This document shows, piece after piece, positions 1-64,000 of a stretch of 64,000 nucleotides of DNA. The position numbers were made by a program, and so were the translations under genes. The notes beneath the pieces are model-generated. The model was not told where the DNA came from and did no database searches. It saw only the letters and a program-made list of their open reading frames with translations. Numbering within the stretch: position 1 is the stretch's first letter; the number at the start of each line of letters is the position of its first letter. The stretch is taken from the NCBI RefSeq assembly GCF_902652985.1, contig NC_047033.1, positions 5,518,001 to 5,582,000 of the forward strand, given 5' to 3'. Source of the DNA: Pecten maximus (lineage: Eukaryota).

Positions 1-506
1 GTTTTGTAAATATTCATGCATAATTGACTAAGGCTGACAACTCTACCAAAATTAACCAAATATTAATTTAGCTATGCATCAAGATAGGTGTGCTCTGTTT
101 GTATAAAGATTAAAAAGATAACAGAATCAAGATTGAAAGTGAAAAATGTCATTTATTAAATCTTCTAAATGACGAATAAATTTAATCTTTACTTTTTTGT
201 ACAAACTTGTACAAAGTGATCTGTTACATAAAATGGGACTTATATTTAGAACCCCTTTATACAAAGATGGGGAACCAATTACGCCAACTCATTCGGCCTC
301 ATTTTGTCACGGATTTTTTTCTGAATACGAAAACATGGACATGCCGTGCAAGTGCAGAGAATTCCCATTTGCATTATAGTAAAATATATTTAATATCATA
401 ATCATGTATAATTTTATAATGTAGATAGCTTCTTTAAAAATATTAAAATTACGGCTTTCATTTACTTTACGGGACCCCGGGGTGCCAAAAAAAAAAAAAA
501 AAATAA

Positions 507-558
507 ATACATACATACATACATACATACATACATACATACATACATACATACATAC
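507..558 (+). repeat. (TACA)n microsatellite preceded by a poly-A run
   Basis: Directly visible tetranucleotide repeat after an A-tract; it explains the CMYV-repeat ORFs on the minus strand. Confidence 0.95.
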
Positions 559-1758
559 AAACGTAAATGAAGGCATTGTTGCGACGTCACGAAAAAATTA
601 CCTATTTTTATAGGATTTTTCTGGCGGAAATACCTATATTTAGCGAGGTTTTCCCCAATTTTTTCGAAGCGGAAGTATATTCCATCTCTCAATTAGCATG
701 CGAGAAAAAATGATTGAATGGGATTGAGTTATCGAAGCGTAAACGGTATGTAATGATGGCAAGTTTCTTTTGTAAGGTAACAGAAACATTGATTAATATT
801 TGCTTAAGAAACTTTCGGTTGAAAATAATACATGGAAAACTTGTTGAATAGACTCGGTCCCCTTAAGTTAATTTGGAAATCGCTCGGTCTCCTAAAGAAC
901 TAGATGAAGGCTATATTAACAGAATAAAAATGCCTCGGGGATTTGTAATATCATAATAAAATCATACCAATTGTTTATTATTTGACTTGTAACTATAAGT
1001 TTGACATAATACACAAATTATTAGTTACATCTGCATGCCATAAATATCACTGGTTTGGAAGTTTGTACATTTTAATAGGAAACGTCTGATAATGTGGTAC
1101 ATGATAACTTCAAGATAAGTTTGACAACTATACAATAACATTGTAGATACGTAGACTAAGTACTGTTATTGTTATAAACGAAATAATCAATTATAGTTTA
1201 AAACATGTTAAAGAGAAATGTAATATTTTAATTAAGGAAGATAATATATAACTAATATATCATTTCATGTTATAATCATTCGCGCGTTATATTCCATTCA
1301 AAGTAAAATCAGAAATGTAGCATTTGTGTGTTTCCGTTATCATTTTTCTTAAATATTTATATAATATATAAAAAGTTTTATAATTATGTGTTTATAATTA
1401 GAGGTAATACAATGGATGGTTGTTGGATTTTTTATTTACTCGTTTAGATTACAACAACGAGATCATCAAATCGCTGTCAGTCTCGTTTCCGCGAGACGGT
1501 TGTGTTGTTGATATTTATTCTATATGTGCCGGCGTATTTAAGACCTCAAAATCATAACGATTTTTTTATACTACTGTACTTATTATGTTTATTTTAGTAT
1601 TTTTTATATATACTTCAAGTTTGTTGATATATTCTTCAGTATTATATATACGCTGGATATGTTCTTCAGTATTGTTTTAACACCCTTCAATATTGTTTAT
1701 AAATACTTCAGTACATGTATTATATATATACATGTATATACTTTTGTATTGTGTCTTA

Positions 1759-3047
1759 GTTTAAACAATATTTATTTATATTCAAGACAAGTGTACATAT
1801 ACATTGCAAATTATACATTGGTGAGGGATTTAGAAACAAGCTTAAAGCTTATATTAATCCATTTCCCTCTAAGGTTCGGCATATTGGTGATTAGTATGGC
1901 GGTACAAATACTGTTTCATAATAATAAACAGAAAATAATTATTTTGACAAAAAGGTAAATTATGGTGAAAAGTGATGAACAGTGGTGGAATACAAATAAA
2001 TCTATGTTAAAGCAATCTAATTGGAGAATAGAATACTTGGATATATACATGTAATTAAGTAAATTATTTATGTTAATTAATGATGTCGATGGGGATGTGG
2101 ATAAATTGCGATGAAGCTAAGTAGTTCATAAATATTTAGTCGAACCTTTTGGAATGTAATATAAAATTATGTACAGCTTCAATTATTATTTCATTTTCTT
2201 CATTTGACAAGTCTGGGTTTCCTGATAATAGAATATCAGTATTCAGATCAAAATTTTAACTACATAATGTAAATACAAACTGATTACGCTGATTAATAAA
2301 TTTTTCACACATGAAAAAAAAGTGTGAATTATCTTCAATATATCCACATGAACAGAAAGGGCTATCCGTTAGATTTCTGTTAAATAATTGTTCTTTCAAG
2401 TTACTGCAATTTAAACGAAGTCTAGTATGTAGTATTTGTAAGTTACGTGTGCCAAAATTTCTATAACATGGTGGGGTTTTAATGTCTTTCTTTAGGTATA
2501 TTTTAAGATAATCAGAGAGGGGTTGTTTCTGATGTCTGCCGGTATAGAATTCCAAAGTTCGATTGTTGAAGGTAAAAAGGATGTTTTATAATAATTTGAT
2601 TGAGAATGAACAGTTAATAATTGATTGCCTTGTCTGGTTCTGTAATTATGCAAATCTGAATGTTGAGAAGGAACAAGTGAGCAGAGATATTCTGGTGTTA
2701 TTTTGTGAAACATTTTGTGAAACTGAATAATTTTATGTTTTTTCCTTCTATCCGATAATTTTTCCCAGCATAGATCGTTGTATAATAATTGTATATTTAC
2801 AAGTTTAGTGGCCCCCGTTACTATTCTACCGGCCTCTATTTGAACATGTTCTAGTCTCTCAATTAAATATAGTGGTAAAGAATCCCAGACGACATCCGCA
2901 TATTCTAAGATTGGTCGTATAAAAGATGTATATAGAGTTTGTAAAGAGTGTCTGTCGAGAGAGAATTTTAATTTCCTGAGTATTCCTAGACGCTTGGAAG
3001 TCTTACCTAGAATATAATTAATGTGCTCAGTCCAGCTAAAATCAGCA
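1759..3047 (-). mobile_element. 5'-truncated CR1/L2-group LINE (ORF2 C-terminus and 3' UTR)
   Basis: Minus-strand translation gives SWTEHINYI..KRLGILRKLK..LYTSFIRPILEYADVVW..GRIVTGA, then LRLNCSNL..SPFCSCGYIEDNSHFFFMC, typical post-RT and C-terminal motifs. The 3' end reads AATAAATATTGTTTAAAC at ~1759. Frameshifted. Confidence 0.85.
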
Positions 3048-3049
3048 GT

Positions 3050-5930
3050 GTCTTATTCTTCAGTATTATGAAGATGCTTCAATATTTTTTCTAATGTATT
3101 CTTCGGTATTATTTATATATTCTTCAGGATCGTTTATATATTCTTCAATATTGTTTGTATATTCTTCAATATTGTTTATATATACTTCAGTATTGTTTAA
3201 TATATACTTCAGTATTGTTTTATACATACTTCAGTATTTATATATATTTCAGTATTGTTTTATATATACTTCAGTATTGTTTTATACATACTTCAGTATT
3301 TATATATACTTCAGTACTGTTTAATATATACTTCAGTATTGTTTTATATATACTTCTGTACTGTTTTATATATACTTCAGTATTGTTTTATATATACTTC
3401 AGTACTGTTTAATATATACTTCAGTATTGTTTTATACATACTTCAGTATTGTTTTATATATACTTCAGTACTGTTTAATATATACTTCAGTATTGTTTTA
3501 TACATACTTCAGTATTGTTTTATATATACTTCAGTACTGTTTAATATATACTTCAGTATTGTTTTATACATACTTCAGTATTGTTTTATATATACTTCAG
3601 TACTGTTTAATATATACTTCAGTATTGTTTTATACATACTTCAGTATGTATATATACTTCAGTATTGTTTATATATACTTCAGTATTGTTATATATATAC
3701 TTCAGTATTGTTTTATATATATTTCAGTATTGTTTTATATATATTTCAGTATTGTTTTTTACATACTTCAGTATTGTTTATATATACTTCAGTATTGTTT
3801 TATATATACTTCAGTACTGTTTATACATACTTCAGTATTGTTTTATATATACTTCAGTATTGTTTTATATATACTTCAGTATTTTTTTATATATACTTCA
3901 GTATTGTTTTATATATATTTCAGTATTGTTTTATATATATTTCAGTATTATTTTATACATACTTCAGTATTGTTTTATACATACTTTAGTATTGTTTTAT
4001 ATATATTTCAGTATTGTTTTATATATACTTCAGTATTATTTTATACATACTTCAGTATTGTTTTATACATACTTCAGTATTGTTTTATATATACTTCAGT
4101 ATTGTTTATATATACTTCAGTATTGTTTTATATATACTTCAGTACTGTTTATACATACTTCAGTATTGTTTTATACATACTTCAGTATTTTTTTATATAT
4201 ACTTCAGTATTGTTTTATATATATTTCAGTATTGTTTTATATATATTTCAGTATTATTTTATACATATTTCAGTATTGTTTTATACATACTTTAGTATTG
4301 TTTTATATATATTTCAGTATTGTTTTATATATACTTCAGTATTGTTTTATACATACTTCAGTATTGTTTTATACATACTTCAGTATTGTTTTATATATAC
4401 TTCAGTATTGTTTTATATATAATTCAGTATTTTTTTATACATACTTCAGTATTGTTTTATACATACTTCAGTATTGTTTTATATATATTTCAGTATTGTT
4501 TTATATATACTTCTGTATTGTTTATATATACTTCAGTATTGTTTTATATATACTTCTGTACTGTTTTATATATACTTCAGTATTGTTTTATAAATACTTC
4601 AGTATTGTTTTATACATACTTCATTATTGTTTTATATATACTTCATTATTGTTTTATATATATTTCAGTATTGTTTTATACATACTTCAGTATTGTTTTA
4701 TATATACTTCAGTATTGTTTTATATATACTTCAGTATTGTTTTATACATACTTCAGTATTGTTTTATACATACTTCAGTATTGTTTTATATATATTTCAG
4801 TATTGTTTTATATATACTTCTGTATTGTTTATATATACTTCAGTATTGTTTTATATATACTTCAGTATTGTTTTATATATACTTCAGTATTGTTTTATAC
4901 ATACTTCAGTACTGTTTTATATATATTTCAGTATTGTTTTATATATATTTCAGTATTGTTTTATACATACTTCATTATTGTTTTATATATACTTCATTAT
5001 TGTTTTATATATATTTCAGTATTGTTTTATATATACTTCAGTATTGTTTTATATATATTTCAGTATTGTTTTATATATACTTCAGTACTGTTTTATATAT
5101 ATTTCAGTATTGTTTTATATATACTTCAGTACTGTTTTATATATACTTCAGTACTGTTTTATATATATTTCAGTACTGTTTTATATATACTTCAGTACTG
5201 TTTTATATATATTTCAGTATTGTTTTATATATACTTCAGTACTGTTTTATATATATTTCAGTATTGTTTTATATATACTTCAGTACTGTTTTATATATAT
5301 TTCAGTATTGTTTTATATATATTTCAGTATTGTTTGATTCATACCTCTCTATTGTTTTATATATACTTCAGTATTGTTTTATATATACTTCAGTATTGTT
5401 TTATATATACTTCAGTATTGTTTTATATATACTTCAGTATTGTTTTATACATACTTCAGTATTGTTTTATATATACTTCAGTATTGTTTTATATATACTT
5501 CAGTATTGTTTTATATATATTTCAGTATTGTTTTATATATACTTCAGTATTGTTTTATATATACTTCAGTATTGTTTATATATACTTCAGTATTGTTTTA
5601 TATATACTTCAGTATTGTTTGTATATACTTCAGTATTGTTTATATATACTTCAATATTGTTTTATATATACTTCAGTATTGTTTTATATACATTTCTGTA
5701 CTGTTGATGCATACTTAAGTACTGTTTTATATATACTTCAGTATTGTTTTATATATACTTCAGTATTGTTTTATATATACTTCAGTATTGTTTTATATAT
5801 ACTTCAGTATTGTTTTATATATACTTCAGTATTGTTTTTTTTTTATATATTTCTGTACTGTTGATGCATACTTAAGTATTGTTTTACATAACTCAGTAGT
5901 GTTTATAAATATACTTCAGTATTGTTTATA
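3050..5930 (+). repeat. 22-bp tandem array (ACTTCAGTATTGTTTTATATAT)n, ~130 units; degenerate units also at ~1570-1750 and ~6290-6480
   Basis: Period 22 measured directly (ACTTCAG at 5409 and 5431). The 22-aa periodicity of the ORFs equals 3 units. Confidence 0.97.
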
Positions 5931-6287
5931 TCGATATAATTTAATTTTGTATGAAACACGCATTTTCATTGGCTGAAATAATTTTGTTATACCTCCATAA
6001 CAAAAATTTGACGTTGCGAAATGTAACGTCATTTTTGATTGGCTGATGACATTGCGTAATAATTTATCACAGAAAAGAGTTCGCCAAAGAAAGTGAAATA
6101 TCTTGGTGTGTATAAGACGAAATTAAATTATAAGAATTAACATAAATTATTTTTTCTGTTATACAGTCATAACATAAAAAACTGGAGTGTACTCTCTTCA
6201 TAAACCGCTCCGCGGTTTATTTAGAGTACACTCCAGTTTTTTCTGTTATGACTGTATAACAGAAAAAATTATTTATGTTAATCCTTA
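5930..6287. mobile_element. Non-autonomous element ending in a ~157-bp palindrome (6131-6287), possibly Crypton-type
   Basis: Near-perfect inverted arms TAAGAATTAACATAAAT.../...ATTTATGTTAATCCTTA around the centre AACCGCTCCGCGGTT. The adjacent segment has two ATTGGCTG motifs. It interrupts the 22-bp array edge. Confidence 0.65.
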
Positions 6288-7515
6288 AATACATACTTCA
6301 GAATTGTTTTAAATATACTTCAGTATTGTTTATAAATACTTCAGAATTGCTTATATATACTTTAGTATTATTTATATAAAATGCTTTAGATATATTTTGT
6401 ATTAAATTCAGTTTACATACTTGTGTTTATATAAAAGATTATACAGTACCTAAGTACATATTTTGCAGTATTGTTTCCCAACATTGTACATATTGACCTT
6501 TGCTTGATCTATACGTATAGTTGTATACATTTGTCGGGATTTAATCTTTTAGTAACAAAACATAGTGTGATGAATCTGGATGATTTTTTATGATACAATA
6601 TAATAAGCAAATATTCTACTCTTGGTTTAATTTATCAGTAATATAATATCATTTATAATATCGCTGAATATAGTATGAACTCCCATCCTATTGACAAACG
6701 CATTATGTGTTATCCTATAAGGTTTCTATATTTGACTTGAAACGATGATATAGACATTTAATAGAATAGATATGTATATATAATATACTGATAATACACT
6801 GTAATATGATTTCGTAAGGTTAAGTAACAATCATAAGTAAAGAATCGGTCTATTTAGCAATATTGTCAAGGAGAAGGTGTTTTTTATTTTTATTTATTTA
6901 GAAACCCCGTGACTCACATGTTAAGAGACCAAATGTCAACATGAAAATGATAAACATTCCTGAACATTCCTCAAATTATACAGCCGCAAGAAACACGACA
7001 AATAATCTGCTGTTTTTTTATTTACAAAAGTCAACTTGGAAAATATAAGATTGCCAGGGAAAATTGCTTTGTAATGGAGAAAAGGCGATTTTCAAAGTAA
7101 AATGTGAAAATAAACTCCGACAATCCTGTGCAAAGGTGTTTGAAATAGCAATGCAGTATTCTGCCACATCCCATTGTATTCAGCATATATCTATCACTCA
7201 CTCCAAAAGGATTGATTATGCTTGACATTAACAATATTAACAAGTTCATCAAAATCTTAGACTTGTCAAGTATGTCATAAACCATTACTATAATAATAAA
7301 AGCAATTTCACTTACTCAAGGTATTCGTACCTAAATGTTGCCTTTATAATATTTGTATTGGTTGTAATAATCAGTTAAATACATTTTCCATTCAAATGTA
7401 TTCAGAAAAGTTGAAAGAAATTATTTCTGCAATATTATAGCATATAATATACAAGTATGTGATGGGTGCCCCTACAATACTTCAGAATATTTGACAGTCC
7501 TGTAATAATAGTCAT

Positions 7516-7899
7516 GGGGATCGTTTCACAAAGATTCGATATTTAAATATATAAAATATTTACGAGAAAGTTACGCAAAACGAAGTTCGTAAGTCCGTTT
7601 CACAAAGGTGTTCGTATTTGTTTCGCATCTTACGTCAAAATCGTACGTTCTCCCGGTAAAAATATACCACTCTCTAACTTGGAGGTAAAAAAGGACGACA
7701 CTTTTGAGATGAAAATTGTACGCCGCTTCTATTCCCGAGTCCCGTACACTAACTATGAACTTAATTTTCTTCCGTGTTATAACCGTGTTATTTGGAGAAG
7801 ATGAAATTCTCTGTAAAATTCCAATATCATATTGTATATCATGCCGTAAAACGAACATTAACAACGCGATTTTTTGCGAAGCTTTGTGAAACGATACCC
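7516..7899. mobile_element. MITE with 18-bp TIRs, PIF/Harbinger-like
   Basis: Left GGGGATCGTTTCACAAAG, right CTTTGTGAAACGATACCC (17/18 inverted match); non-coding interior. Confidence 0.75.
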
Positions 7900-8379
7900 T
7901 GGTGATGGGATAAATAACTTTTTATCTGCTTTTGATCAATAGATGGAACAGCTGGACAATGGTCGCGTGCTGATTGGGAGCAAAATAATACATGGACAAT
8001 TAAATAAACACTTCAATTTTGTTTTACATTTTATTATATCAATATAATGCGCACATGTTTTCATAATAATTGATGAAGACAAAATATTTCCTCGTTGAAA
8101 TTTGATTTTAACAATGTTTTGATTTTTTTATATTCGATACCCTGTAGTTCCGGTCTGTGTTGTAGAAATAATGTCGCGTGATGCATGGTATTTTTAGATG
8201 TACAGTACATCAACGACACAGCTTTCACAAATACCATATAGTGACAATGCCGCGTAAATGACAATATAACTATATAATTTATTATTTTCGTCTTATGCTG
8301 TTTTTAACTATCATTTCTGATAATTGTTTCACGTCGCGTTTAATGAGTTGAAAATGGTCATTGCTTAATACATGTATAT

Positions 8380-8840
8380 TAAGAAATAGAGGATATCTAA
8401 CAGTGTCTTCAGTAATACCAAATATATTTCACGAGTGGGGCTAATACTTTGATATTTTTCACTCTTGCTGCGCACTCGTGAAAAATATCAAAGTATTAGC
8501 CCCACTCGTGAAATATATTTGGTATTACTGAAGACACTGTTAGATATTCTGTTTATTACATTTCTTATCAACGAAAAAACTACCCCGTATGCTAACTAGG
8601 CCTACAGCGATAATTTATAAACAAAAAAAGTAGTTCCCCCTGTTCAGGTGCTGACATTTATGTCGGGCTTTCTAATTGGTCAATTATTTTGGTATTTTCT
8701 AATCATTAATTTGATTGGTCAAATCAGCAAAAGTGATATTTTTCACTAGTGAAAAATATGATATTTGCCACTAGTGAAAAATATCACTTTTATAGAATGA
8801 ATAATTTTTGATATTTCACTGGTAAAAATGTAATAAATAA
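8380..8840. mobile_element. Non-autonomous element starting with a ~175-bp palindrome (8380-8558), possibly Crypton-type
   Basis: Near-perfect arms GATATCTAACAGTGTCTTCAGTAATACC.../...GGTATTACTGAAGACACTGTTAGATATT around the centre GCTGCGC. Followed by ATTGGTC motifs and a second small inverted repeat built on CACTAGTG (~8733-8787). Confidence 0.65.
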
Positions 8841-9639
8841 CATTAACGAAACAAAAGCAATATGCACTTTTACGCTTACAGTGCGTTTGGGTCGATGTAC
8901 TCATAACTCTGCCAGGAATCCTGCTTTACAAACTTCACAGTTGACATGTGATGACAATTGACGTTATGTTTAGTAGATTTATTACCATAAAGCTGCATTA
9001 TCTTGTGCATATATTTAATAGTCGTGTAACATTAGACAGAAAAAAGTAAACAAACTGACATGATGTAAATTTCTAACACTAATTAATACTAAACAATTCT
9101 GCTTGTATTGATGTGGTGTCAATGTGCGCAAAGCACGCATGCATGAACTCTGATAATTATAGTGGGCTGTGTAAGTTGCAATATGAACTTTTAAACATGC
9201 GTAGCAATTCGTGCATGTCCTGTATATCACACATATACACATATTCTGCAATATTTACTTTGCTGGTAGAAAAAGCTCTTCTGATATATAACGTAATGTA
9301 CCTACTCAGTATTCACTAGTTGACAGGACATTACTTGTGTATTATTATCGTTTGCTGTGTTAGAATGTTTGAAATGTTTATAACCATATATGTTGATGAT
9401 TAAATGTGTACGTGTTAACAAGAGCACTGGTAGGTATGTACAATGTAAGTAAGTTTTATTGCTGACCATGAAATGTGTCTCTCTCTATATATATGTACAG
9501 TAAATAAGTGCACAAAACCTCGATATAACTTTTAATATGCAAACCCGCTCAATTTACTATCCCAATAGCTGTTTTCTATTGAACTCTAAGCGACATCTGT
9601 TGAACTGTCTTTAGGGTCAAATATTATTATGGATTTTAT

Positions 9640-10200
9640 CATTAACGGAACATTTAATGTTGGAACGACGCAATTTTTGAAATTTTCAATAATAAGCGTG
9701 ATGAAACTGACTGGATTGAACTATGTGCTATGTCCCTTACTCAAGACGACATATTTACGAATGAATACTTAGAAATAGCCAGAGAATGCATTCCTTCAAA
9801 ATAAGTAACAATTAGACCTAATGACAAATCGTGGTTTCACTTGGAATTCAGACGTGAAATAAGGAAACGGGACAGACTACTTCACAAAAATACAGTCGCA
9901 CGCCTCATAATTTGAACAACAAAATAGGATCAATGATTAAAAATGGAAGAAAGTATTTCTTTATGTGAACATAAATGGACCTTTAGATAACCATAGTAAG
10001 ACGAATCCTAGAAACTTTTGAAAACTTGTTCGAAGATTAATAAATCCATCTGATACATCAGATTCAATTCCATCATTGAGGAGTTTGACTGGAAATATAT
10101 AAATAGACGACGACGTTTAGACAATTATACGAAATGATTACTTTGTCTCTATATCAATTATTGACGATACTGATACTGTAGTACCTGTTATTAAATCAAG
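9640..10200 (+). mobile_element. Degraded CR1-like LINE ORF2 fragment (endonuclease-RT linker)
   Basis: Translates to EYLEIARECIPSK*VTIRPNDKSWF, then ..IRKRDRL..NPRNF.., with stops and frameshifts. Confidence 0.65.
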
Positions 10201-10490
10201 AACACTCTAGAATATTATATATACCTTTTAAATAGTAGGGTTTTTTCCAGACAGGCCAGAACAAAAATACTGAAATAGCTCACGCAGCTTCAAAGATAAT
10301 TATGGCATTAATCAATTGATTATCAAGTCTGCTATGATGTTTGACTTTGATATACATTAATTACTAGTATATCATCTCAAAACCTTTTTTTATGACACTT
10401 ATTTTTCAATCAGTATCTTTTTAAATACCTTACTGATAAAGACGTTTCCTCATTACAGATTTCGTGTTTGGGGTATCCGATGAAGACGTC

Positions 10491-12386
10491 ATGGCGACAG
10501 CCATAATACAAACAGCTGAAGATCAGATCACGTGTACAATATGTTTCGAAATCTTCAAGGAACCAAAGGCACTTCCTTGCCTTCATACCTTCTGTAAAAG
10601 ATGTATCAGTAAATTTATAACCGAGAGAAAAAACCAGCACGGAGACACGAAAGGGTATATGTGCCCTATCTGCCGACGTCCAGTTGCCGTTCCTACCCAT
10701 ATCAGAAAGAACCCGGAAACATGGGCCGATCAGCTAGAAAACAACCACGTGGTTAGCACAATGATTGATGCTTATCAAACACCAAGAGGAAAATCTACAG
10801 AAACATGTATGGAACATCCTGAAAAGGAACTAGAATTTTTCTGTGTTGATCATACTAAATTCATCTGTTCAATGTGTTCCCTGCAACATCGCCGATGCTC
10901 TGATGTCATCACACGTGAGGATGCTCGTTTTAATGTTAAAACAGCTGAGAAGATAAAGTCGAATACATCAGGAATAGAATACAAGCAAACTCGATTGAAA
11001 CAATACAGGGACCTTCATTTCGAACAGTGCAATACCTTTGAGCACATAATAGACAGAAGAGGAAGAGACTTGGCGCTCCTAGATAACACAGAGCAAATGA
11101 TTAGAGACGAAATTATTTCAACGAGAAAGCGGATAACTGAACTTCTAAACAAACACGAAGAGAAAGCACTCACGCGACTTGCAAAGATGAAATCGAAACG
11201 TTTTGAAAAGATTCAGAAAGACAAACGCAAGCTTGAGTCACATAACGAGTTATCAAGGGAAAATCTGGAATGCATTCAGAAAATGATGGACAGTAATCAG
11301 AAAATAGAAGATGCTTTTATTGAATCCATTCAATCGGATTACAAATCCCTGCAAAGAATAATCACGGGTGCGGAGAAGAAAAATATGCAAGAGATGTTAG
11401 TGTTCACAGTGAATCCAGCCATCGAAACATTTATTTCCAAGTTTGACAGTCTTGGCAAACTTTCTTTACAAGATAATGGAACAGAAACAAATAGCACTAA
11501 ACCGTCAACGGATCAACCGGAACGGCATAAAAGGCACAAATCACAAACTACTAGAGAATCCTCCACTGAACCGGCACTGGCACGAGATAATGAATTAAAC
11601 GAAATCAAGCTTCCATTCCGAGGAAAGCCGTCATGGATTACGGGAATAGCAATGCTACCAACAGGGAGATTGCTTCTTGTGGACCATAACAATGAAACAG
11701 TGTCAGTGTATGGCACCTCCTTCGATTTCCTGTGTAAAACCGACATCCATCCGGCACCTTATGACGTAGTATCAATATCGTCCAATCAAGATCACGTGAT
11801 GGTTTCGATCCCAGATGCGCAGCAACTAATCAAGTGTGAAGTGTTACAAGACGGTTTCGTTGAAGTTGGTCAAAAAATGAAAACCAACTACACATGTAAA
11901 GCGCTAGCATCTGATGGACAACATGTGGCGGTGTGTTCTAGTTCCGAGATACAAATTTTTGAAACAGATGGTGAAGTCTGGATGGTGGTGTTAGATGAAT
12001 CGTACTCACGAACTAAATTCACTTACGTCACGTTGACGTCACCAGAGAAGAAAGTGTTCGTTTCGGACCAAACTTACCCCGAACCGAATATCAGGTGTAT
12101 AGATTTTAACGGGGCAACTCTCTGGAAGGTATCCGATGGACGAATCGGCTTCAGTACCGGAATTTGCGTAATTGGTTCGCAACTTATGGTGACGTCATGG
12201 GATGCGGGAAAAATTTTAACATTATCGTTTAATGGACTTGACTTGGAAACGTTCAATGAATCTACTGTGCTATTTCCATGGAAACTTTATGCATCTTCGG
12301 AGCGCAAGACCATCTGCGTTTCTCAGTACAAAAACACATTATCTGATGAAGACAAGAGAACAATCAAAGTACTGCATATACCATGA
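10491..12386 (+). CDS. TRIM-family E3 ubiquitin ligase (RING, B-box, coiled coil, NHL-like beta-propeller), 631 aa, single coding exon
   Basis: C3HC4 RING (CTIC..PCLHTFCKRC..CPICR), B-box2 (CMEH..FFCVDHTKFICSMCSLQHRRC), helical middle and beta-rich C-terminus (ITGIAMLPTGRLLLVD, PYDVV). First real ATG at 10491 in good context (gtcATGG). A splice acceptor TTCCTCATTACAG ends at 10458, implying an upstream UTR exon. Confidence 0.92.
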   Translation: MATAIIQTAEDQITCTICFEIFKEPKALPCLHTFCKRCISKFITERKNQHGDTKGYMCPICRRPVAVPTHIRKNPETWADQLENNHVVSTMIDAYQTPRGKSTETCMEHPEKELEFFCVDHTKFICSMCSLQHRRCSDVITREDARFNVKTAEKIKSNTSGIEYKQTRLKQYRDLHFEQCNTFEHIIDRRGRDLALLDNTEQMIRDEIISTRKRITELLNKHEEKALTRLAKMKSKRFEKIQKDKRKLESHNELSRENLECIQKMMDSNQKIEDAFIESIQSDYKSLQRIITGAEKKNMQEMLVFTVNPAIETFISKFDSLGKLSLQDNGTETNSTKPSTDQPERHKRHKSQTTRESSTEPALARDNELNEIKLPFRGKPSWITGIAMLPTGRLLLVDHNNETVSVYGTSFDFLCKTDIHPAPYDVVSISSNQDHVMVSIPDAQQLIKCEVLQDGFVEVGQKMKTNYTCKALASDGQHVAVCSSSEIQIFETDGEVWMVVLDESYSRTKFTYVTLTSPEKKVFVSDQTYPEPNIRCIDFNGATLWKVSDGRIGFSTGICVIGSQLMVTSWDAGKILTLSFNGLDLETFNESTVLFPWKLYASSERKTICVSQYKNTLSDEDKRTIKVLHIP

Positions 12387-12586
12387 TTAACACAAATGAA
12401 AAAAAGAAGTATATGTGAAAATAATCCATGATGATCAAATGATATCATAGTGTCACCATATAACGCAATAATGACGTCACAATAATTACCAATGGCGTTA
12501 TAATTCACATTAGTAATCCAGAGTAGACATTGTAGGCCTTAGAATACACTGGCCCCCCATAGTAATGAGTAACCAGCTAATAAGTA

Positions 12587-12968
12587 AAAGCTGTAAAAAC
12601 GTCATCGATTACTATCGGGCAAATATTATTTTTATCTGTGTAAATGATCATGCACCTGTTGCGTGACATTGAAATGCTATCCTTTATCGTAACGTCCAAT
12701 GATGATATATTGATTGGCTGGTTCCCTTCCTTAGTTCTCTACTTTCCGCTAGCGCTGCGCTCCGTTCTCAAAGGACCGCTCGTCGGTATTCGTGTTATTG
12801 TTCCACTGCTGGATTGCAGCATACGATGACGCACGAATTACACATTTAACGTCTAAAAACTACAATGATAAAGAAATGAAGAGGATATAAGTTCAGCTAC
12901 CTAAAATGTCTTAAGAAAGAGAGAGACAAAATTATTCACGGCAATGACGCTTTTAAGACTTACAGCTT
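12587..12968. mobile_element. Possible degenerate MITE
   Basis: Imperfect terminal inverted repeats AAGCTGTAAAAACGTCAT / ATGACGCTTTT..TTACAGCTT. Confidence 0.35.
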
Positions 12969-13538
12969 CAGTGGAGGCAATCATGTGACGGATACCAAAA
13001 CATGCGCAGTAATGATGCGTACACGCTAAGGGATTCCAACCCTAGATTGTTAACCGTTATAGGTCTTTTGTGTAGCGTAGTGGGGTTACAGGGAAGGGAT
13101 ATATTTTAAAATATGTGAAAATGCAGTGATATCACTTTAATATGTGGTCAAGAAATACCGCTTTAGTTATTACGTTTTCATTTGTCAGATATCACAGATA
13201 TGCAAAATTGTTAGTCGACTTACAGAAACAGATGTGTGGCCCTATACCCTATGGACATTAAATACGCAAGGAAACATTGATTTTTAGCTTGATGTGTGAC
13301 CTTGAGCATATATCTAGTCTAAGTTGAATTATGTCTAGCATATATATTTTTTTATTAAAGGTTTGATAGCTTAAATTTAGGCTTGTATGGACTTAAGACT
13401 ATTCGAGGTATGCATGCCCTCATTAAACCATATGGATAAGTAACATGGGGACTATGCTAATTGATTCAATACCATTGCAATAAGTTAATATGGCTACCGC
13501 AGTTACATTCTTTGAAGCCTGTCTATCTATTTTCATTA

Positions 13539-13540
<2 letters not shown>

Positions 13541-13612
<72 letters not shown>
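13541..13612 (+). repeat. (TG)n microsatellite
   Basis: Directly visible. Confidence 0.97.
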
Positions 13613-13614
<2 letters not shown>

Positions 13615-13789
13615 GCCTTGCAATATTATTTACAGTTTATATATAATAATAGGACGTCATTTTGGCGGTATTTATGGCTGTAGGAACAGTCACTGGACAG
13701 AGTGTGAACAACTAGCAATATTCAAACGCGTAATATCAAACGTGCAATGTGTTCACTATTATACAAATATATCATTGTTGTCTGTGCAA

Positions 13790-13895
13790 TAGTCCAGAAT
13801 ATTTGACACTCGGTACTGGTAGTCGACCGATGTTGCATGAGGCCGAAGTGCAATAAAATAGCGGTCCATTGCCAGTACCTAATATTCTAGAATAT
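13790..13895. repeat. Degenerate palindrome resembling those at 6131, 8380 and 14209
   Basis: AGAATATT..GGTACTGG..GACCG..TTGCA [TGAGGCCGAAG] TGCAA..CGGTC..CCAGTACC..AATATTCT. Confidence 0.55.
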
Positions 13896-14208
13896 TGCGC
13901 AGACATCCAGGATATACTGGTTTTATTACATAATCGCAAAAACACACTTAGAATCACAGACATTTCGACTTTCCAGTAGGCCTAGAAGTCACCACGACTC
14001 GTCTGGCAGTGTTGACATCTGAGTGACATGACACTTGAAGGGGTAGTACATTCCGAAACGTCACAGATGTTCTATAGTTCGCACGTGACAGTGCAATAGT
14101 CATTTTAGCCGTGCAGTAGTTTAAAACATACATTTTGCGTGTAGTTAGGGCAAATCAAATAAATTATGTTATAAAAACAGAAAGAAGTATATGGTCAACA
14201 AATAATTC

Positions 14209-14373
14209 ATTTAAGGATTGAATCTTGATTTGGTCGATTTCATGGGGTCATGAATTGAGTTGCTCTTGAGACAAATTTAATGAACTGCGAAGCAGTTCAT
14301 GCTGAATTTGTCTCAAGAGCAACTCAATTCATGACCCCATGAAATCGACCAAATCAAGATTCAATCCTTAAAT
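14209..14373. repeat. 165-bp near-perfect palindrome with a GCGAAGC centre
   Basis: ATTTAAGGATTGAATCTTGATTTGGTCG... is the reverse complement of ...CGACCAAATCAAGATTCAATCCTTAAAT; the only mismatches lie near the centre. Confidence 0.9.
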
Positions 14374-14429
14374 CAATTATTTTCATATAATGCTTGTAGT
14401 GCGCAAAAACCCACGTGATTAAATATGTG

Positions 14430-14518
14430 ACCTCTTACCTGTCCATGTCCGTTCGGAGATTCGAACCCCGGTCAGCTTATGACATGCAAGTGTGGTACCA
14501 CATTGCCATCCGGCTACG
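14430..14518 (-). mobile_element. tRNA-derived SINE head fragment
   Basis: Reverse complement GTAGCCGGATGGCAATGTGGTA...GGGGTTCGAATCTCCG contains A and B boxes; same head as 15530-15580. Confidence 0.6.
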
Positions 14519-15529
14519 TAACGAAATCAAAAGGACATGTATTTCCCTTTCGGATTTCGAACGGAAAGTACTTGATTTATTAAATATGATGTCTAGTTGT
14601 GTCCCTTTCTTTATACTAAAAAGTATTTGGGTTGAACATCCAAGATGGCCACCACTGCCTCTGATTGGCCGAGATCAGTTCAAGCAATAATTCTGGTCTA
14701 TATGATGAACTTTAATGAAGGGATGCTAACGTGACATCGCTGATTTTCGCACAAAAAGAATGCAGTCTCTTCTGATGGAATAACTATTAAAGCATTGCCT
14801 GGTTTTGATGAGGTACATAGGTGTTTAATGACTTTAATTGAGCCCCAGTTGTACTGAAAATCAATTATCTTCATAGATCTTTAGGTTTCCTCATATGGTC
14901 TTGGGAGTATTTATCGAAATTGTAAAAGTGATTAAGCGCTGTACGGTTTATATACATGTAGGGAAATTATACTACTGTCTGTATTGTAGTTACAAGCATT
15001 ATATGAAAATTTGATAGGTGAACAATTTGAGCCGGAGCCATCTAGGGCAGTTGAGTTCGAGACTATAATGTGCTTGAAATCCGATATATCTACCAGTTGT
15101 GCTCAATAAAATCAAATTTCTTATCTTTTTGGTTTTTGTTTAGAGCTCAGATCCGAGGATTCTGCTATTCTGTGTCATCAGTAATCAATGTTGCAAATGA
15201 TAATACTTATGATGTCGTTGATGAAGATTAAGAAATGTAATTGAGCTAGGATTGATCCTTGATGAACACCTGCTGTAACATAAGCTGAATAGAATTGTCT
15301 ACCGTTAATTACTACACACTGACAGCGACTATGCAAGTTATTTGAGAACCAAGAAAGATATTTCCAGTTATACCGAAATATTTTTTAATTTGGTTAGAAG
15401 ACCTCAATGCCAAACCCGGTCAAACGCTTTATCTAGGTCACAAAATACCAATCTAGTTTTGCTACCTTTATCAAGATTCGCCAAATGTCGTGGAGATAAA
15501 TAGAAGTTGATTAATAGCGAATAATTTTA

Positions 15530-15580
15530 GGGTAGCCGGGTGGCACAGTGGTAACATACTTGCCTTTCACCTGGGCGACC
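15530..15580 (+). mobile_element. tRNA-derived SINE head fragment
   Basis: GGGTAGCCGGGTGGCACAGTGGTAAC... with an A box; truncated before the B box. Confidence 0.5.
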
Positions 15581-16581
15581 ACGTGACCTTTCCCCGCGCG
15601 CTCTGTCATTAATTCATCATTTTATTCCAATCCCATGGGTCATCAATCATAAAAGAGGCGAACTTGATGTCATATCGCTTTGATTAAAATCGGACGTGGC
15701 TTAAACACGAATGGCGGGACTTAACACGATTGGTCGTGGTTCTATCGTAGATTAGAACATGATCCGTAGCCAATCAAAGCACGTGCAAACGAATTGAGTT
15801 AGAATTGTGTTAATACATATATTTCTTGTGAAATTATAAGGCCGCCGGCTACGAGACAATCGAAGTCGAATTTGCAATGTCCCTTGCTGTGACTGAATTA
15901 CTCAGTTATACACATATATTGGCGATCAAGTAGTTCAATATATGAATTTCGTTAAAATTGTTCCATGCTATGTTTTTAAAATGTAACTAACATTTCTTGA
16001 GATTTTTGTTTCATACAGCGCTCATAAAGTCCAAAAATGCTAATTGCGGGAGACATAAGGAATGCATATAAACGGCTATCGTGGCAACTGTGTCAGCTAG
16101 CTACATCTGTACTAAAAAAAAGAGGGATGATTTATAGATCAACCTGCAGTGAAAGGTGTCATGGAAATGTGTCACGAATGGTGTCTAAGGAAGTGTACCA
16201 TTGACATTAAATTTGACCTTTTCATATTTGTCATATTTGTCAGGCTACGAGACTATAATTGTACATTTCCATTGGTGACAGGTGTCGTCGGCGTCTTGAA
16301 CCTTTCACTTTAATTCGCGTAGATCCGTCCATTTTGTATTCCCTGGTGCAGAGTTTGCTGTCTGACAGAATAAAACATGGAAACAAGACAACGCAGTATG
16401 GAAGCTAAATACTGACTTACATTTTACATTATGCTGATTGTGGTGGTGTTTATCTTGAGAAAATATCTTAAAATTGTCATAAAGCTAAACCTATTAGTTT
16501 GTTTGCCTCATTAATCAAGTATTTATATGAAAAAATATATTTCGCGAAATATATTGTACAGCCAAACCTCGTTTTCTTAAA

Positions 16582-16689
16582 GTTTGGTTTGGTTTGGTTT
16601 GTTTTTGTTTAACGTCCTATTAACAGCCAGGGTCATTTAAGGACGTGCCAGGTTTTGGAGGTGGAGGAAAGCCGAAGTACCCGGAGAAA
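16582..16689 (-). mobile_element. 3' fragment of a V-domain SINE
   Basis: Reverse complement matches the 3' half of the SINE at 62398-62620, with an (AAACC)n tail. Confidence 0.85.
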
Positions 16690-17639
16690 GTCAGTTGATT
16701 CATGAAAAATATCGAGAAATCTCGAGTTTTCAATTTGACTGGTTGGATTTATTTATAATTTTTACTTTTGAAACATCATTTTTACTTCGATCTTTATGAG
16801 TTCGAGACGAATATATTTCTTGAAATTGACAGAATTTAGCACTTGTAATTATTTTATTTATTTTTATATATATCACATCAGTTGTACAACAGTAACAGTG
16901 TATACGTGTTTTATTTAATGATCATTCGGTGAAAATTTACATCATAGGGATACACACTTCACTCTTTTACACTCTGTCTATGTACACTAAAAAGTAATGA
17001 CTAGGATAATACGACAATACCAACGATGACATATAGTCAAATCTTGTTGTCGAAAACTCTGAAAACTCGAAAAAATCGCTAAATTTGCATTCAAATTTTA
17101 GTTAACTCGAATATTCTTTTTTTTTTCAGGTTAAAAATAATTTTATTTATCATGGAAAAAAGTATACAGGAGACTCATTCAACACACATCTCTCTACTTT
17201 CGTTTTGTATATCTACTATATATAAATCGACAAATGTACATACGTGAACCTCTCAGCTACAGTTAGAATCCAGACAGTACATGTATATGTGGCTGATGAG
17301 GTTGCCTCACCTAACCGTATTGCTTTCATCTTCCTGTAGTGAGAGGTTATTACGCTAAAATGACAAATATCAAAACAACCATATATTGTTAGGATTGTAT
17401 ATCGTTATAATGTTACCAGTCAACCGCATTACACATAAACAATACCATCGTCTACCATATATAAACACTGCCGGGACACTGAGGCCCCGTTACTTTTCCG
17501 GTTTTACATCTTTTTGGATAAACTTTCATTACGACGTCATAATTTGTTGCATAAATCTGCCAGTATTTCATTTGGTATCAATTTCTTTTCTTTTTTCGAT
17601 TTCGTCATAAGTTGTAATGAGTATTTTGTGAACATTTTT

Positions 17640-20012
17640 GCCCTTTGAGATATTGTGTGAGTATCAGGGATTTTACGTTGATACTTTTAAAATTTCGTTT
17701 CGTTCTTTCCATATTACCCATTTAAATGTGTACAGTATCAAATTGCAAACCGTTAGTATTTTTCCATTTTTGGCGCAAGAGCAATATCAAGATATATATT
17801 CCTTAATAGTTTTTCAAGTTCCGTTATAATTGTTCTAGTAATATTACAATAGTAGAATAAATGATACTGATCTTCGATTTCAGTTTTACAGAAATGACAT
17901 TTCCCATATGTTCAGTTAATTTTTTTTAATTTGCTTTCCGTATAAACTATGTAATGTGTACTCTTCAATTGGAATTATTTAACTTTCCTGTCACATGCGT
18001 TCTATTAGATATTTCTCCATATCAAGCCCCAATTTAATATTTCGTTAAACTCAAATTCCCTTTTTGTTTGGCATTTTGGATGTATTTTTGATGTAAGAAA
18101 TTATGAAGTAAAGTGAGCTTTAAACCCTTTTTGTCTAGAATATGTTTTTCGGTTTGTATACACAGATTTGAGTCAATTCAATCCACTTGCCTGTTCTTTC
18201 ATATTTAATCGTATTTTTTCTTTTACTTCTGTCGGAATTGATCCTTTTACATGTAGTTTTAATAGTTCCACAATACATTTCCGTTTTATTTTTCATCCGA
18301 TTGTATCTTTCAGTATCTCTTTTAAAAGTATTGTTTTCATTGTCCCATATATCATTTAATATTCTCATACCACCATTTAAAAATGATTCAATACTGGTTT
18401 TCCTTTAAGAATAAAATTCGAGTTACCGGAAAAATTCATTTGCAAAATTTCGTTTTTCGAATGTATAGCATCTCGATAAAAAAAAAACTGATAAAGCGTC
18501 TTTATTCAAACCTGTAGTGTCGGAACACGTACAAATAAAATACGAACTTTTAAGTGTTCTATCAATGCAATGTAATGTATTACGACATACTTAATCTGAT
18601 TTGTTTTTCCGTTCCAAATAAAATTCGATATAAGTGAATCGATCTCTATCAAATATCTTTTTGGTATCCCTCTACTCAGTTACCAATTCCATTTTAATTG
18701 ACGATACTTTCCCGCGATATATTTTCATCAAGTTTAGTTTTTTCCTGATTAGTAATGGTTGCTTGTACATTTTTTAATAGTTTTTCAGCTTCCTCGTGAT
18801 CCCATCCCTTCGATTTTAACAAATTTGAGTAGAATTCTGCGTGAACATTTAATATAGATTGGATGTCTCCTTTATATTGCCCATCTGGACTCCTTATTTT
18901 TGTCCATTGCTTGTTTTCATTGTTTTTGATGAAGGAAGTATCTGGATGATTGTTTACCTTCATCGTAATTATTTTATTCTAGATCGTATGCGTGCTGTTT
19001 CATTTTGAGATGTATATATTGTTTTTATCTCATTTTTAATCGCATTGATCTTATATGTATTGACATCTCTTTCCTTTAGGCTATCTAGTTCTTTATCGGG
19101 GCGTTTTAAATTTTTGTTTTGTGTATTTATTTTTTAACCGGTTTCCATAGCGATATTTCTAATTTACATTTTGTTTGTTCCCAACACATTGCAACATTTC
19201 CATAATTGTTTATTTGGGTTTTCCATTGAAGCCAAAACGACTCTAATATGTTTTTGAATATGACATTTTCAACAATTTTATAATTTAGTTTCCAATACCC
19301 AGGTCCTCTTTCAACGTCATTTGTTTTTAATTTTATACTGCATGCATTGTGAACTAAACAATCAACTATATTACATTTGTCGATTCTAAAATTCAAACTA
19401 AAAAAATGTACTACTAGTTAACACAGTCTCTTCTTGATTTTGCCTTACACCGGAAAAAAGTGGTTCGTTTTTTTCCGGAAATCTAATTCTCCAGAAATCT
19501 TTTAGATCACAATTTTCCATCATATGTTTTAATTGGGTACTTCCTATGTCCTCATTTTGGTGTATTGGGTATCTATCTAATTCTTTATCTAATGCGCAAT
19601 TAAAATCTCCTGTAACAATTAAATTGTGTTCTTTTTTCTTTTCCATTTCAGTGTTCAGTTTATTGATGGATGTAACCCTTTCTCTAGGTCCATTTGGACA
19701 GTATATCTTAATTATTGAGTATATTTTCTCATCTTTCGTAATTTCCATCTCAATAAACCTACCAACATTATCTTTATACTTCAAATAAACGTGTGATTCG
19801 CTAGTACCGCTATTCCAGTAAGAGTTACCTCCCCCTACGTACGTCCTTCCACTGCTAAGACCTACAAGCATATATTTCGTGTTCGGTACTATGCGTTTCT
19901 TGTATACAACATATGTTCACAATTTTGTAAAGTTAATCCAATTAAACACATTACCTCTCTTCTCATAATTCCTTAAACCATTCACGTTAAGGGTTATAAC
20001 ATCTAAATACAT
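17640..20012 (-). mobile_element. Degraded L1/Tx1-clade LINE ORF2 with most of the RT deleted
   Basis: Endonuclease start MYLDVITLNVNGLR (ATG at 20012), GDFNC, DFWRIRFP and RGPGYWKLN. It jumps at ~18690 to post-RT sequence (NFIWNGK). Many stops and frameshifts. Confidence 0.8.
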
Positions 20013-21009
20013 ATATAATATTAAAACGTTGTATTACGGACTTTCCGTGGTTGTATTATGCACACATCTATGTTGCTTATACAAATTCACTACTGTACGT
20101 ACATGTATACTCTGTATCATACTATGTGTCTACATATTTTTATCGTTTCGCACGAGTTTTGAGTCTTTCTCAGTAGAAGGGGGAGTTGAGGTATCACTTC
20201 TTTGTCGTTTACGGAAATTGGGCGTGGTCATTTGGGTTGTTTCTGCATTTAGAAATATGTTGAAAGCAACCATCTCTAGCTTGTGGATGACTTCGACAGT
20301 AAGCCCCGAGGTGTCCCTAAAATATTAAGATGAAGGGCCTCAAAAATAGCCCGCCAATGGCATTGTAGCTAGCTAGAGCTCATGCATATTTACCGTACCA
20401 CCATGGGTCGGATTTTTTCCAAATCGCGGAAATGGCTTTTTGGAGGAAACAGAGGTGCATGCATCGGAATGAGAATACATTTTAGGTGGATAAAGGATGT
20501 TATTGAAAGAAAAAAAATATCCATCTTTTCAACGATCATAAGCATATTTCTCTACATTCAGCAGAAACATGTTTTTTTTTTATTGAGAAACGTAGGCGGT
20601 GTCGTTTTTTTTTTCACCGAGAACTTCCCCCCTTCTCGTATATATGACCACCAGGGATGTCATTTTTGCAAAATTTTAATCTAGCCCCCCAAAACGTCTC
20701 AAAATGTGCTATACACACTAGGAGAGGTCCAAATACATGTAGACTGTAACTAATTCTCAAGTCCCTGTGGTTAATAGTATTAGTGTAACTTGTATCTAAA
20801 CGCGCACAGTTTAGTTTAAACTTTATTGTTATTTAATAATACATGACAATATAATATATACAATATAACTTCAAAAAGGATTCAGATCTGTTTCCTTGTA
20901 GACATACAGCAGCTATGGAACGGTACTGACAATACTTCATGCTATTTGGATATATGCCATTGAACATTTAATTCGGACGACAAGGGGGTCCCAACCGGTT
21001 TCTATATAT

Positions 21010-22385
21010 AATTTGTTGTGACCACTCATGAATGTTCGAAAGTTTATTATTTAACAGGTTTGCGGTCAAGACCGATGAATCCACTTCGACATATAGAAAT
21101 GTATCGTCGGCAAATAGCTTAACGGTGCAATTAGTGTTATGAAAGAATAAAAGTGGTCCCAGAATTGGTCCCTGTGGAACTCCTGCTGAAATATATACCA
21201 AATCAGATTGTTTACCATATGTAAGTAATCAGAAAACCAGCTAAGCAGATTTCCTGTGATGCCGAAAGATTTTAATTTGGAAAGAAGGCCTCGATGCCGT
21301 ACCCGGTCAAAAGCTTTCCACGTTGACGGATAAGTACATGCAGCGAGCGAGAGGTTAAATAAGATATGTAATGGGTAGCTGAGAATATAAGCAGCTTCCT
21401 TTATTAATTGCGGACTAATAAGGTCGGAACCAGAGGCTTTCTTCGTGTTGAGGGAGTGTATAGAATCAAGGACGTCTTGGCGAGATATCACGATGTCGGT
21501 AAGTATATGATTATGTGAGTGAGTTATTACAGGGGGTCGATATTAGAGTCGTTAATAGTAGATTGTGAGGAGAAGAACGTGTTAACAGAATTGGCTTTAT
21601 CGAGATCGTCGTATAGAATGTCGTTGTTGACAGAAATAGGAGGGATATCGGATTTTCTTTTAGAGTTGGACATAAAAGTAGTGATAATTTTCCACCATTT
21701 CTTAGTACTAGTGTTATTACTGTGGTTAAGTTTATCGCAGAGTATATCTAGATATTCACGTTTGGAATTTCAAACGGCATTTGTACAAGCGTTTCTGTAT
21801 TTTCTGAATTTAGCCCAGTCGTCTACTTTACCATAAAGCTTAGCTTTCCGATGACAGTATTTTTTTGCGAATAAATTTTCTTACGGTGTTGTTTAACCAT
21901 ACAGGAGCGTTACTTCTAACAGTTATAGTTTTATTTGGTATACATTCTCTGGCTAGCTAAGTACATTGTTGATAATGATCTCGGTACTTCTGTCAACGTC
22001 ATTATTATCTAAAATGAAGTCCCAGTCAATTTTGGAAAGCTTGTCTCTGTATTCGTCGTAGTTACCGAGGTCATATAACCAGATGTTACGTTTAAAACAT
22101 GATTGAATAGGTTTGGAAGTACCATACACGGAACAATGATATCTAACTGGCTGATATAGGAAGCTTTCACCAACATGACATAGATTGATTAGGGAAGGAT
22201 CACTAGCACAGACTATATCTAGGAGAGAAGAGGAAGATTCAGTGTAAAGGTAGGGTTAGTGACACTCTGTGTTAGATTATAAGTGGTTAGTAGGTTACGA
22301 AGATGAAGAGAGTGATTATTATCAGTAAGTAAGTTTGCGTTGAAATCTCCAGTTATGACAATGTTAGATATTCCAGTATTGACGA
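21010..22385 (-). mobile_element. CR1-like LINE ORF2 fragment with internal deletions
   Basis: GDFNA, KASGSDLISP, KAFDRV.H.GLL.KL, AGVPQGPILGPLLF, KLFADDT. Confidence 0.85.
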
Positions 22386-22410
22386 GTCAGTTTCCGCCTG
22401 GGGTCTCCGT

Positions 22411-23157
22411 TTGGAGGAGATTCTGAACAGGGCTGCTGAACGGGCATCTATCCGGGTTAGCAAGATTTATTCCATGCAAAGGACTGTGTTCTACGAAGGA
22501 CTTCGTCCAGCCCCTAGGGACCTTTCTAGACATAAGTTCGATTCCATTAAGGACTTTGATGAGCTTCGCCAATCTATCCGGAGACTAGGGTATTCCCGGG
22601 GACTGGCGCCCAAACCTTCCAAGCCAGCCCAGGTAAAGATGATGTCCTCAGAGAAGTCAGCGTCAGCATCGACATCTTCCAACCCAGACATAGGGGAGCT
22701 GAGAGACATGATGCTACAGTTGTCAGCGAGGTTTGATAACTTCGAGAAGAAGCGCTTCGACGGCAAGAAGAATCAGAAGGGTCCAAGAGCCAATCAGCCG
22801 CCTTCAGGTGCCCCCCATGGAGGTAAGTTTCAGCAGGGAGGAGGTAAGCCCGAAGGATACCAAGGACAGAAAAACTACCAACATGGAGCCGATTACTTTC
22901 AGCCCCAGCCCGATAGATGTTTTGACCGCCAGGGCGAGGAACACTACCAGCCTGAGATGTGTCAGCCTAGTTACCCTCCCCCACCCACGATGGAGACCCA
23001 GGGTAATGAACGTCAACCCGTTGGAGATAACCCTCAGGGTCCTCAGTGTTACAGATGCGGCCAATATGGACACTTACGGATAGGTTGCCGTGTCATCATG
23101 GATCACTCCAGGAAGCATTTAAACTCCAATCGGCCTATGAGCAGGGGGTACCCATAG
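22411..23157 (+). pseudogene. gag: Gypsy gag C-terminal part with zinc knuckle
   Basis: CYRCGQYGHLRIGC (CCHC); N-terminus missing. Confidence 0.85.
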
Positions 23158-23161
23158 GTCG
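23118..23161 (+). promoter_or_regulatory. -1 programmed ribosomal frameshift signal (gag-pol)
   Basis: Slippery heptamer T-TTA-AAC at 23118-23124, a 6-nt spacer, then stem CGGCCTATG/CATAGGTCG. Pol is in the -1 frame. Confidence 0.8.
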
Positions 23162-26100
23162 AGGTATGTCAGCCTGGAGGACGCCAAACCCCATTAAACA
23201 AGGAGTTACCAGACGGCAGGAACCCGACAACCCACCCGGATTAACTGGGGACTGTAACGTTGTAGACCTTTTTATTGACAGCCTGCCTGCGAAAGCCTTA
23301 CTAGACACCGGGGCTACAGTATCCAGTGTTAGCCAGGGTTTTTATGAGAAGAACCTGTCACACATACCTCTGCAGCCTATTAGGGAGGGATCATTGGACA
23401 TTCAGGTAGCTGGTGGAGCCCGACTACCCTACTTAGGATATATTGAGGTTACTCTGCAGATAGACCGGGTACGCAGAGAGGATGAGTCCAGATGTCTCTT
23501 ACTAGTTGTGCCTGACTATGATTTTAACCAGATGGTACCAGTTCTACTCGGAACAAATGTTCTTACCCATTTTATGGAAAGATGTAGGGAATGGTATGGT
23601 GAGAGATACTTACAACATGCTCCTTTGACGACGCCATGGTACACTTCTTTTCGCTGCATTTCTCTTCGGGAAAAGAAGTTGGAGAGGAACGGATATTGCC
23701 CTGCGGTAGCACGGAGTGCAGAGTCCAGCAACATTGTTATTCCGCCCAACGGAAGGATAGACATACAGTGTAAGTTGGACAGGGAGGTTTATTACCCGGA
23801 TGTCTGCGCCTTGATGCAGCCCACTTCATCTTCTGTCATCCCTGATGATATGGATATAGCACCAACGATACTTACCTACCCTACAATCATGGCAGGAATG
23901 GACTTGTATCCGTAAATGTCTCCAACTTGACTACACGGACTGTTATTGTAACTCGCGGGATAGTTTGTGAACTACAGCCTGTACGAGTCCAGCACCCATT
24001 ACATGGAGTGGTACCTGAGGATAGGAAGGAGGAGTTCCCAGACAACTACCTCGACAGGGTGACCTTTAATGTGGAGCTTGATGATGGATTACTGAGGAGA
24101 GGAAAGGAGGTGTTATCCTATTTTCCAGATGTTTTCTCTGCGGGGGACCTTGACCTTGGCCATACTATTGAATTCCCTCATCGGATTGAACTTAGCGACC
24201 CTACACCATTCAAACAGCGGCATCGGAGAATACCACCTGCCATGGTCCAGGAAGTGAGAGAACACTTACAGCAGTTGTTGGCATGCGGAGTTATCAGAAG
24301 ATCATGCTCACCCTGGGCGTCCGGTGTAGTCTTAGCCAGGAAGAAGAACGGATCCTTACGCATGTGTATCGACTATCGCCAACTTAATCAGAGGACTATT
24401 AAAGATGCATATGCCCTCCCACGGATTGAGGAAATACATGACTCCCTTTCTGGATCATCATTCTTCTCCGTGTTGGACATGAAGAGTGGCTACCATCAAG
24501 TTGAGGTTGCTTAGCACCATAAGGAGCGGACAGCTTTTACTCTAGGCCCACTTGGGTTTTATGAGTATAACCGGATGCCGTTTGGTCTCGCTAACGCCCC
24601 GGCCACCTATCAGCGACTCATGGAGCAATGCCTCTGGGAATAACATATGGCGGACTGTTTCATTTATCTTGATGATGTCATTATCTTTTCATCAACCTTT
24701 GAGGAGCAGAAACTTCAGCGTGTACTCCAGCGCTTGAGGGAACATGGGATAAAGCTGTCACCCAAGAAGTGCTCATTCTTCCAAAGCCGCGTCAGATATC
24801 TCGGGTGTATAGTGACAGCAGCCGGTATTGAAGCATACCCTAGTAAAGTGGAGAAGATTATTAACTGGGAACGGCCATCTAGCCCGGAGGATGTTCGCCG
24901 GTTTTTGGGTTTCGCCGGATATTACCGGAAGTTCATCAAGGATTTTGCAAAAGTAGCCCGGCCTTTAACAGATCTTATGCCAGCGCCTCGGAAATCCGGA
25001 AAGAAGAAGGACAGCAATGGTTGTTGGAATTGGGGAGAGGAGCAGGAACTTGCGTTCATTTCATTAAAGGAAAGATTAGCCTCCCCGCCAGTTTTAGCCT
25101 ATCCGGATTACACCAAACCCTTTGAGGTTCACTGTGATGCAAGTCATAAAGGTCTCGGAGCTGTGTTATACCAGGAAAAGGACAACAGGGCACATGTCAT
25201 CGCTTATGCCAGCCGGGGATTGTCAAGGTCGGAGCGAAACTACCCAGCTCATAAGCTCGAGTTTCTTGCCAGGAAATGGGCTATTACGGAGAAGTTTAAG
25301 GACTACCTGTATGACCATCGCTTCACTGTGGTGACGGACAACAACCCCCTCACCTACGTTCTGACGAGCGCGAAACTTGACGCCACGGGTCATCGCTGGT
25401 TAGCAGCCCTCTCCGCCTATGACTTCAACATCCGATATCGACCAGGTAAAGCCCACATAGATGCTGATACATTGTCTCGATTGCCAACTCCAGGAACCAG
25501 TGGTCATGATACCAAGGAGGACACCATTTTCGAGGACTCTGTTGCTGCGGTGTGTCAGCCGCACTTTGAGAGTATTTGTTTAGCGGATACTACGGTTGAC
25601 GGTATGGATGCTACATGCCTGGAAGATCTTGAGTTGGAGCAACTGAGCTTCAGGGATATGAGAGCAGCACAGAGGAAGGATGAACTTTTGGGACCCTGTA
25701 TTAACAACGTCCAGAGTGGTGTTAGGCCCAGGAGAGAGGAATTACCTAAGTCAGCCTGGAATCCCTCGCTATACCGGCACTTTGATTCTCTCATAGTTAA
25801 GCGAGGCGCCCTTTATCGACAAGCCTCCGTGGATGGGGAGACAAAACAGCAGTTGGTTCTTCCCTCGTCACTTATACCTGTTGTCTTGAGGAGCCTCCAC
25901 AACAACATGGGACATCTAGCTGTGGCCAAAACGTAATTGCTGTGTAGAGACCGCTTCTACTGGCCTTCCATGTCTACGGATGTTGAGAAATGGATAGCGA
26001 GGTGTAACAGATGTTTGCGGAGGAAAACCCCCACCAGGGAGAGGGCACCCTTAGTCTCTATCCAGACCACGCAACCGCTGGAAATTGTCTGTATGGACTA

Positions 26101-27512
26101 CCTGACTCTGGAGCCTTCCAATGGGAATTACCATCACATCTTGGTCATTACCGACCACTTCACTCGCTACGCCGTTGCGGTTCCAACCCGTAACCAGACC
26201 AGCAAGACCACCGCCGAGGCTCTGATGAACCATTTCATTGTCCACTATGGGACGCCGAAGCGCCTGCACTCGGACCAAGGAATGACGTTCAGAAGCAAGC
26301 TTGTGAAGCAGTTTTGCCGTATGACGGGTATTTCTCAGTCCCAGACTACGCCGTATCATCCACAGGCAACGGACAATGCGAGCGCTTTAACCGCACATTA
26401 TTGAGCATGCTCGGAACCCTTGGAGAGGAGGAGAAGAGGGACTGGAAATCCTACGTCGCACCCTTAGTGCACGCATATAACGCCACGAGGAACGAGTCTA
26501 CGGGATACTCGCCATTTTATCTCATGTACGGGAGAGAGCCACGATTACCTGTAGACCTTGCCTTCGGAATAGAGTCGGACAATTCAAGGGAATCATTACA
26601 TTCCTATGTGGAGTCGATGCGAAGACGACTTAAGGACTCCTACAATATTGCCCTCACCAGGAGTAACGCAGCTAAAGATAGACAGAAAACCGGATACGAC
26701 GTATGGATTCGTGGAGCCTTTGTCCGCGCCGGGGATCGGGTCTTGGTTAAAGCGGTTGCTTTTGATGGGAAGCATAAGCTTGCCGACAAGTGGGAGGAGG
26801 AAATATATGTTGTTCTAGACCAACCCAACCCAGATATGCCTGTCTATGTTGTACAGAAGGAGGATGGTCGAGGGAGAAAGCGTACTCTACACAGAAACCT
26901 TCTCCTTCCCATCGGTTCCCTGGCAACCGATACTGATGACAGGAATGATGATACCCCTACACCACGGAAAACCCCAACCCCAGCACCAAGATTGACACGA
27001 CGGATGTGAAGGAACCACGGAGAGAGTCTCAGGCCAAACCTGAGGAAACAATGGAAGTTTCCTCCATTGCCAACTCCGATGACAGCGATACGGAACTCTT
27101 TGTGTCAGTGCCCCCTATGCCAGCTGTTGGTGACGCCCAGGCAGGTGCCACGGATACAGCAGCTGGGCAGCTTGTAAACGACCATGAGTCGACAATGGTC
27201 CCTGCTGAAGAGGATGCAGACTCCGTTATTGATAGGACCAATAGGGAGGATGTTGATGCACTGGGAGGACAGGAGGAGGATGATACAGCCGGGGTAGAGT
27301 CTCCAACAATTCCGAGACGTTCGGGGAGAGTCCGTCGACCACCTAAGAAGTTCACCAGTGGTGATTATGTGATGTCAGCAGGTACAGCTCCAGATCTGTC
27401 ATGGATGCGGAAGGCGGATTATCTTCGCTCCATGGTCTCTGGCGATATTCTGGCTCCAGGAGCAGAACGGATTTTGGAGGCTGTATTGTCAGTGATACAG
27501 ACATCAACCTGA
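23118..27512 (+). pseudogene. pol: Gypsy pol (PR-RT-RH-IN) with stops and frameshifts
   Basis: LLDTGA, LRMCIDYRQLN, YLDD, CDAS..GAVL, H..H..RDRFYWP..C..C, HSDQG, ERFNRTL. In-frame stops near 24512, 24641 and 25934, plus several frameshifts. Confidence 0.93.
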
Positions 27513-27708
27513 TTTGTTTTTTAACCATGTTTTATCATTTGCCTTATTTTATTTGTTCTGCAATGTCATATTTCCCTGTAGTTGTATAAGTACTATATTA
27601 TATCTTGTAATGTCTTTCCATTACAGGTTTCATTATACCTGTATTTGATTGTTCCTTATTATCCATTATATGGATGGCGAGGACGCCATTCTTGCACAGG
27701 GGGGTGTA

Positions 27709-28575
27709 TGTGGCACCCTGTTAATTTTGGTCATTTTAACTGAATTACTTTTATAATTGCTCGTTGTGTTGTATTTGTGCTGTTCGTATCCTACGTCGTG
27801 TTTATTTGTCTGTTAGGTAAATGTTCTGTACTCGTCGTGTGATTGTCACGTCGTGCGTATCCTATGATGTGTTACAGGTAGCCGTCAGTTATGGACCGAG
27901 ACCACAATTAGCTTCGCTATATCTTTCATTGTAATATCAAAATTCATAATAAATTCCCAAAATCTCAAATGCAACTTTCCATCTCACCTGGCCAAGACCA
28001 ACATCTGAGAAGCAAAATATAAAAGTTTCAACCCAGCATGTTGGGCATTTTCTGGAGATAGCTGTCAAAATGTGTCACCAACGTGGATTATATACATCCG
28101 GGTCAGGGGTAGAGGTCAAATCAGGACTCATCACACAGGGTCCTGGAGCACATAATAAATGATCAATATTATTATTTTACATCACAAAACCTAGAGATCT
28201 TTACTATAAATCCACATTAAATTCATCAACAAAAATCAAGTTCAAAGAGGTATTTGATTTGTTTTCCTAAAATACATACATTTTTGAGGGGACTTCATTC
28301 GTGGGGCCTGAACCCGGAAGTACTTAATTGTGGTCTCAGTCCTATTATGTGCTTTGTATGTGTGGTTCGTGAGTGTCCGGAGAGTATGTTCGTGTGATGT
28401 ATGTTTGTAATAAACTGGTTTGACCACTGACGGACAGGACATGCGCATTGCGTTTCTTCTTCTTTCTTTCTATCCCTTTTTGGCGCTCTTTCCCCAGTTC
28501 CACTCTGTACATTGGTCAGAGAAGACGCTTTATGCCAATTTTCCATACATTTGTAAATACGTCCTGGGCACCACA
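27709..28575 (+). repeat. Gypsy 3' LTR interrupted by a MITE
   Basis: Starts TGTGGCACCC after the PPT and ends GGGCACCACA (TG..CA, imperfect inverted termini). AATAAA near 28409. Confidence 0.8.
27892..28344 (+). mobile_element. ~450-bp TIR MITE, copy 1, inside the Gypsy LTR
   Basis: TIR GGACYGAGACCACAATTA at both ends; a second, inverted copy lies at 31086-39765. TSD ambiguous. Confidence 0.88.
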
Positions 28576-29569
28576 TGCCAAGTAAGTAGTGAAATTGTTA
28601 TTATTAATTATTATTATCTATTAATTCATTATCTACTGTGTTAGATGTGATCGGTATTTCCACCGACGTTTATAATTCCAAATTAAGTTAACTTGTATTG
28701 TATCAGTAAAGTTCGTCCCGTGGATGATCTACTCAAATCAGTTATCTATCTATATTTTAAAAGCATAGCCTAATAATTTTAACTCAAAATACGTGGCCTG
28801 AATGTGGTCTAATCTGAGTATGTGTAATTTTAACTGTTTTAAAAGCACGCGCTGTTGTTATAAAGTTGGGCGCGTTAGTTTCGAATGTACATGTATGCAC
28901 ATGTATATTGACAATAGCTATTTGCTTGATTGCAGGGACCTTTCTACCTGTACCTATTCGATACGTGAAAAATAAACATGTGAACAGAAGCTCCTGCCGT
29001 CCATTATCTTTTGCCAAGGCCCCTCCCAACTGAAATCCCGACTTTGTCACATAAGTAATCTCATCTACCTGTAAAATTGTCTGCCCTCCCCATCTTCAAA
29101 CGAAAGCGGATGTCACTGATTCTAGGGCAATCAAGCTTACGCAATGCGATTAGAAAGACAAGGTATGCATTAATGACATGCTTATTTATTTATTCTATTT
29201 TATTTTATTTTTATTTATTTTTTATATATAGTTTTTGTTTGTGTTTCAAATGAGACTTGTCTGAAGGAGGTTAAGAAATCGGGAAATTGTAAACGTAGAA
29301 TAAATGAGGCTAGAGCCAGAACAATAAGTTTGTAAACTTTAAGACGGAATCATCACGTAATTTAAATCATGCTTGAGTGATAAATTACGTCATCAATTGG
29401 CATTTCTATCATGACGATGAATTTCGAAAAATATGAACTACACTTGTACATATAATCCCAGAACTTCTTTTCGATGCCAGCTTTTTGAATCATTAAACGT
29501 TCTCAAAGAGAGCTCACTGATATATGTATGTATATCTTTACTATAGAGTAGTGTTTTGGAAAATCGAAG

Positions 29570-29738
29570 ACTGTGTCGAGATTGCGAAACTCATGTGGGA
29601 TAGTTGCCTGGTACGGACCGTTGACCGGTATTTTTTTCTCTGGGTGCTCCGGCCTTCCTCCCCTTTCAAAACTAGGCACGCCCTTAAATGACACTGGCTG
29701 TTCATAGAACGTTAAACAAAATAAACCAAATAAGCCAA
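29570..29738 (+). mobile_element. V-domain SINE, 5'-truncated and diverged
   Basis: TTTCTCTGGGTGCTCCGGCCTTCCTCC and 3' end AACGTTAAACAAAATAAACC; homologous to 62398-62620. Confidence 0.8.
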
Positions 29739-29754
29739 AGAATTCGAAGAGGCA

Positions 29755-30255
29755 ATGACAACAGCAGCAATACAGATAGCCGAGGATCAGATTGCGTGTA
29801 CAATATGTAGCAATACCTTCAAGAAACCAAAAACACGTCCATGCATTTAGACCTTCTATAAAAAAGTGTTCGTACATTAAAAACCGAGAAAAAACAATAT
29901 GGAGACAAAAGGAATGTATTTGCTCTGCCTGCCGACGTCCTGTTGCCGTTCCTACAAAATCTTAAAAAATAACCCGGAAGCATGGGCAGATTTTCTGTGT
30001 AAAACTGACATGCATCCGGCACCCTATGATGCAGTATTACTTTCGTCCTCTCAATCAAGATCACGTAATGGTATCCAAATGTGGATAATTACAAGACAGT
30101 TTCGTTGAAGATGGCGAACGTTGGATGGTTGTGTTAGAGGAATCATTCACGCGAACTAGATTTACTTGCATCAAGTTGGCTTCATCATAAGAATGCGTTC
30201 CTATCGGACCAAACTTACCCTGCACCGTACATCAGACGTAAAGATTCTTACGGGT
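29755..30255 (+). pseudogene. Disabled, internally deleted paralog of the TRIM gene at 10491
   Basis: MTTAAIQIAEDQIACTIC..PCI* matches MATAIIQTAEDQITCTIC. NPEAWAD is joined to FLCKTDMHPAPYD, followed by WMVVLEES and DQTYP matches. Stops and frameshifts. Confidence 0.88.
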
Positions 30256-32448
30256 CAATTCTAAAAGTTAGTGTATGAAGGAAACGATGTTTTCGTGTAA
30301 AAAGTATTCAAAAACACAAAAGACCATACCAAGATTCAAACAGATATTACGAAAATCCAAATCTAGCTGAGGAGGTACAGGTGTATAATTTCAATATGCA
30401 TGTATCTCACAATTTACCACCTGCAATATCAAAAGATTAGTTTAAACTCTGTTTTATTTGTCAATTTCCATTTAACAATATGTAGACAATTATATAAACT
30501 ATACAAAAAGGAATCAGAAACAAGTGTCAAGACTCTGAAATAAATCTGACACCATCTGGATTGATTGCGCATGCGTGTGGCAAGATGGACGTGGATTTTC
30601 TTCAGGTGTGACAACTATTTGATATATTTTATATTCCGGGCATTTATGTGGTCATATACAGTGTGGATTATTTGTCTATACATGATTATTACTCATGGGG
30701 AAAAACGCACAGTCCAAAAAGAAGAAAAGGAAGGACGGTTCGGGAGTTACACTGCCTAGTAAATTGCAGGTAACGTCCACATCACCTCAGCACGACAATA
30801 TGGCGACACCGTACATGCACGCGCCTATAGACTCCACTGGCGCCGCGACGCCTAACAACTATGCGGTGTCGCATTTGAACAAATGGAAAAAACTATGCTT
30901 GAAATGAAAACAGAAATTGAAACACTGAAGGATACCGTTATGAAACAAGATAAACTTTTACAAAAACAAGAGTGTCACCACTATGACGTTGAAAATAGAA
31001 TAGTGCAATTGGAACAAGCAAATGAAAACTTAGAACATGAAAATTTCACTCTAAATGAAGAAAGACTTAAACAACAGACACATAATAGGACTGAGACCAC
31101 AATTAAGTACTTCCGGGTTCAGGCCCCATGAATAAAGTCCCCTCAGAAATGTATGTATTTCATGGAAATAAATCAAATGCCTGTTTGAACTTGATTTTTG
31201 TCTATGAATTTATAGTAGCGATGTCAATCTATGTTTTGTGATGTAAAATATTAATATTGATCATGTATTTTGTGCGCCAGGGTCCTGTGTGAAAAGTCCT
31301 GATTTGACCTCTACCCCTGACCCGGATGTATATAATCCACGTTGGTGACACATTTTGACAGCTACATTTTTGTATCTCCAGAAAATGCCCAACATGCTGG
31401 GTTGAAACTTTTATATTTTGCTTCTCAGATGTTGATTCACACATCATTTCATTCATTTCACAACCACCTGACCCCCGGGCTGTCCACACGTTCCCTTGAC
31501 CTCTCCCGTAGAAGTAGTTAGAATAGTGTCGACAGCTGTTTTAGTGTTAGGATATAGATAGTAATCCCCAGTGTGATTTCTTTTTGTGGATATTTAGTGC
31601 GATAGTGTGATATTCTTGGATTATACTGTGTGTTGTGCATCCTGGCCGAGAACAGAATAGTCACCGAAATTCCAGAGAAGTCCTGCTGAAAAGTTAAGTT
31701 CTTTAGTTGTAGTTTATCAGATAGTGTTATCAGATAATTTATTTTACAGCAGCAGGACTAATTTCCTACATACAATAAGTATCGGCCTTTAATTAAGCCA
31801 TATTCCCGCAACAGTAGATATATTATTTTGATTTACTTTAGGCATATCTATTAGCGAACCAAATTTCATTACATTAAGCAATCATCTAATTTAAATTTTT
31901 TGTTTTTGTTTTCCTCTCATTTTTAATTCAGTCAGATTGTTTTTGGAAAAGCTCTATTTCAGTTAAAATTTTAAGTAATTTTTAAGTATATACTGAACTG
32001 AGTTTTACAATAGTATCCATCTATCGATCCGTAGGAGCTAAAGTATTTAATAAGCACACATAAGTATAACCCACTATCAAAATTTTTATTATCATTATCT
32101 TTACCTTTTTAATTTCTTTTTACTACCCATTTTAATATAATTCCTATCTATTTTCTTTTAAAAAAATTCTATCTTGCCTTCTCCTTCATGTTTTAAGACC
32201 TCTTTATAAATTGTCACTTAATCCCCTAACAATAGAAATACCTTCTCTCAGGTAGGTTCTATTGTTTATATCTGGCCAGGTATCTCACCTTCACGCCTGA
32301 CCGACCCCACGCTTATCTGTACCGGACACCTGTCCACGCTCTCGATCTATATCCCGCCATCTATCACTTTTCAACTTTCTATAAGAGTTACCTCCCCTAG
32401 AACAGGTAAACTCTTTCTTTCTACTTTAGAATAATTACAAAGTTTTCA

Positions 32449-33645
32449 ATGGCCCCAGCCCCATCCATCTCTAACCCTGCGGTGGTTATCCTCTCCCCTA
32501 AAGAGAGGAAGCCACTAAATGCAGGACGTGTACGTGGAGATATCTCCGCGTTCACGGGCGTCACTAGTGACGTCAGAGATATACGGATGTTGCCATCAGG
32601 CATTATCCTAATTCTCTGCGCCACCTTAGTGACGCTCAAGAAGGCGCTACTTGTAAACCAAGTAGACGGTACCCCCTGTACCGCGCGGCTATCTAAGCGG
32701 CCCTTCAATGCCCCTCCCAAGCCCCGAGCCAACCTCCGTAACGTGTCCCCCACCTCCAAAGGGGTTATATACCGCATCCCTTTAACTACACCAACAACAA
32801 ACCTCACGTCAATTAATAATGTAAAAAATGCAAGTAGGATGTACAATAAAACAAACAAAAACACAACATCAATCTTGCTAGAATTTAATTCTTCCACACT
32901 ACCAAGGAAAGTAGTTTTCAATCAAATTACATACCCTGTTACAAGATTTAACGCTCCACGAACACAACAACAACACCGACAAAAACAAACCAAAACAAGC
33001 ACAGGCCCTGAGACACACATCAAACCCTCCTACACTAATACGACAAATACGTCACTATACTCCGACATTGTCAGAAACAAACACACAGAAACCACCAAAA
33101 CACAACCCAAACACACAGGTGTATATGTCACGGCAGAATTTTTAGGAAATTTTTTACTTATAGCCCGTGACACACACATAACAGATAGGGAAGCAATCCA
33201 CAAGGTTCGTGACCTCATCAACAAACAAAATGGACACGTGATCGCAGACAGTACACCCATCAACACACCAACACAATCTACACCCAAAACAACACAAACA
33301 ACACCAACAACACAGCCTTCACCACCAACAACACCGATCCTATTCACACAAACAACACCACAAACACAAACAACATCAACAGAAACACAAACAGAAACAC
33401 CGTCAGAACATTTCATACACCTACTTGACAGTTCCGAGGAGCTAGACAGCTCAACTATATCCAAACCCAGAACACCAAGAACACCGGTAGGTATGGGTCG
33501 GTACAAAACACTACAAACAGACAAGACCCCCACAAACAAACAACAAACACCCTCACGACCAAACACAAGATCAAGGGCCAAACAAACAAACACGCCAACA
33601 AGAACAGGACACAGCAAACGCAAACTACAGTACAGAAAATACTAG
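32449..33645 (+). CDS. LINE ORF1 protein, 398 aa, Thr/Pro/Gln-rich C-half
   Basis: Open ORF directly upstream of ORF2. KGVIYRIPL..SILLEF..LPRKV..YPV resembles the pre-zinc-knuckle region of I/Jockey ORF1. Confidence 0.8.
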   Translation: MAPAPSISNPAVVILSPKERKPLNAGRVRGDISAFTGVTSDVRDIRMLPSGIILILCATLVTLKKALLVNQVDGTPCTARLSKRPFNAPPKPRANLRNVSPTSKGVIYRIPLTTPTTNLTSINNVKNASRMYNKTNKNTTSILLEFNSSTLPRKVVFNQITYPVTRFNAPRTQQQHRQKQTKTSTGPETHIKPSYTNTTNTSLYSDIVRNKHTETTKTQPKHTGVYVTAEFLGNFLLIARDTHITDREAIHKVRDLINKQNGHVIADSTPINTPTQSTPKTTQTTPTTQPSPPTTPILFTQTTPQTQTTSTETQTETPSEHFIHLLDSSEELDSSTISKPRTPRTPVGMGRYKTLQTDKTPTNKQQTPSRPNTRSRAKQTNTPTRTGHSKRKLQYRKY

Positions 33646-33726
33646 AAGCCACATAGATCACCAAAACAAACTTAGACGCCCTTCACATTCAATAAAGTCC
33701 TAAATGACCAGTCCGGCCTCACTGTT

Positions 33727-36700
33727 ATGCATTGGAATGCAGGAGGTCTCAGGCCCAAAATTTCAGAATTAAAATCCTTCCTTAATGACAATTCCCCGGA
33801 TATTCTTTGTATTCAGGAAACTCAACTGAAACAAAAACACAAAAGTTTAAAAATTAATGGTTACAACACTCCTTTTAGGTACGATTCGGACCAAGGTTTG
33901 GCCATTTATGTAAAAAGCGGAATTGCCTACAAAGAGTATGAAATCAAAGATAAAGATCTTGTGGCTCTTGGTATAGAATTACACAACAAGTCACACAAAA
34001 CAATCATACTCAACATATACCTCTCACCAACAAAACCAATACCATTTAACTCTCTGGTTAACCTTATAGAAAACACTGACACAAACAACATTATAGTTAC
34101 CGGAGATTTTAATGGACACCATACACTTTGGGGGAGCAACAAAAACAACAAACGAGGGGACACTATATATGAATGGGCAGTTCAGACTGGTCTAACCATA
34201 CTAAACGAGGGTAAACCAACTAGAGTAGACATAGCTCGAGGTATCGAATCACATCTAGATATAACATTAGCAACACCAAACTTAGCGAGTAAATGTAGCT
34301 ACTGGAATACCCTTGATAGCACTCTAGGATCAGACCACTATCCAGTTTTGGCTCAATTCGATTTTAAACCACATGTTAATACTATTCAGTATCCCCCTAG
34401 ATGGGTTTTTAATAAAGCGAATTGGAATCAATTTAATCTTTTAACCGAAAACATCCAAATTGATGAAATTTATGATGAAAATGTAGATATTTTCAATGAT
34501 AATCTAACAAGAGCTATTTTAGACCTAGCATCAGTATGTATCCCTAGAACGTCAGGAAAGCCAAAAACTAGGAAAAATAATCCATGGTGGAACGATGAGT
34601 GTAGGTTAGCAAAGAAACTAAAAAAGAATAGTGAAAGTAAATGGAGGGCAAACAAAAATAACGAAACGCTAAAAGCAAATTATGTCAGATGTAAAACAAA
34701 TTTTAATAACATTATTCAAAACGTCAAACGAAATCATTGGGAAGAGTTTTGTTCATCATTAAATAATAAAACAAATCTAAAAAATGTATGGTCAAAGGTC
34801 AAAGCTATTCAGGGAATAAATAGAACTGAAATCCCTATATTAGGTAAAAACAACATTACCGATAAGGAAAAGGCTGATACTCTAGCTAAACAATATCAGA
34901 GCGCTAGCAGTAATGATAACTTAACTCCTGAATTTAAATTAAATAAAGCTAACAATCAGGATAACATAGACGACGTTATAAGTAACCCCGGCCCCAATAC
35001 AGGTGAGCTGAACTGTCCCATTTACAATCACAGAATACAACAATGCACTTCAGAACAAGAAAAACACATCTCCAGGAGATGACAACATTTCATACACCAT
35101 CCTCAAACACTGTACAAACAACATAACAGAAATAATACTTAAACTCTTAAACCACATATGGCAACAGGGAACTATACCTGAGGCGTGGAAAAAGGCCGTA
35201 GTTATACCTATACTAAAACCAGGTAAAAATCCGCAGGAACCTGCATCATATAGGCCCATAGCATTAACTTCTCACCTCTGTAAAGTAATGGAAACTATGG
35301 TAAATAACAGGCTAGTATATTCACTTGAAAGCTCAGGTATCATCAACGAGGAACAGAGCGGGTTCCGTAAAGGTAGATCTACGCTAGACCCCCTTCTTAG
35401 ACTCACCTCAGATATTAAAAAAGGTTTGAACCTAAAACGAAGTACACTAGCTGTCTTTTTAGATCTAGAAAAAGCATATGATCTTATTTGGCATGATGGT
35501 CTTTTAGTATCACTTAAAAATCATGGTATAACTGGTAACATATTTAAATTCGTAAGCAGTTTCCTGAAAAAACGTAAGATCCAGGTTAGAATTCATGACA
35601 CGTTATCAGATCAATATGAACTAGAAAACGGTGTAGCACAGGGTAGTGTAATATCCCCTACTCTTTTTAATATCTACATTAATACTCTGTCACAAACGCT
35701 CCACAATAAAACCAAGTTAGCACAATTTGCAGATGACGGATGTATTTGGAGTACAGGTAAAAACATTAGATATTTAACCAAACATATCCAGACAACGTTG
35801 ACAGCAATTAATGAGTGGGCTAATAAGTGGGGGTTTAAACCATCTAAACAGAAAACAATAGCAATGTATTTCTCTAAAAGTAAGAAACTTCCTGAACTAT
35901 ACCTAGGACAAACTAAACTAAAATTTGAGAAACAAGTTAGGTATTTAGGCATGATAATAGATCATAAACTAACTTGGAGTAAACATATTAAATATGTTAA
36001 GGAGACATGCCAAAAGGCAATAAACACTATGAGATATATTTCAGGATGTAAATTTGGCGCCAATAAAACTACACAATTAATGCTATATAAAGCGTTAGTT
36101 AGATCTAGGCTAGATTATGGGTGCCAGGTATATAATACAGCTAGCGACACAGTACTAAAACATCTAGATGTAATTCAACATTCAGCCTTAAGAGTAGCGC
36201 TAAGGGCAATCAAAAACACCAATACCAACAGTTTATTAGCAGAGGCAGGTGAACCCCCCTTAACTCTCAGGCGAGAAAATCTTACATTAAAATACTGGGC
36301 TAGGACACAAAGTCATGGTGATAAATTTCTCCTAAATAAAGAAATAAAAGATAGTGAACATCCCGTCAATAACAACAGGGCTCCATATCCATCAGAAATA
36401 ATTAGACTAAAACAAAAGTATGGTTTAGACAGCGTTAAAATATCCCGCAAACAAGATTTCCAAGTCCCGTGGTTAAAAACAGACCCTAATGTATCGCTAG
36501 ACCTCCTAAAGATGATAGATAAACAAAACGACCCGATAGGCGCTAAAAACCTAGCATTAGAACTGATAGATCGAAAATACAATAACTTTACTAAATTCTA
36601 TACTGACGGCTCAAAAAATCCAGACAGTAACCGTGTAGGTTTAGGAATATATAACAACACCTATAAAGTTAAAAAGTCATTACGGTTAAGCGATAGAGCA

Positions 36701-37462
36701 TCGGTTTATACAGCAGAGCTTATGGCCATTCAAATTGCTTTGATAGGTGTAAAGAAAAATCACACTAAATTTGATAAAGTAGTAATTCTTTCGGATTCCC
36801 TTAGCTCCTTACAATCTCTAATAACTGGTAACAGCAGTAGGCCTAAACTACTTAATGCAATCCACTACATGATATCAGAGATTGATCAACTAGGTATAGA
36901 TCTTCAATTTGAATGGATCCCATCGCACGTAGATATACCAGGTAATGAGGTAGCAGATCAGTTAGCTAAAGAAGCCCTAGGGTCAAATGTCATCCATCTA
37001 AACATAGACCTGAGTGTCACAGAGGTCGTTAGTATAATCAATAATAAAACCCAATCGATATGGCAGGATAGTTGGTCGAAATTAACTAATAACTGGCTCA
37101 GAAACATCGAGGATAATGTCAAAATCAAAACTCAGTTATATAGTTATAATAAAACAGAGGATACTGTAATAACTAGACTTAGATTAGGATACACCAAGCT
37201 TGGTCATAACATCAATAGAATTAAGAAAGAAGTCAGTCCCTATTGTATAAACTGTGGCGAACCAGAAACAATAGAACATATCCTATTCGAATGCAGCGCC
37301 CATGATAACCATAGGTCAGACTTTAAAGACGAAATAGAAAATTTAGATAAAATCAAATTTGATACTAAGTCTATACTAAATCCTCCTAAACAACACATGA
37401 GACACATTTTCGATCTTCTCACTGCATATCTCACTGCTATTGATTATCTAGACAAGATCTAA
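33727..37462 (+). CDS. LINE ORF2 (APE endonuclease, RT, RNase H, C-terminal Zn finger) with one frameshift at ~35016
   Basis: WNAGGL, IQET, GDFNGH, SDH; DLEKAYD, QGSVISP, FADD; YTDGS, AELMAI, SDSLS, WIPSHVDIPGNEVAD; CINCGEPETIEHILFEC. Removing one base near TGTCCCA restores PFTITEYNNAL..SPGDD. Confidence 0.9.
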
Positions 37463-38075
37463 GATAGCGATACTTAACAACCATTTTTTACACACCTAAC
37501 ATTAACGTACGTTATCCCTGCAAAAACAACTCACTTTTTTCCCAGTTACACGGTTCTTTTTTTTTTCTCTCTCTCTCTCTCTCTCACTCTCTTTAACAAC
37601 AACACAATGCCCTTTTTTTTTTTTTTTTTTTAAACATTAGGATCCTCAGGATACCCAGGGAGACTGTTCCAGGGGGGATAACTACTGATCTCTCCATTAA
37701 TTGGGACATACTGAGACTCCAGGAGGTCTGGGGTCTCCTCCTCTGTGCCCCAACCCCCGTATGTCAGACGTCATATACTCAACAGGTGTCCACCCCGGGG
37801 TGTCTGAGGTATCTATCCTCCCTGTTCGAGCTATGTGGCGTTTGATACCACAACACATATTCCTAAAGGGTCACACAACAAACACACACGAACATGTGAC
37901 ACCACACATGTATATATTCCTCACTTTACTACCAACCCTTATAATAGATCCCACCCCTACTCTGCAGTAATGTCTGCCCCGGGGTGGTCCTAGGTTTATC
38001 ATCCCTGCTACGAGGAACGTACCTATTTTTATACTCAACACCACATTCACTGTAGGGATACGTACGTTTACAAAC

Positions 38076-38535
38076 ACACCAAACAAGCATACACCACGAT
38101 AGGACATAATGTGTATTGTACAGCTTCGCACCTCGTCAGGTGCACTTAGTAGTGAATGATCCGTACAAAAGCATTATAAACACTCACACCAAACAAAAAT
38201 ACAACACGCATACACCACGATAGGACATAATGTGTATTGTACAGCTTCTCACCTCGTCAGGTGCACTTAAGTGAATGATCTGTACAAAAGCATTATAAAC
38301 TCTCACACCAAACAAAAATACAACACGCATACACCACGATAGGAAATAATGTGTATTGTACAGCTTCTCACCTCGTCAGGTGCACTTAAGTGAATGATCT
38401 GTACAAAAGCATTATAAACACTCACACCAAACAAAGATACAACACTCATACACCACGATAGGAAATAATGCGTATTGTACAGCTTCTCACCTCGTCAGGT
38501 GCACTTAAGTGAATGATCTGTACAAAAGCATTATA
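38076..38535 (+). repeat. Four tandem ~119-121-bp structured repeats in the LINE 3' UTR
   Basis: ACACCACGAT recurs at 38091, 38212, 38331 and 38450. Each unit has a self-complementary core and an A/C-rich linker. Confidence 0.92.
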
Positions 38536-39218
38536 TATTCCCCAAACCACACAAAAAGCGCATCGCAACATATGAACATCTATACCATTCATACACAAAA
38601 TAGGTAACACAATTTGACATCAGATATCCACCTACTCTGCAGGTGTGTCTGCCCCGGAGTGGTCCGGGTTGTAGACCCCCTGTGACGAGGAACGTGGTAT
38701 CTACCTTCTAAAACATGTACCTAAATACACCAACACAAACCCCGAATATAGAGGTGGGGACCTCCCATGCCAATACCATCTGGCAACTCCCCTTTCTAAA
38801 CCCCCTTCCTCCCCTCCTATCTTTTCCTCTTACTTTTACTAATCGCTATCAAACTGTGCTTTATGTACATAGCACTGCTCCAGTAGGGTAGGCTTGTAGA
38901 TGATTATACACAGTAATCAACAGTCTCCCGAAAAACAGTCTTTGTATAATAACTCGCATTATCACATAATCCAAATTTCCTATACTTACCCAAACCCAGC
39001 ACTACCCCTCTATAATCACCCTATAACTACACTCTACATAACAAACTAGTCTGATCTATACCCTACCCCTTACCCATTCGAAAACACCATGGTTATAGCA
39101 ATACAAAATGGTGTCTAGAATTCCTACTATCAATAACAAAACTATATCCCACTAACAAACTACACCAAATTTTTCAAACCAATCTATACTCTATCTCACG
39201 CTATCTTCTACACTTCTT

Positions 39219-39325
39219 GTCCTTCGGAAGGGACGTTAATCCGGGGTCCGGTGTACGGTGAGTCACGCCGTGCACGTTAAAGATCCTCTGCTGGTTTTCA
39301 AACAAGAGTAGGCTAATTGCTAGCC
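39219..39325 (+). other. Deu/Nin-like SINE core domain inside the LINE 3' UTR
   Basis: GTCCTTCGGAAGGGACGTTAATCCGGGGTCC...ACGTTAAAGATCC...TTTTC..AAGAGTAGG matches the recalled DeuSINE/AmnSINE1 core motif order. Confidence 0.7.
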
Positions 39326-41659
39326 GCCACAGAGTATAGGTTCATATAGGTCTCGATTAGGATAACGTAGGGTATTAAGGCAATTCAGTGACAGGTCAAA
39401 ATTTTTTTTTTTTTTAGACATAGAGATAATCGTCTGTCCCTCTCATATTAGATCATTTGGCGATGACGAAATGCGAAATTGCTCCCTATTTAGTGCCCCG
39501 ACCCACCCCTTTCCCCTTAGTGTCCTAGGCTCGGTTATAACCGGAACAAGGACGTTAAGCCCCATCAATCAATCAATCAATCAACATTTTGACAGCTATC
39601 TCCAGAAAATACCCAACATGCTATGTTGAAACTTTTATATTTTGCTTCTCACATGTTGGTCTTGGCCAGGTGAGATGGAAAGTTGCATATGAGATATTGG
39701 GAATTTACTATGAATTTTAATGTTACAATGAAACATATAGCGAAGCTAATTGTGGTCTCGGTCCACATGACATGAAGTTCAATCTAATTTTCAACGGCAT
39801 TACGGAAACGGAAAACACACAGGACGGACAAGCGACGGAAACAGTGCTGAGAGAGTTTATTAAAACAACATTGAAAGTTGACAGTGCTGATGACATTTTA
39901 TTTCATAACGTTCACAGGTTACAACCTAGATCTGACGGGAAACCGAGGGGAATTATCGCCAAATTTGTGCAGTACGCGGATCGCGACCGTGTTCTGAAAG
40001 CAGTTCCGGAGGGCCTTAGAGACAAGCACCATAACTCGGTGTACAAGCAATTTCCTCCCGAAATAGCACAACGAAGGGCGAAACTGTATCCAAAATTAAG
40101 AGAACTTAAAAACAGCGGCAATAATGTGAAATTAGTTTACGACAAGCTGTATGTAAATGGTTCCCTATATGAGGCCCCCGCTTCGGAAAATGCGCGCCAA
40201 TGGAATGGACCCGCCCGCGACAGAGATCATGCACGAGGGGTCGCTTATTAGGACAGTCGCCCAGACGACCTCCAGACGGACCACACCACTACACAACTCA
40301 ATGTTGGTTTTCTAAATGTCTGTGGTATCAAAACAAAACTACGCAATCCTGAATTTTTATCCTTAATTTCAGGATATGACATATTTATATGTGTAGAGAC
40401 AAAAACTGACGACCTTGATGATATTTCGCTTCCAAATGAGTATGATTTTCATCTGAAAAATAGAAAAAAATTAAAAGAAAAACCGGAGGTATTATAGTTA
40501 TATATAGAAAGATATTGTCTGATGTGTTACACTTTCATAACACTAAATCCGAATATGTTCAGTGCTTTGAAATATTAGAAAAATCTACAAATTCAAGAAA
40601 AAGTTTCTTATTTGGGTGTGTATATATCCCGCCCGAGTACTCCAAATATTCTTCTGAAAATGCATTCACTGATTTTGAAGATGAATTGATTTCTTTATTT
40701 AATGAGGATAAAAAAGTAGTTTTGTTGGGAGACTTTAATGCGAGGACAGCGACAATATCTGACTATATTATGCCGGATAAAAAATTTGATTGATTTGTTA
40801 AATATTGTTGAAGATAATAATGATATAGACAATATGTATTCGTTTCAGCAGTTACTAGATCAAAATATTTCTCTAACAAGATATAACAAGGATATAGCAA
40901 ATCCAAACAAATATGGTTTAAGGTTAATCGAGTTATGTAAACAATGCTCCATTTTTATTGCTAATGGTCGTATAGGAAAAGATAAATTCATCGGCGAAAC
41001 AACATGCCGAGATGTCAGTCTATTTGACTATCTTTTATTGTCAGCTGACGCGTTTAAATATATATCCCAATTTGAATTAATAATGAAGTTGGTCCTTCTA
41101 ATCATGTAAAATGGAATCCCGTGAAAAAGGAGGAATTTACAACAGCACTTAATTCAGACCCTGATAATAAATTGCGAGATATCGATAGTAAATTAAATGA
41201 AATGTTAACACTTGCCAATGTTAATAAGGTTTATATTAATAAGGTTGTTGATGATCTATGTAATGTACTGACAACTACTGCCTCGAATGTATTTGGGGTG
41301 ATTTCTAATACACGATGTAAAGTTAAAACTAAGCAAGGGAGTAAACCGTGGTTTAACAAAGACTGTAAAGTAGCCCTTGATGCATTTAACAAGATAAAAA
41401 ACAAATACAAAACCGATAAGTCACCAGAAAATAAAACACAGTTAAAGGTCAAAGGTAGGGAATTACGTAAACTAATTAATGTAAATTTTAGGAATTACCA
41501 GGATAAATGTGCCAAAGAACTAAGGACACTTTCCAAAAGTAACCCTAAGATGTTTTGGAAAATACTTAACAAATTTAGTATATCAAAAAAGAAGAGTCCA
41601 TACGTACCTTTAGATTTGATTTACAAATATATACTTCAAGAAAATAAATAGTGACAGAG

Positions 41660-41713
41660 ATGGTGATGATGATGATGATGATGATGATGATGCCTTATCT
41701 GATGATGATGATG
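41660..41713 (+). repeat. (GAT)n microsatellite at a disrupted point of the RTE-X ORF2
   Basis: Directly visible. Confidence 0.9.
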
Positions 41714-44700
41714 TAATATTTAACACAGGAATAATAACTGAAAGCTGGACAATTGGTGTCATCAAGCCTATGTATAAAAACAAGGGAAATGAAAACGATC
41801 CAGATAATTATAGAGCAATAACTCTTATCAGTTGTCTTGGAAAACTGTTTACCTCGATAATAAATACTAGATTAAATGCATTCTCGAACCGAACAAATCC
41901 AATATCAAAAAATCAAGCAGGGTTCCGACAAAAACACTCCACAGTCGATAACATATTCATAATGCATGCGTTGATATCTATTCATCTGGCTAGTAATAAA
42001 AAATTATACTGCACTTTTGTTGATTTTCGTAAAGCATTCGATACCGTCTGGCGTGCAGGACTATGGGATAAACTTAGAAAGACTAACATAAAAGGGAAAT
42101 GCTTTAGAGTAATTCATAATATGTATGATAATATAAAATCTTGCGTACAATATAACTCACAAACTTCTGATTGCTTTCCGTGTTTAGTTGGTGTACGCCA
42201 AGGGGAAAATCTCTCTCCATTTCTTTTTTCAATATTTTAAAATGATTTAGAAGAATATATGGGGTCTAAAGGAGTTAGCTCCCTTGACATTACATGTATG
42301 TCTACGAAACTGTCCGAAACTCTACAAATTTTTATGAAAATATTGATATTATTATACGCAGACGATACCGTAATTTTTTTCTGAAACGCCAAAAGATATG
42401 CAAAATGCACTGGATATTTTTCAACAGTATTGCGATACATGGAAACTACAAGTCAACATTAACAAAACAAAAGTGATGATTTTTAGTAAGAGAAAAAATA
42501 GACAAGTTTCTCATTTTGTGTTAAACGGGCAAGTACTAGAAACTACAGATACGTTTACTTATCTTGGTGTCAATTTCAAGTATAATGGAAGTTTTTCCTC
42601 TGCTATAAAGAGATTGGGTGATCAAGCACAGAAGTCTATATACTCAATATATAAACAGGTACGTTATCATGCTATACCTATAGATTTACAGTTAAAATTA
42701 TTTGATTCATTAGTCCAGCCAATATTGTTATACGGCTCAGAAGTATGGGGTTTCGAAAATTGTAGTCAAATTGAACAAATTCACCTTAAATTTTGCAAAC
42801 GCATATTAAAAGTTAGAAGCAGTACTCCAAATTATATGGTATATGGCGAATTGGGTAGGTTTCCACTAGAAGTTGATATTAAACTGAGAATGCTATCATT
42901 TTGGAACAAAATTATACAAAATGAAAACAAATTAAGTAGCATATTGTATAAACTAATCTCAAAATTGCATGCTGAAGGATCCTATAGCTTTAAATGGATA
43001 ACTTATATTAAAAATATTTTTGATGAAGCTGGTTACTCGAACATTTTCATGAACGATATACAAATGTTTGAGGACTTTTATAAATGTATCATGAGGCAAC
43101 GCTTTCAGGATCAATTTATTCAGAAATGGTATTCGAATGTTGAAAACTCGTCTAAAGGTCATACTTATTTATTATTCAAACCGAAATTTGGTTTTGAAAA
43201 TTATCTTACTAAGTTATCAGAAAGAAATAGAATAATTCTAACCAAATTTCGCACGTCTAATTTAAAATGCCAATCGAGACAGGTAGATGGCATAATGTGT
43301 TAAAAGAAGAAAGGATATATACTTTATGTAATGAAAATGTTGGAGATGAGTTTCACTATTTGTTTATATGTAAGCATGAAGGAGTCAAAATTATACGCTC
43401 AAAATATATACCACATTATTACTGTAATAATCCAAGCTTACATAAAATAAGTGGTTTAATATCAATATGTAATATTCAATTACTGAAGAAAATTTCACTG
43501 TTTATTAGAAAACTGACGGTGCTTTTGTAAAGTTATTTATGTATAGCTATAAAGACTGTAATTAATATAACTGTGTAGAAATGTAAGCGTATACATGTAG
43601 TTAGATCTTTTAGTATATTCTATTTCACATTTCAATCAAGATGTGTAATATCTATACTGTATGTATTTATTCAAGATCAACTCTTTAATTATAAGATTAG
43701 AGTAGGTATTGTTATATAGATATATGATACACATGCATATTCTATAATTATGGTCTAAAATTAATTCTAAAAAATCTACACTGTTCTACTGTTCATCTTG
43801 CCATGTGTTGTTTCATGATGTAATCCATGTTACACATATCAATGTGTCTGGGTGACTAAAAATAAATCTGAAATCTGAAATCTGACACCTGTATATACAG
43901 GTTAACGTTTCATAACATCAGAGACATGATAAAACATGACGTCGTGTCATAATGACAATAGAGACTGAAGTGAAAATATAAATTTGAATTTGACCAAATA
44001 ATTGAATAAATTGTAGTAAATAAAAAGGAAGAAAAACGTGAACGTGCAAAATAAGTACAGCTACGTCAGCATAGGAAATGTGTTTGATTTTACAAAGTAC
44101 AAAGGACCCATATGATATAGTCATTTAGTATAATTCCATATTTATTTATGATCACCTTAACCATTGTATAATAATATTCGAAAGGGGATGTTAATGTTTT
44201 CTTTTAAACGAATAATTTATACATTATCAATTAGCCAACGGGGTTCGGACGTTTATAGGGACATTAATAGTATACCTCAATACATTACTTTATCTATTTT
44301 CTATACTGATAAAATGTTCGCCTGCAAAGTCATATGTCTATGTTAATTACTTAAACGTATGTAAATGTAAATGATTAAATCATATTAATTCTTTATATAG
44401 GTGTATATATATACAGCTACATTTTTTTGTCGATATGCGTTGAGTCACTTCATGATATAACCACTTAGTAGCTTTATTTGTTCAATACGTATACGATAGC
44501 TATAACTACATAGTATATATAAGTAAGCTAGACTAATAGTTACAACATACAAATTAAAATATTTATATTATGATGAGTACTAGGAAACATGTTATTGCAA
44601 ATAAAATCAGTCAAGTTGAGGAGAGGTAACTCTTTACCAGGGAAAATTACGCCAAAATTTAAGTATAATTCATACGTATGTGGTTACCCCTTTAAGCTTC

Positions 44701-45201
44701 CGTAGGTTTCAAATTGAAGTACATTATTTATCAATTACCCAATTGAACTTTACTGGGCTTTTTGCACTCACCAGCATTCAAATGATTAAAGATGTCATAG
44801 AGCATAGCAAATTTGTATTGAAAAGAAAGTGAGTTTTATGTAAGTTTTTTTTACTGACCTTGAAATGTATGATTTTCTCCTTTATCTTTTATATTAAAAG
44901 TAAATAAATAATTAATATCATCCTGATTAAATCTACCGTGTTCTGTCTTAATGGTTTGTATACACATGTAAAATCTTACCAACCTGCCATGTTGACTTTT
45001 AGTGCTTTATTATGCAAAGTGGGCGATCCCATTTCTGTAGAGGAATGTCAACCTGTTCAAAACGTGCTTGTACCCGTTGTGGAGTAACTGGCTGCGATAT
45101 TTCAAGATGCTTATAAAATACCTGCGATTTGGGGTAGACAATAGCAAACAGTTTTAAAAAACAATCGTAATACAAAAATGAAACAAGAAAAATAGATCCA
45201 G

Positions 45202-45945
45202 ATACGAGCGAAAGGGGGAGAGGGGCTTTACGAGCGAAGGGGGGGGGGGGGGGGGGGGGCATATACGAGCGAAAGGGGGGAGCATATATGAGCGAAAGGG
45301 GGGAATATACGAGCGAAAGGGGGGGCATATACGAGCGAAAGGGGAGAGCATATACGAGCGAAAGGGGGATATACGAACGAAAGGGGGGAGCATATACGAG
45401 CGAAATGGGGGATATACGAGCGAAAGGGGGGAGCATATACGAGCGAAAAGGGGGGAACATATACGAGCGAAAGGGGGGGCATATACGAGCGAAAGGGGGG
45501 GCATATACGAGCGAAAGGGGGGGCATATACGAGCGAAAGGGGGGAGCATATACGAGCGAAAGGGGGGGGGGATATACGAGCAAAAGGGGGGGCATATACG
45601 AGCGAAAGGGGGGACATATACGAGCGAAAGGGGGGAGCATATACGAGCGAAAGGGGGGGGGGCATATACGAACGAAAAGGGGGGCATATACGATCGAAAG
45701 GGGGGGCATATACAAGCGAAACGGGGGGGCATATACGAACGAAAAGGGGGAGCATATACGAGCGAAGGGGGGGATATACGAGCGAAAGGGTGGGGGCATT
45801 TACGAGCGAAGGGGGGGGGGCATATACGAGCGAAAGAGGGAGCTTTATACGAGCGAAAGAGGGAGCTTTATACGAGCGAAAGGGGGGCATATACGAACGA
45901 AGGGGGGGGGGGCATATACGAGCGAAAGGGGGGGGGGCATATACC
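45202..45945 (+). repeat. G-rich minisatellite, ~21-25-bp unit (CATATACGAGCGAAA-Gn), ~32 units
   Basis: Directly visible; G-run length varies between units. Confidence 0.96.
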
Positions 45946-47527
45946 ATGTAGAACAAAATTAAAACTGATATCACAAAGAAAAACGCTTTTCTGGATTCGA
46001 TCCCGTAATCCTTCCTGACTGATCCGTAATAATTTTAGATTTTGGTATAGAAAACAAAACAAAGAAAAAACATTGGAAAATCAAAATGAGATGTCCATGT
46101 GCATTTGAAAGCAAAACTACTTGCTAAATGAATTGAAATCCCGAGGAGAGAAGGCGGAAAAATCAGAATGGCCATTACTATATCAATGGTAAAGAAAAGG
46201 GAGATGGTCTTAAATTTTGAATTAATTTGAGGAAGTGTCAATATTGGATAAATCTGAAAGAACATTGATAAAACATCATACATATTATTCGCATTTACAT
46301 AAGCTTTTTATCATCCTTTATCTTTGGAAACTCTTGAGAGTTTTTCTTCAGTAGTCGACAACGGTTGTGAGCATCTGAAAAGGTCTTTAAATACTGGATC
46401 AATCATGATATATGAAAACGCCATATGTAACGATGTTAATATCTAGACGTTGTAAACGGACAATTTGCGATTTGACCATTGACATTATATGCGGTAACAT
46501 GCACATACTATGTGAGACAGAATTTAGACATTAATTTTGACAAAACAGTAGTCACAAATTGAAACCGTAATTTTCTAAGATTAAATTGATGCATATATGC
46601 AGTACCTTTAAATATACTGATAGTCATAAATAAGACGATGTTAGGTGGTCATATTACATAACTAAGGGTAAAAGAACGTCATCTAAAGCTACCTAAGGTA
46701 TTCGTTAATTACTTAGTTTATTATCTCTTAATATTGTGTCTATAAATAAACGTTAAACGACACGAATTATGGAAATGAAATCAATTCAAAACTATTTTAT
46801 CTGGAATATCGTTCAATTAAAACAAATTAACATTTTTCTATCAGATAAATGTTGATTAATTATTCGATTTCGTTTTAAGATTTATTTTATCAAGTAACTT
46901 CCATCTTAATTGAAAAAAAAAATCCACGTAAGAGTAGTTGATGTGCACGATGTGTCACTATTTAAGCTAACCCGTCCGATGCATTGACGACTCTGCCTAA
47001 TTTGGAAGACGCCTGGTCCAAACTGATTCGTGTATCGGTAAGCAACTTACTTTAATTATCAAATATCTTATTTGCTCGTTATCATTAAGGTTTATTGATG
47101 CAACGTTTACCTTGTAAACCCGTTATTTGTATATTTACTTAAATCTATTGAACGCTTTTTGACTTTTATTTGAGTGAATTTTATTTGAAGATATTTTCGC
47201 ATTGGTATTCTTATACATGAACATCTCACCAACTGTATACATTTGTAAGATTTTGGAATATTTTGAGTATTGTCATTGATACCAATTAAAGACACATTTA
47301 CTTTAACTAAGTGGAATATAGTATAGTGAAAATCATGAGTTTCTTGTTTTGTACAAACGAAAAAGGTCACAATATTTTAGAGTAAATTCTTGCATTGTGA
47401 AGTGACTACGCTCATCTGTGATGTGTCGAGTACACCAATTTATGGTGGAGTACATCCACGTATGTTTAAGTGAGTAAATTCGTGTATGACATAATTGATA
47501 AACATTTCTAACAAAAAGTAGACCCAA

Positions 47528-48900
47528 TATTCGGTTAAGTAGGTATACCGCTGTACAGTGATAATAGTAGATTAACATACGGTTTAGTGGGTATACCCCG
47601 GTACAGTGATAATAGTAGATCAATGTTCGGTTTAGTGGGTAGACCGCTGTACAGTGATAATAGTAGATAAATGTTCGGTTTAGTGGGTATACCGCTGTAC
47701 AGTGATACTAGTAGATTAACGTACGGTTTAGTGAGTAGACCGCTGTACAGTGATAATAGTAGATCAATGTACGGTTTAGTGGGTAGACCGCTGTACAGTG
47801 ATAATAGTTGATTAACGTACAGTTTAGTGAGTAGACCGCTGTACAGTGATAATAGTAGACCAATGTTCGGTTTAGTAGGTAGACCGTTGTACAGTGATAA
47901 TAGTAGATCAATGTACGGTTTAGTAGGTATACCGCTGTACAGTGATTATAGTAGATCAATGTTCGGTTTAGTGGGTAGACCGCTGTACAGTGATAATAGT
48001 AGATCAATGTTCGGTTTAGTGGGTAGACCGTTGTACAGTGATAATAGTAGATCAATGTTCGGTTTAGTAGGTATACCGCTGTACAGTGATAATAGTAGAT
48101 CAATGTTCGGTTTAGTGGGTATACCGCTGTACAGTGATAATAGTAGAGCAATGTACGGTTTAGTGGGTAGTCCGCTGTACAGTGATACTAGGAGACCAAT
48201 GTACGGTTTAGTAGGTAGACCGCTGTACAGTGATAATAGTAGATCAATGTTCGGTTTAGTGGGTAGACCGTTGTACAGTGATAATAGTAGATCAATGTAC
48301 GGTTTAGTAGATAGACCGCTGTACAGTGATAATTGTAGATCAATGTTCGGTTTAGTGCGTATGCCGCTGTACAGTGATAATAGTAGATTAACGTACGGTT
48401 TAGTGGGTAGACCGCTGTACAGTGATAATAGTATATCAATGTTCGGTTTAGTGGGTAGACCGCTGTACAGTGATAATAGTAGATCAATGTTCGGTTTAGT
48501 AGGTAGACTGCTGTACAGTGATTATAGTAGATCAATGTTCCGTTTAGTGGGTAGACCGTTGTACAGTGATAATAGTAGATCAATGTTCGGTTTAGTGGGT
48601 ATACCGCTGTACAGTGATAATAGTAGATCAATGTACGGTTAAGTGGGTATACCCCGGTACAGTGATAATAGTAGATCAATGTTCGGTTTAGTGGGTAGAC
48701 CGCTGTACAGTGATGATAGTAGATCAATGTTCGGTTTAGTGGGTAGACCGCTGTACAGTGATAATAGTAGATTAACGTACGGTTTAGTAGGTATACCGCT
48801 GTACAGTGATAATAGTAGATCAATGTACGGTTTAGTGGGTATGCCGCTTTACAGTGATAACTATAGTCAATGTACGGTTTAGTGGGTAGACCGCTGTATA
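47528..48900 (+). repeat. 48-bp tandem array (GGTTTAGTGGGTAGACCGCTGTACAGTGATAATAGTAGATCAATGTTC)n, ~28 units
   Basis: Directly visible; 16-aa periodic ORFs on both strands. Confidence 0.97.
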
Positions 48901-49205
48901 TTTAAAATAGAAAGGAAATATACGGTTCAATAGGTAAACCCATATGCAGAAACAAGGACACCTATGTAACGTTAATTGCGTACACACAAGACGATTGCTT
49001 TCGTTGTTTGGGGGTTACAATTACAAAGTTGAACAAAGGCGAATATTTTCTCTAATGTCAATGTACATAAACAATTTAGAATTATCAATGTTTTAGCGCT
49101 TTTGTTGTGATTATTACGCTAATCATACGTTCTACATACTGTGCTTTTAGCAAGATCTAGGATATAAAGATTCATTAAACTTCAGACCTATTCATGGAAC
49201 ACACG

Positions 49206-49260
49206 ATGAAGCTCCTGGCGACATGGATAGCTCTGCTGTACCTGGCTCAATTCAGTGAAG
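49206..49260 (+). CDS. EGF gene first coding exon: signal peptide MKLLATWIALLYLAQFSE
   Basis: Basic residue plus hydrophobic core; donor AAG|GTAACT, phase 1. Confidence 0.75.
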
Positions 49261-52200
49261 GTAACTCACCCCATAATGACATACATGTAGTCCGATTACT
49301 AACTATCTCTAGAAAATACCCCGAAAAAGAATCTAAACGAATCTAAATCACTACAAAACAACTCCAAGAAAATAAATCACTACAAAACACCTAAGAACAA
49401 AATTCACTACAAAACAACTTCAAGAATCTAAATCACTACAAAACAACTTCAAGAATCTAAATCACTACAAAACAACTTCAAGAATCTAAATCACTAGAAA
49501 ACAATCCAAGAATCTAAATCACTACAAAACAACTTCAAGAATCAAAATCACTATAAAACAACTTCAAGAATCTAAATCATTACAAAACACCTCCACGAAC
49601 CTAAATCACTACAAAACACCTCCACGAATCTAAATCACTACCAAACACCTCCAAGAATCTAAATCACAGCAAAACACCTCCAAGAAACTCAATCACAACA
49701 AAACACCTCCATGAATCTAAATCACTACAAAACATCTCCAAGAATCTATATCGCTACAAAACACCTCCAAGAAACTCAATCACAACAAAACACCTCCATG
49801 AATCTAAATAACTACAAAACACATCCATGAACTTAAAAGACTGCTTCTCTTTATTACATGTACTATGATTGAAATAGGATTGCCTTTTCGTTCATTACAT
49901 GTTTAAACCTAAATATTTTTAAATCACAGAGTTTTGTTTTGCAGTAGACAGTTCTTGCGGTCACATTGCATGTATAAATAGTACAGCCATCAGATGTATG
50001 ATCTTGTACGGAGAAGTAGTGTTACATATGTAATAACAACTATTTGATTTGTTTATGACAATTTGATATCAAGCGATTAAACAATTGTCAAACAAAACAG
50101 AGCGACGATGGAAGAATTAACGTGGAATTATCAATTACGGTTTTGTTTTCCATTCACCTCCATACACTAGCAACAGAAGTTTTGAGCAAACCCCTCTCCC
50201 ACCCTCAAACCTCGTTATCAAGAAATGTCAAGACCCTACAACACTCATGAATACTCATGAAAACTTATATATTAAAGATAAATACATTTATATCACATTT
50301 TCACTTATTGTTATCCGTCAAATTTAAAAAAAAAATCATATATATGGCATTTAATAAATGCTCAATTTTCGACAATATTGGTTTTTGCGTTTTTTGTTAG
50401 CATGAACATAGCAGAGTTCATATGTGTGCTACACTGGGGAAATTAAAAAATCTAAAAACAAAATCAAATATATATCTAATGAAATGTAGTTAGCTTCTCT
50501 CCGCATTGTGTAGATATTATATTCCCAAATAGAAAACTAATAATTTCAAGACCGACACAACTACACAGTTTCAAATAAAAATGTGTGGAAACGGAACTAG
50601 GTGGCATATTTCTGCCATCGAGTTGCCGACTTGAAAGATGTCGATATATTTCCGAGAAGATGTCAACATCATAAACAAATATGTCGATATAAACCGAAAA
50701 ATATACCGACTTATAAGCTTAATTGCCGAGATAATAAAGCCGTGATAACTATCTAGGAAGTTGGAAACTCGGCTTTATATAGCACGGTGGCATATTTCTG
50801 CCAGCCACTTCCTAGATGATGATGAATATTATCTCAGTAAGTAAACTATTAAGTCGACATATTTTCCGGTTTATGTCGGCATATTTTTTATGATGTCGAC
50901 ATCTTCTCAGAAATATGTCGACATATTTAAGTCGTAAGTCGGCAACACGATGACAGAAATATGCCACCACGGAACGATACAGATGTTCAGATAGTAAAAG
51001 AATGTGACACTGCCTGTTTGTCAAAATAAACTGTGTTTTAAAGAAAACGACGGAGAATGCTGCTTGAGTGGTAAATGACATATATAGAAATTACATAAGG
51101 GCAGGAATAAATTAGTAACGGTAATAAGTACAATGATGAAACGCCTCGGTTCTAATAACACCATACTCTCATGAAAAATCTCATATCATTTGATAGATAT
51201 AGACTTTCATATACACCTAACATCACCTGCTAACTTCAACTAACACATCTTTAAGATACAATATGGTGTTGTTTTTTGTTTTGATAAAAAGGAGAAAAGA
51301 TAAAATAATGCATATATGTATAATATGGTACCGGAAACGATGAAAGCCAACTCCGAGTAAAATAGATAAACAAAAGGGTTTAGAATAAACATAATACATG
51401 TACATGTATCTGTTTCCAATGAATAAAATACATTCGTTACAAAAAGCTCCTTGAATTAATTAATCAATTATTGGAATTAAGAAAAGTATTTGTTTACCGT
51501 GATTTCCTGCGAATACCCCGCGGAAAATAAATTTTATGTATAAAACTGATTTTAGATGGCAACCTGCGTTTTCATTTACATAGATATGTACACATCCGGA
51601 CTATGTGTGTTTGTCATATTTCTCAAAATATTGATGAATTACAAAATAATTACGCCTTTTCTATTTTAACAGGTGGTCGATCCTTATGCAGACCTGGACA
51701 GTGTCAAAATGGAGGAACATGCCTTAGAGGAATATGTATTTGTCTTTCGGGATTTGAAGGGTGTTTCTGTGAGAATTTGGGTAAGTAAACGCATATACTT
51801 GACATGTATTTTCATTCTGGTATAAAATCAAGAATAGAGACATGAGATAATAACCATTCTATACACATGTATGTAACATAAATTCGTATGAGACATTCCC
51901 GAAGTCTGGTTTATGCGTATTCCAAACATAATATGTTAACAATAGACACCAATGCCATCGTTCTAAACATAATCACATGGTGGGTAAATTTGACTTATTT
52001 ACGTGTTGACAACAACATAAGTTAAAGTGATACAATATTCACAACTGTGTAAGATAATTGGTTTGTCACCCAAATTTTATATCACTTGTATACTAGAGTC
52101 TGGAAACGGTTGAATGCTTAAATGTACTTCGTGAAATGAGTTTTCAACTTTATGTAGGATTTGTTGTTTCATATTGACATAAATGGACTGTCGACTTCGC

Positions 52201-55200
52201 TTATTCTGATTTTTGTCCCCAAGATTGTTCCAACAGTCCCTGTGTTAATGGCGGCACTTGCAATAACGCAAATGGATGTGTTTGTCCTGGGGGCCTTTTT
52301 GGAACTTTCTGCGAACAAATAGGTAAGAATGGTTATATATGTGTCAAACTGTTTGTCGCGAATGTCTGCTGTGAAGAGTAATAATAAACATAATCAAAAT
52401 ATGTTTTTTCTCTGTATGCTCGGTGGTCTATGGTAGGACGAAGGGCTATGTTACCGAAGGGTCGCTAATACGAGTCCCGGCACTGACGGTGTGTTGTATC
52501 ATTGAATAAGATGTTTTACCCTGTTATGATCCAGTTTACTCCGCTGTAAATGAGCGCAGAGTAGGGTAGTACAAGAAATAAAAGCTATAAGCGCCGAAAT
52601 GGCAGCTCCGGCTGAAAACTCCTGGCAGATTTGAGAAAGACATAAGCTGGTTGCGAAAGGCCCATTAACCATAGATAATAATTTGTGAACTGCCTTGAGA
52701 CGGTTATGTTGCTGTGATATAGCAGTATATAAAACTCCAAATCATTATTGTTTTTATTATACACTATCGCATTTAATGATTCCAAGTCCTTGAAGTCTCC
52801 CTCATTGAAGCCCTGTCGTTACGAAGCCATTTCTATCTTGAATTTAACCATTTTCATCAATCTTTATTAAAACGAAGACAATACCGATAAAAACCGAAAT
52901 CCTAACTCTCACTAAAAATCGATAACACGATTACAAAGTACATTTACAAACAATAACAAATCCATTAAGTTTGTAAAATGACATTGATAATACGACAAGA
53001 TCTTCTGTAGTTTTAACACACAATGCAAATACATGCTGCATTGAAAAAAATCATCTAAACAAATCAATCACATCAATATCGATATGTATGTGTGATCATA
53101 GTGGGTCATACAGATCTTATATATGTTTTAAGATTGTAACAGTGATAGTGGCATTAATCCATGTCTAAATGGCGGCACGTGCGAAACTAACGCTGGAGGA
53201 ATGGGTTCGTGTGTATGTGCACCAGATTTCACCGGACACGTTTGCGACAAAGTCGGTACGTCGTTTTTGAATTTATTTCTCTCCGTTGCATTGAATGCTG
53301 TTGCATTCTTTTTCTTGAAAACATAAGTTTGTATTTGCCTTGTATAAACAAGTGAAGAGATGCGTGATAGATTAAATACTATAATTGAAATAAAAGTTGT
53401 GTGTTTAATTGAAATTATAGTAAGATGTATATTCTCATCAGGACTTTTCAAGCTTATGATCTGAATTCCCTCTCTTTCGATCTTTGTCATTCCTAAGTAA
53501 TTTGACGAAAGACGAAATAGCTTAGGGTGTTTTTACATGCCTTATTCTGTAGACACAATGTCTCTTATAGTATTCAGATCTAAAGGCGCTATACTTGATA
53601 AAGTATTTTCATTCTTGTATCAAATCAAGAATAGAAACATGAGATAATAACCATTCTATACACATTTATGTAACATAAATTCGTTTGAGACATTCCCGAA
53701 GTCTGGTTTATGCTTATTCCAAACATAATATGTTAACAATAGAAATTAATGCCATCGTTCTAAACATAATCACATGGTAGGTAAATTTGACTTATTTATG
53801 TGTTGACAACAACATAAGTTAAAGTGATACAATATTCACAACTGTGTAGGATAATTAGGAATGTGTCTTTAGTTATTTAATGTCGAAAATGACCATAATC
53901 AATATTTCGCTTCTTATGCTAGGTATCAATAGCATTAAACTACACCAGTAATGATCGAAAGAGAAGATTAATTTAGGGTTTTATCTTGTATCTTCTTTCT
54001 AAGAAAAAAAACGTTCTTTTTCCTAATAGCTTCTTTGACTCTGCCACACTTTTAGCCATCATTTGAGTATTCGCCCCTTTTGAGAAAGGTATTGGGTTCT
54101 GTCCTTTGATCAAAATATACCATCGTCTCCAAAAATGGTAGATTCTACTCCTGCTTAGCGCTCATCATTTAGGAAGTTGAACGATTGGTTCACCATTGTT
54201 AGCATAATGTGACCAAATGTGGCGTCTTACCGGATATTTTCGGGGTTGTGCTAAAGTGACAACATAAAAGTCTCCTCCAAATAATAACGCTACATATCAG
54301 TGCTGAAAAAAGATTATGATTTCAAACAATCAGAAATTAATTAATTGGAAATATTTTACGACATAAACATCCGTTTGTGAAATGTATAACAAAGGCTTTA
54401 AGGTAGTATTGTATAGTAAACGGGTCCATTCTTAAAAAATAAGGCATACATTTTAGATATGTAATAAACATAGCCAGTTAACCCTACATATTACCTATAA
54501 TAAAGTATAAATATATCTTTGTAATTTGCTCAACATTTGAAAATTTAATACAGATATGGAGGATAAGTAAACTCATGTTTCGATGTTTGCCTGTGAAAAC
54601 CATGGCAAACACTTCAAAAAACCTTAAATATTGAAAAATATCATCACAAAAACCAAGAACAAAAAAGACCCAATTCTCTACGCATTTTATTTTTTCTGAA
54701 AGATATCTGGTTTCAGAAAATCCGGAAATCTAGAATCCGGAACCAATTTTCTTTCTTTTTTTTTCTTTTTTTTTAACAAATGTGATGCATGCATATTATA
54801 CTGCATAATGAATATACAAATTATATTATACTTTTTTTTCTTCTCTTTTTTTTTTCTCTATTTCCGTGCATATCAGATTACAGGATTTATTTGCTTAAAA
54901 TCACCCATGGCTAGTCTAGTCTACTCTACTGTAGTGTGCTACCTAACAGGTTAATATGTGTTCAAACCATTTTGATAAGGTGTTATTAAAATTTGAGCTC
55001 ACTGACGTCATTTGTTTTCAATAAGTTCAAATGCATGTTGCTTAAGTCACAAGAAAACTTAGATCAATGTAAATTGTAAACAGATAATGGTTGTAACACG
55101 CTAATATATAGTCGATATGAATAGAATTAAGATGACAAATATATGTTCATTTCGCCTGAATGAGCAACGTTTGATTTGTTTGTCACCCAAATGTTATATC

Positions 55201-58200
55201 ACTTGTATACTAGAGTCTGGAAACGGTTGAATGCTTAAATATACTCCGGGAAATGCGTTTTCAACTTTATGTAGGATTTGTTGTTTTTATATTGACATAA
55301 ATGGACTGTCGACTTCGCTTATTCTGATTTTTGTCCCCAAGATTGTTCCAACAGTCCCTGTGTTAATGGCGGCACTTGCAATAACGCAAATGGATGTGTT
55401 TGTCCTGGGGGCCTTTTTGGAACTTTCTGCGAACAAATAGGTAAGAATGGTTATATATGTGTGTCAAACTGTTTGTCGCGAATGTCTGCTGTGAAGAGTA
55501 ATAATAAACATAATCAAAATATGTTTTTTCTCTGTATGCTCGGTGGTCTATGGTAGGACGAAGGGCTATGTTACCGAAGGGTCGTTAATACGAGTCCCGG
55601 CACTGACGGTGTGTTGTATCATTGAACAAGATGTTTTACCCTGTTATGATCCAGTTTACTCTGCTGTAAATGAGCGCATAGTAGGGTAGTACAAGAAATA
55701 CAAGCTATTAGCGCCGAAATGGCAGCTCCGGCTGAAAACTCCTGGCAGATTTGAGAAAGACATAAGCTGGTTGCTAAAGGCCCAATAACCATGGATAATA
55801 ATTTGTGAACTGCCTTGAGACGGTTATGTTGCAGTGATATAGCAGTATATAAAACTCCATTATTGTTTTTATTATACACTATCGCATTTAATGATTCCAA
55901 GTCCTTGAAGACTCCCTCATTGAAGCCCTGTCGTTACGAAGCCATTTCTATCTTGAATTTAACCATTTTCATCAATCTTTATTAAAACGAAGACAATACC
56001 GATAAAAACCGAAATTCTAACTCTCACTAAAAATCGATAACACGATTACAAAGTACATTTACAAACAATAACAAATCCATTAAGTTTGTAAAATGACATT
56101 GATAATACGACAAGATCTTCTGTAGTTTTAACACACAATGCAAATACATGCTGCATTGAAAAAAATCATCTAAACAAATCAATCACATCAATATCGATAT
56201 GTATGTGTGATCATAGTGGGTCATACAGATCTTATATATGTTTTAAGATTGTAACAGTGATAGTGGCATTAATCCATGTCTAAATGGCGGCACGTGCGAA
56301 ACTAACGCTGGAGGAATGGGTTCGTGTGTATGTGCACCAGATTTCACCGGACACGTTTGCGACAAAGTCGGTACGTCGTTTTTGAATTTATTTCTCTCCG
56401 TTGCATTGAATGCTGTTGCATTCTTTTTCTTGAAAACATAAGTTTGTATTTGCCTTGTATAAACAAGTGAAGAGATGCGTGATAGATTAAATACTATAAT
56501 TGAAATAAAAGTTGTGTGTTTAATTGAAATTATAGTAAGATGTATATTCTCATCAGGACTTTTCAAGCTTATGATCTGAATTCCCTCTCTTTCGATCTTT
56601 GTCATTCCTAAGTAATTTGACGAAAGACGAAATAGCTTAGGGTGTTTTTACATGCCTTATTCTGTAGACACAATGTCTCTTATAGTATTCAGATCTAAAG
56701 GCGCTATACTTGATAAAGTATTTTCATTCTTGTATCAAATCAATAATAGAAACATGAGATAATAACCATTCTATACACATTTATGTAACATAAATTCGTT
56801 TGAGACATTCCCGAAGTCTGGTTTATGCTTATTCCAAACATAATATGTTAACAATAGAAATTAATGCCATCGTTCTAAACATAATCACATGGTAGGTAAA
56901 TTTGACTTATTTACGTGTTGACAACAACATAAGTTAAAGTGATACAATATTCACAACTGTGTAGGATAATTAGGAATGTGTCTTTAGTTATTTAATGTCG
57001 AAAATGACCATAATCAATATTTCGCTTCTGATGCTAGGTATCAATAGCATTAAACTACACCAGTAATGATCGAAAGAGAAGATTAATTTAGGGTTTTATC
57101 TTGTATCTTCTTTCTAAGAAAAAAAACGTTCTTTTTCCTAATAGCTTCTTTGACTCTGCCACACTTTTAGCCATCATTTGAGTATTCGCCCCTTTTGAGA
57201 AAGGTATTGGGTTCTGTCCTTTGATCAAAATATACCATCGTCTCCAAAAATGGTAGATTCTACTCCTGCTTAGCGCTCATCATTTAGGAAGTTGAACGAT
57301 TGGTTCACCATTGTTAGCATAATGTGACCAAATGTGGCGTCTTACCGGATATTTTCGGGGTTGTGCTAAAGTGACAACATAAAAGTCTCCTCCAAATAAT
57401 AACGCTACATATCAGTGCTGAAAAAAGATTATGATTTCAAACAATCAGAAATTAATTAATTGGAAATATTTTACGACATAAACATCCGTTTGTGAAATGT
57501 ATAACAAAGGCTTTAAGGTAGTATTGTATAGTAAACGGGTCCATTCTAAAAAAATAAGGCATACATTTTAGATATGTAATAAACATAGCCAGTTAACCCT
57601 ACATATTACCTATAATAAAGTATAAATATATCTTTGTAATTTGCTCAACATTTGAAAATTTAATACAGATATGGAGGATAAGTAAACTCATGTTTCGATG
57701 TTTGCCTGTGAAAACCATGGCAAACACTTCAAAAAACCTTAAATATTGAAAAATATCATCACAAAAACCAAGAACAAAAAAGACCCAATTCTCTACGCAT
57801 TTTATTTTTTCTGAAAGATATCTGGTTTCAGAAAATCCGGAAATCTAGAATCCGGAACCAATTTTCTTTCTTTTTTTTTCTTTTTTTTTAACAAATGTGA
57901 TGCATGCATATTATACTGCATAATGAATATACAAATTATATTATACTTTTTTTTCTTCTCTTTTTTTTTCTCTATTTCCGTGCATATCAGATTACAGGAT
58001 TTATTTGCTTAAAATCACCCATGACTAGTCTAGTCTACTCTACTGTAGTGTGCTACCTAACAGGTTAATATGTGTTCAAACCATTTTGATAAGGTGTTAT
58101 TAAAATTTGAGCTCACTGACGTCATTTGTTTTCAATAAGTTCAAATGCATGTTGCTTAAGTCACAAGAAAACTTAGATCAATGTAAATTATAAACAGATA

Positions 58201-61200
58201 ATGGTTGTAACACGCTAATATATAGTCGATATGAATAGAATTAAGATGACAAATATATGTTCATTTCGCCTGAATAAGCAACGTTTGATTTGTTTGTCAC
58301 CCAAATGTTATATCACTTGTATACTAGAGTCTGGAAACGGTTGAATGCTTAAATATACTCCGGGAAATGCGTTTTCAACTTTATGTAGGATTTGTTGTTT
58401 TTATATTGACATAAATGGACTGTCGACTTCGCTTATTCTGATTTTTGTCCCCAAGATTGTTCCAACAGTCCCTGTGTTAATGGCGGCACTTGCAATAACG
58501 CAAATGGATGTGTTTGTCCTGGGGGCCTTTTTGGAACTTTCTGCGAACAAATAGGTAAGAATGGTTATATATGTGTGTCAAACTGTTTGTCGCGAATGTC
58601 TGCTGTGAAGAGTAATAATAAACATAATCAAAATATGTTTTTTCTCTGTATGCTCGGTGGTCTATGGTAGGACGAAGGGCTATGTTACCGAAGGGTCGCT
58701 AATACGAGTCCCGGCACTGACGGTGTGTTGTATCATTGAACAAGATGTTTTACCCTGTTATGATCCAGTTTACTCTGCTGTAAATGAGCGCATAGTAGGG
58801 TAGTACAAGAAATACAAGCTATTAGCGCCGAAATGGCAGCTCCGGCTGAAAACTCCTGGCAGATTTGAGAAAGACATAAGCTGGTTGCTAAAGGCCCAAT
58901 AACCATGGATAATAATTTGTGAACTGCCTTGAGACAGTTATGTTGCTGTGATATAGCAGTATATAAAACTCCAAATCATTATTGTTTTTATTATACACTA
59001 TCGCATTTAATGGTTCCAAGGCCTTGAAGACTCCCTCATTGAAGCCCTGTCGTTACGAAGCCATTTCTATCTTGAATTTAGCCATTTTCATCAATCTTTA
59101 TTAAAACAAAGACAATACCGATAAAAACCGAAATCCTAACTCTCACTGAAAATCGATAACACGATTACAAAGTACATTTACGACCAATAACAAATCCATT
59201 AAGTTTGTTGACATTGATAATACGACAAGATCTTCTGTAGTTTCGACACACAATGCAAATACATGCGGCACTGAAAAAAATCATCTAAACAAATCAATCA
59301 CATCAATATCGATATGTATGTGTGATCATAGTGGGTCATACAGATCCTATATATGTTTTAAGATTGTAACAGTGATAGTGGCATTAATCCATGTCTAAAT
59401 GGCGGCACGTGCGAAACTAACGGTGGAGGAATGGGTTCGTGTGTATGTGCACCAGATTTCACCGGACACGTTTGCGACAAAGTCGGTAAGTCGTTTTTGA
59501 ATTTATTTCTCTCCGTTGCATTGAATGCTGTTGCATTCTTTTTCTTGAAAACATAAGTTTGTATTTACCTTGTATAAACAAGTGAAGAGATGCGTGATAG
59601 ATTAAATACTATAATTGAATTCCCTCTCTTTCGATCTTTGTCATACCTAAGCAATTTGACGAAAGACGAAATAGCTGAGGGTGTTTTTACATGCCTTATT
59701 CTGTAAACACAATGTCTCTGATAGCATTCAGATCTAAATGCGTATCCTTTAAACAGTTTTTTTTGTAGACTTAACAAGCAGACGAATATATATCATCATT
59801 CTGCATGTTTCCTTATCATTACAGCTATATATATTGTTTGTATTATTTTTTTCAACTCATTTCTACGATTTTTTCTCTCATCCATACTAATTTGTATCAT
59901 ATTTGAACGATATCTCTATAGTTAATTTGCAGTTTCATTAAATGATTCGACGAAGCAAATTAAATAGGGCTTCCTGTTACGTTCGGTATCAATAGACCTG
60001 AAGGGCATTTTGAATTTGTTAAAATTCAATAATATAAGCCACCAAGAAAAACATCAATCAACTTCACAAGTTGTGACGCTTCAAATATGTAATACAAGGA
60101 TTGTAGTTGTCTCAAAATCATGTTCAGTGTCATTCTAGATATGAAATTAACATAGTTGTTAACTTCGTTACAGGGGCACTGTTCGGCTTTTGAAAAAAAA
60201 ATGCAAAGCACGACAACATTTAAAAGTCCAGTATTGATACAAACCTTGTGAAAATCGAGGGTATCGACATGGTTTTCTGATGTTTATACATAATAGATTT
60301 GTTAGTGTTGTGGCTATTCACTGATTTCAAAGGCCTACCTTACATCAAATTTCGGGACCGAGTCGCACTCATCTGAATGATTAACATGGAATCCATCTCA
60401 GATGAAATATCCTTAGAATCGTTGTCACCTACTGAAAGGAGGATTTAAATTAGAATTTCAGAGTAGCGTTAATCAAGTTGATAGGAACATAAGTGTTTCC
60501 AGGGATGATGTCGAGTGTATACAATGCAATACCCATTCAGCATCGCCCCAATTCGAAATGATAACGACCAATACCCAAAAAGCCTTTAATCTTAAACAAT
60601 ATTAACAATTATGCAGTTGGTATCAATTATTCGATATATACACAAGTATTCGAAATGTATAATAAAGGTTGACTAGTGTCAGAACCATTTTATGAGCGTG
60701 TCGTTTACGACGACACTAAAACCTATTCAATTTCTTCAAGAAAAGTTGGCTGGTCTTCGATTTGACCGTACGGACATTTAAATAACAAGCGGTTAATTCC
60801 ATGCATTTATGCTTTAATCTGAAATTACATTAAACGATATATACACAGTAAATAGTTCTGAAATTCTAGCATCCAGTCGAAATGAATACAGTTTGGGTAA
60901 CAAATCAATGTTCATGTTAGGAATGTTCACTTTACCTTTCACTCATTATTCACATCGCCTGTTTACCAGCCTCTGGTAACAGTTATTCAATGCTTTCAGA
61001 TACTTCCGGAAATAAGGTCTCTTACTTCCTGTTGGATTCGTAATTTCAAATTGATACAAATGGTATGTTGACTACTCTTATTCTGTTAAAGTCTGATTTG
61101 TTTTCATTTAAGATTGTTCCAACAATCCTTGTCTTAATGGCGGCAGCTGCTATTCCGGAACCGGCTGTGATTGTCCTGGGGGCCTTTTTGGAACTTTCTG

Positions 61201-63835
61201 TGAACAAATAGGTGAGGAGGTTGAATTTTTTGTTTTTTTGTTCTTTCTTTCTATATGTGTTTTATGCACTATTATCTTTCATCATTTAAGTCCTTAAGAT
61301 TGCAACGTTAAGCTTTATCTCAAATAAGTAATCTCCTTGAATTGTACTATTTCCATCAACGACCATTGAAACATAGACAATACTGATAAATACTGAAACC
61401 ACCATTCTCACTAAAAATCGGTATAATGATTGATTAATGCGAACAATATTTATTTTATTAATGTTATGAACTATGTAAAGGGACAAAGGAAAAAAGGACG
61501 AGGTGTTCCGGAAGATTGTAAGCGAATTATGTCTAATCGACTTTGCCTGCAATGCACATATTTGTAGCATTTCAAAAACGTTAAAAGAATCATGAAAAAT
61601 ATTGATATCAAGATTGTGGCGGAGATGATGGCGATGATACCAATCCTTGTCTTAACGGCGCCACATGTTTAACTGATGGTGGAGGAGTCGGTAGGTGTAG
61701 CTGTGCTCCAGATTTCACAGGAGACGTTTGCGACACAGTAGGTAGGTCGTTTGTGCCTTACTTCTTTCCATTTTCCAGAATATTTGACTTGTATGAACCA
61801 GTAAAGGGATGGGTGATATATTGCATACTAGTTGAAATATTAACCATGTTTATATAATTTAATTATACTCGGAGGTATATTTTCATACCAACCTTTCAAA
61901 CTTGACATGTGCATTTCTCCTCTTTTCGTTCTTGCCATTCCTAATAGTTGAAATAACAGAAGTGCTTTTAGGTACTTACATGCCTTATGTATACATACTC
62001 CTCTATCATATAATTCATTTATAAAAGCGGTATTAAGTTTACAGTCATTCCTTAACTAAAACAAGCAGTGAAGTACATTCATCAATTTGAATGTTTAGTT
62101 ATCTTTACGGCTAAATGTCTTGTTTGTGCGACCTTTAAACTCATTTGTAGGAATATTTGTCTATCAATCATACTATTTTGTATCTCGTTGTTCGATGTTA
62201 AACTAGTTGAATTGCCATTTTATCAAAACAACTTGACGTCCATTTCTCCTTTGAACCACCTATTATCATATCCATACGTTTAAAACATGCAGGCCCTTTC
62301 AAAAATGACCAGAATTAGCTTTTTCAAGAAGATTATTTCTAATAAAAATATCAATATTCACGTTCCTTGTGCCATTTGCCTATATGTCGTTGGTAAAGAG
62401 GGGCCGCGGTGGCCGAGTGGTTAAGGTGTCCCGACACTTTAACGCTAGCCTTCCACCTCTGGGTTGCGAGTTTGAAACCTACGTGGGGCAGTTGCCAGGT
62501 ACTGGCCGTAGGCCGGTGGTTTTTCTCCGGGTACTCCGGCTTTCCTCCACCTCCAAACCTGGCACGTCCTTAAATGACCATGGCTGTTTATAAGACGTTA
62601 AACAAAAACAAACAAACAAACGTTAGTAAACCAAACTGAGGTGTACGGAACTGCATACCAAAATATCGGTCAATGTTGGAATATAGCTCCATTTATTCTA
62701 GGTGAAGCAAAGCTTTTAGTTACGTTCGATATGATAAGGCCTGGAGAGCATTCTGAATTTGTAAGCATTTTATCAAATAAGCAACCGCGAAAAAATTATA
62801 CGACCTCATAAGTTGTGACACACTTTCGGAGGAAATTCCTATACAGTTTTCCTTCAGGAATTAAAAATAACTGCATTAATGTAAATACAAACATTCACTG
62901 TAACAACATGCTAGTTTATAGTCAATATGAAAACAATTTTGGTTGACAGATAACCATGCATGTCACCTGAACGTAAAATGTTCCCTTTATCTCTCATCCA
63001 TGTATTCACATCGCCTGTTTACTAGCCTCTGGTAACAGTTATTCAATGCTTTCAGATACTTCAGGAAAGAAGGTGTCTTTCTTCCTGTTGGATTCGTAAT
63101 TTCAAATTGATACAAATGGTATGTTGACAACTCTTATTCTGTTAAAGTCTAATTTGTTTTCATTTAAGATTGTACCAACAATCCTTGTCTTAATGGCGGC
63201 AGCTGCTGTAACGGAACCGGCTGTGTTTGTCCTGGGGGTCTTTCTGGAACTTTCTGTGAACAAATAGGTGAGAACGTTGATATGTGCGTGAATATGTATA
63301 TCACGAATATCAGCTGTAAGGAATATCAATTAATGGTAATAAAAATATTTCTTATTTTCTCTCTTTTTTAAAGAATATTTCTTACACTTTTGCACATTTT
63401 ATGATTCCAAGTCCTTAACGACTGCTTCGTTTAAGCGTGCAGGGTAAGAAACAGAAAATATCTTGAGTTTTTGCATCAATAATTAGCAAACCGCAGACAA
63501 AACCGCTCAAAACCGAAAACGTAATTCTAACTCAAATTCAATAAAGCCATTGAAAATTCGAACGATAAAAAAGTTTCTATGAACCGTATAAAATGACAAC
63601 GATAAAAAGACCAGCCATTTCGGAAGATTATAAGCCTATTCTGCTTCATCGAATTGACCCGCATTGCAAATTGTATTAACGACTGTGAGTTATCATTGGG
63701 AATTTCGACGTTTTATGGTTTAAGATTGTAGTGGAAATCCCTGTCTGAACAGCGGGACGTGCATAACTGATGAAGTAGGAATTGGTTCTTGCTGTTGTGA
63801 ACCAGGTTTCACCGGAAATATTTGTGAATCTGTAG
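49206..63835 (+). CDS. Secreted (or membrane) multiple-EGF-repeat protein, 5' part; continues past the window
   Basis: Exons 49206-49260, 49945-49995, 51673-51780, 52224-52322, 53133-53255, 55342-55440, 56248-56370, 58456-58554, 59363-59485, 61113-61211, 61613-61741, 63169-63267, 63725-63835. All introns GT-AG and phase 1; the joined frame is open. Signal peptide followed by 11 six-Cys EGF modules. Confidence 0.88.
49322..49832 (+). repeat. 29-bp intronic minisatellite (AAGAATCTAAATCACTACAAAACAACTTC)n
   Basis: Period 29 (49451 to 49480); ~17 units. Confidence 0.93.
49945..49995 (+). CDS. EGF gene probable exon 2 (VDSSCGHIACINSTAIR)
   Basis: TTTTGTTTTGCAG acceptor, GTATGA donor, 51 nt, preserves phase 1. 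Confidence 0.6.
50599..50968. mobile_element. Intronic MITE with long imperfect TIRs
   Basis: GGTGGCATATTTCTGCCATCGAGTTGCCGACTT... versus ...AAGTCGGCAACACGATGACAGAAATATGCCACC; inverted similarity extends over 100 bp. Confidence 0.8.
51673..51780 (+). CDS. EGF exon 1 (CRPGQCQNGGTCLRGICICLSGFEGCFCE)
   Basis: EGF Cys spacing; TTTTAACAG acceptor, GTAAGT donor. Confidence 0.9.
52224..52322 (+). CDS. EGF exon A1 (DCSNSPCVNGGTCNNANGCVCPGGLFGTFCEQI)
   Basis: 99 nt, AG/GT, phase 1. Confidence 0.9.
   Translation: MVPTVPVLMAALAITQMDVFVLGAFLELSANK
52417..52740 (+). mobile_element. Diverged CORE-type SINE in intron (duplicated at ~55538 and ~58652)
   Basis: tRNA-like head GCTCGGTGGTCTATGGTAG..CGAGTCCCGG, then TGTATCATTGAATAAGATGTTTTACC..CAGTTTACTCCGCTGTAAATG resembling the CORE domain. 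Confidence 0.55.
53133..53255 (+). CDS. EGF exon B1 (DCNSDSGINPCLNGGTCETNAGGMGSCVCAPDFTGHVCDKV)
   Basis: 123 nt, AG/GT, phase 1. Confidence 0.9.
54080..54270 (+). mobile_element. Degraded Meta-type SINE fragment (duplicated at ~57195-57385)
   Basis: CTGCTTAGCGCTCATCATTTAGGAAG..GATTGGTT..CATAATGTGACC resembles the recalled Meta domain. Confidence 0.4.
54401..54944. mobile_element. Possible Kolobok-like MITE (duplicated at ~57516-58058)
   Basis: TTA|AGGTAGTA... and ...TGCTACCT|AA imperfect inverted termini. Confidence 0.4.
55342..55440 (+). CDS. EGF exon A2
   Basis: Same sequence as A1. Confidence 0.9.
   Translation: MVPTVPVLMAALAITQMDVFVLGAFLELSANK
56248..56370 (+). CDS. EGF exon B2
   Basis: Same sequence as B1. 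Confidence 0.9.
58456..58554 (+). CDS. EGF exon A3
   Basis: Same sequence as A1. Confidence 0.9.
   Translation: MVPTVPVLMAALAITQMDVFVLGAFLELSANK
59363..59485 (+). CDS. EGF exon B3
   Basis: As B1 with one Ala-to-Gly change; GTAAGT donor. Confidence 0.9.
61113..61211 (+). CDS. EGF exon A4 (DCSNNPCLNGGSCYSGTGCDCPGGLFGTFCEQI)
   Basis: 99 nt, AG/GT, phase 1. Confidence 0.9.
   Translation: MVPTILVLMAAAAIPEPAVIVLGAFLELSVNK
61613..61741 (+). CDS. EGF exon B4 (DCGGDDGDDTNPCLNGATCLTDGGGVGRCSCAPDFTGDVCDTV)
   Basis: 129 nt, AG/GT, phase 1; weak polypyrimidine tract. Confidence 0.8.
62398..62621 (+). mobile_element. Full-length tRNA-derived V-domain SINE
   Basis: A box TGGCCGAGTGG, B-box-like GTTTGAAACC, V core GGTTTTTCTCCGGGTACTCCGGCTTTCCTCC, 3' GACGTTAAAC(AAAC)n. 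Confidence 0.88.
63169..63267 (+). CDS. EGF exon A5 (DCTNNPCLNGGSCCNGTGCVCPGGLSGTFCEQI)
   Basis: 99 nt, AG/GT, phase 1. The preceding intron (~63005-63168) duplicates ~60950-61112. Confidence 0.9.
   Translation: MVPTILVLMAAAAVTEPAVFVLGVFLELSVNK
63725..63835 (+). CDS. EGF exon B5 (DCSGNPCLNSGTCITDEVGIGSCCCEPGFTGNICESV)
   Basis: 111 nt, AG/GTAAG, phase 1. Confidence 0.88.
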
Positions 63836-63851
63836 GTAAGTTGTTTGTGTC

Positions 63852-63915
63852 TTTATTAGTCCCCTGCCGTTTGAAAAACGGGGGGACTTTAGGTTTACCC
63901 TCCGTCCGTCCGTCC

Positions 63916-63953
<38 letters not shown>

Positions 63954-64000
63954 ATGTCTGTCTGTCTGTCTGTCTGTCCGTCCGTCCGTCCGTCCGTCTG
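63852..64000 (+). mobile_element. 5' end of a non-autonomous Helentron (HINE/DINE/pearl-like)
   Basis: TTTATT-AGTCCCC...GGGGACT inverted repeat followed by a (GTCC/GTCT)n microsatellite; runs off the window. Confidence 0.7.

What the first reader, a model, noticed from the sequence alone, without database searches (positions are those of the whole stretch)
31350..31445. LINE whose 5' end carries a copy of its target's downstream sequence, from a different MITE copy
Seen: the I-type LINE sits in a MITE with a clean 15-bp TSD. Right after the 5' TSD come CATTTTTG and 62 bp (31373-31434) that repeat the MITE sequence downstream of the insertion site (39597-39658). The 62 bp differ from that local flank at 4 positions but are identical to the reverse complement of the other MITE copy (27999-28060). 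A simple long TSD on a nearly intact LINE should match the local flank. Inference: (a) the family targets this MITE and carries target-homologous sequence at the 5' end of its RNA, possibly for site selection or second-strand priming, which I do not know to be described for I-group LINEs; or (b) this is a one-off templated repair patch copied from the inverted MITE copy 3.3 kb away.
Basis: partly seen in the sequence, partly recalled or inferred. Interest (0 to 1): 0.85.

Follow-up and report, generated by a model that had tools for sequence, protein, structure and literature searches.

The report
One-off MITE patch heading a LINE
One copy of a scallop jumping gene (a LINE) carries at its head 62 bases borrowed from another copy of the small transposon it landed in, which is a scar of one messy insertion rather than a homing device; more notably, this LINE family tends to land 21-25 bases after TATA boxes, right where genes start.

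Summary
A 15-bp TSD (31350-31364 and 39584-39598) is followed by 8 filler bases. Then come 62 bp (31373-31434) that differ at 4 sites from the local downstream MITE sequence and match the inverted neighbour copy perfectly.

Reading (a), a family-wide target-homologous leader, is refuted:
- Six other near-identical full-length copies lack the patch.
- The 29 other 3' ends examined lie at unrelated sites.
- Of 370 genomic 3' termini, only this one abuts the MITE site.
- Other TSDs are 7-14 bp with clean junctions.

Reading (b), a one-off patch from a non-local MITE copy, holds in general. The donor cannot be named: the 62 bp are near-consensus, and 128 genomic places share the diagnostic 20-mer. 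The local variant is unique in the genome. The local MITE is old (about 6% diverged) and the LINE is young (about 0.5%), so the patch did not come from the local flank. Whether a DNA or an RNA template was used is unresolved. Public short-read unitigs neither confirm nor refute the junction.

By-product: insertions of this family sit 21-25 bp downstream of TATA boxes (8 of 16 sites against a 4.6% background). They include the cap sites of H1, H2A, H2B and H3 genes. The MITE has TATATAAT 21 bp upstream of the TSD.

The parts
31079..31349 (+). Left part of the host MITE up to the insertion point. Its terminal inverted repeat starts at 31088.
   Evidence: It is 92-93% identical to the inverted copy at 27892-28351. 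The family has at least 600 candidate copies.
31329..31336 (+). TATATAAT box inside the MITE, 21 bp upstream of the TSD start.
   Evidence: The same spacing is seen at other insertion sites of the family.
31350..31364 (+). 5' copy of the 15-bp target-site duplication.
   Evidence: identical to 39584-39598.
31365..31372 (+). 8-nt filler CATTTTTG. It resembles TSD bases 2-8 with one extra T.
   Evidence: Its junction with the patch is unique in the genome.
31373..31434 (+). 62-bp patch: a copy of MITE sequence that normally lies just downstream of the insertion point. It is of consensus (C-subfamily) type, not of local type.
31435..31463 (+). 29-nt copy-specific 5' leader of the LINE. Every full-length copy has a different 6-29 nt stretch here.
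31464..39565 (+). Conserved LINE body. ORF1 is at 32449-33645. ORF2 has an APE endonuclease part at 33727-35082 and an RT plus RNase H part at 35288-37462, with a frameshift between them. The long 3' UTR holds 119-bp tandem repeats at 38082-38540.
39566..39583 (+). 3' tail, (CAAT)4CA.
39584..39598 (+). 3' copy of the 15-bp TSD.
39597..39658 (+). Local counterpart of the patch. It carries four private changes (A, AT, C).
   Evidence: The 20-mer covering three of these changes is unique in the genome.
39659..39765 (+). Rest of the right part of the host MITE.
   Evidence: inverted repeat I1, 39584-39765 against 27892-28073, 95%.
27892..28351 (-). Neighbouring inverted MITE copy, one possible donor. 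Its segment 27999-28060 is identical to the patch.

Best explanation
This is a single complicated integration event, not a property of the LINE family. Shown: the LINE entered the MITE by ordinary target-primed reverse transcription. The first nick fell 21 bp downstream of the MITE's TATATAAT box, which is the family's usual geometry, and gave a normal 15-bp TSD. Inferred: before the 5' end was sealed, 62 nt of MITE sequence were copied from a template other than the local flank and joined to the complete LINE 5' end. Another 8-10 nt of stuttered filler lie between the TSD and the patch. The template was a consensus-type copy of the same MITE family. It could have been DNA or RNA. In the DNA case, the freed top-strand end TSD-3'OH pairs with a homologous copy, most simply the inverted neighbour 3.3 kb away on the same strand or the homologous chromosome, and is extended. 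In the RNA case, the reverse transcriptase runs on from the LINE RNA 5' end onto a transcript started at a MITE TATA promoter, which would begin about where the patch begins. The position of the filler, between TSD and patch rather than between patch and LINE, mildly favours the cDNA run-on version. The cis inverted neighbour mildly favours the DNA version. I cannot separate them.
For: - The structure is exact.
- The patch is not local. It has 4 differences in 62 bp, and the local variants are unique in the genome. They match the overall divergence of this MITE copy: 28 substitutions plus an 11-bp deletion against a family median of 8 differences.
- The LINE is young: 99.5% identical to L002 over 654 bp. 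The Poisson chance of 4 or more post-insertion changes in 62 bp is about 3e-4.
- The patch equals the C-subfamily consensus, found at 128 places and in 8 of 30 fetched MITE loci, one being the neighbour copy itself.
- The event is one-off. Six other full-length copies lack it. Measured 5' junctions of other copies are clean, with TSDs of 7-14 bp. Both patch junctions are unique in the genome.
- The insertion site is explained by the TATA spacing rule.
- A precedent exists for the architecture TSD, variable nucleotides, target-like leader, element: the R1 ISR junctions (PMC2718515).
Against: - No independent read evidence exists. The best public runs hold only 0.50 of the sampled 31-mers. By my own count, about half of the possible 31-mers in the query are generic repeat words, so no junction-specific word need be present. 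No listed unitig bridges 31364/31373 or 31434/31435.
- The donor is not identifiable, because the neighbour copy has no private marker inside the 62 bp.
- In a pure strand-invasion model the filler would be expected at the patch-LINE joint, not at the TSD-patch joint.
- In an RNA run-on model the switch into an internal position of a second RNA, with only 1 nt of overlap (G), is unusual.
Confidence: 0.55

Rival explanations
1. 5' transduction. A source LINE copy sat directly behind ...GATGTTG in a consensus-type MITE copy. It was transcribed from that MITE's TATA box, with a start about 62 nt upstream of the LINE. This chimeric RNA then inserted at the TATA-anchored site of a second MITE copy. 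The apparent collinearity follows from both the start site and the nick being set by the same TATA box.
For: - Every full-length copy has its own 6-29 nt leader upstream of the conserved CCACC. This would fit routine read-in from host promoters; it is my inference, not shown.
- The patch starts 34-36 bp after the TATA box, near where Pol II would start.
- The filler lies where LINE 5' junctions usually carry extra nucleotides.
- The R1 ISR junctions have the same architecture.
Against: - No copy in the assembly has the patch-LINE junction.
- Only 1 of 370 LINE termini abuts this MITE site, so two MITE hits in one lineage have a prior below about 1 in 300.
- The source would need an atypical insertion with a TSD of about 0-2 bp at ...GTTG.
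Confidence: 0.1
2. A 77-bp TSD (TSD plus the 62 bp), followed later by gene conversion of the 5' copy by a consensus-type MITE copy and by a 10-bp insertion.
For: - The conversion tract would only need to cover 31387-31428.
- No informative local variant lies in the roughly 90 columns upstream, so the tract length is unconstrained.
Against: - TSDs at the 15 other sites measured for this family are 7-14 bp, none long.
- It needs three separate events: a long TSD, a conversion and an indel.
- Conversion of the 3' copy instead is excluded, because no donor with the local variants exists.
Confidence: 0.1
3. Assembly artefact. The 72 extra bases were introduced by mis-consensus of long reads at a repeat boundary.
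For: No public run holds more than half of the sampled words, and no listed unitig bridges the junctions.
Against: - The insertion itself is coherent: a perfect 15-bp TSD, MITE halves that fit together, and outer flanks that are contiguous in a paralogous locus on C10.
- A spurious patch that is an exact 62-mer in direct orientation, together with a novel filler, is not a usual assembler error.
- There are no N nearby.
- A young insertion can be private to one animal.
Confidence: 0.1
4. One reading: the family targets this MITE and carries MITE-homologous sequence on its RNA for site choice or second-strand priming.
For: Only the architecture of this one copy. The mechanism is known for R2 and melanogaster-type R1.
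Against: - Six other full-length copies lack the leader.
- The 29 other 3' junctions examined lie at unrelated sites.
- Only one of 370 termini is at the MITE site.
- The patch is downstream target sequence, whereas a priming leader should be upstream sequence.
Confidence: 0.02

Closest known systems
ISR junctions of melanogaster-type R1 elements (Stage and Eickbush 2009, PMC2718515, read)
   Same: The architecture is the same: a normal TSD, then variable nucleotides, then 16-27 bp of target-gene sequence, then the full-length element. R1, like this element, has an APE-type endonuclease.
   Different: In R1 the extra sequence is upstream 28S sequence. It is carried on the RNA of most active copies and serves a single target. 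Here it is downstream target sequence, it is present in one copy only, it comes from a different copy of the repeat, and the family has many targets.
R2 elements whose ribozyme cleaves upstream in the 28S co-transcript (Eickbush, Burke and Eickbush 2013, PMC3774820, abstract read)
   Same: Target-derived nucleotides on the 5' end of the template RNA can anneal to the target and prime second-strand synthesis.
   Different: No known ribozyme lies at this LINE's 5' end (Rfam). The leader is not shared by the family. The insertion sites are not a single sequence.
Irregular L1 5' junctions: extra nucleotides, microhomology, template jumps, and chimeras formed with endogenous copies by strand annealing. 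This rests on my own knowledge of the L1 cell-culture literature; related papers are listed but were not read.
   Same: These are one-off complex 5' joints made while the cDNA end is being resolved. They sometimes use homologous repeats elsewhere as template.
   Different: Here the borrowed segment is homologous to the target rather than to the element, and it is collinear with the TSD.
Start-site targeting by Ty3 (LTR element) and upstream-of-tRNA targeting by Dictyostelium TRE5-A (LINE) through TFIIIB, which contains TBP (my own knowledge, not tested here)
   Same: Integration occurs at a fixed distance from a promoter element bound by basal transcription factors.
   Different: Those systems use Pol III genes. 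Here the anchor looks like a Pol II TATA box, with the nick 21-25 bp downstream. No protein contact was tested.
Tx1L LINEs inside Tx1D DNA transposons of Xenopus (my own knowledge)
   Same: A LINE sits inside a DNA transposon.
   Different: Tx1L is specific for a sequence in Tx1D. This LINE hits the MITE once in 370 copies.

Membership tests
Non-LTR retrotransposon with RNase H (I-like group) | APE-type endonuclease at the N-terminus of ORF2 | tested here: met
   Exo_endo_phos_2 with E 9e-23 in 33727-35082.
Non-LTR retrotransposon with RNase H (I-like group) | Reverse transcriptase followed by an RNase H domain | tested here: met
   RVT_1 with E 2e-32 and RNase_H with E 1e-12 in 35288-37462. 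The ORF is separated from the endonuclease part by a frameshift.
Non-LTR retrotransposon with RNase H (I-like group) | Placement inside the I clade proper in an RT phylogeny | not tested
   No tree was built. Nimb, Ingi, Tad, LOA and I all fit the domain order.
Non-LTR retrotransposon with RNase H (I-like group) | Short TSD, 5' truncated copies, simple-repeat tail | tested here: met
   (CAAT)n tails, TSDs of 7-15 bp, and many truncation points.
Target-specific LINE with a target-derived RNA leader (R2 / melanogaster-type R1 model) | Leader shared by the full-length copies of the family | tested here: not met
   six other full-length copies lack it.
Target-specific LINE with a target-derived RNA leader (R2 / melanogaster-type R1 model) | All copies in one target sequence | tested here: not met
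   unrelated flanks, and only one copy at the MITE site.
Target-specific LINE with a target-derived RNA leader (R2 / melanogaster-type R1 model) | Leader corresponds to sequence upstream of the insertion point | tested here: not met
   the patch matches sequence downstream of the TSD.
5' transduction | A source copy with the same flank-element junction exists | tested here: not met
   the junction is unique in this assembly. Other haplotypes or individuals were not testable.
MITE (host element) | Terminal inverted repeats, small size, no ORF, high copy number | tested here: met
   18-nt TIRs 94% complementary, pairs I12 and I13. The element is about 460 bp; at least 600 candidates at 96-97% identity. 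The MITE's own TSD was not examined.
TATA-anchored (start-site) targeting, proposed here and not a described family | TATA box at a fixed distance upstream of the first nick, with fixed orientation | tested here: met
   8 of 16 sites have TATAWW starting at -21 to -25, against a 4.6% background, binomial P 2e-7. The window was chosen after seeing the data. A/T peak at -21 to -16; one of three further sites has it.
TATA-anchored (start-site) targeting, proposed here and not a described family | Recognition through TBP or the pre-initiation complex | not testable with these tools
   This needs biochemistry or ChIP.

The most novel reading that the evidence does not exclude
This LINE and its 365-bp short derivative form a TATA-box-anchored retrotransposon family that seeks transcription start sites. 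It nicks 21-25 bp downstream of a TATA box, so its 5' end lands 29-37 bp after the box, where Pol II starts. Each new copy is then transcribed from the captured host promoter. That would explain the different short leaders on every full-length copy, the repeated hits at the cap sites of four histone gene classes, and the tandem re-insertions. In this window, the 62-nt patch would be the start of a transcript from a MITE TATA promoter, copied onto the cDNA.
Probability: 0.3. Interest if true: 0.8.

Novelty: new variant of a known kind. Interest (0 to 1): 0.5.

Why it matters
The patch itself is a natural record of how a LINE's 5' end can be resolved with help from a homologous repeat. It is a rare and poorly understood step of target-primed reverse transcription, but as a single event it proves little. 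The family behind it matters more. A LINE whose insertion point is set by a Pol II TATA box would be a new kind of target choice for non-LTR elements. It would explain insertions that knock out or take over promoters, here those of H1, H2A, H2B and H3 genes. It would also give a testable model of a promoter-less retroelement that lives on captured host promoters.

Tried and rejected
- Haplotig or empty-site search with both outer flanks. There is no second allele in the assembly, only an old paralogue on C10 that lacks the MITE.
- Reads. Only Logan unitigs were available, and they break in the repeats. The maximum word share of 0.50 roughly equals my own estimate of the share of generic repeat words in the query. 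The junction is neither confirmed nor refuted. The single read-laying run could not also cover the 3' flank, so the state of the empty allele stays unknown.
- Search for a MITE variant already containing the filler and for a source copy with the patch-LINE joint. Both joints are unique to the window. The 1-mismatch hits are of the order I would expect by chance for a 17-mer.
- Search for other LINE copies at the same MITE site: none.
- Rfam scan of 31000-32500 for a 5' ribozyme: nothing.
- Literature searches for a TATA-anchored LINE or for LINEs in echinoderm or mollusc histone genes: nothing relevant was found. This does not prove novelty.
- Earlier-findings look-ups by sequence and by words added nothing on this family.
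- A resemblance between the first-nick site (TGT^GTC) and the end of the patch (TTG^GTC) was considered as a second endonuclease site. It was dropped because other nick sites show no such consensus.
- A second TATA-like box (TATATT) 23 bp before the end of the patch was considered as the site of a source insertion. It would require a TSD of 0-2 bp, so it is kept only inside the transduction rival.

Full report
**1. The observation**

A MITE of about 460 bp, with 18-nt terminal inverted repeats, is split by an 8.1-kb LINE.
- The 15-bp TSD ACATTTTGACAGCTA stands at 31350-31364 and again at 39584-39598, directly after the tail (CAAT)4CA at 39566-39583.
- After the 5' TSD come CATTTTTG (31365-31372) and then 62 bp (31373-31434) that repeat the MITE sequence normally following the TSD (39597-39658).
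- The two 62-mers differ at 31387, 31399, 31400 and 31428.
- The 5' one is identical to the reverse complement of 27999-28060 in the inverted MITE copy 3.3 kb upstream.
- Both new junctions are unique in the 918-Mb assembly.

**2. The LINE**

- ORF2 has an APE-type endonuclease, a reverse transcriptase and an RNase H. It is broken by a frameshift between 35082 and 35288.
- ORF1 has no Pfam match.
- The tail is (CAAT)n.
- A 25-mer of the 3' terminus occurs 370 times in the genome.
- Earlier notes of this scan call the genome a scallop.

**3. Is the leader a family feature? No**

- Six other full-length copies, 93-99.5% identical to the window copy, start at window-equivalent 31447-31508. They have unrelated upstream DNA and no MITE-like leader.
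- The 29 other fetched 3' junctions all lie in different, unrelated sequence.
- A pattern for tail plus the MITE site finds only the window copy.
- The other sites measured have TSDs of 7-14 bp, and the copies checked have clean 5' joints. The 15-bp TSD here is at the top of that range, and a 77-bp TSD would be an outlier.
- Reading (a) is therefore refuted for the family.

**4. Where do the 62 bp come from?**

- In an alignment of the neighbour copy and 30 fetched MITE copies, the patch equals the family consensus except for one subfamily base (C in GCCCAAC). The local copy shares that base.
- The four local differences are private. A 20-mer covering three of them is unique in the genome. The patch-type 20-mer occurs at 128 places.
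- Eight of 30 fetched MITE loci, one of them the neighbour copy itself, hold the whole 62-mer.
- The local MITE is an old copy: 28 substitutions plus an 11-bp deletion, about 6%, against a family median of 8 differences.
- The LINE is 99.5% identical to its nearest relative. Four post-insertion changes in 62 bp have a Poisson probability near 3e-4.
- So the local variants predate the insertion, and the patch was copied from a non-local MITE template.
- Conversion of the 3' copy is excluded, because no donor with its variants exists.
- The neighbour copy is a good candidate, being in cis, inverted and identical. It carries no private marker inside the 62 bp, so identity to it is only a roughly 1-in-5 coincidence under other donors.

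**5. Mechanism**

Two versions of a one-off event remain.

*DNA version.* After second-strand cleavage, the freed top-strand end (MITE left part plus TSD, 3'-OH) pairs with a homologous MITE copy. For the inverted neighbour this can happen by fold-back within the same strand. The homologous chromosome is another option. The end is extended by 62 nt and then joined to the cDNA end with 1 nt of overlap.

*RNA version.* The reverse transcriptase, having reached the LINE RNA 5' end, continues on a MITE-derived RNA to its 5' end and adds a few stuttered bases. The end is then joined to the TSD.

- The filler lies between the TSD and the patch, as in ordinary LINE 5' joints and in the R1 ISR junctions. 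This mildly favours the RNA version.
- The cis inverted neighbour mildly favours the DNA version.
- A true 5' transduction needs a source LINE directly behind ...GATGTTG in a MITE. No such copy exists in the assembly. With 1 MITE hit in 370 copies, a second hit in the same lineage is unlikely a priori.
- A long TSD followed by conversion needs three events.
- An assembly error cannot be excluded, because public unitigs do not bridge the joints and no run holds more than half of the sampled words. By my count, about half of the query's possible words are generic repeat words. Against an error, the insertion is otherwise coherent, and its outer flanks are contiguous in a paralogue.

**6. Why this site: the TATA rule**

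While measuring TSDs I saw that insertions of this family lie just downstream of TATA boxes.
- Of 16 independent sites with a recognisable TSD, 8 have TATAWW starting 21-25 bp before the TSD, against a 4.6% background (binomial P 2e-7). The test window was chosen after seeing the data.
- Four more sites have TATA-like boxes at the same place.
- The A/T count peaks at -21 to -16.
- The LINE always points the same way as the promoter.
- The 5' joint therefore falls 29-37 bp after the box, where Pol II starts.
- Downstream flanks of four copies encode histone H3, an H2B-type histone, H2A and linker histone H1. The ATG lies 57-95 nt after the end of the LINE body, a distance that includes the (CAAT)n tail. 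Full-length copies L002/L003 and L004/L007 sit behind the H3 and H1 promoters.
- Independent insertions with different truncation points hit the same position in repeated targets (L020/L032, L025/L045, L022/L033, L017/L018).
- Runs of 72-75-bp units show repeated re-insertion at one site.
- Three further 5' flanks read from a pattern listing gave one clear TATAAA with the joint at +34, and two without a canonical box.
- In the window the MITE has TATATAAT at 31329-31336, 21 bp before the TSD. This explains the position of the insertion.
- I found no description of such a LINE in four literature searches. That is not proof of novelty.

**7. Further pointers, not proven**

- Every full-length copy has its own 6-29 nt leader in front of the conserved CCACCTGACC. 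This would follow if copies are transcribed from the captured host promoter and carry a few host bases along.
- On that view the 62-nt patch begins where a MITE-promoter transcript would begin.
- No known ribozyme is present at the 5' end.

**8. Verdict**

- Interpretation (a) is refuted.
- Interpretation (b) is supported as a one-off non-local templated patch, with donor and template type unresolved.
- The patch is a curiosity of moderate interest. The TATA-anchored target choice of the family is the part that deserves follow-up.

Noticed in passing
window 31329-31364; loci L002-L007, L018-L045: Insertions of this LINE family start 21-25 bp downstream of TATA boxes, always in promoter orientation. 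Eight of 16 sites meet the strict motif against a 4.6% background, and 4 more have TATA-like boxes. The element's 5' end falls 29-37 bp after the box.
   Followed up: partly
L039:1899-2309 (H3), L040:1902-2276 (H2B-type), L027:1052-1429 minus strand (H2A), L021:866-1405 minus strand (H1): LINE copies sit at the cap sites of four different histone gene classes. The ATG lies 57-95 nt after the end of the LINE body, a distance that includes the tail. H1 promoters carry two independent full-length insertions with the same TSD (L004, L007).
   Followed up: yes
L026, L033; G000 C4:24727493-24727736, C7:9732685-9732854: There are tandem runs of very short 3'-terminal LINE copies, about 60 bp plus tail, with a period of 72-75 bp. 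In L026 and L033 the units are separated by the same TSD. This indicates repeated re-insertion at one site.
   Followed up: partly
window 39217-39583; L023, L026, L028, L031, L033, L041: A discrete 365-bp short derivative starts at window-equivalent 39217 in many loci. It overlaps the SINE-core-like stretch noted earlier (s1-788525) and has no visible Pol III head. It follows the same TATA rule.
   Followed up: partly
window 31435-31463; L002-L007: Each full-length copy has a different 6-29 nt leader upstream of the conserved CCACCTGACC, although the bodies are 98-99% identical. The leaders are rich in CATTC/ATTCAC-like motifs.
   Followed up: partly
G000 C15:36503577-36510564, C1:15047113-15048863, C7:5898701-5900895: Copies of the host MITE also occur in tandem arrays with a period of about 1.73-1.74 kb.
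   Followed up: no
G000 C10:27234032-27234920 (L078, L083): This is an old paralogue (69-79% identity) of the DNA on both sides of the MITE. The two flanks lie about 24 bp apart there, so the paralogue lacks the MITE and the LINE. This confirms the MITE boundaries.
   Followed up: partly
window 38082-38540: The LINE 3' UTR holds four 119-bp tandem repeats at 93-97% identity. The copy number varies among other copies.
   Followed up: no
L020 (upstream of the 5' junction): The target upstream of this truncated copy contains a direct repeat CAAAAACGGACGACGG just before the TSD. It is either a feature of the target or another irregular 5' joint. There are 6 bp of microhomology (CGGATT) at the joint.
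   Followed up: no

Follow-up and report, generated by a model that had tools for sequence, protein, structure and literature searches.

A predicted three-way-junction RNA module in the 3' UTRs of a LINE and of Mutator DNA transposons in Pecten maximus

The LINE, its 3' UTR and the tandem array

The window analysed here (the whole 64,000-nucleotide stretch of Pecten maximus DNA) carries on its forward strand a full-length LINE with a long 3' UTR, in which four tandem units of a predicted RNA fold, which we call module C, lie among copies of two other modules, A and B. The features of the element are as follows.

31447..39584, + strand: I-group (Nimb-like) LINE, full length, 8.1 kb, with a (TCAA)n end; 5' limit set by alignment with copy L089
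32449..33645, + strand: ORF1, 398 aa, without a Pfam match; a frame of identical length (398 aa) is present in L089
33727..37462, + strand: ORF2, with AP endonuclease, reverse transcriptase (RT) and RNase H; one extra base near 35017 splits the frame
37463..39584, + strand: 3' UTR, 2.1 kb, of structured modules and A/C-rich spacers, without AATAAA or ATTAAA
37642..37802, + strand: module A, its sequence shared with the sister LINE-B and with a Mutator family
37780..37826, + strand: module B, copy 0
37950..38030, + strand: module B, copy 1
38106..38177, + strand: module C, unit 1 (core 38116-38168)
38227..38296, + strand: module C, unit 2 (core 38237-38287)
38346..38415, + strand: module C, unit 3 (core 38356-38406)
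38465..38534, + strand: module C, unit 4 (core 38475-38525)
38625..38705, + strand: module B, copy 2, with 78% identity to copy 1 and a fold z score of -4.24
39520..39584, + strand: 3' terminal stem-loop and (TCAA)n tail, common to many other elements (loose ends before 39519-39521, high depth)

The combination of ORF1, an ORF2 with AP endonuclease, RT and RNase H, and a short tandem-repeat tail is that of I-group LINEs. The nearest named homologs come from molluscs and fish, and we infer the Nimb label from the domain set and this host range. ORF2 is open in other copies of the element (1244 aa in L089, in which ORF1 is open as well). I-group ORF1 proteins usually have zinc-knuckle motifs; none was seen in ORF1 of the window (32449-33645), nor in that of L089. 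By analogy with stringent-type LINEs, the 3' terminal stem-loop, rather than the array, is likely to be the recognition site of the reverse transcriptase (PMC3747384).

About 75 nt of flank is duplicated around the element (31350-31435 and 39583-39660) with a 10-nt indel and several mismatches, which is not a clean target duplication, and the duplicated flank is itself a high-copy repeat. A second, broken LINE begins just behind the first (39772-43303, RT match at 41770-42240). Within the UTR, the GC-rich segment at 39215-39400, which has a similar counterpart at the same place in LINE-B, presumably resembles the central-domain sequence of SINEs.

Tandem Repeats Finder places the array at 38082-38535, with a period of 119, 3.8 copies and 96% matches; the array begins 654 nt after the ORF2 stop, and its four units of 119-121 nt are spaced by 121, 119 and 119 nt. 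In window coordinates the outer helix has its 5' arms at 38106, 38227, 38346 and 38465 and its 3' arms at 38172, 38291, 38410 and 38529, and the inner helix begins at 38116, 38237, 38356 and 38475 in units 1 to 4. The minimum-energy fold of every unit has the same plan, in which an outer stem encloses an inner one that leads to a junction bearing two hairpins. An earlier note on this DNA had described four tandem units of about 120 nt with this fold and had placed them in a LINE 3' UTR; the repeat and the agreeing folds uphold the first claim, and the second is secured by the ORF2 stop at 37462 and the (TCAA)n end of the element near 39584. The 2-nt insertion that it had reported in the second hairpin of copy 1 lengthens the P3 loop, and unit 1 departs from the others in three further ways: a substitution in the junction, an A.C mismatch within P1, the inner stem, and a shorter 5' spacer.

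The folding energies are modest, with z scores of -0.75, -1.20, -1.51 and -3.78 for the four units in windows of 99-101 nt. Trimming the units to their stems gives z scores of -2.55 to -4.20, a treatment that favours the result. Because energy alone is weak evidence, the case for structure rests on the comparison between families. That comparison delimits the conserved part of the unit as a three-way-junction core of about 50 nt, the outer stem being family-specific. In the predicted core, P1 is closed by three invariant pairs, followed by a 2x1 internal loop and then a 2-bp helix; P2 has 5 bp and a tetraloop and abuts P3 with 0-1 nt between them; and P3 has four conserved pairs below a free loop of 2-16 nt.

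A search of the 918-Mb genome with the LINE unit gave 147 matches. Counted over 21 LINE loci, there are 90 units. The comparison of copy number among LINE copies that the earlier note had proposed yields 1-15 units per locus, and younger copies carry more of them (Spearman 0.65, p=0.03; n=11 copies untruncated within the array). At least eight loci span ORF2, array and tail (the window, L038, L039, L045, L090, L091, L093 and L037/L089). Seven copies are 5'-truncated within the array, three of them just 3' of the outer stem, two a few bases 5' of it and two inside, and seven points are too few to use. In L037 and L089 an internal deletion takes out modules A and B and keeps 7-9 C units. At L043:1988-2267 the 60-nt LINE tail stands four times in tandem, directly upstream of a truncated copy.

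Assembled contigs of four runs cover LINE arrays, and contigs of four runs likewise cover the arrays of the Mutator family MULE-A described below; such contigs carry no information on ends, strand or level. One run recorded as RNA covers 38195-38343, with the proviso that the runs may contain DNA.

The core in Mutator transposons and in a sister LINE

The earlier note had described the modules in the LINE. They are not specific to it: the core also occurs behind Mutator DNA transposon genes, and at least three modules of the UTR are shared. The weakest matches of the unit search (E 1.2e-6), which were also the only ones outside LINEs, correspond to unit positions 47-89 and lie in a 124-nt array. 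This array belongs to MULE-A, represented by four loci 99% alike. Its units, four or five in number with a 124-nt period, begin some 10 nt past the stop codon of a frame that is 927 aa or longer. The frame encodes OTU and MULE transposase domains (PF10551 at 28.3 bits against a cut-off of 27.6, PF00872 weak, OTU at 23.6 against 23.3). The LINE and MULE-A share the folded core only, and their flanks are unrelated. A search for the termini of MULE-A found a shared 3' end near L034:9300 and no 5' end, and a 20-kb self-comparison gave no matching terminal repeat. Degenerate extra C cores were noticed at L034:8133-8188 and L082:6198-6252, about 150-200 nt upstream of an HDV-like motif, which in MULE-A lies at L034:8336-8402 (+ strand).

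When the DNA downstream of 20 Mutator and 20 LINE relatives was compared with a covariance model, R1, three of the 40 loci fell below E 1e-5: L098, L103 (twice) and L115. L098 loses the fold. L103 and L115 represent a second family, MULE-B, with a protein 36-38% identical to that of MULE-A and a 20-nt exact core between different P1 and P3 extensions, so that LINE-A, MULE-A and MULE-B are identical over 20 nt. The MULE-B pattern has 22 matches, all in the 3' region of this family, with a transposase upstream in the locus for nine of them. A sequence-divergent form with the same topology is found in LINE-B (47 pattern matches against 1 in the control), where arrays have a 125-nt period and up to ten units; the same form stands directly upstream of the C array in the old LINE copy L035. 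In a third Mutator family, MULE-C, 11 of 13 matches are full cores, in one to four units, and a looser form occurs in two further Mutator families (11 matches, control 0). Throughout, C-type cores are in sense orientation within the 3' UTR, 10-180 nt after the stop in three Mutator families, or in five if the looser form is counted.

The module is patchily distributed. A descriptor of the fold that placed hardly any constraint on sequence recovered the LINE-A, MULE-A and MULE-B cores as well as the divergent form, with 7 stray hits in 1.7 Mb, both strands included. A relaxed descriptor, through which MULE-C was added, hit 8 of 118 loci, against 4 on the antisense strand and 0 in shuffled sequence, and many Mutator and LINE relatives are without the module. 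R1 missed the divergent form, and further carriers may exist in the genome beyond the loci and patterns searched. In other animals, 80 Mutator loci, 57 of them with more than 300 nt of downstream sequence, yielded none of modules A, B and C; R1 had no match in 80 metagenome loci, and exact-pattern scans for the module gave none in viral contigs and none in metagenome contigs. A scan for the Mutator protein returned none in viral contigs and one locus in prokaryote genomes, where no module was seen. The evidence for module C thus comes from one genome. Rfam, which the earlier note had named as a check, returned three chance-level rows and no match for the module at E up to 10 in window region 36500-40500, and we found no description of module C in the literature searched.

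For covariation we used one row per family (LINE-A, MULE-A, MULE-B, LINE-B and MULE-C) and counted pairs by script; a MAFFT alignment was unusable for pair counts, with P3 mis-registered. Pairing holds in every one of the 75 predicted cells, and two-sided changes fall at 4 of the 15 positions: P1.4, the 2-bp helix, P2.2, which appears as three different Watson-Crick pairs, and P2.5. P2.3 shifts from C-G to U.G, and the remaining 10 positions are invariant among the five families. With the looser form included, 103 of 105 cells pair and 7 of 15 positions change on both sides. The corresponding shuffle control (1/10000) overstates the significance and is no probability, the rows being related and having been parsed with a fold-based descriptor. 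An A.C mismatch in P1, present in 19 of the 21 LINE loci, counts against pairing. A candidate pseudoknot between L2 and J3/1 was rejected: it has 3 bp in three families and 2 bp in four of seven, and it is the 2-bp J1/2-J3/1 helix that co-varies instead.

The strand preference differs between the forms. P2 is predicted with probability 0.90 on the sense strand against 0.12 on the antisense strand in the window, and 0.73 against 0.03 in the variant of L035, and the G.U pairs of the LINE forms fit the sense strand. In the Mutator forms the two strands fold about equally well; P2 and P3 have probabilities of just 0.40 and 0.44 in MULE-C.

Among LINE-A units, the core makes up 47% of the aligned bases from 21 LINE loci, a set that leaves aside L089, L090 and L084 as likely duplicates and L036 as error-rich. 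It contains 36 of the 77 variants private to one locus and 7 of the 32 shared by at least two loci (Fisher p=0.018). Inherited variants avoid the core, which points to selection on the structured module. The earlier note had taken the units to be structured and had proposed a covariation check among homologs, with random substitutions relative to the stems counting against it; covariation across families and the depletion of inherited variants both favour its view. Taken together, module C is, on the sequences and models compared here, a selected and unnamed predicted RNA fold common to a retrotransposon and to DNA transposons.

Modules A and B and the HDV-like ribozymes

The same manner of sharing is seen for the other modules of the UTR. 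Module A is 83-87% identical in LINE-B, though ORF2 is only about 44% identical, and its first 100 nt or so are 71-73% identical to a 154-nt unit that stands twice after the stop of one Mutator family (L104, L107, L108 and L109; the doublet is at L104:1126-1381). The type of module B forms 98-nt arrays of 7-10 units after the stop of the Mutator family of L102 (L102:3009-3774). Module B begins like the divergent C form, with 37 pattern matches in LINEs and Mutators, and may be a junction paralogous to C. By sequence comparison, LINEs and Mutators share at least three 3' UTR modules (A, B and C) in the same way.

On a transposase tree of 27 rows, the deepest split separates MULE-A from MULE-B, and nearer relatives of MULE-A have another module or none. 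The core has likely been exchanged between the two transposon classes. The patchiness on the transposase tree could also come from repeated loss.

HDV-like ribozymes are defined by a nested double pseudoknot, P1-P2-P3-P1.1-P4, with a catalytic C in J4/2. A strict descriptor of this kind detected the full HDV-like fold, in sense orientation, downstream of the Mutator transposases of L031-034, L101 and L114, and in Mutators of other animals at L241:4209, L260:4141 and 4427, and L266:2004, with no hit in 411 kb of shuffled DNA and none on either strand of the window. A relaxed scan recovered a P1/P3/L3/GG core on the sense strand of 13 of 21 Mutator loci of this genome, 183-2073 nt beyond the point where the transposase match stops; in 11 of the 13 it follows an A-rich run (63-83% A in 30 nt). 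Besides L034, L101 and L114, sense-strand HDV-like folds are noted in L097, L100, L102, L111, L104, L107-109, L106 and L110. In L106 and L110 an A-rich run of about 60 nt is followed by the ribozyme motif about 190 nt after the stop. On 14 transposon loci Rfam gave only chance rows apart from weak HDV/CPEB3 ones at the distal Mutator motif, and we found nothing on HDV-like ribozymes in Mutators in the literature searched. The motifs suggest that Mutator messages may be ended by a ribozyme.

Possible functions of the core

The earlier note had offered a ribozyme, a nuclease-blocking fold and a protein-binding array as functions of the units, and the last of these fits best. The reading we prefer, and hold at about even confidence, is that the core is a docking site for a host protein on LINE and Mutator mRNAs, exchanged between the classes and amplified in tandem. 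The sharing of the core, its position and orientation, its covariation and its changes in copy number are observed. In the cell, the core would fold into a three-way junction on the sense RNA of LINE and Mutator messages, and a host protein would dock on it in the 3' UTR. The bound protein may stabilise the mRNA or help the translation of these long-tailed transposon messages. Tandem amplification would raise the dose, with copy number tuning the effect, and the module would be traded between the LINE and Mutator classes. What the two have in common is a long 3' UTR on a message that has to persist, leave the nucleus and be translated in host cells. The proteins of LINEs and Mutators are unrelated, so that a host factor is the simpler choice for a shared partner and a binder encoded by the elements is unlikely. 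Moreover, a fold common to a LINE and to DNA transposons cannot concern reverse transcription and would point to a host-side step common to transposon messages.

It is possible, but unlikely, that the module replaces the poly(A) tail on messages without normal polyadenylation, in the way of viral 3' translation enhancers or of the MALAT1 end. AATAAA and ATTAAA are absent from the LINE UTR, where 2.4 would be expected, a deficit that is not significant (20 of 200 shuffles also have none), and the HDV-like cores downstream of 13 of the 21 Mutator transposases, which follow an A-rich run in 11 cases, would suit such messages. Among the five Mutator families with a C core, however, an HDV-like core was detected in MULE-A alone (none in L103, L115, L116, L105 and L112), and AATAAA-type hexamers stand before the end of MULE-B and, in MULE-A, just before the ribozyme. 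The module also has no U-rich loop able to hold an A-run, and here it parts from the nearest precedent that has been tested, the ENE. The ENE of Evade is a structured 3' UTR element that raises RNA stability or level and insertions, and ENE motifs occur in many plant and fungal transposon RNAs (PMC12501189). Module C is alike in being a structured 3' UTR element of transposon RNAs. The ENE binds the poly(A) tail through an internal loop that is rich in U and flanked by short helices, whereas module C is a three-way junction whose internal loop is 2x1 and, in each of seven families, lacks U-richness on both sides at once; its carriers are a LINE and Mutators of an animal, with tandem arrays of up to 15.

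A neutral origin, in which fragments are captured between nested transposons and then expanded by slippage, seems quite unlikely. Nested insertions and capture of the Pack-MULE type are common, array length changes freely and the evidence comes from a single genome, all of which a neutral account would accommodate. It would leave unexplained that a folded core of only about 50 nt is shared, repeatedly, by seven families with unrelated flanks, that changes in the core are compensatory and inherited variants depleted, and that modules A and B follow the same pattern. Very unlikely, too, is a block to 5'-to-3' exonuclease of the xrRNA kind, by which stable 3' fragments would be left for the LINE machinery to copy. 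Flaviviral xrRNAs are tandem three-way junctions in a 3' UTR, as is predicted for module C in all families, and two of the seven array-truncated copies start within a few nt 5' of the outer stem. Yet three of the seven truncations lie just 3' of the outer stem, more like a stall of the reverse transcriptase, and 3' fragments would bring no obvious benefit to a DNA transposon. Class 1 xrRNAs also have a pseudoknot between a loop and downstream sequence and a ring at the 5' end. The host of module C is moreover a transposon, and no conserved pseudoknot was found among the families compared: the P3 loop is free to vary in both length and sequence, no conserved pairing of the loop with downstream sequence is evident, and the L2-J3/1 knot falls to 2 bp in four of the seven families.

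That the array acts in DNA, as an enhancer built of transcription-factor sites, is highly improbable. The P2 arms form a spaced palindrome that we take to resemble E-box or T-box sites, 20 nt are identical in LINE-A, MULE-A and MULE-B, and tandem monomers do act as promoters in mouse L1. Against this, the variant form alters the sequence of P2 and keeps its pairing, G.U works only in sense RNA, the core is always in sense orientation in a 3' UTR, and there is covariation in the P1 and P3 extensions. It is extremely improbable that the module is a self-cleaving ribozyme of some new class: whole copies extend from ORF2 across the array into the tail, so full-length RNA survives, and no known signature fits. 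The compact fold with its invariant junction bases would suit a ribozyme, and Mutators do carry HDV-like ones, but the 5' ends of truncated copies show no single common site, and up to ten cutters behind a stop codon would be redundant. The earlier note had found no match to hammerhead, HDV, twister, pistol or hairpin ribozymes, and signature scans and Rfam are likewise empty. For twister, pistol and hairpin the patterns had no hit on either strand and Rfam no match to E 10. An HDV reading of the module by way of an upstream stem was ruled out by the descriptor, which has no hit in the window. The hammerhead signature is a core of CUGANGA and GAAA, with three stems around it and a UH site; a hammerhead reading of an antisense heptamer was rejected, there being no GAAA or stem I, an empty signature scan and no heptamer in the variant form.

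The host-protein docking site has precedents in kind. The retroviral elements for RNA transport and stability (CTE, RTE and RSE) and the 3' translation enhancers of plant viruses are folds that dock host factors on intron-less mobile-element RNAs, and the effect of the CTE rises with the number of copies. Module C matches none of them in sequence or fold, and Rfam is blank. PTE-type enhancers have a G-rich bulge in the basal stem and a C-rich strand between two hairpins, whereas module C has 0-1 nt between P2 and P3 and no G bulge. Conserved modules of SINEs and LINE UTRs have long been without a function and are usually explained by the needs of retrotransposition. In molluscs, the central domains of SINEs (V/Vhc, MESC, Snail and Ceph) and LINE-derived bodies contain short modules swapped among elements, some with a predicted stem-loop (PMC4758252, PMC5786205). 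Module C is alike in being a conserved module that is swapped, but the published domains lie in SINE bodies, LINE 5' UTRs or tails, and the portions of those two papers available to us describe none shared with the 3' UTRs of DNA transposons. This comparison is by description, and the published domains may hold related sequences. Module C is a new structured 3' UTR element of transposon RNA, of a known kind, with a predicted fold that is in neither Rfam nor the literature searched.

It is tempting to speculate further that bivalve transposon classes trade a toolkit of at least three unnamed 3' UTR folds, with the junction as the cellular counterpart of viral 3' translation and stability enhancers, recruiting host machinery by copy number, including on messages that would lack ordinary polyadenylation, such as those of the LINE with its missing poly(A) signal and of Mutators terminated by an HDV-like ribozyme behind an encoded A-run; we regard this as doubtful. 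If the module were to boost mRNA output, its size of about 50 nt, with natural variants and a dose series of 1-15 copies, would make it a candidate small expression element.

Mutator stops are also followed by tandem repeats of other sequence. In L097 (1150-1420) and L100 (3618-4026) a GC-rich 146-nt unit, unrelated to A, B and C, is repeated two to three times right after the stop. In Mutators of other animals (L229, L231, L240, L265 and L280), tandem duplications of 75-264 nt, again of unrelated sequence, lie right behind the gene, within the 300 nt that follow the transposase match.

What the first reader, a model, noticed from the sequence alone, without database searches (positions are those of the whole stretch)
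39219..39325. Deu/Nin-like SINE core domain inside the 3' UTR of an autonomous LINE
Seen: ~260 nt before the LINE tail and inside its TSDs lie a hairpin GTCCTT-CGGA-AGGGAC, then GTTAATCCGGGGTCC, a hairpin, ACGTTAAAGATCC, AAGAGTA and a hairpin GGCTA-ATTGC-TAGCC. No tRNA head is visible upstream. Knowledge (recalled): this is the motif order of the Deu/Nin domain conserved in AmnSINE1, SINE3 and mollusc SINEs, whose origin and function are unresolved. The terminal hairpin keeps its pairing with different sequence. Inference: the domain may be a functional RNA structure native to I/Nimb LINE 3' UTRs and a possible source of the SINE domain, or the LINE captured it.
Basis: partly seen in the sequence, partly recalled or inferred. 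Interest (0 to 1): 0.8.

Follow-up and report, generated by a model that had tools for sequence, protein, structure and literature searches.

The report
Deu SINE domain inside a LINE
A folded RNA module of about 130 bases, known as the conserved "Deu" core of SINEs from humans to hagfish, is a fixed part of the 3' untranslated region of a scallop LINE retrotransposon and marks the exact start of short retrocopies, which gives a testable lead on where this ancient SINE module comes from and what it does.

Summary
Window 39217-39345 matches the published Deu-domain alignment block by block (Kojima 2020, Fig. S4). A covariance model built only from the scallop copies also finds the domain in SINEs with tRNA-type Pol III boxes, in SINE-sized elements and in a second LINE from metagenomes.

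The domain is constitutive in this LINE. At least 46 genomic copies carry it, and at least 11 are co-linear with the end of ORF2. It folds into four helices with strong covariation (21 of 30 pairs show changes on both sides).

Three things are new:
- Seven independent copies, each with its own target-site duplication, start exactly at 39217, the 5' edge of the domain. A second, diverged family of headless short elements starts at the same edge.
- The domain's first module (hairpin plus GTTAA) repeats the LINE's own 3'-terminal hairpin. That terminal hairpin is itself the start of very abundant 66-base mini-copies.
- This hairpin-plus-GUUAAAC module resembles the plant-virus "coremin" Xrn1-stalling motif.

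Two limits apply. Eight related LINEs lack the domain, so it is not general to the clade. Whether the LINE gave the domain to SINEs or captured it is undecided.

The parts
31437..39585 (+). LINE copy: 5' UTR, ORF1, ORF2, a 2.1-kb 3' UTR and a microsatellite tail
   Evidence: ORFs and Pfam domains. The 3' end is shared by all copies. The 5' limit was read.
32449..33645 (+). ORF1, 398 aa, no Pfam match
33727..35082 (+). ORF2 part 1: apurinic-type endonuclease. The frame changes before the RT part in this copy.
   Evidence: PF14529 and PF03372; frame change
35288..37462 (+). ORF2 part 2: reverse transcriptase, RNase H and a C-terminal zinc knuckle
   Evidence: PF00078 and PF00075. It is 35-37% identical to the LINE in L099.
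38082..38557 (+). 119-bp tandem repeat in the 3' UTR; its copy number differs between copies
   Evidence: BLAST ladders; length differences in steps of about 119 bases
39217..39345 (+). Deu-type core domain, as defined by the full model match
   Evidence: R1 scores 167 bits; published Deu alignment
39219..39234 (+). P1 hairpin (6 bp, loop CGGA), followed by GTTAATCC
   Evidence: helix 1
39251..39275 (+). P2 hairpin (10 bp), followed by the invariant GTTAAAGATCC at 39276-39286
   Evidence: helix 2
39286..39334 (+). P3 long-range helix (39286-39295 with 39326-39334). It encloses the conserved loop TTCG..AAGAGTAGG and the P4 hairpin (39311-39325).
   Evidence: Separate MFE folds of 9 homologues; helices 3-5
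39403..39417 (+). T tract of variable length; two independent truncated copies begin in it
39519..39563 (+). 3'-terminal module: stem GTCCT (39522-39526) with AGGAC (39549-39553) around an inner hairpin, then GTTAAGCCCC. Position 39519/39520 is the start of the 66-base mini-copies.
   Evidence: Fold; mini-copies with target-site duplications; contig depth 50-100 times that of the rest
39564..39585 (+). (ATCA)n microsatellite tail

Best explanation
Window 39217-39345 is a genuine Deu/Nin-type SINE core domain, and here it is a constitutive structured RNA element of the 3' module of an endonuclease + RT + RNase H LINE (I/Nimb type). Shown: it folds as hairpin P1, hairpin P2 and a junction made of P3 and P4. 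P1 followed by GTTAA, and P2 followed by GTTAAAG, repeat the architecture of the LINE's own 3'-terminal hairpin followed by GTTAAG, which is the presumed RT recognition site. Domain and terminal hairpin travel together as one 3' module of 200-370 bases. That module is found on two distantly related LINEs, on headless short retrocopies and on SINE-sized elements. Shown: RNA templates with a discrete 5' end 2-3 bases upstream of P1, and likewise 2-3 bases upstream of the terminal hairpin, are retrotransposed. Inferred, as the most likely mechanism: each hairpin-plus-GUUAA module stops 5'-to-3' decay of the LINE RNA, either by its own fold as in the plant-virus coremin motif or through bound LINE protein. 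This leaves stable 3' fragments that still carry the RT recognition end. Inferred: an RT jump from such a 5' end onto a tRNA gives the head + Deu + tail layout of DeuSINEs.
For: Identity: the unpaired blocks ACGTTAAAGATCC, TTCG, AAGAGTAGGC and GCCG are identical to hagfish EbuSINE1 and nearly identical to human AmnSINE1. The first block (GTCC..TCGGA..GGACGTTAA..GGG.GTCC) is about 78% identical by eye.

Model R1, built from scallop copies only, finds: L093 at 62.6 bits, L103 at 58.4, L094 at 32.2, the SINEs with Pol III boxes L096/L113/L102 at about 27 bits (E about 5e-5), L107 at 23.8 and the LINE L099/L115 at 15.2.

Constitutive: at least 46 high-scoring genomic copies, and at least 11 co-linear with the ORF2 end 1.9-2.8 kb upstream.

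Structure: 91% of cells are paired against 68.7% in shuffles, 21 of 30 pairs change on both sides, and the covariation score is 0.414 against at most 0.097 for slid partners. Seven of 9 independent MFE folds give the same architecture.

Discrete 5' end: 7 of 20 truncated copies start at 39217 (P about 7e-13 after correction). Five were checked and have different target-site duplications. No diagnostic substitutions separate short copies from long ones. In the L093 family, 27 of the 39 non-self hits start within 1 base of the same edge.

Mini-copies start at 39519/39520.

Terminal stem plus G(T)TAAA is present in 6 of 6 Deu-bearing elements whose 3' end was identified, and in one further scallop element at window 16609; stem sequences differ between elements.

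Second LINE: L099 has RT and RNase H, is 35-37% identical, and carries the domain about 150 bases after the stop codon.

Coremin sequence and rules: PMC10520033 and PMC6546385.
Against: Eight related LINEs (33-41% identity) with 1.1-4 kb of downstream sequence show no domain and no such tail. The module is therefore patchy in the clade, and capture is as easy to argue as descent.

L099 and L115 may be one locus seen in two samples, and they keep only P2-P4.

The covariation was counted on an alignment fitted by the model.

No raw RNA reads were available. Contigs read straight through 39217 and cannot show RNA ends.

The coremin rules are not met in the scallop P1: the loop is CGGA, not YGAD, and the spacer differs at positions that were essential in the virus context.

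The SINE heads are not called tRNA by ARAGORN or Rfam.

LINE clade assignment rests on domain content only.
Confidence: 0.5

Rival explanations
1. Capture. A Deu SINE or headless Deu element that used this LINE's tail donated its body and tail to the LINE by RT template switching or recombination. On this view 39217 is an old recombination joint and the domain has no role in the LINE.
For: The distribution is patchy: 0 of 8 related LINEs have the domain. The 2.1-kb 3' UTR looks mosaic. Module exchange between SINEs and LINEs is well documented (PMC4758252, PMC11481361).
Against: No head remnant, old tail or microsatellite lies upstream of 39217. P1 copies the LINE-type terminal hairpin. A second LINE at 35-37% identity has the same arrangement. 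A joint alone does not explain why independent new copies begin exactly there.
Confidence: 0.35
2. The exact 5' ends come from an internal transcription start at 39217 and at 39519, driven by upstream or internal promoter elements, and not from RNA processing or decay.
For: A TATA-like CTATAC sits 28-33 bases upstream of 39217. The short copies would lack that promoter, which fits their not forming a lineage of their own.
Against: The L093 family has at least 138 candidate copies at 78-94% identity, most of them starting at the domain edge. This is hard to sustain from an upstream promoter that the copies lose. Both hot spots have the same offset from a hairpin of the same type. No extra 5' G is seen at 5 junctions.
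Confidence: 0.12
3. The hot spots are places where the RT stops or jumps to the target after copying a hairpin. For example, the new cDNA may snap back once RNase H has removed the template, with no discrete RNA end involved.
For: The LINE has its own RNase H. Tandem arrays of units that share one target-site duplication show repeated priming at one site.
Against: A structural block would be expected on the 3' side of a stem, not 2-3 bases past its 5' side. P2 and P4, which are equally stable, are not hot spots.
Confidence: 0.1
4. The resemblance to Deu is chance, or the segment is a SINE fragment inserted in this one copy.
For: None after testing.
Confidence: 0.01

Closest known systems
Deu domain / Nin-DC core of DeuSINEs (AmnSINE1, EbuSINE1/2, SINE3, BivaDeu-SINE1, BivaMD-SINE1)
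   Same: Same order of blocks, with identical unpaired blocks and the same helices carrying compensating changes. It corresponds to the roughly 110-130-base part conserved outside vertebrates (PMC4824008).
   Different: There is no tRNA or 5S head. It lies in the 3' UTR of a protein-coding LINE, or at the very 5' end of headless retrocopies. Deu SINEs were not reported in Pectinida (PMC11481361).
LINE-derived SINE bodies: RTE and Vingi 5' UTR parts, bipartite non-autonomous LINEs (Kojima 2018, PMC5786205)
   Same: A conserved SINE body that is also found in a LINE.
   Different: Those bodies come from LINE 5' regions. That Repbase-wide survey found no LINE match for Deu, Nin, V or Meta. Here the shared part is in the 3' UTR and contiguous with the tail module.
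Coremin-type Xrn1-resistant RNA of plant viruses (GUCCGAAGACGUUAAACUAC plus a second hairpin)
   Same: A short hairpin with a GUC..GAC-type stem followed by GUUAAAC. An 11-mer is identical in hagfish EbuSINE1, and 12 of 13 bases match in the tail of L107. The element sits in a 3' UTR, is often repeated in tandem, and the products start just before the hairpin.
   Different: The loop is CGGA or larger rather than YGAD/YGNNAD. The scallop spacer differs at positions that were essential in the virus. No Xrn1 assay exists. The host is an animal retrotransposon, not a plant virus.
Stringent-type LINE 3' stem-loops recognised by their RT (eel UnaL2 and L2/CR1 partners of SINEs; from general knowledge)
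   Same: A terminal stem-loop plus a short repeat tail, shared by a LINE and its non-autonomous partners.
   Different: Here the terminal module is reiterated upstream as part of a larger conserved fold.
Nimb-type partner LINEs of bivalve V and Meta SINEs (PMC11481361, PMC4758252)
   Same: Same host group and domain content. The 66-base tail is far more abundant than the LINE body, as expected of a shared SINE tail.
   Different: Those studies compared only 35-61-base tails, and no conserved core domain was reported inside the LINE.

Membership tests
Deu/Nin SINE core domain | Sequence match to published Deu-domain consensus blocks in the same order | tested here: met
   Compared by eye with Kojima 2020, Additional file 1, Fig. 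S4. Typed reference sequences may not be sent to tools, so no tool alignment was run.
Deu/Nin SINE core domain | Significant match to Dfam or Repbase Deu/Nin models | not testable with these tools
   No Dfam or Repbase library is on hand. Rfam holds no such family.
Deu/Nin SINE core domain | The same domain occurs in SINEs with a Pol III head in other taxa | tested here: met
   R1 matches L096, L113 and L102 over model positions 1-129. Upstream they carry an A box (10 of 11) and a perfect B box. ARAGORN and the Rfam tRNA model do not call the heads.
DeuSINE (the element, not the domain) | tRNA- or 5S-derived head upstream of the domain | tested here: not met
   No tRNA at 38900-39650. Short copies begin at the domain itself, directly after their target-site duplication.
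I/Nimb-type LINE | Endonuclease, RT and RNase H in ORF2, plus an ORF1 | tested here: met
   Pfam hits. ORF2 is interrupted by a frame change in this copy.
I/Nimb-type LINE | Placement in the Nimb or I clade on an RT tree with reference elements | not tested
   No named reference LINE proteins were available. Homologues are unnamed or generically named.
Coremin-type xrRNA | First hairpin of 3-5 bp with a pyrimidine-purine closing pair | tested here: met
   P1 is 6 bp and closes with U-A.
Coremin-type xrRNA | Loop consensus YGAD or YGNNAD | tested here: not met
   The loop is CGGA in the scallop and CUCGGAU in the hagfish, against the rules.
Coremin-type xrRNA | Conserved spacer UUAAACUAC followed directly by a second hairpin | tested here: inconclusive
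   The scallop P1 spacer is UUAAUCC, and a possible small hairpin CCGG/GGU/CCGG follows. EbuSINE1 and the L107 tail match the spacer almost fully.
Coremin-type xrRNA | Stalls Xrn1 in vitro, with the product starting one base before the hairpin | not testable with these tools
   Only indirect evidence: DNA copies start 2-3 bases before the hairpins.
Self-cleaving ribozyme (HDV-like and others) | Match to a ribozyme family or the nested double-pseudoknot layout | tested here: not met
   No Rfam hit at E up to 10. P1 is a local hairpin, which does not fit an HDV-like P1.

The most novel reading that the evidence does not exclude
The Deu domain is an exoribonuclease-resistant RNA of the coremin kind. 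It arose by reiteration of the 3'-terminal hairpin-GUUAAAC module of an RNase H-bearing LINE. By halting 5'-to-3' decay it produces stable 3' RNAs that are retrotransposed as headless copies. After an RT jump onto a tRNA or 5S RNA these founded the DeuSINE superfamily. Its conservation for more than 600 million years in SINEs would then reflect RNA stabilisation, and it would share a fold, and perhaps ancestry, with a plant-virus motif.
Probability: 0.2. Interest if true: 0.9.

Novelty: new variant of a known kind. Interest (0 to 1): 0.72.

Why it matters
The origin and function of the conserved SINE core domains (CORE, V, Deu, Meta) have been open since 1999-2006. A Repbase-wide survey in 2018 found LINE counterparts only for RTE- and Vingi-derived bodies and none for Deu (PMC5786205). 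A 2024 bivalve survey still calls the role of these domains unclear (PMC11481361).

This finding supplies three things. It gives a LINE that carries a full Deu domain. It gives a covariation-supported secondary structure shared from scallop to vertebrate SINEs. It gives a measurable behaviour: exact 5' ends of retrocopies at the domain edge.

Together these turn the question into bench tests: 5'-end mapping, an Xrn1 assay and protein binding. Deu-derived sequences such as AmnSINE1 are also exapted enhancers in mammals, so knowing the ancestral RNA function is of wider interest.

Tried and rejected
- Rfam at E up to 10 over 37000-40000 gave only noise.
- ARAGORN found no tRNA near the domain or in the metagenome SINEs. 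The Rfam tRNA model was also silent on them.
- A whole-segment MFE fold is only weakly better than shuffles (z -1.5). The case for structure rests on covariation instead.
- RNAalifold on a plain MAFFT alignment predicted no pairs because bulges shift the helices. A model-fitted alignment was used instead.
- Searching papers for literal motif strings returned only primers.
- The pattern GGACGTTAAANNNNNGGTCC has no match in the genome.
The L093 family and the 76-93-bit tier could therefore be counted but not read. I did not try to pull those letters by other means.
- All sequencing runs are held as contigs, so RNA starts, strand and level could not be read.
- Four look-ups of encoding contigs failed because the machine did not answer, and at least three of them counted against the cap.
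- A by-eye attempt to fit an HDV-like ribozyme fold failed.
- Short copies as a separate subfamily: rejected, because there are no diagnostic substitutions.
- The domain as a general feature of the LINE clade: rejected.
- The one hit in the Mytilus locus L120 lies on the opposite strand inside the gene range and is an unrelated Deu element.

Full report
**Setting.** The genome has 918,306,378 bases in 3,983 contigs. Earlier notes of this scan call it a scallop. From my own recollection the figures fit the king scallop assembly; I did not verify this.

The window holds a LINE from about 31437 to 39585. ORF1 lies at 32449-33645. ORF2 is in two pieces: an endonuclease part (33727-35082) and an RT plus RNase H part (35288-37462). 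A frame change separates the two ORF2 pieces in this copy. The 3' UTR is 2.1 kb long. It holds a 119-bp tandem repeat (38082-38557) and ends in GGACGTTAAGCCCC followed by (ATCA)n.

**The observation.** Comparison with a diverged second family (L093) and folding show that the conserved unit is 39217-39345. It consists of:
- hairpin P1 followed by GTTAATCC;
- hairpin P2 followed by the invariant GTTAAAGATCC;
- a long-range helix P3 that encloses a conserved loop (TTCG..AAGAGTAGG) and hairpin P4.

**Is it constitutive?** Yes. A DNA search finds at least 40 near-identical copies. The covariance model finds about 46 copies in its top tier. All copies end at 39578-39587, with variable 5' truncation as expected of a LINE. 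At least 11 copies have the end of ORF2 1.9-2.8 kb upstream on the same strand, and the length differences come in steps of about 119 bases. Nothing upstream of 39217 looks like an old tail. The reading as a nested insertion in one copy is refuted.

**Is it Deu?** No Dfam tool is available, so I used two routes.

The first route was a published alignment headed "Deu domain" (Kojima 2020, PMC7245038, Additional file 1, Fig. S4). It shows hagfish EbuSINE1/2, SINE2-6/7_EBu and human AmnSINE1. The scallop sequence shares the first block (GTCC..TCGGA..GGACGTTAA..GGG.GTCC, about 78% identical by eye). It also shares, without any change, the blocks ACGTTAAAGATCC, TTCG, AAGAGTAGGC and GCCG. The differences fall in the helices. 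This comparison is by eye because typed reference sequences may not be sent to tools.

The second route was a pattern scan of metagenome contigs. It gave 22 matches, and 9 are true homologues:
- L113, L102 and L096 carry a Pol III A box (10 of 11) and a perfect B box about 200 bases upstream, and end in an (ATT)n-type tail. They are SINEs.
- L107 is a SINE-sized element with its own target-site duplication.
- The other homologues are L103, L094, L109 and the pair L099/L115 (described under Origin).

Model R1, built from seven scallop copies only, scores these at 62.6 to 15.2 bits. It scores none of the 13 bacterial chance matches. The G-variant of the pattern is absent from 596 Gb of prokaryote genomes and from IMG/VR.

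**Structure.** Nine homologues were folded separately. Seven give the same architecture: P3 enclosing P4. On the model-fitted alignment A4:
- 91% of cells pair, against 68.7% in shuffles;
- 21 of 30 pairs show changes on both sides, against 11.6 ± 2.0 in shuffles;
- the covariation score is 0.414, against at most 0.097 when partners are slid by 1-3 columns.

The alignment leans towards the structure. The slid controls and the independent folds agree with it. P3 and P4 can also be traced by eye in EbuSINE1 and AmnSINE1.

**A discrete 5' end.** Among 20 unique copies truncated within 38901-39585, seven start exactly at 39217, two bases before P1. After correction for all positions, P is about 7e-13. 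Five of these were checked; they have different flanks and different target-site duplications. They share no substitutions that set them apart from long copies. They are therefore repeated products of the LINE and not a separate lineage.

The diverged L093 family behaves the same way. It has at least 138 candidates at 78-94% identity, and 27 of the 39 non-self hits start within one base of the domain's 5' edge. L093 itself has a target-site duplication abutting that edge and no head.

**The tail and the link to P1.** The last 66 bases (39519/39520-39584) form a stem, GTCCT with AGGAC, around an inner hairpin, followed by GTTAAG. Mini-copies that start at 39519/39520, two to three bases before that stem, occur with their own target-site duplications, sometimes in arrays. 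In four run assemblies this segment has 50-100 times the depth of the rest, with many different upstream continuations. The tail query also draws 507 candidates, against 64 for the domain.

P1 plus GTTAA has the same design with a short loop, and P2 is likewise followed by GTTAAAG. All six Deu-bearing elements whose 3' end could be identified end in a stem followed by G(T)TAAA and a microsatellite. These are the scallop LINE, L093, L107, L115, L109 and L094. So does another scallop element at window 16609. The stems differ in sequence between elements. The domain and this tail type therefore travel together.

**Resemblance to coremin.** The plant-virus coremin motif is GUCCGAAGACGUUAAACUAC. 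It needs a first hairpin, a conserved spacer and a second hairpin, and it stalls Xrn1 at the base before the first hairpin (PMC6546385, PMC10520033, PMC5869530). EbuSINE1 shares the 11-mer GACGUUAAACU after a GUCC..GGAC hairpin, and the tail of L107 matches 12 of 13 bases.

The experimentally defined rules are not fully met. The loop is CGGA, and the scallop spacer differs at positions that were essential in the virus. I therefore treat this as a working analogy and not as membership. It would explain why retrocopies start just before these hairpins. I found no paper that links natural xrRNAs to retrotransposons.

**Origin.** L099/L115 is a LINE with RT and RNase H that is 35-37% identical to the scallop ORF2. 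It carries P2-P4 of the domain about 150 bases after its stop codon and ends in a stem followed by GTTAAAC and (TCTA)n.

Against a general LINE origin, I fetched nine related LINEs at 33-41% identity, from pearl oyster, mussel and assemblies of unknown hosts. Eight had 1.1-4 kb of downstream sequence, and the ninth contig ended at the stop codon. None has the domain or this tail type on the LINE strand.

The module is therefore patchy. Descent with loss, or exchange of 3' modules between LINEs and SINEs in either direction, both fit the data. P1's likeness to the LINE-type terminal hairpin and the lack of any head remnant favour a LINE-side origin of at least the first module. I put native at about 0.5 and capture at about 0.35.

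**Literature.** Kojima 2018 found LINE counterparts only for RTE and Vingi 5' parts and states that no sequence similar to the conserved SINE bodies had been found. Nishihara 2016 and Matetovici 2016 describe bivalve Deu, Meta/MESC and V SINEs and a shared tail with an unknown or Nimb partner. Martelossi 2024 compared only 35-61-base tails, found Nimb partners for V and Meta SINEs, and found no Deu SINEs in Pectinida. Within the library searched, a Deu domain inside a LINE 3' UTR is not reported.

**Verdict.** The new points are:
- the exact 5' ends at the domain edge;
- the headless family;
- the kinship of P1 with the LINE's terminal hairpin;
- the coremin-like design.

Direction of transfer and mechanism remain to be tested.

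Noticed in passing
window 31352-31436 and 39585-39660: The 5' flank of the LINE repeats about 76-85 bases of the 3' flank at roughly 90% identity with a 9-base indel. This is far longer than a normal target-site duplication. It looks like two copies of a small repeat, as another first-stage note says.
   Followed up: partly
window 38082-38557: A 119-bp tandem repeat in the 3' UTR. Its unit number differs between genomic copies, and the ORF2-to-domain distance varies in steps of about 119 bases.
   Followed up: partly
L030:1000-1650 (minus strand), L034:1400-1900 (minus strand): Arrays of one 368-base unit and up to four 66-base tail units, each separated by the same 11-base target-site duplication. 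This points to repeated insertion into a regenerated target site.
   Followed up: partly
window 16560-16700 (minus strand); also L022: Another repeat family ends in the stem GTCCT..AGGAC followed by GTTAAAC and (AAACC)n. This is the same tail design as the LINE and probably the shared tail of scallop SINEs.
   Followed up: partly
window 39219-39249: GGAC of P1 can pair either with the upstream GTCC (forming P1) or with the downstream GTCC at 39246-39249. Both options are kept in hagfish and human Deu sequences, where all three segments change together (GTCT, AGAC, GTCT). This may be a switch or a tertiary contact.
   Followed up: no
G000:C14:23772114-23897333: Four model hits of 77-89 bits and about 119 bases lie within 125 kb. 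This is a third tier between the LINE family and the L093 family.
   Followed up: no
window 39296-39300: The window copy has TTCAAA where the family consensus and all homologues have TTCGAA/TTCG. This is a CpG decay inside the most conserved loop of this copy.
   Followed up: yes
L099:3400-4752 (minus strand): Upstream of the RT, the metagenome LINE has three tandem repeats of a unit of roughly 170 codons full of stop codons.
   Followed up: no
L121 (NSIT01000299.1, labelled invertebrate metagenome): A 4.3-kb public contig encodes a protein 100% identical to the window's RT + RNase H ORF. The contig ends 747 bases after the stop codon, before the domain.
   Followed up: partly
L120:5461-5590 (minus strand): A Deu-type domain (15.9 bits) sits in a Mytilus edulis contig on the strand opposite to a related LINE ORF. 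It is most likely an independent Deu SINE.
   Followed up: partly
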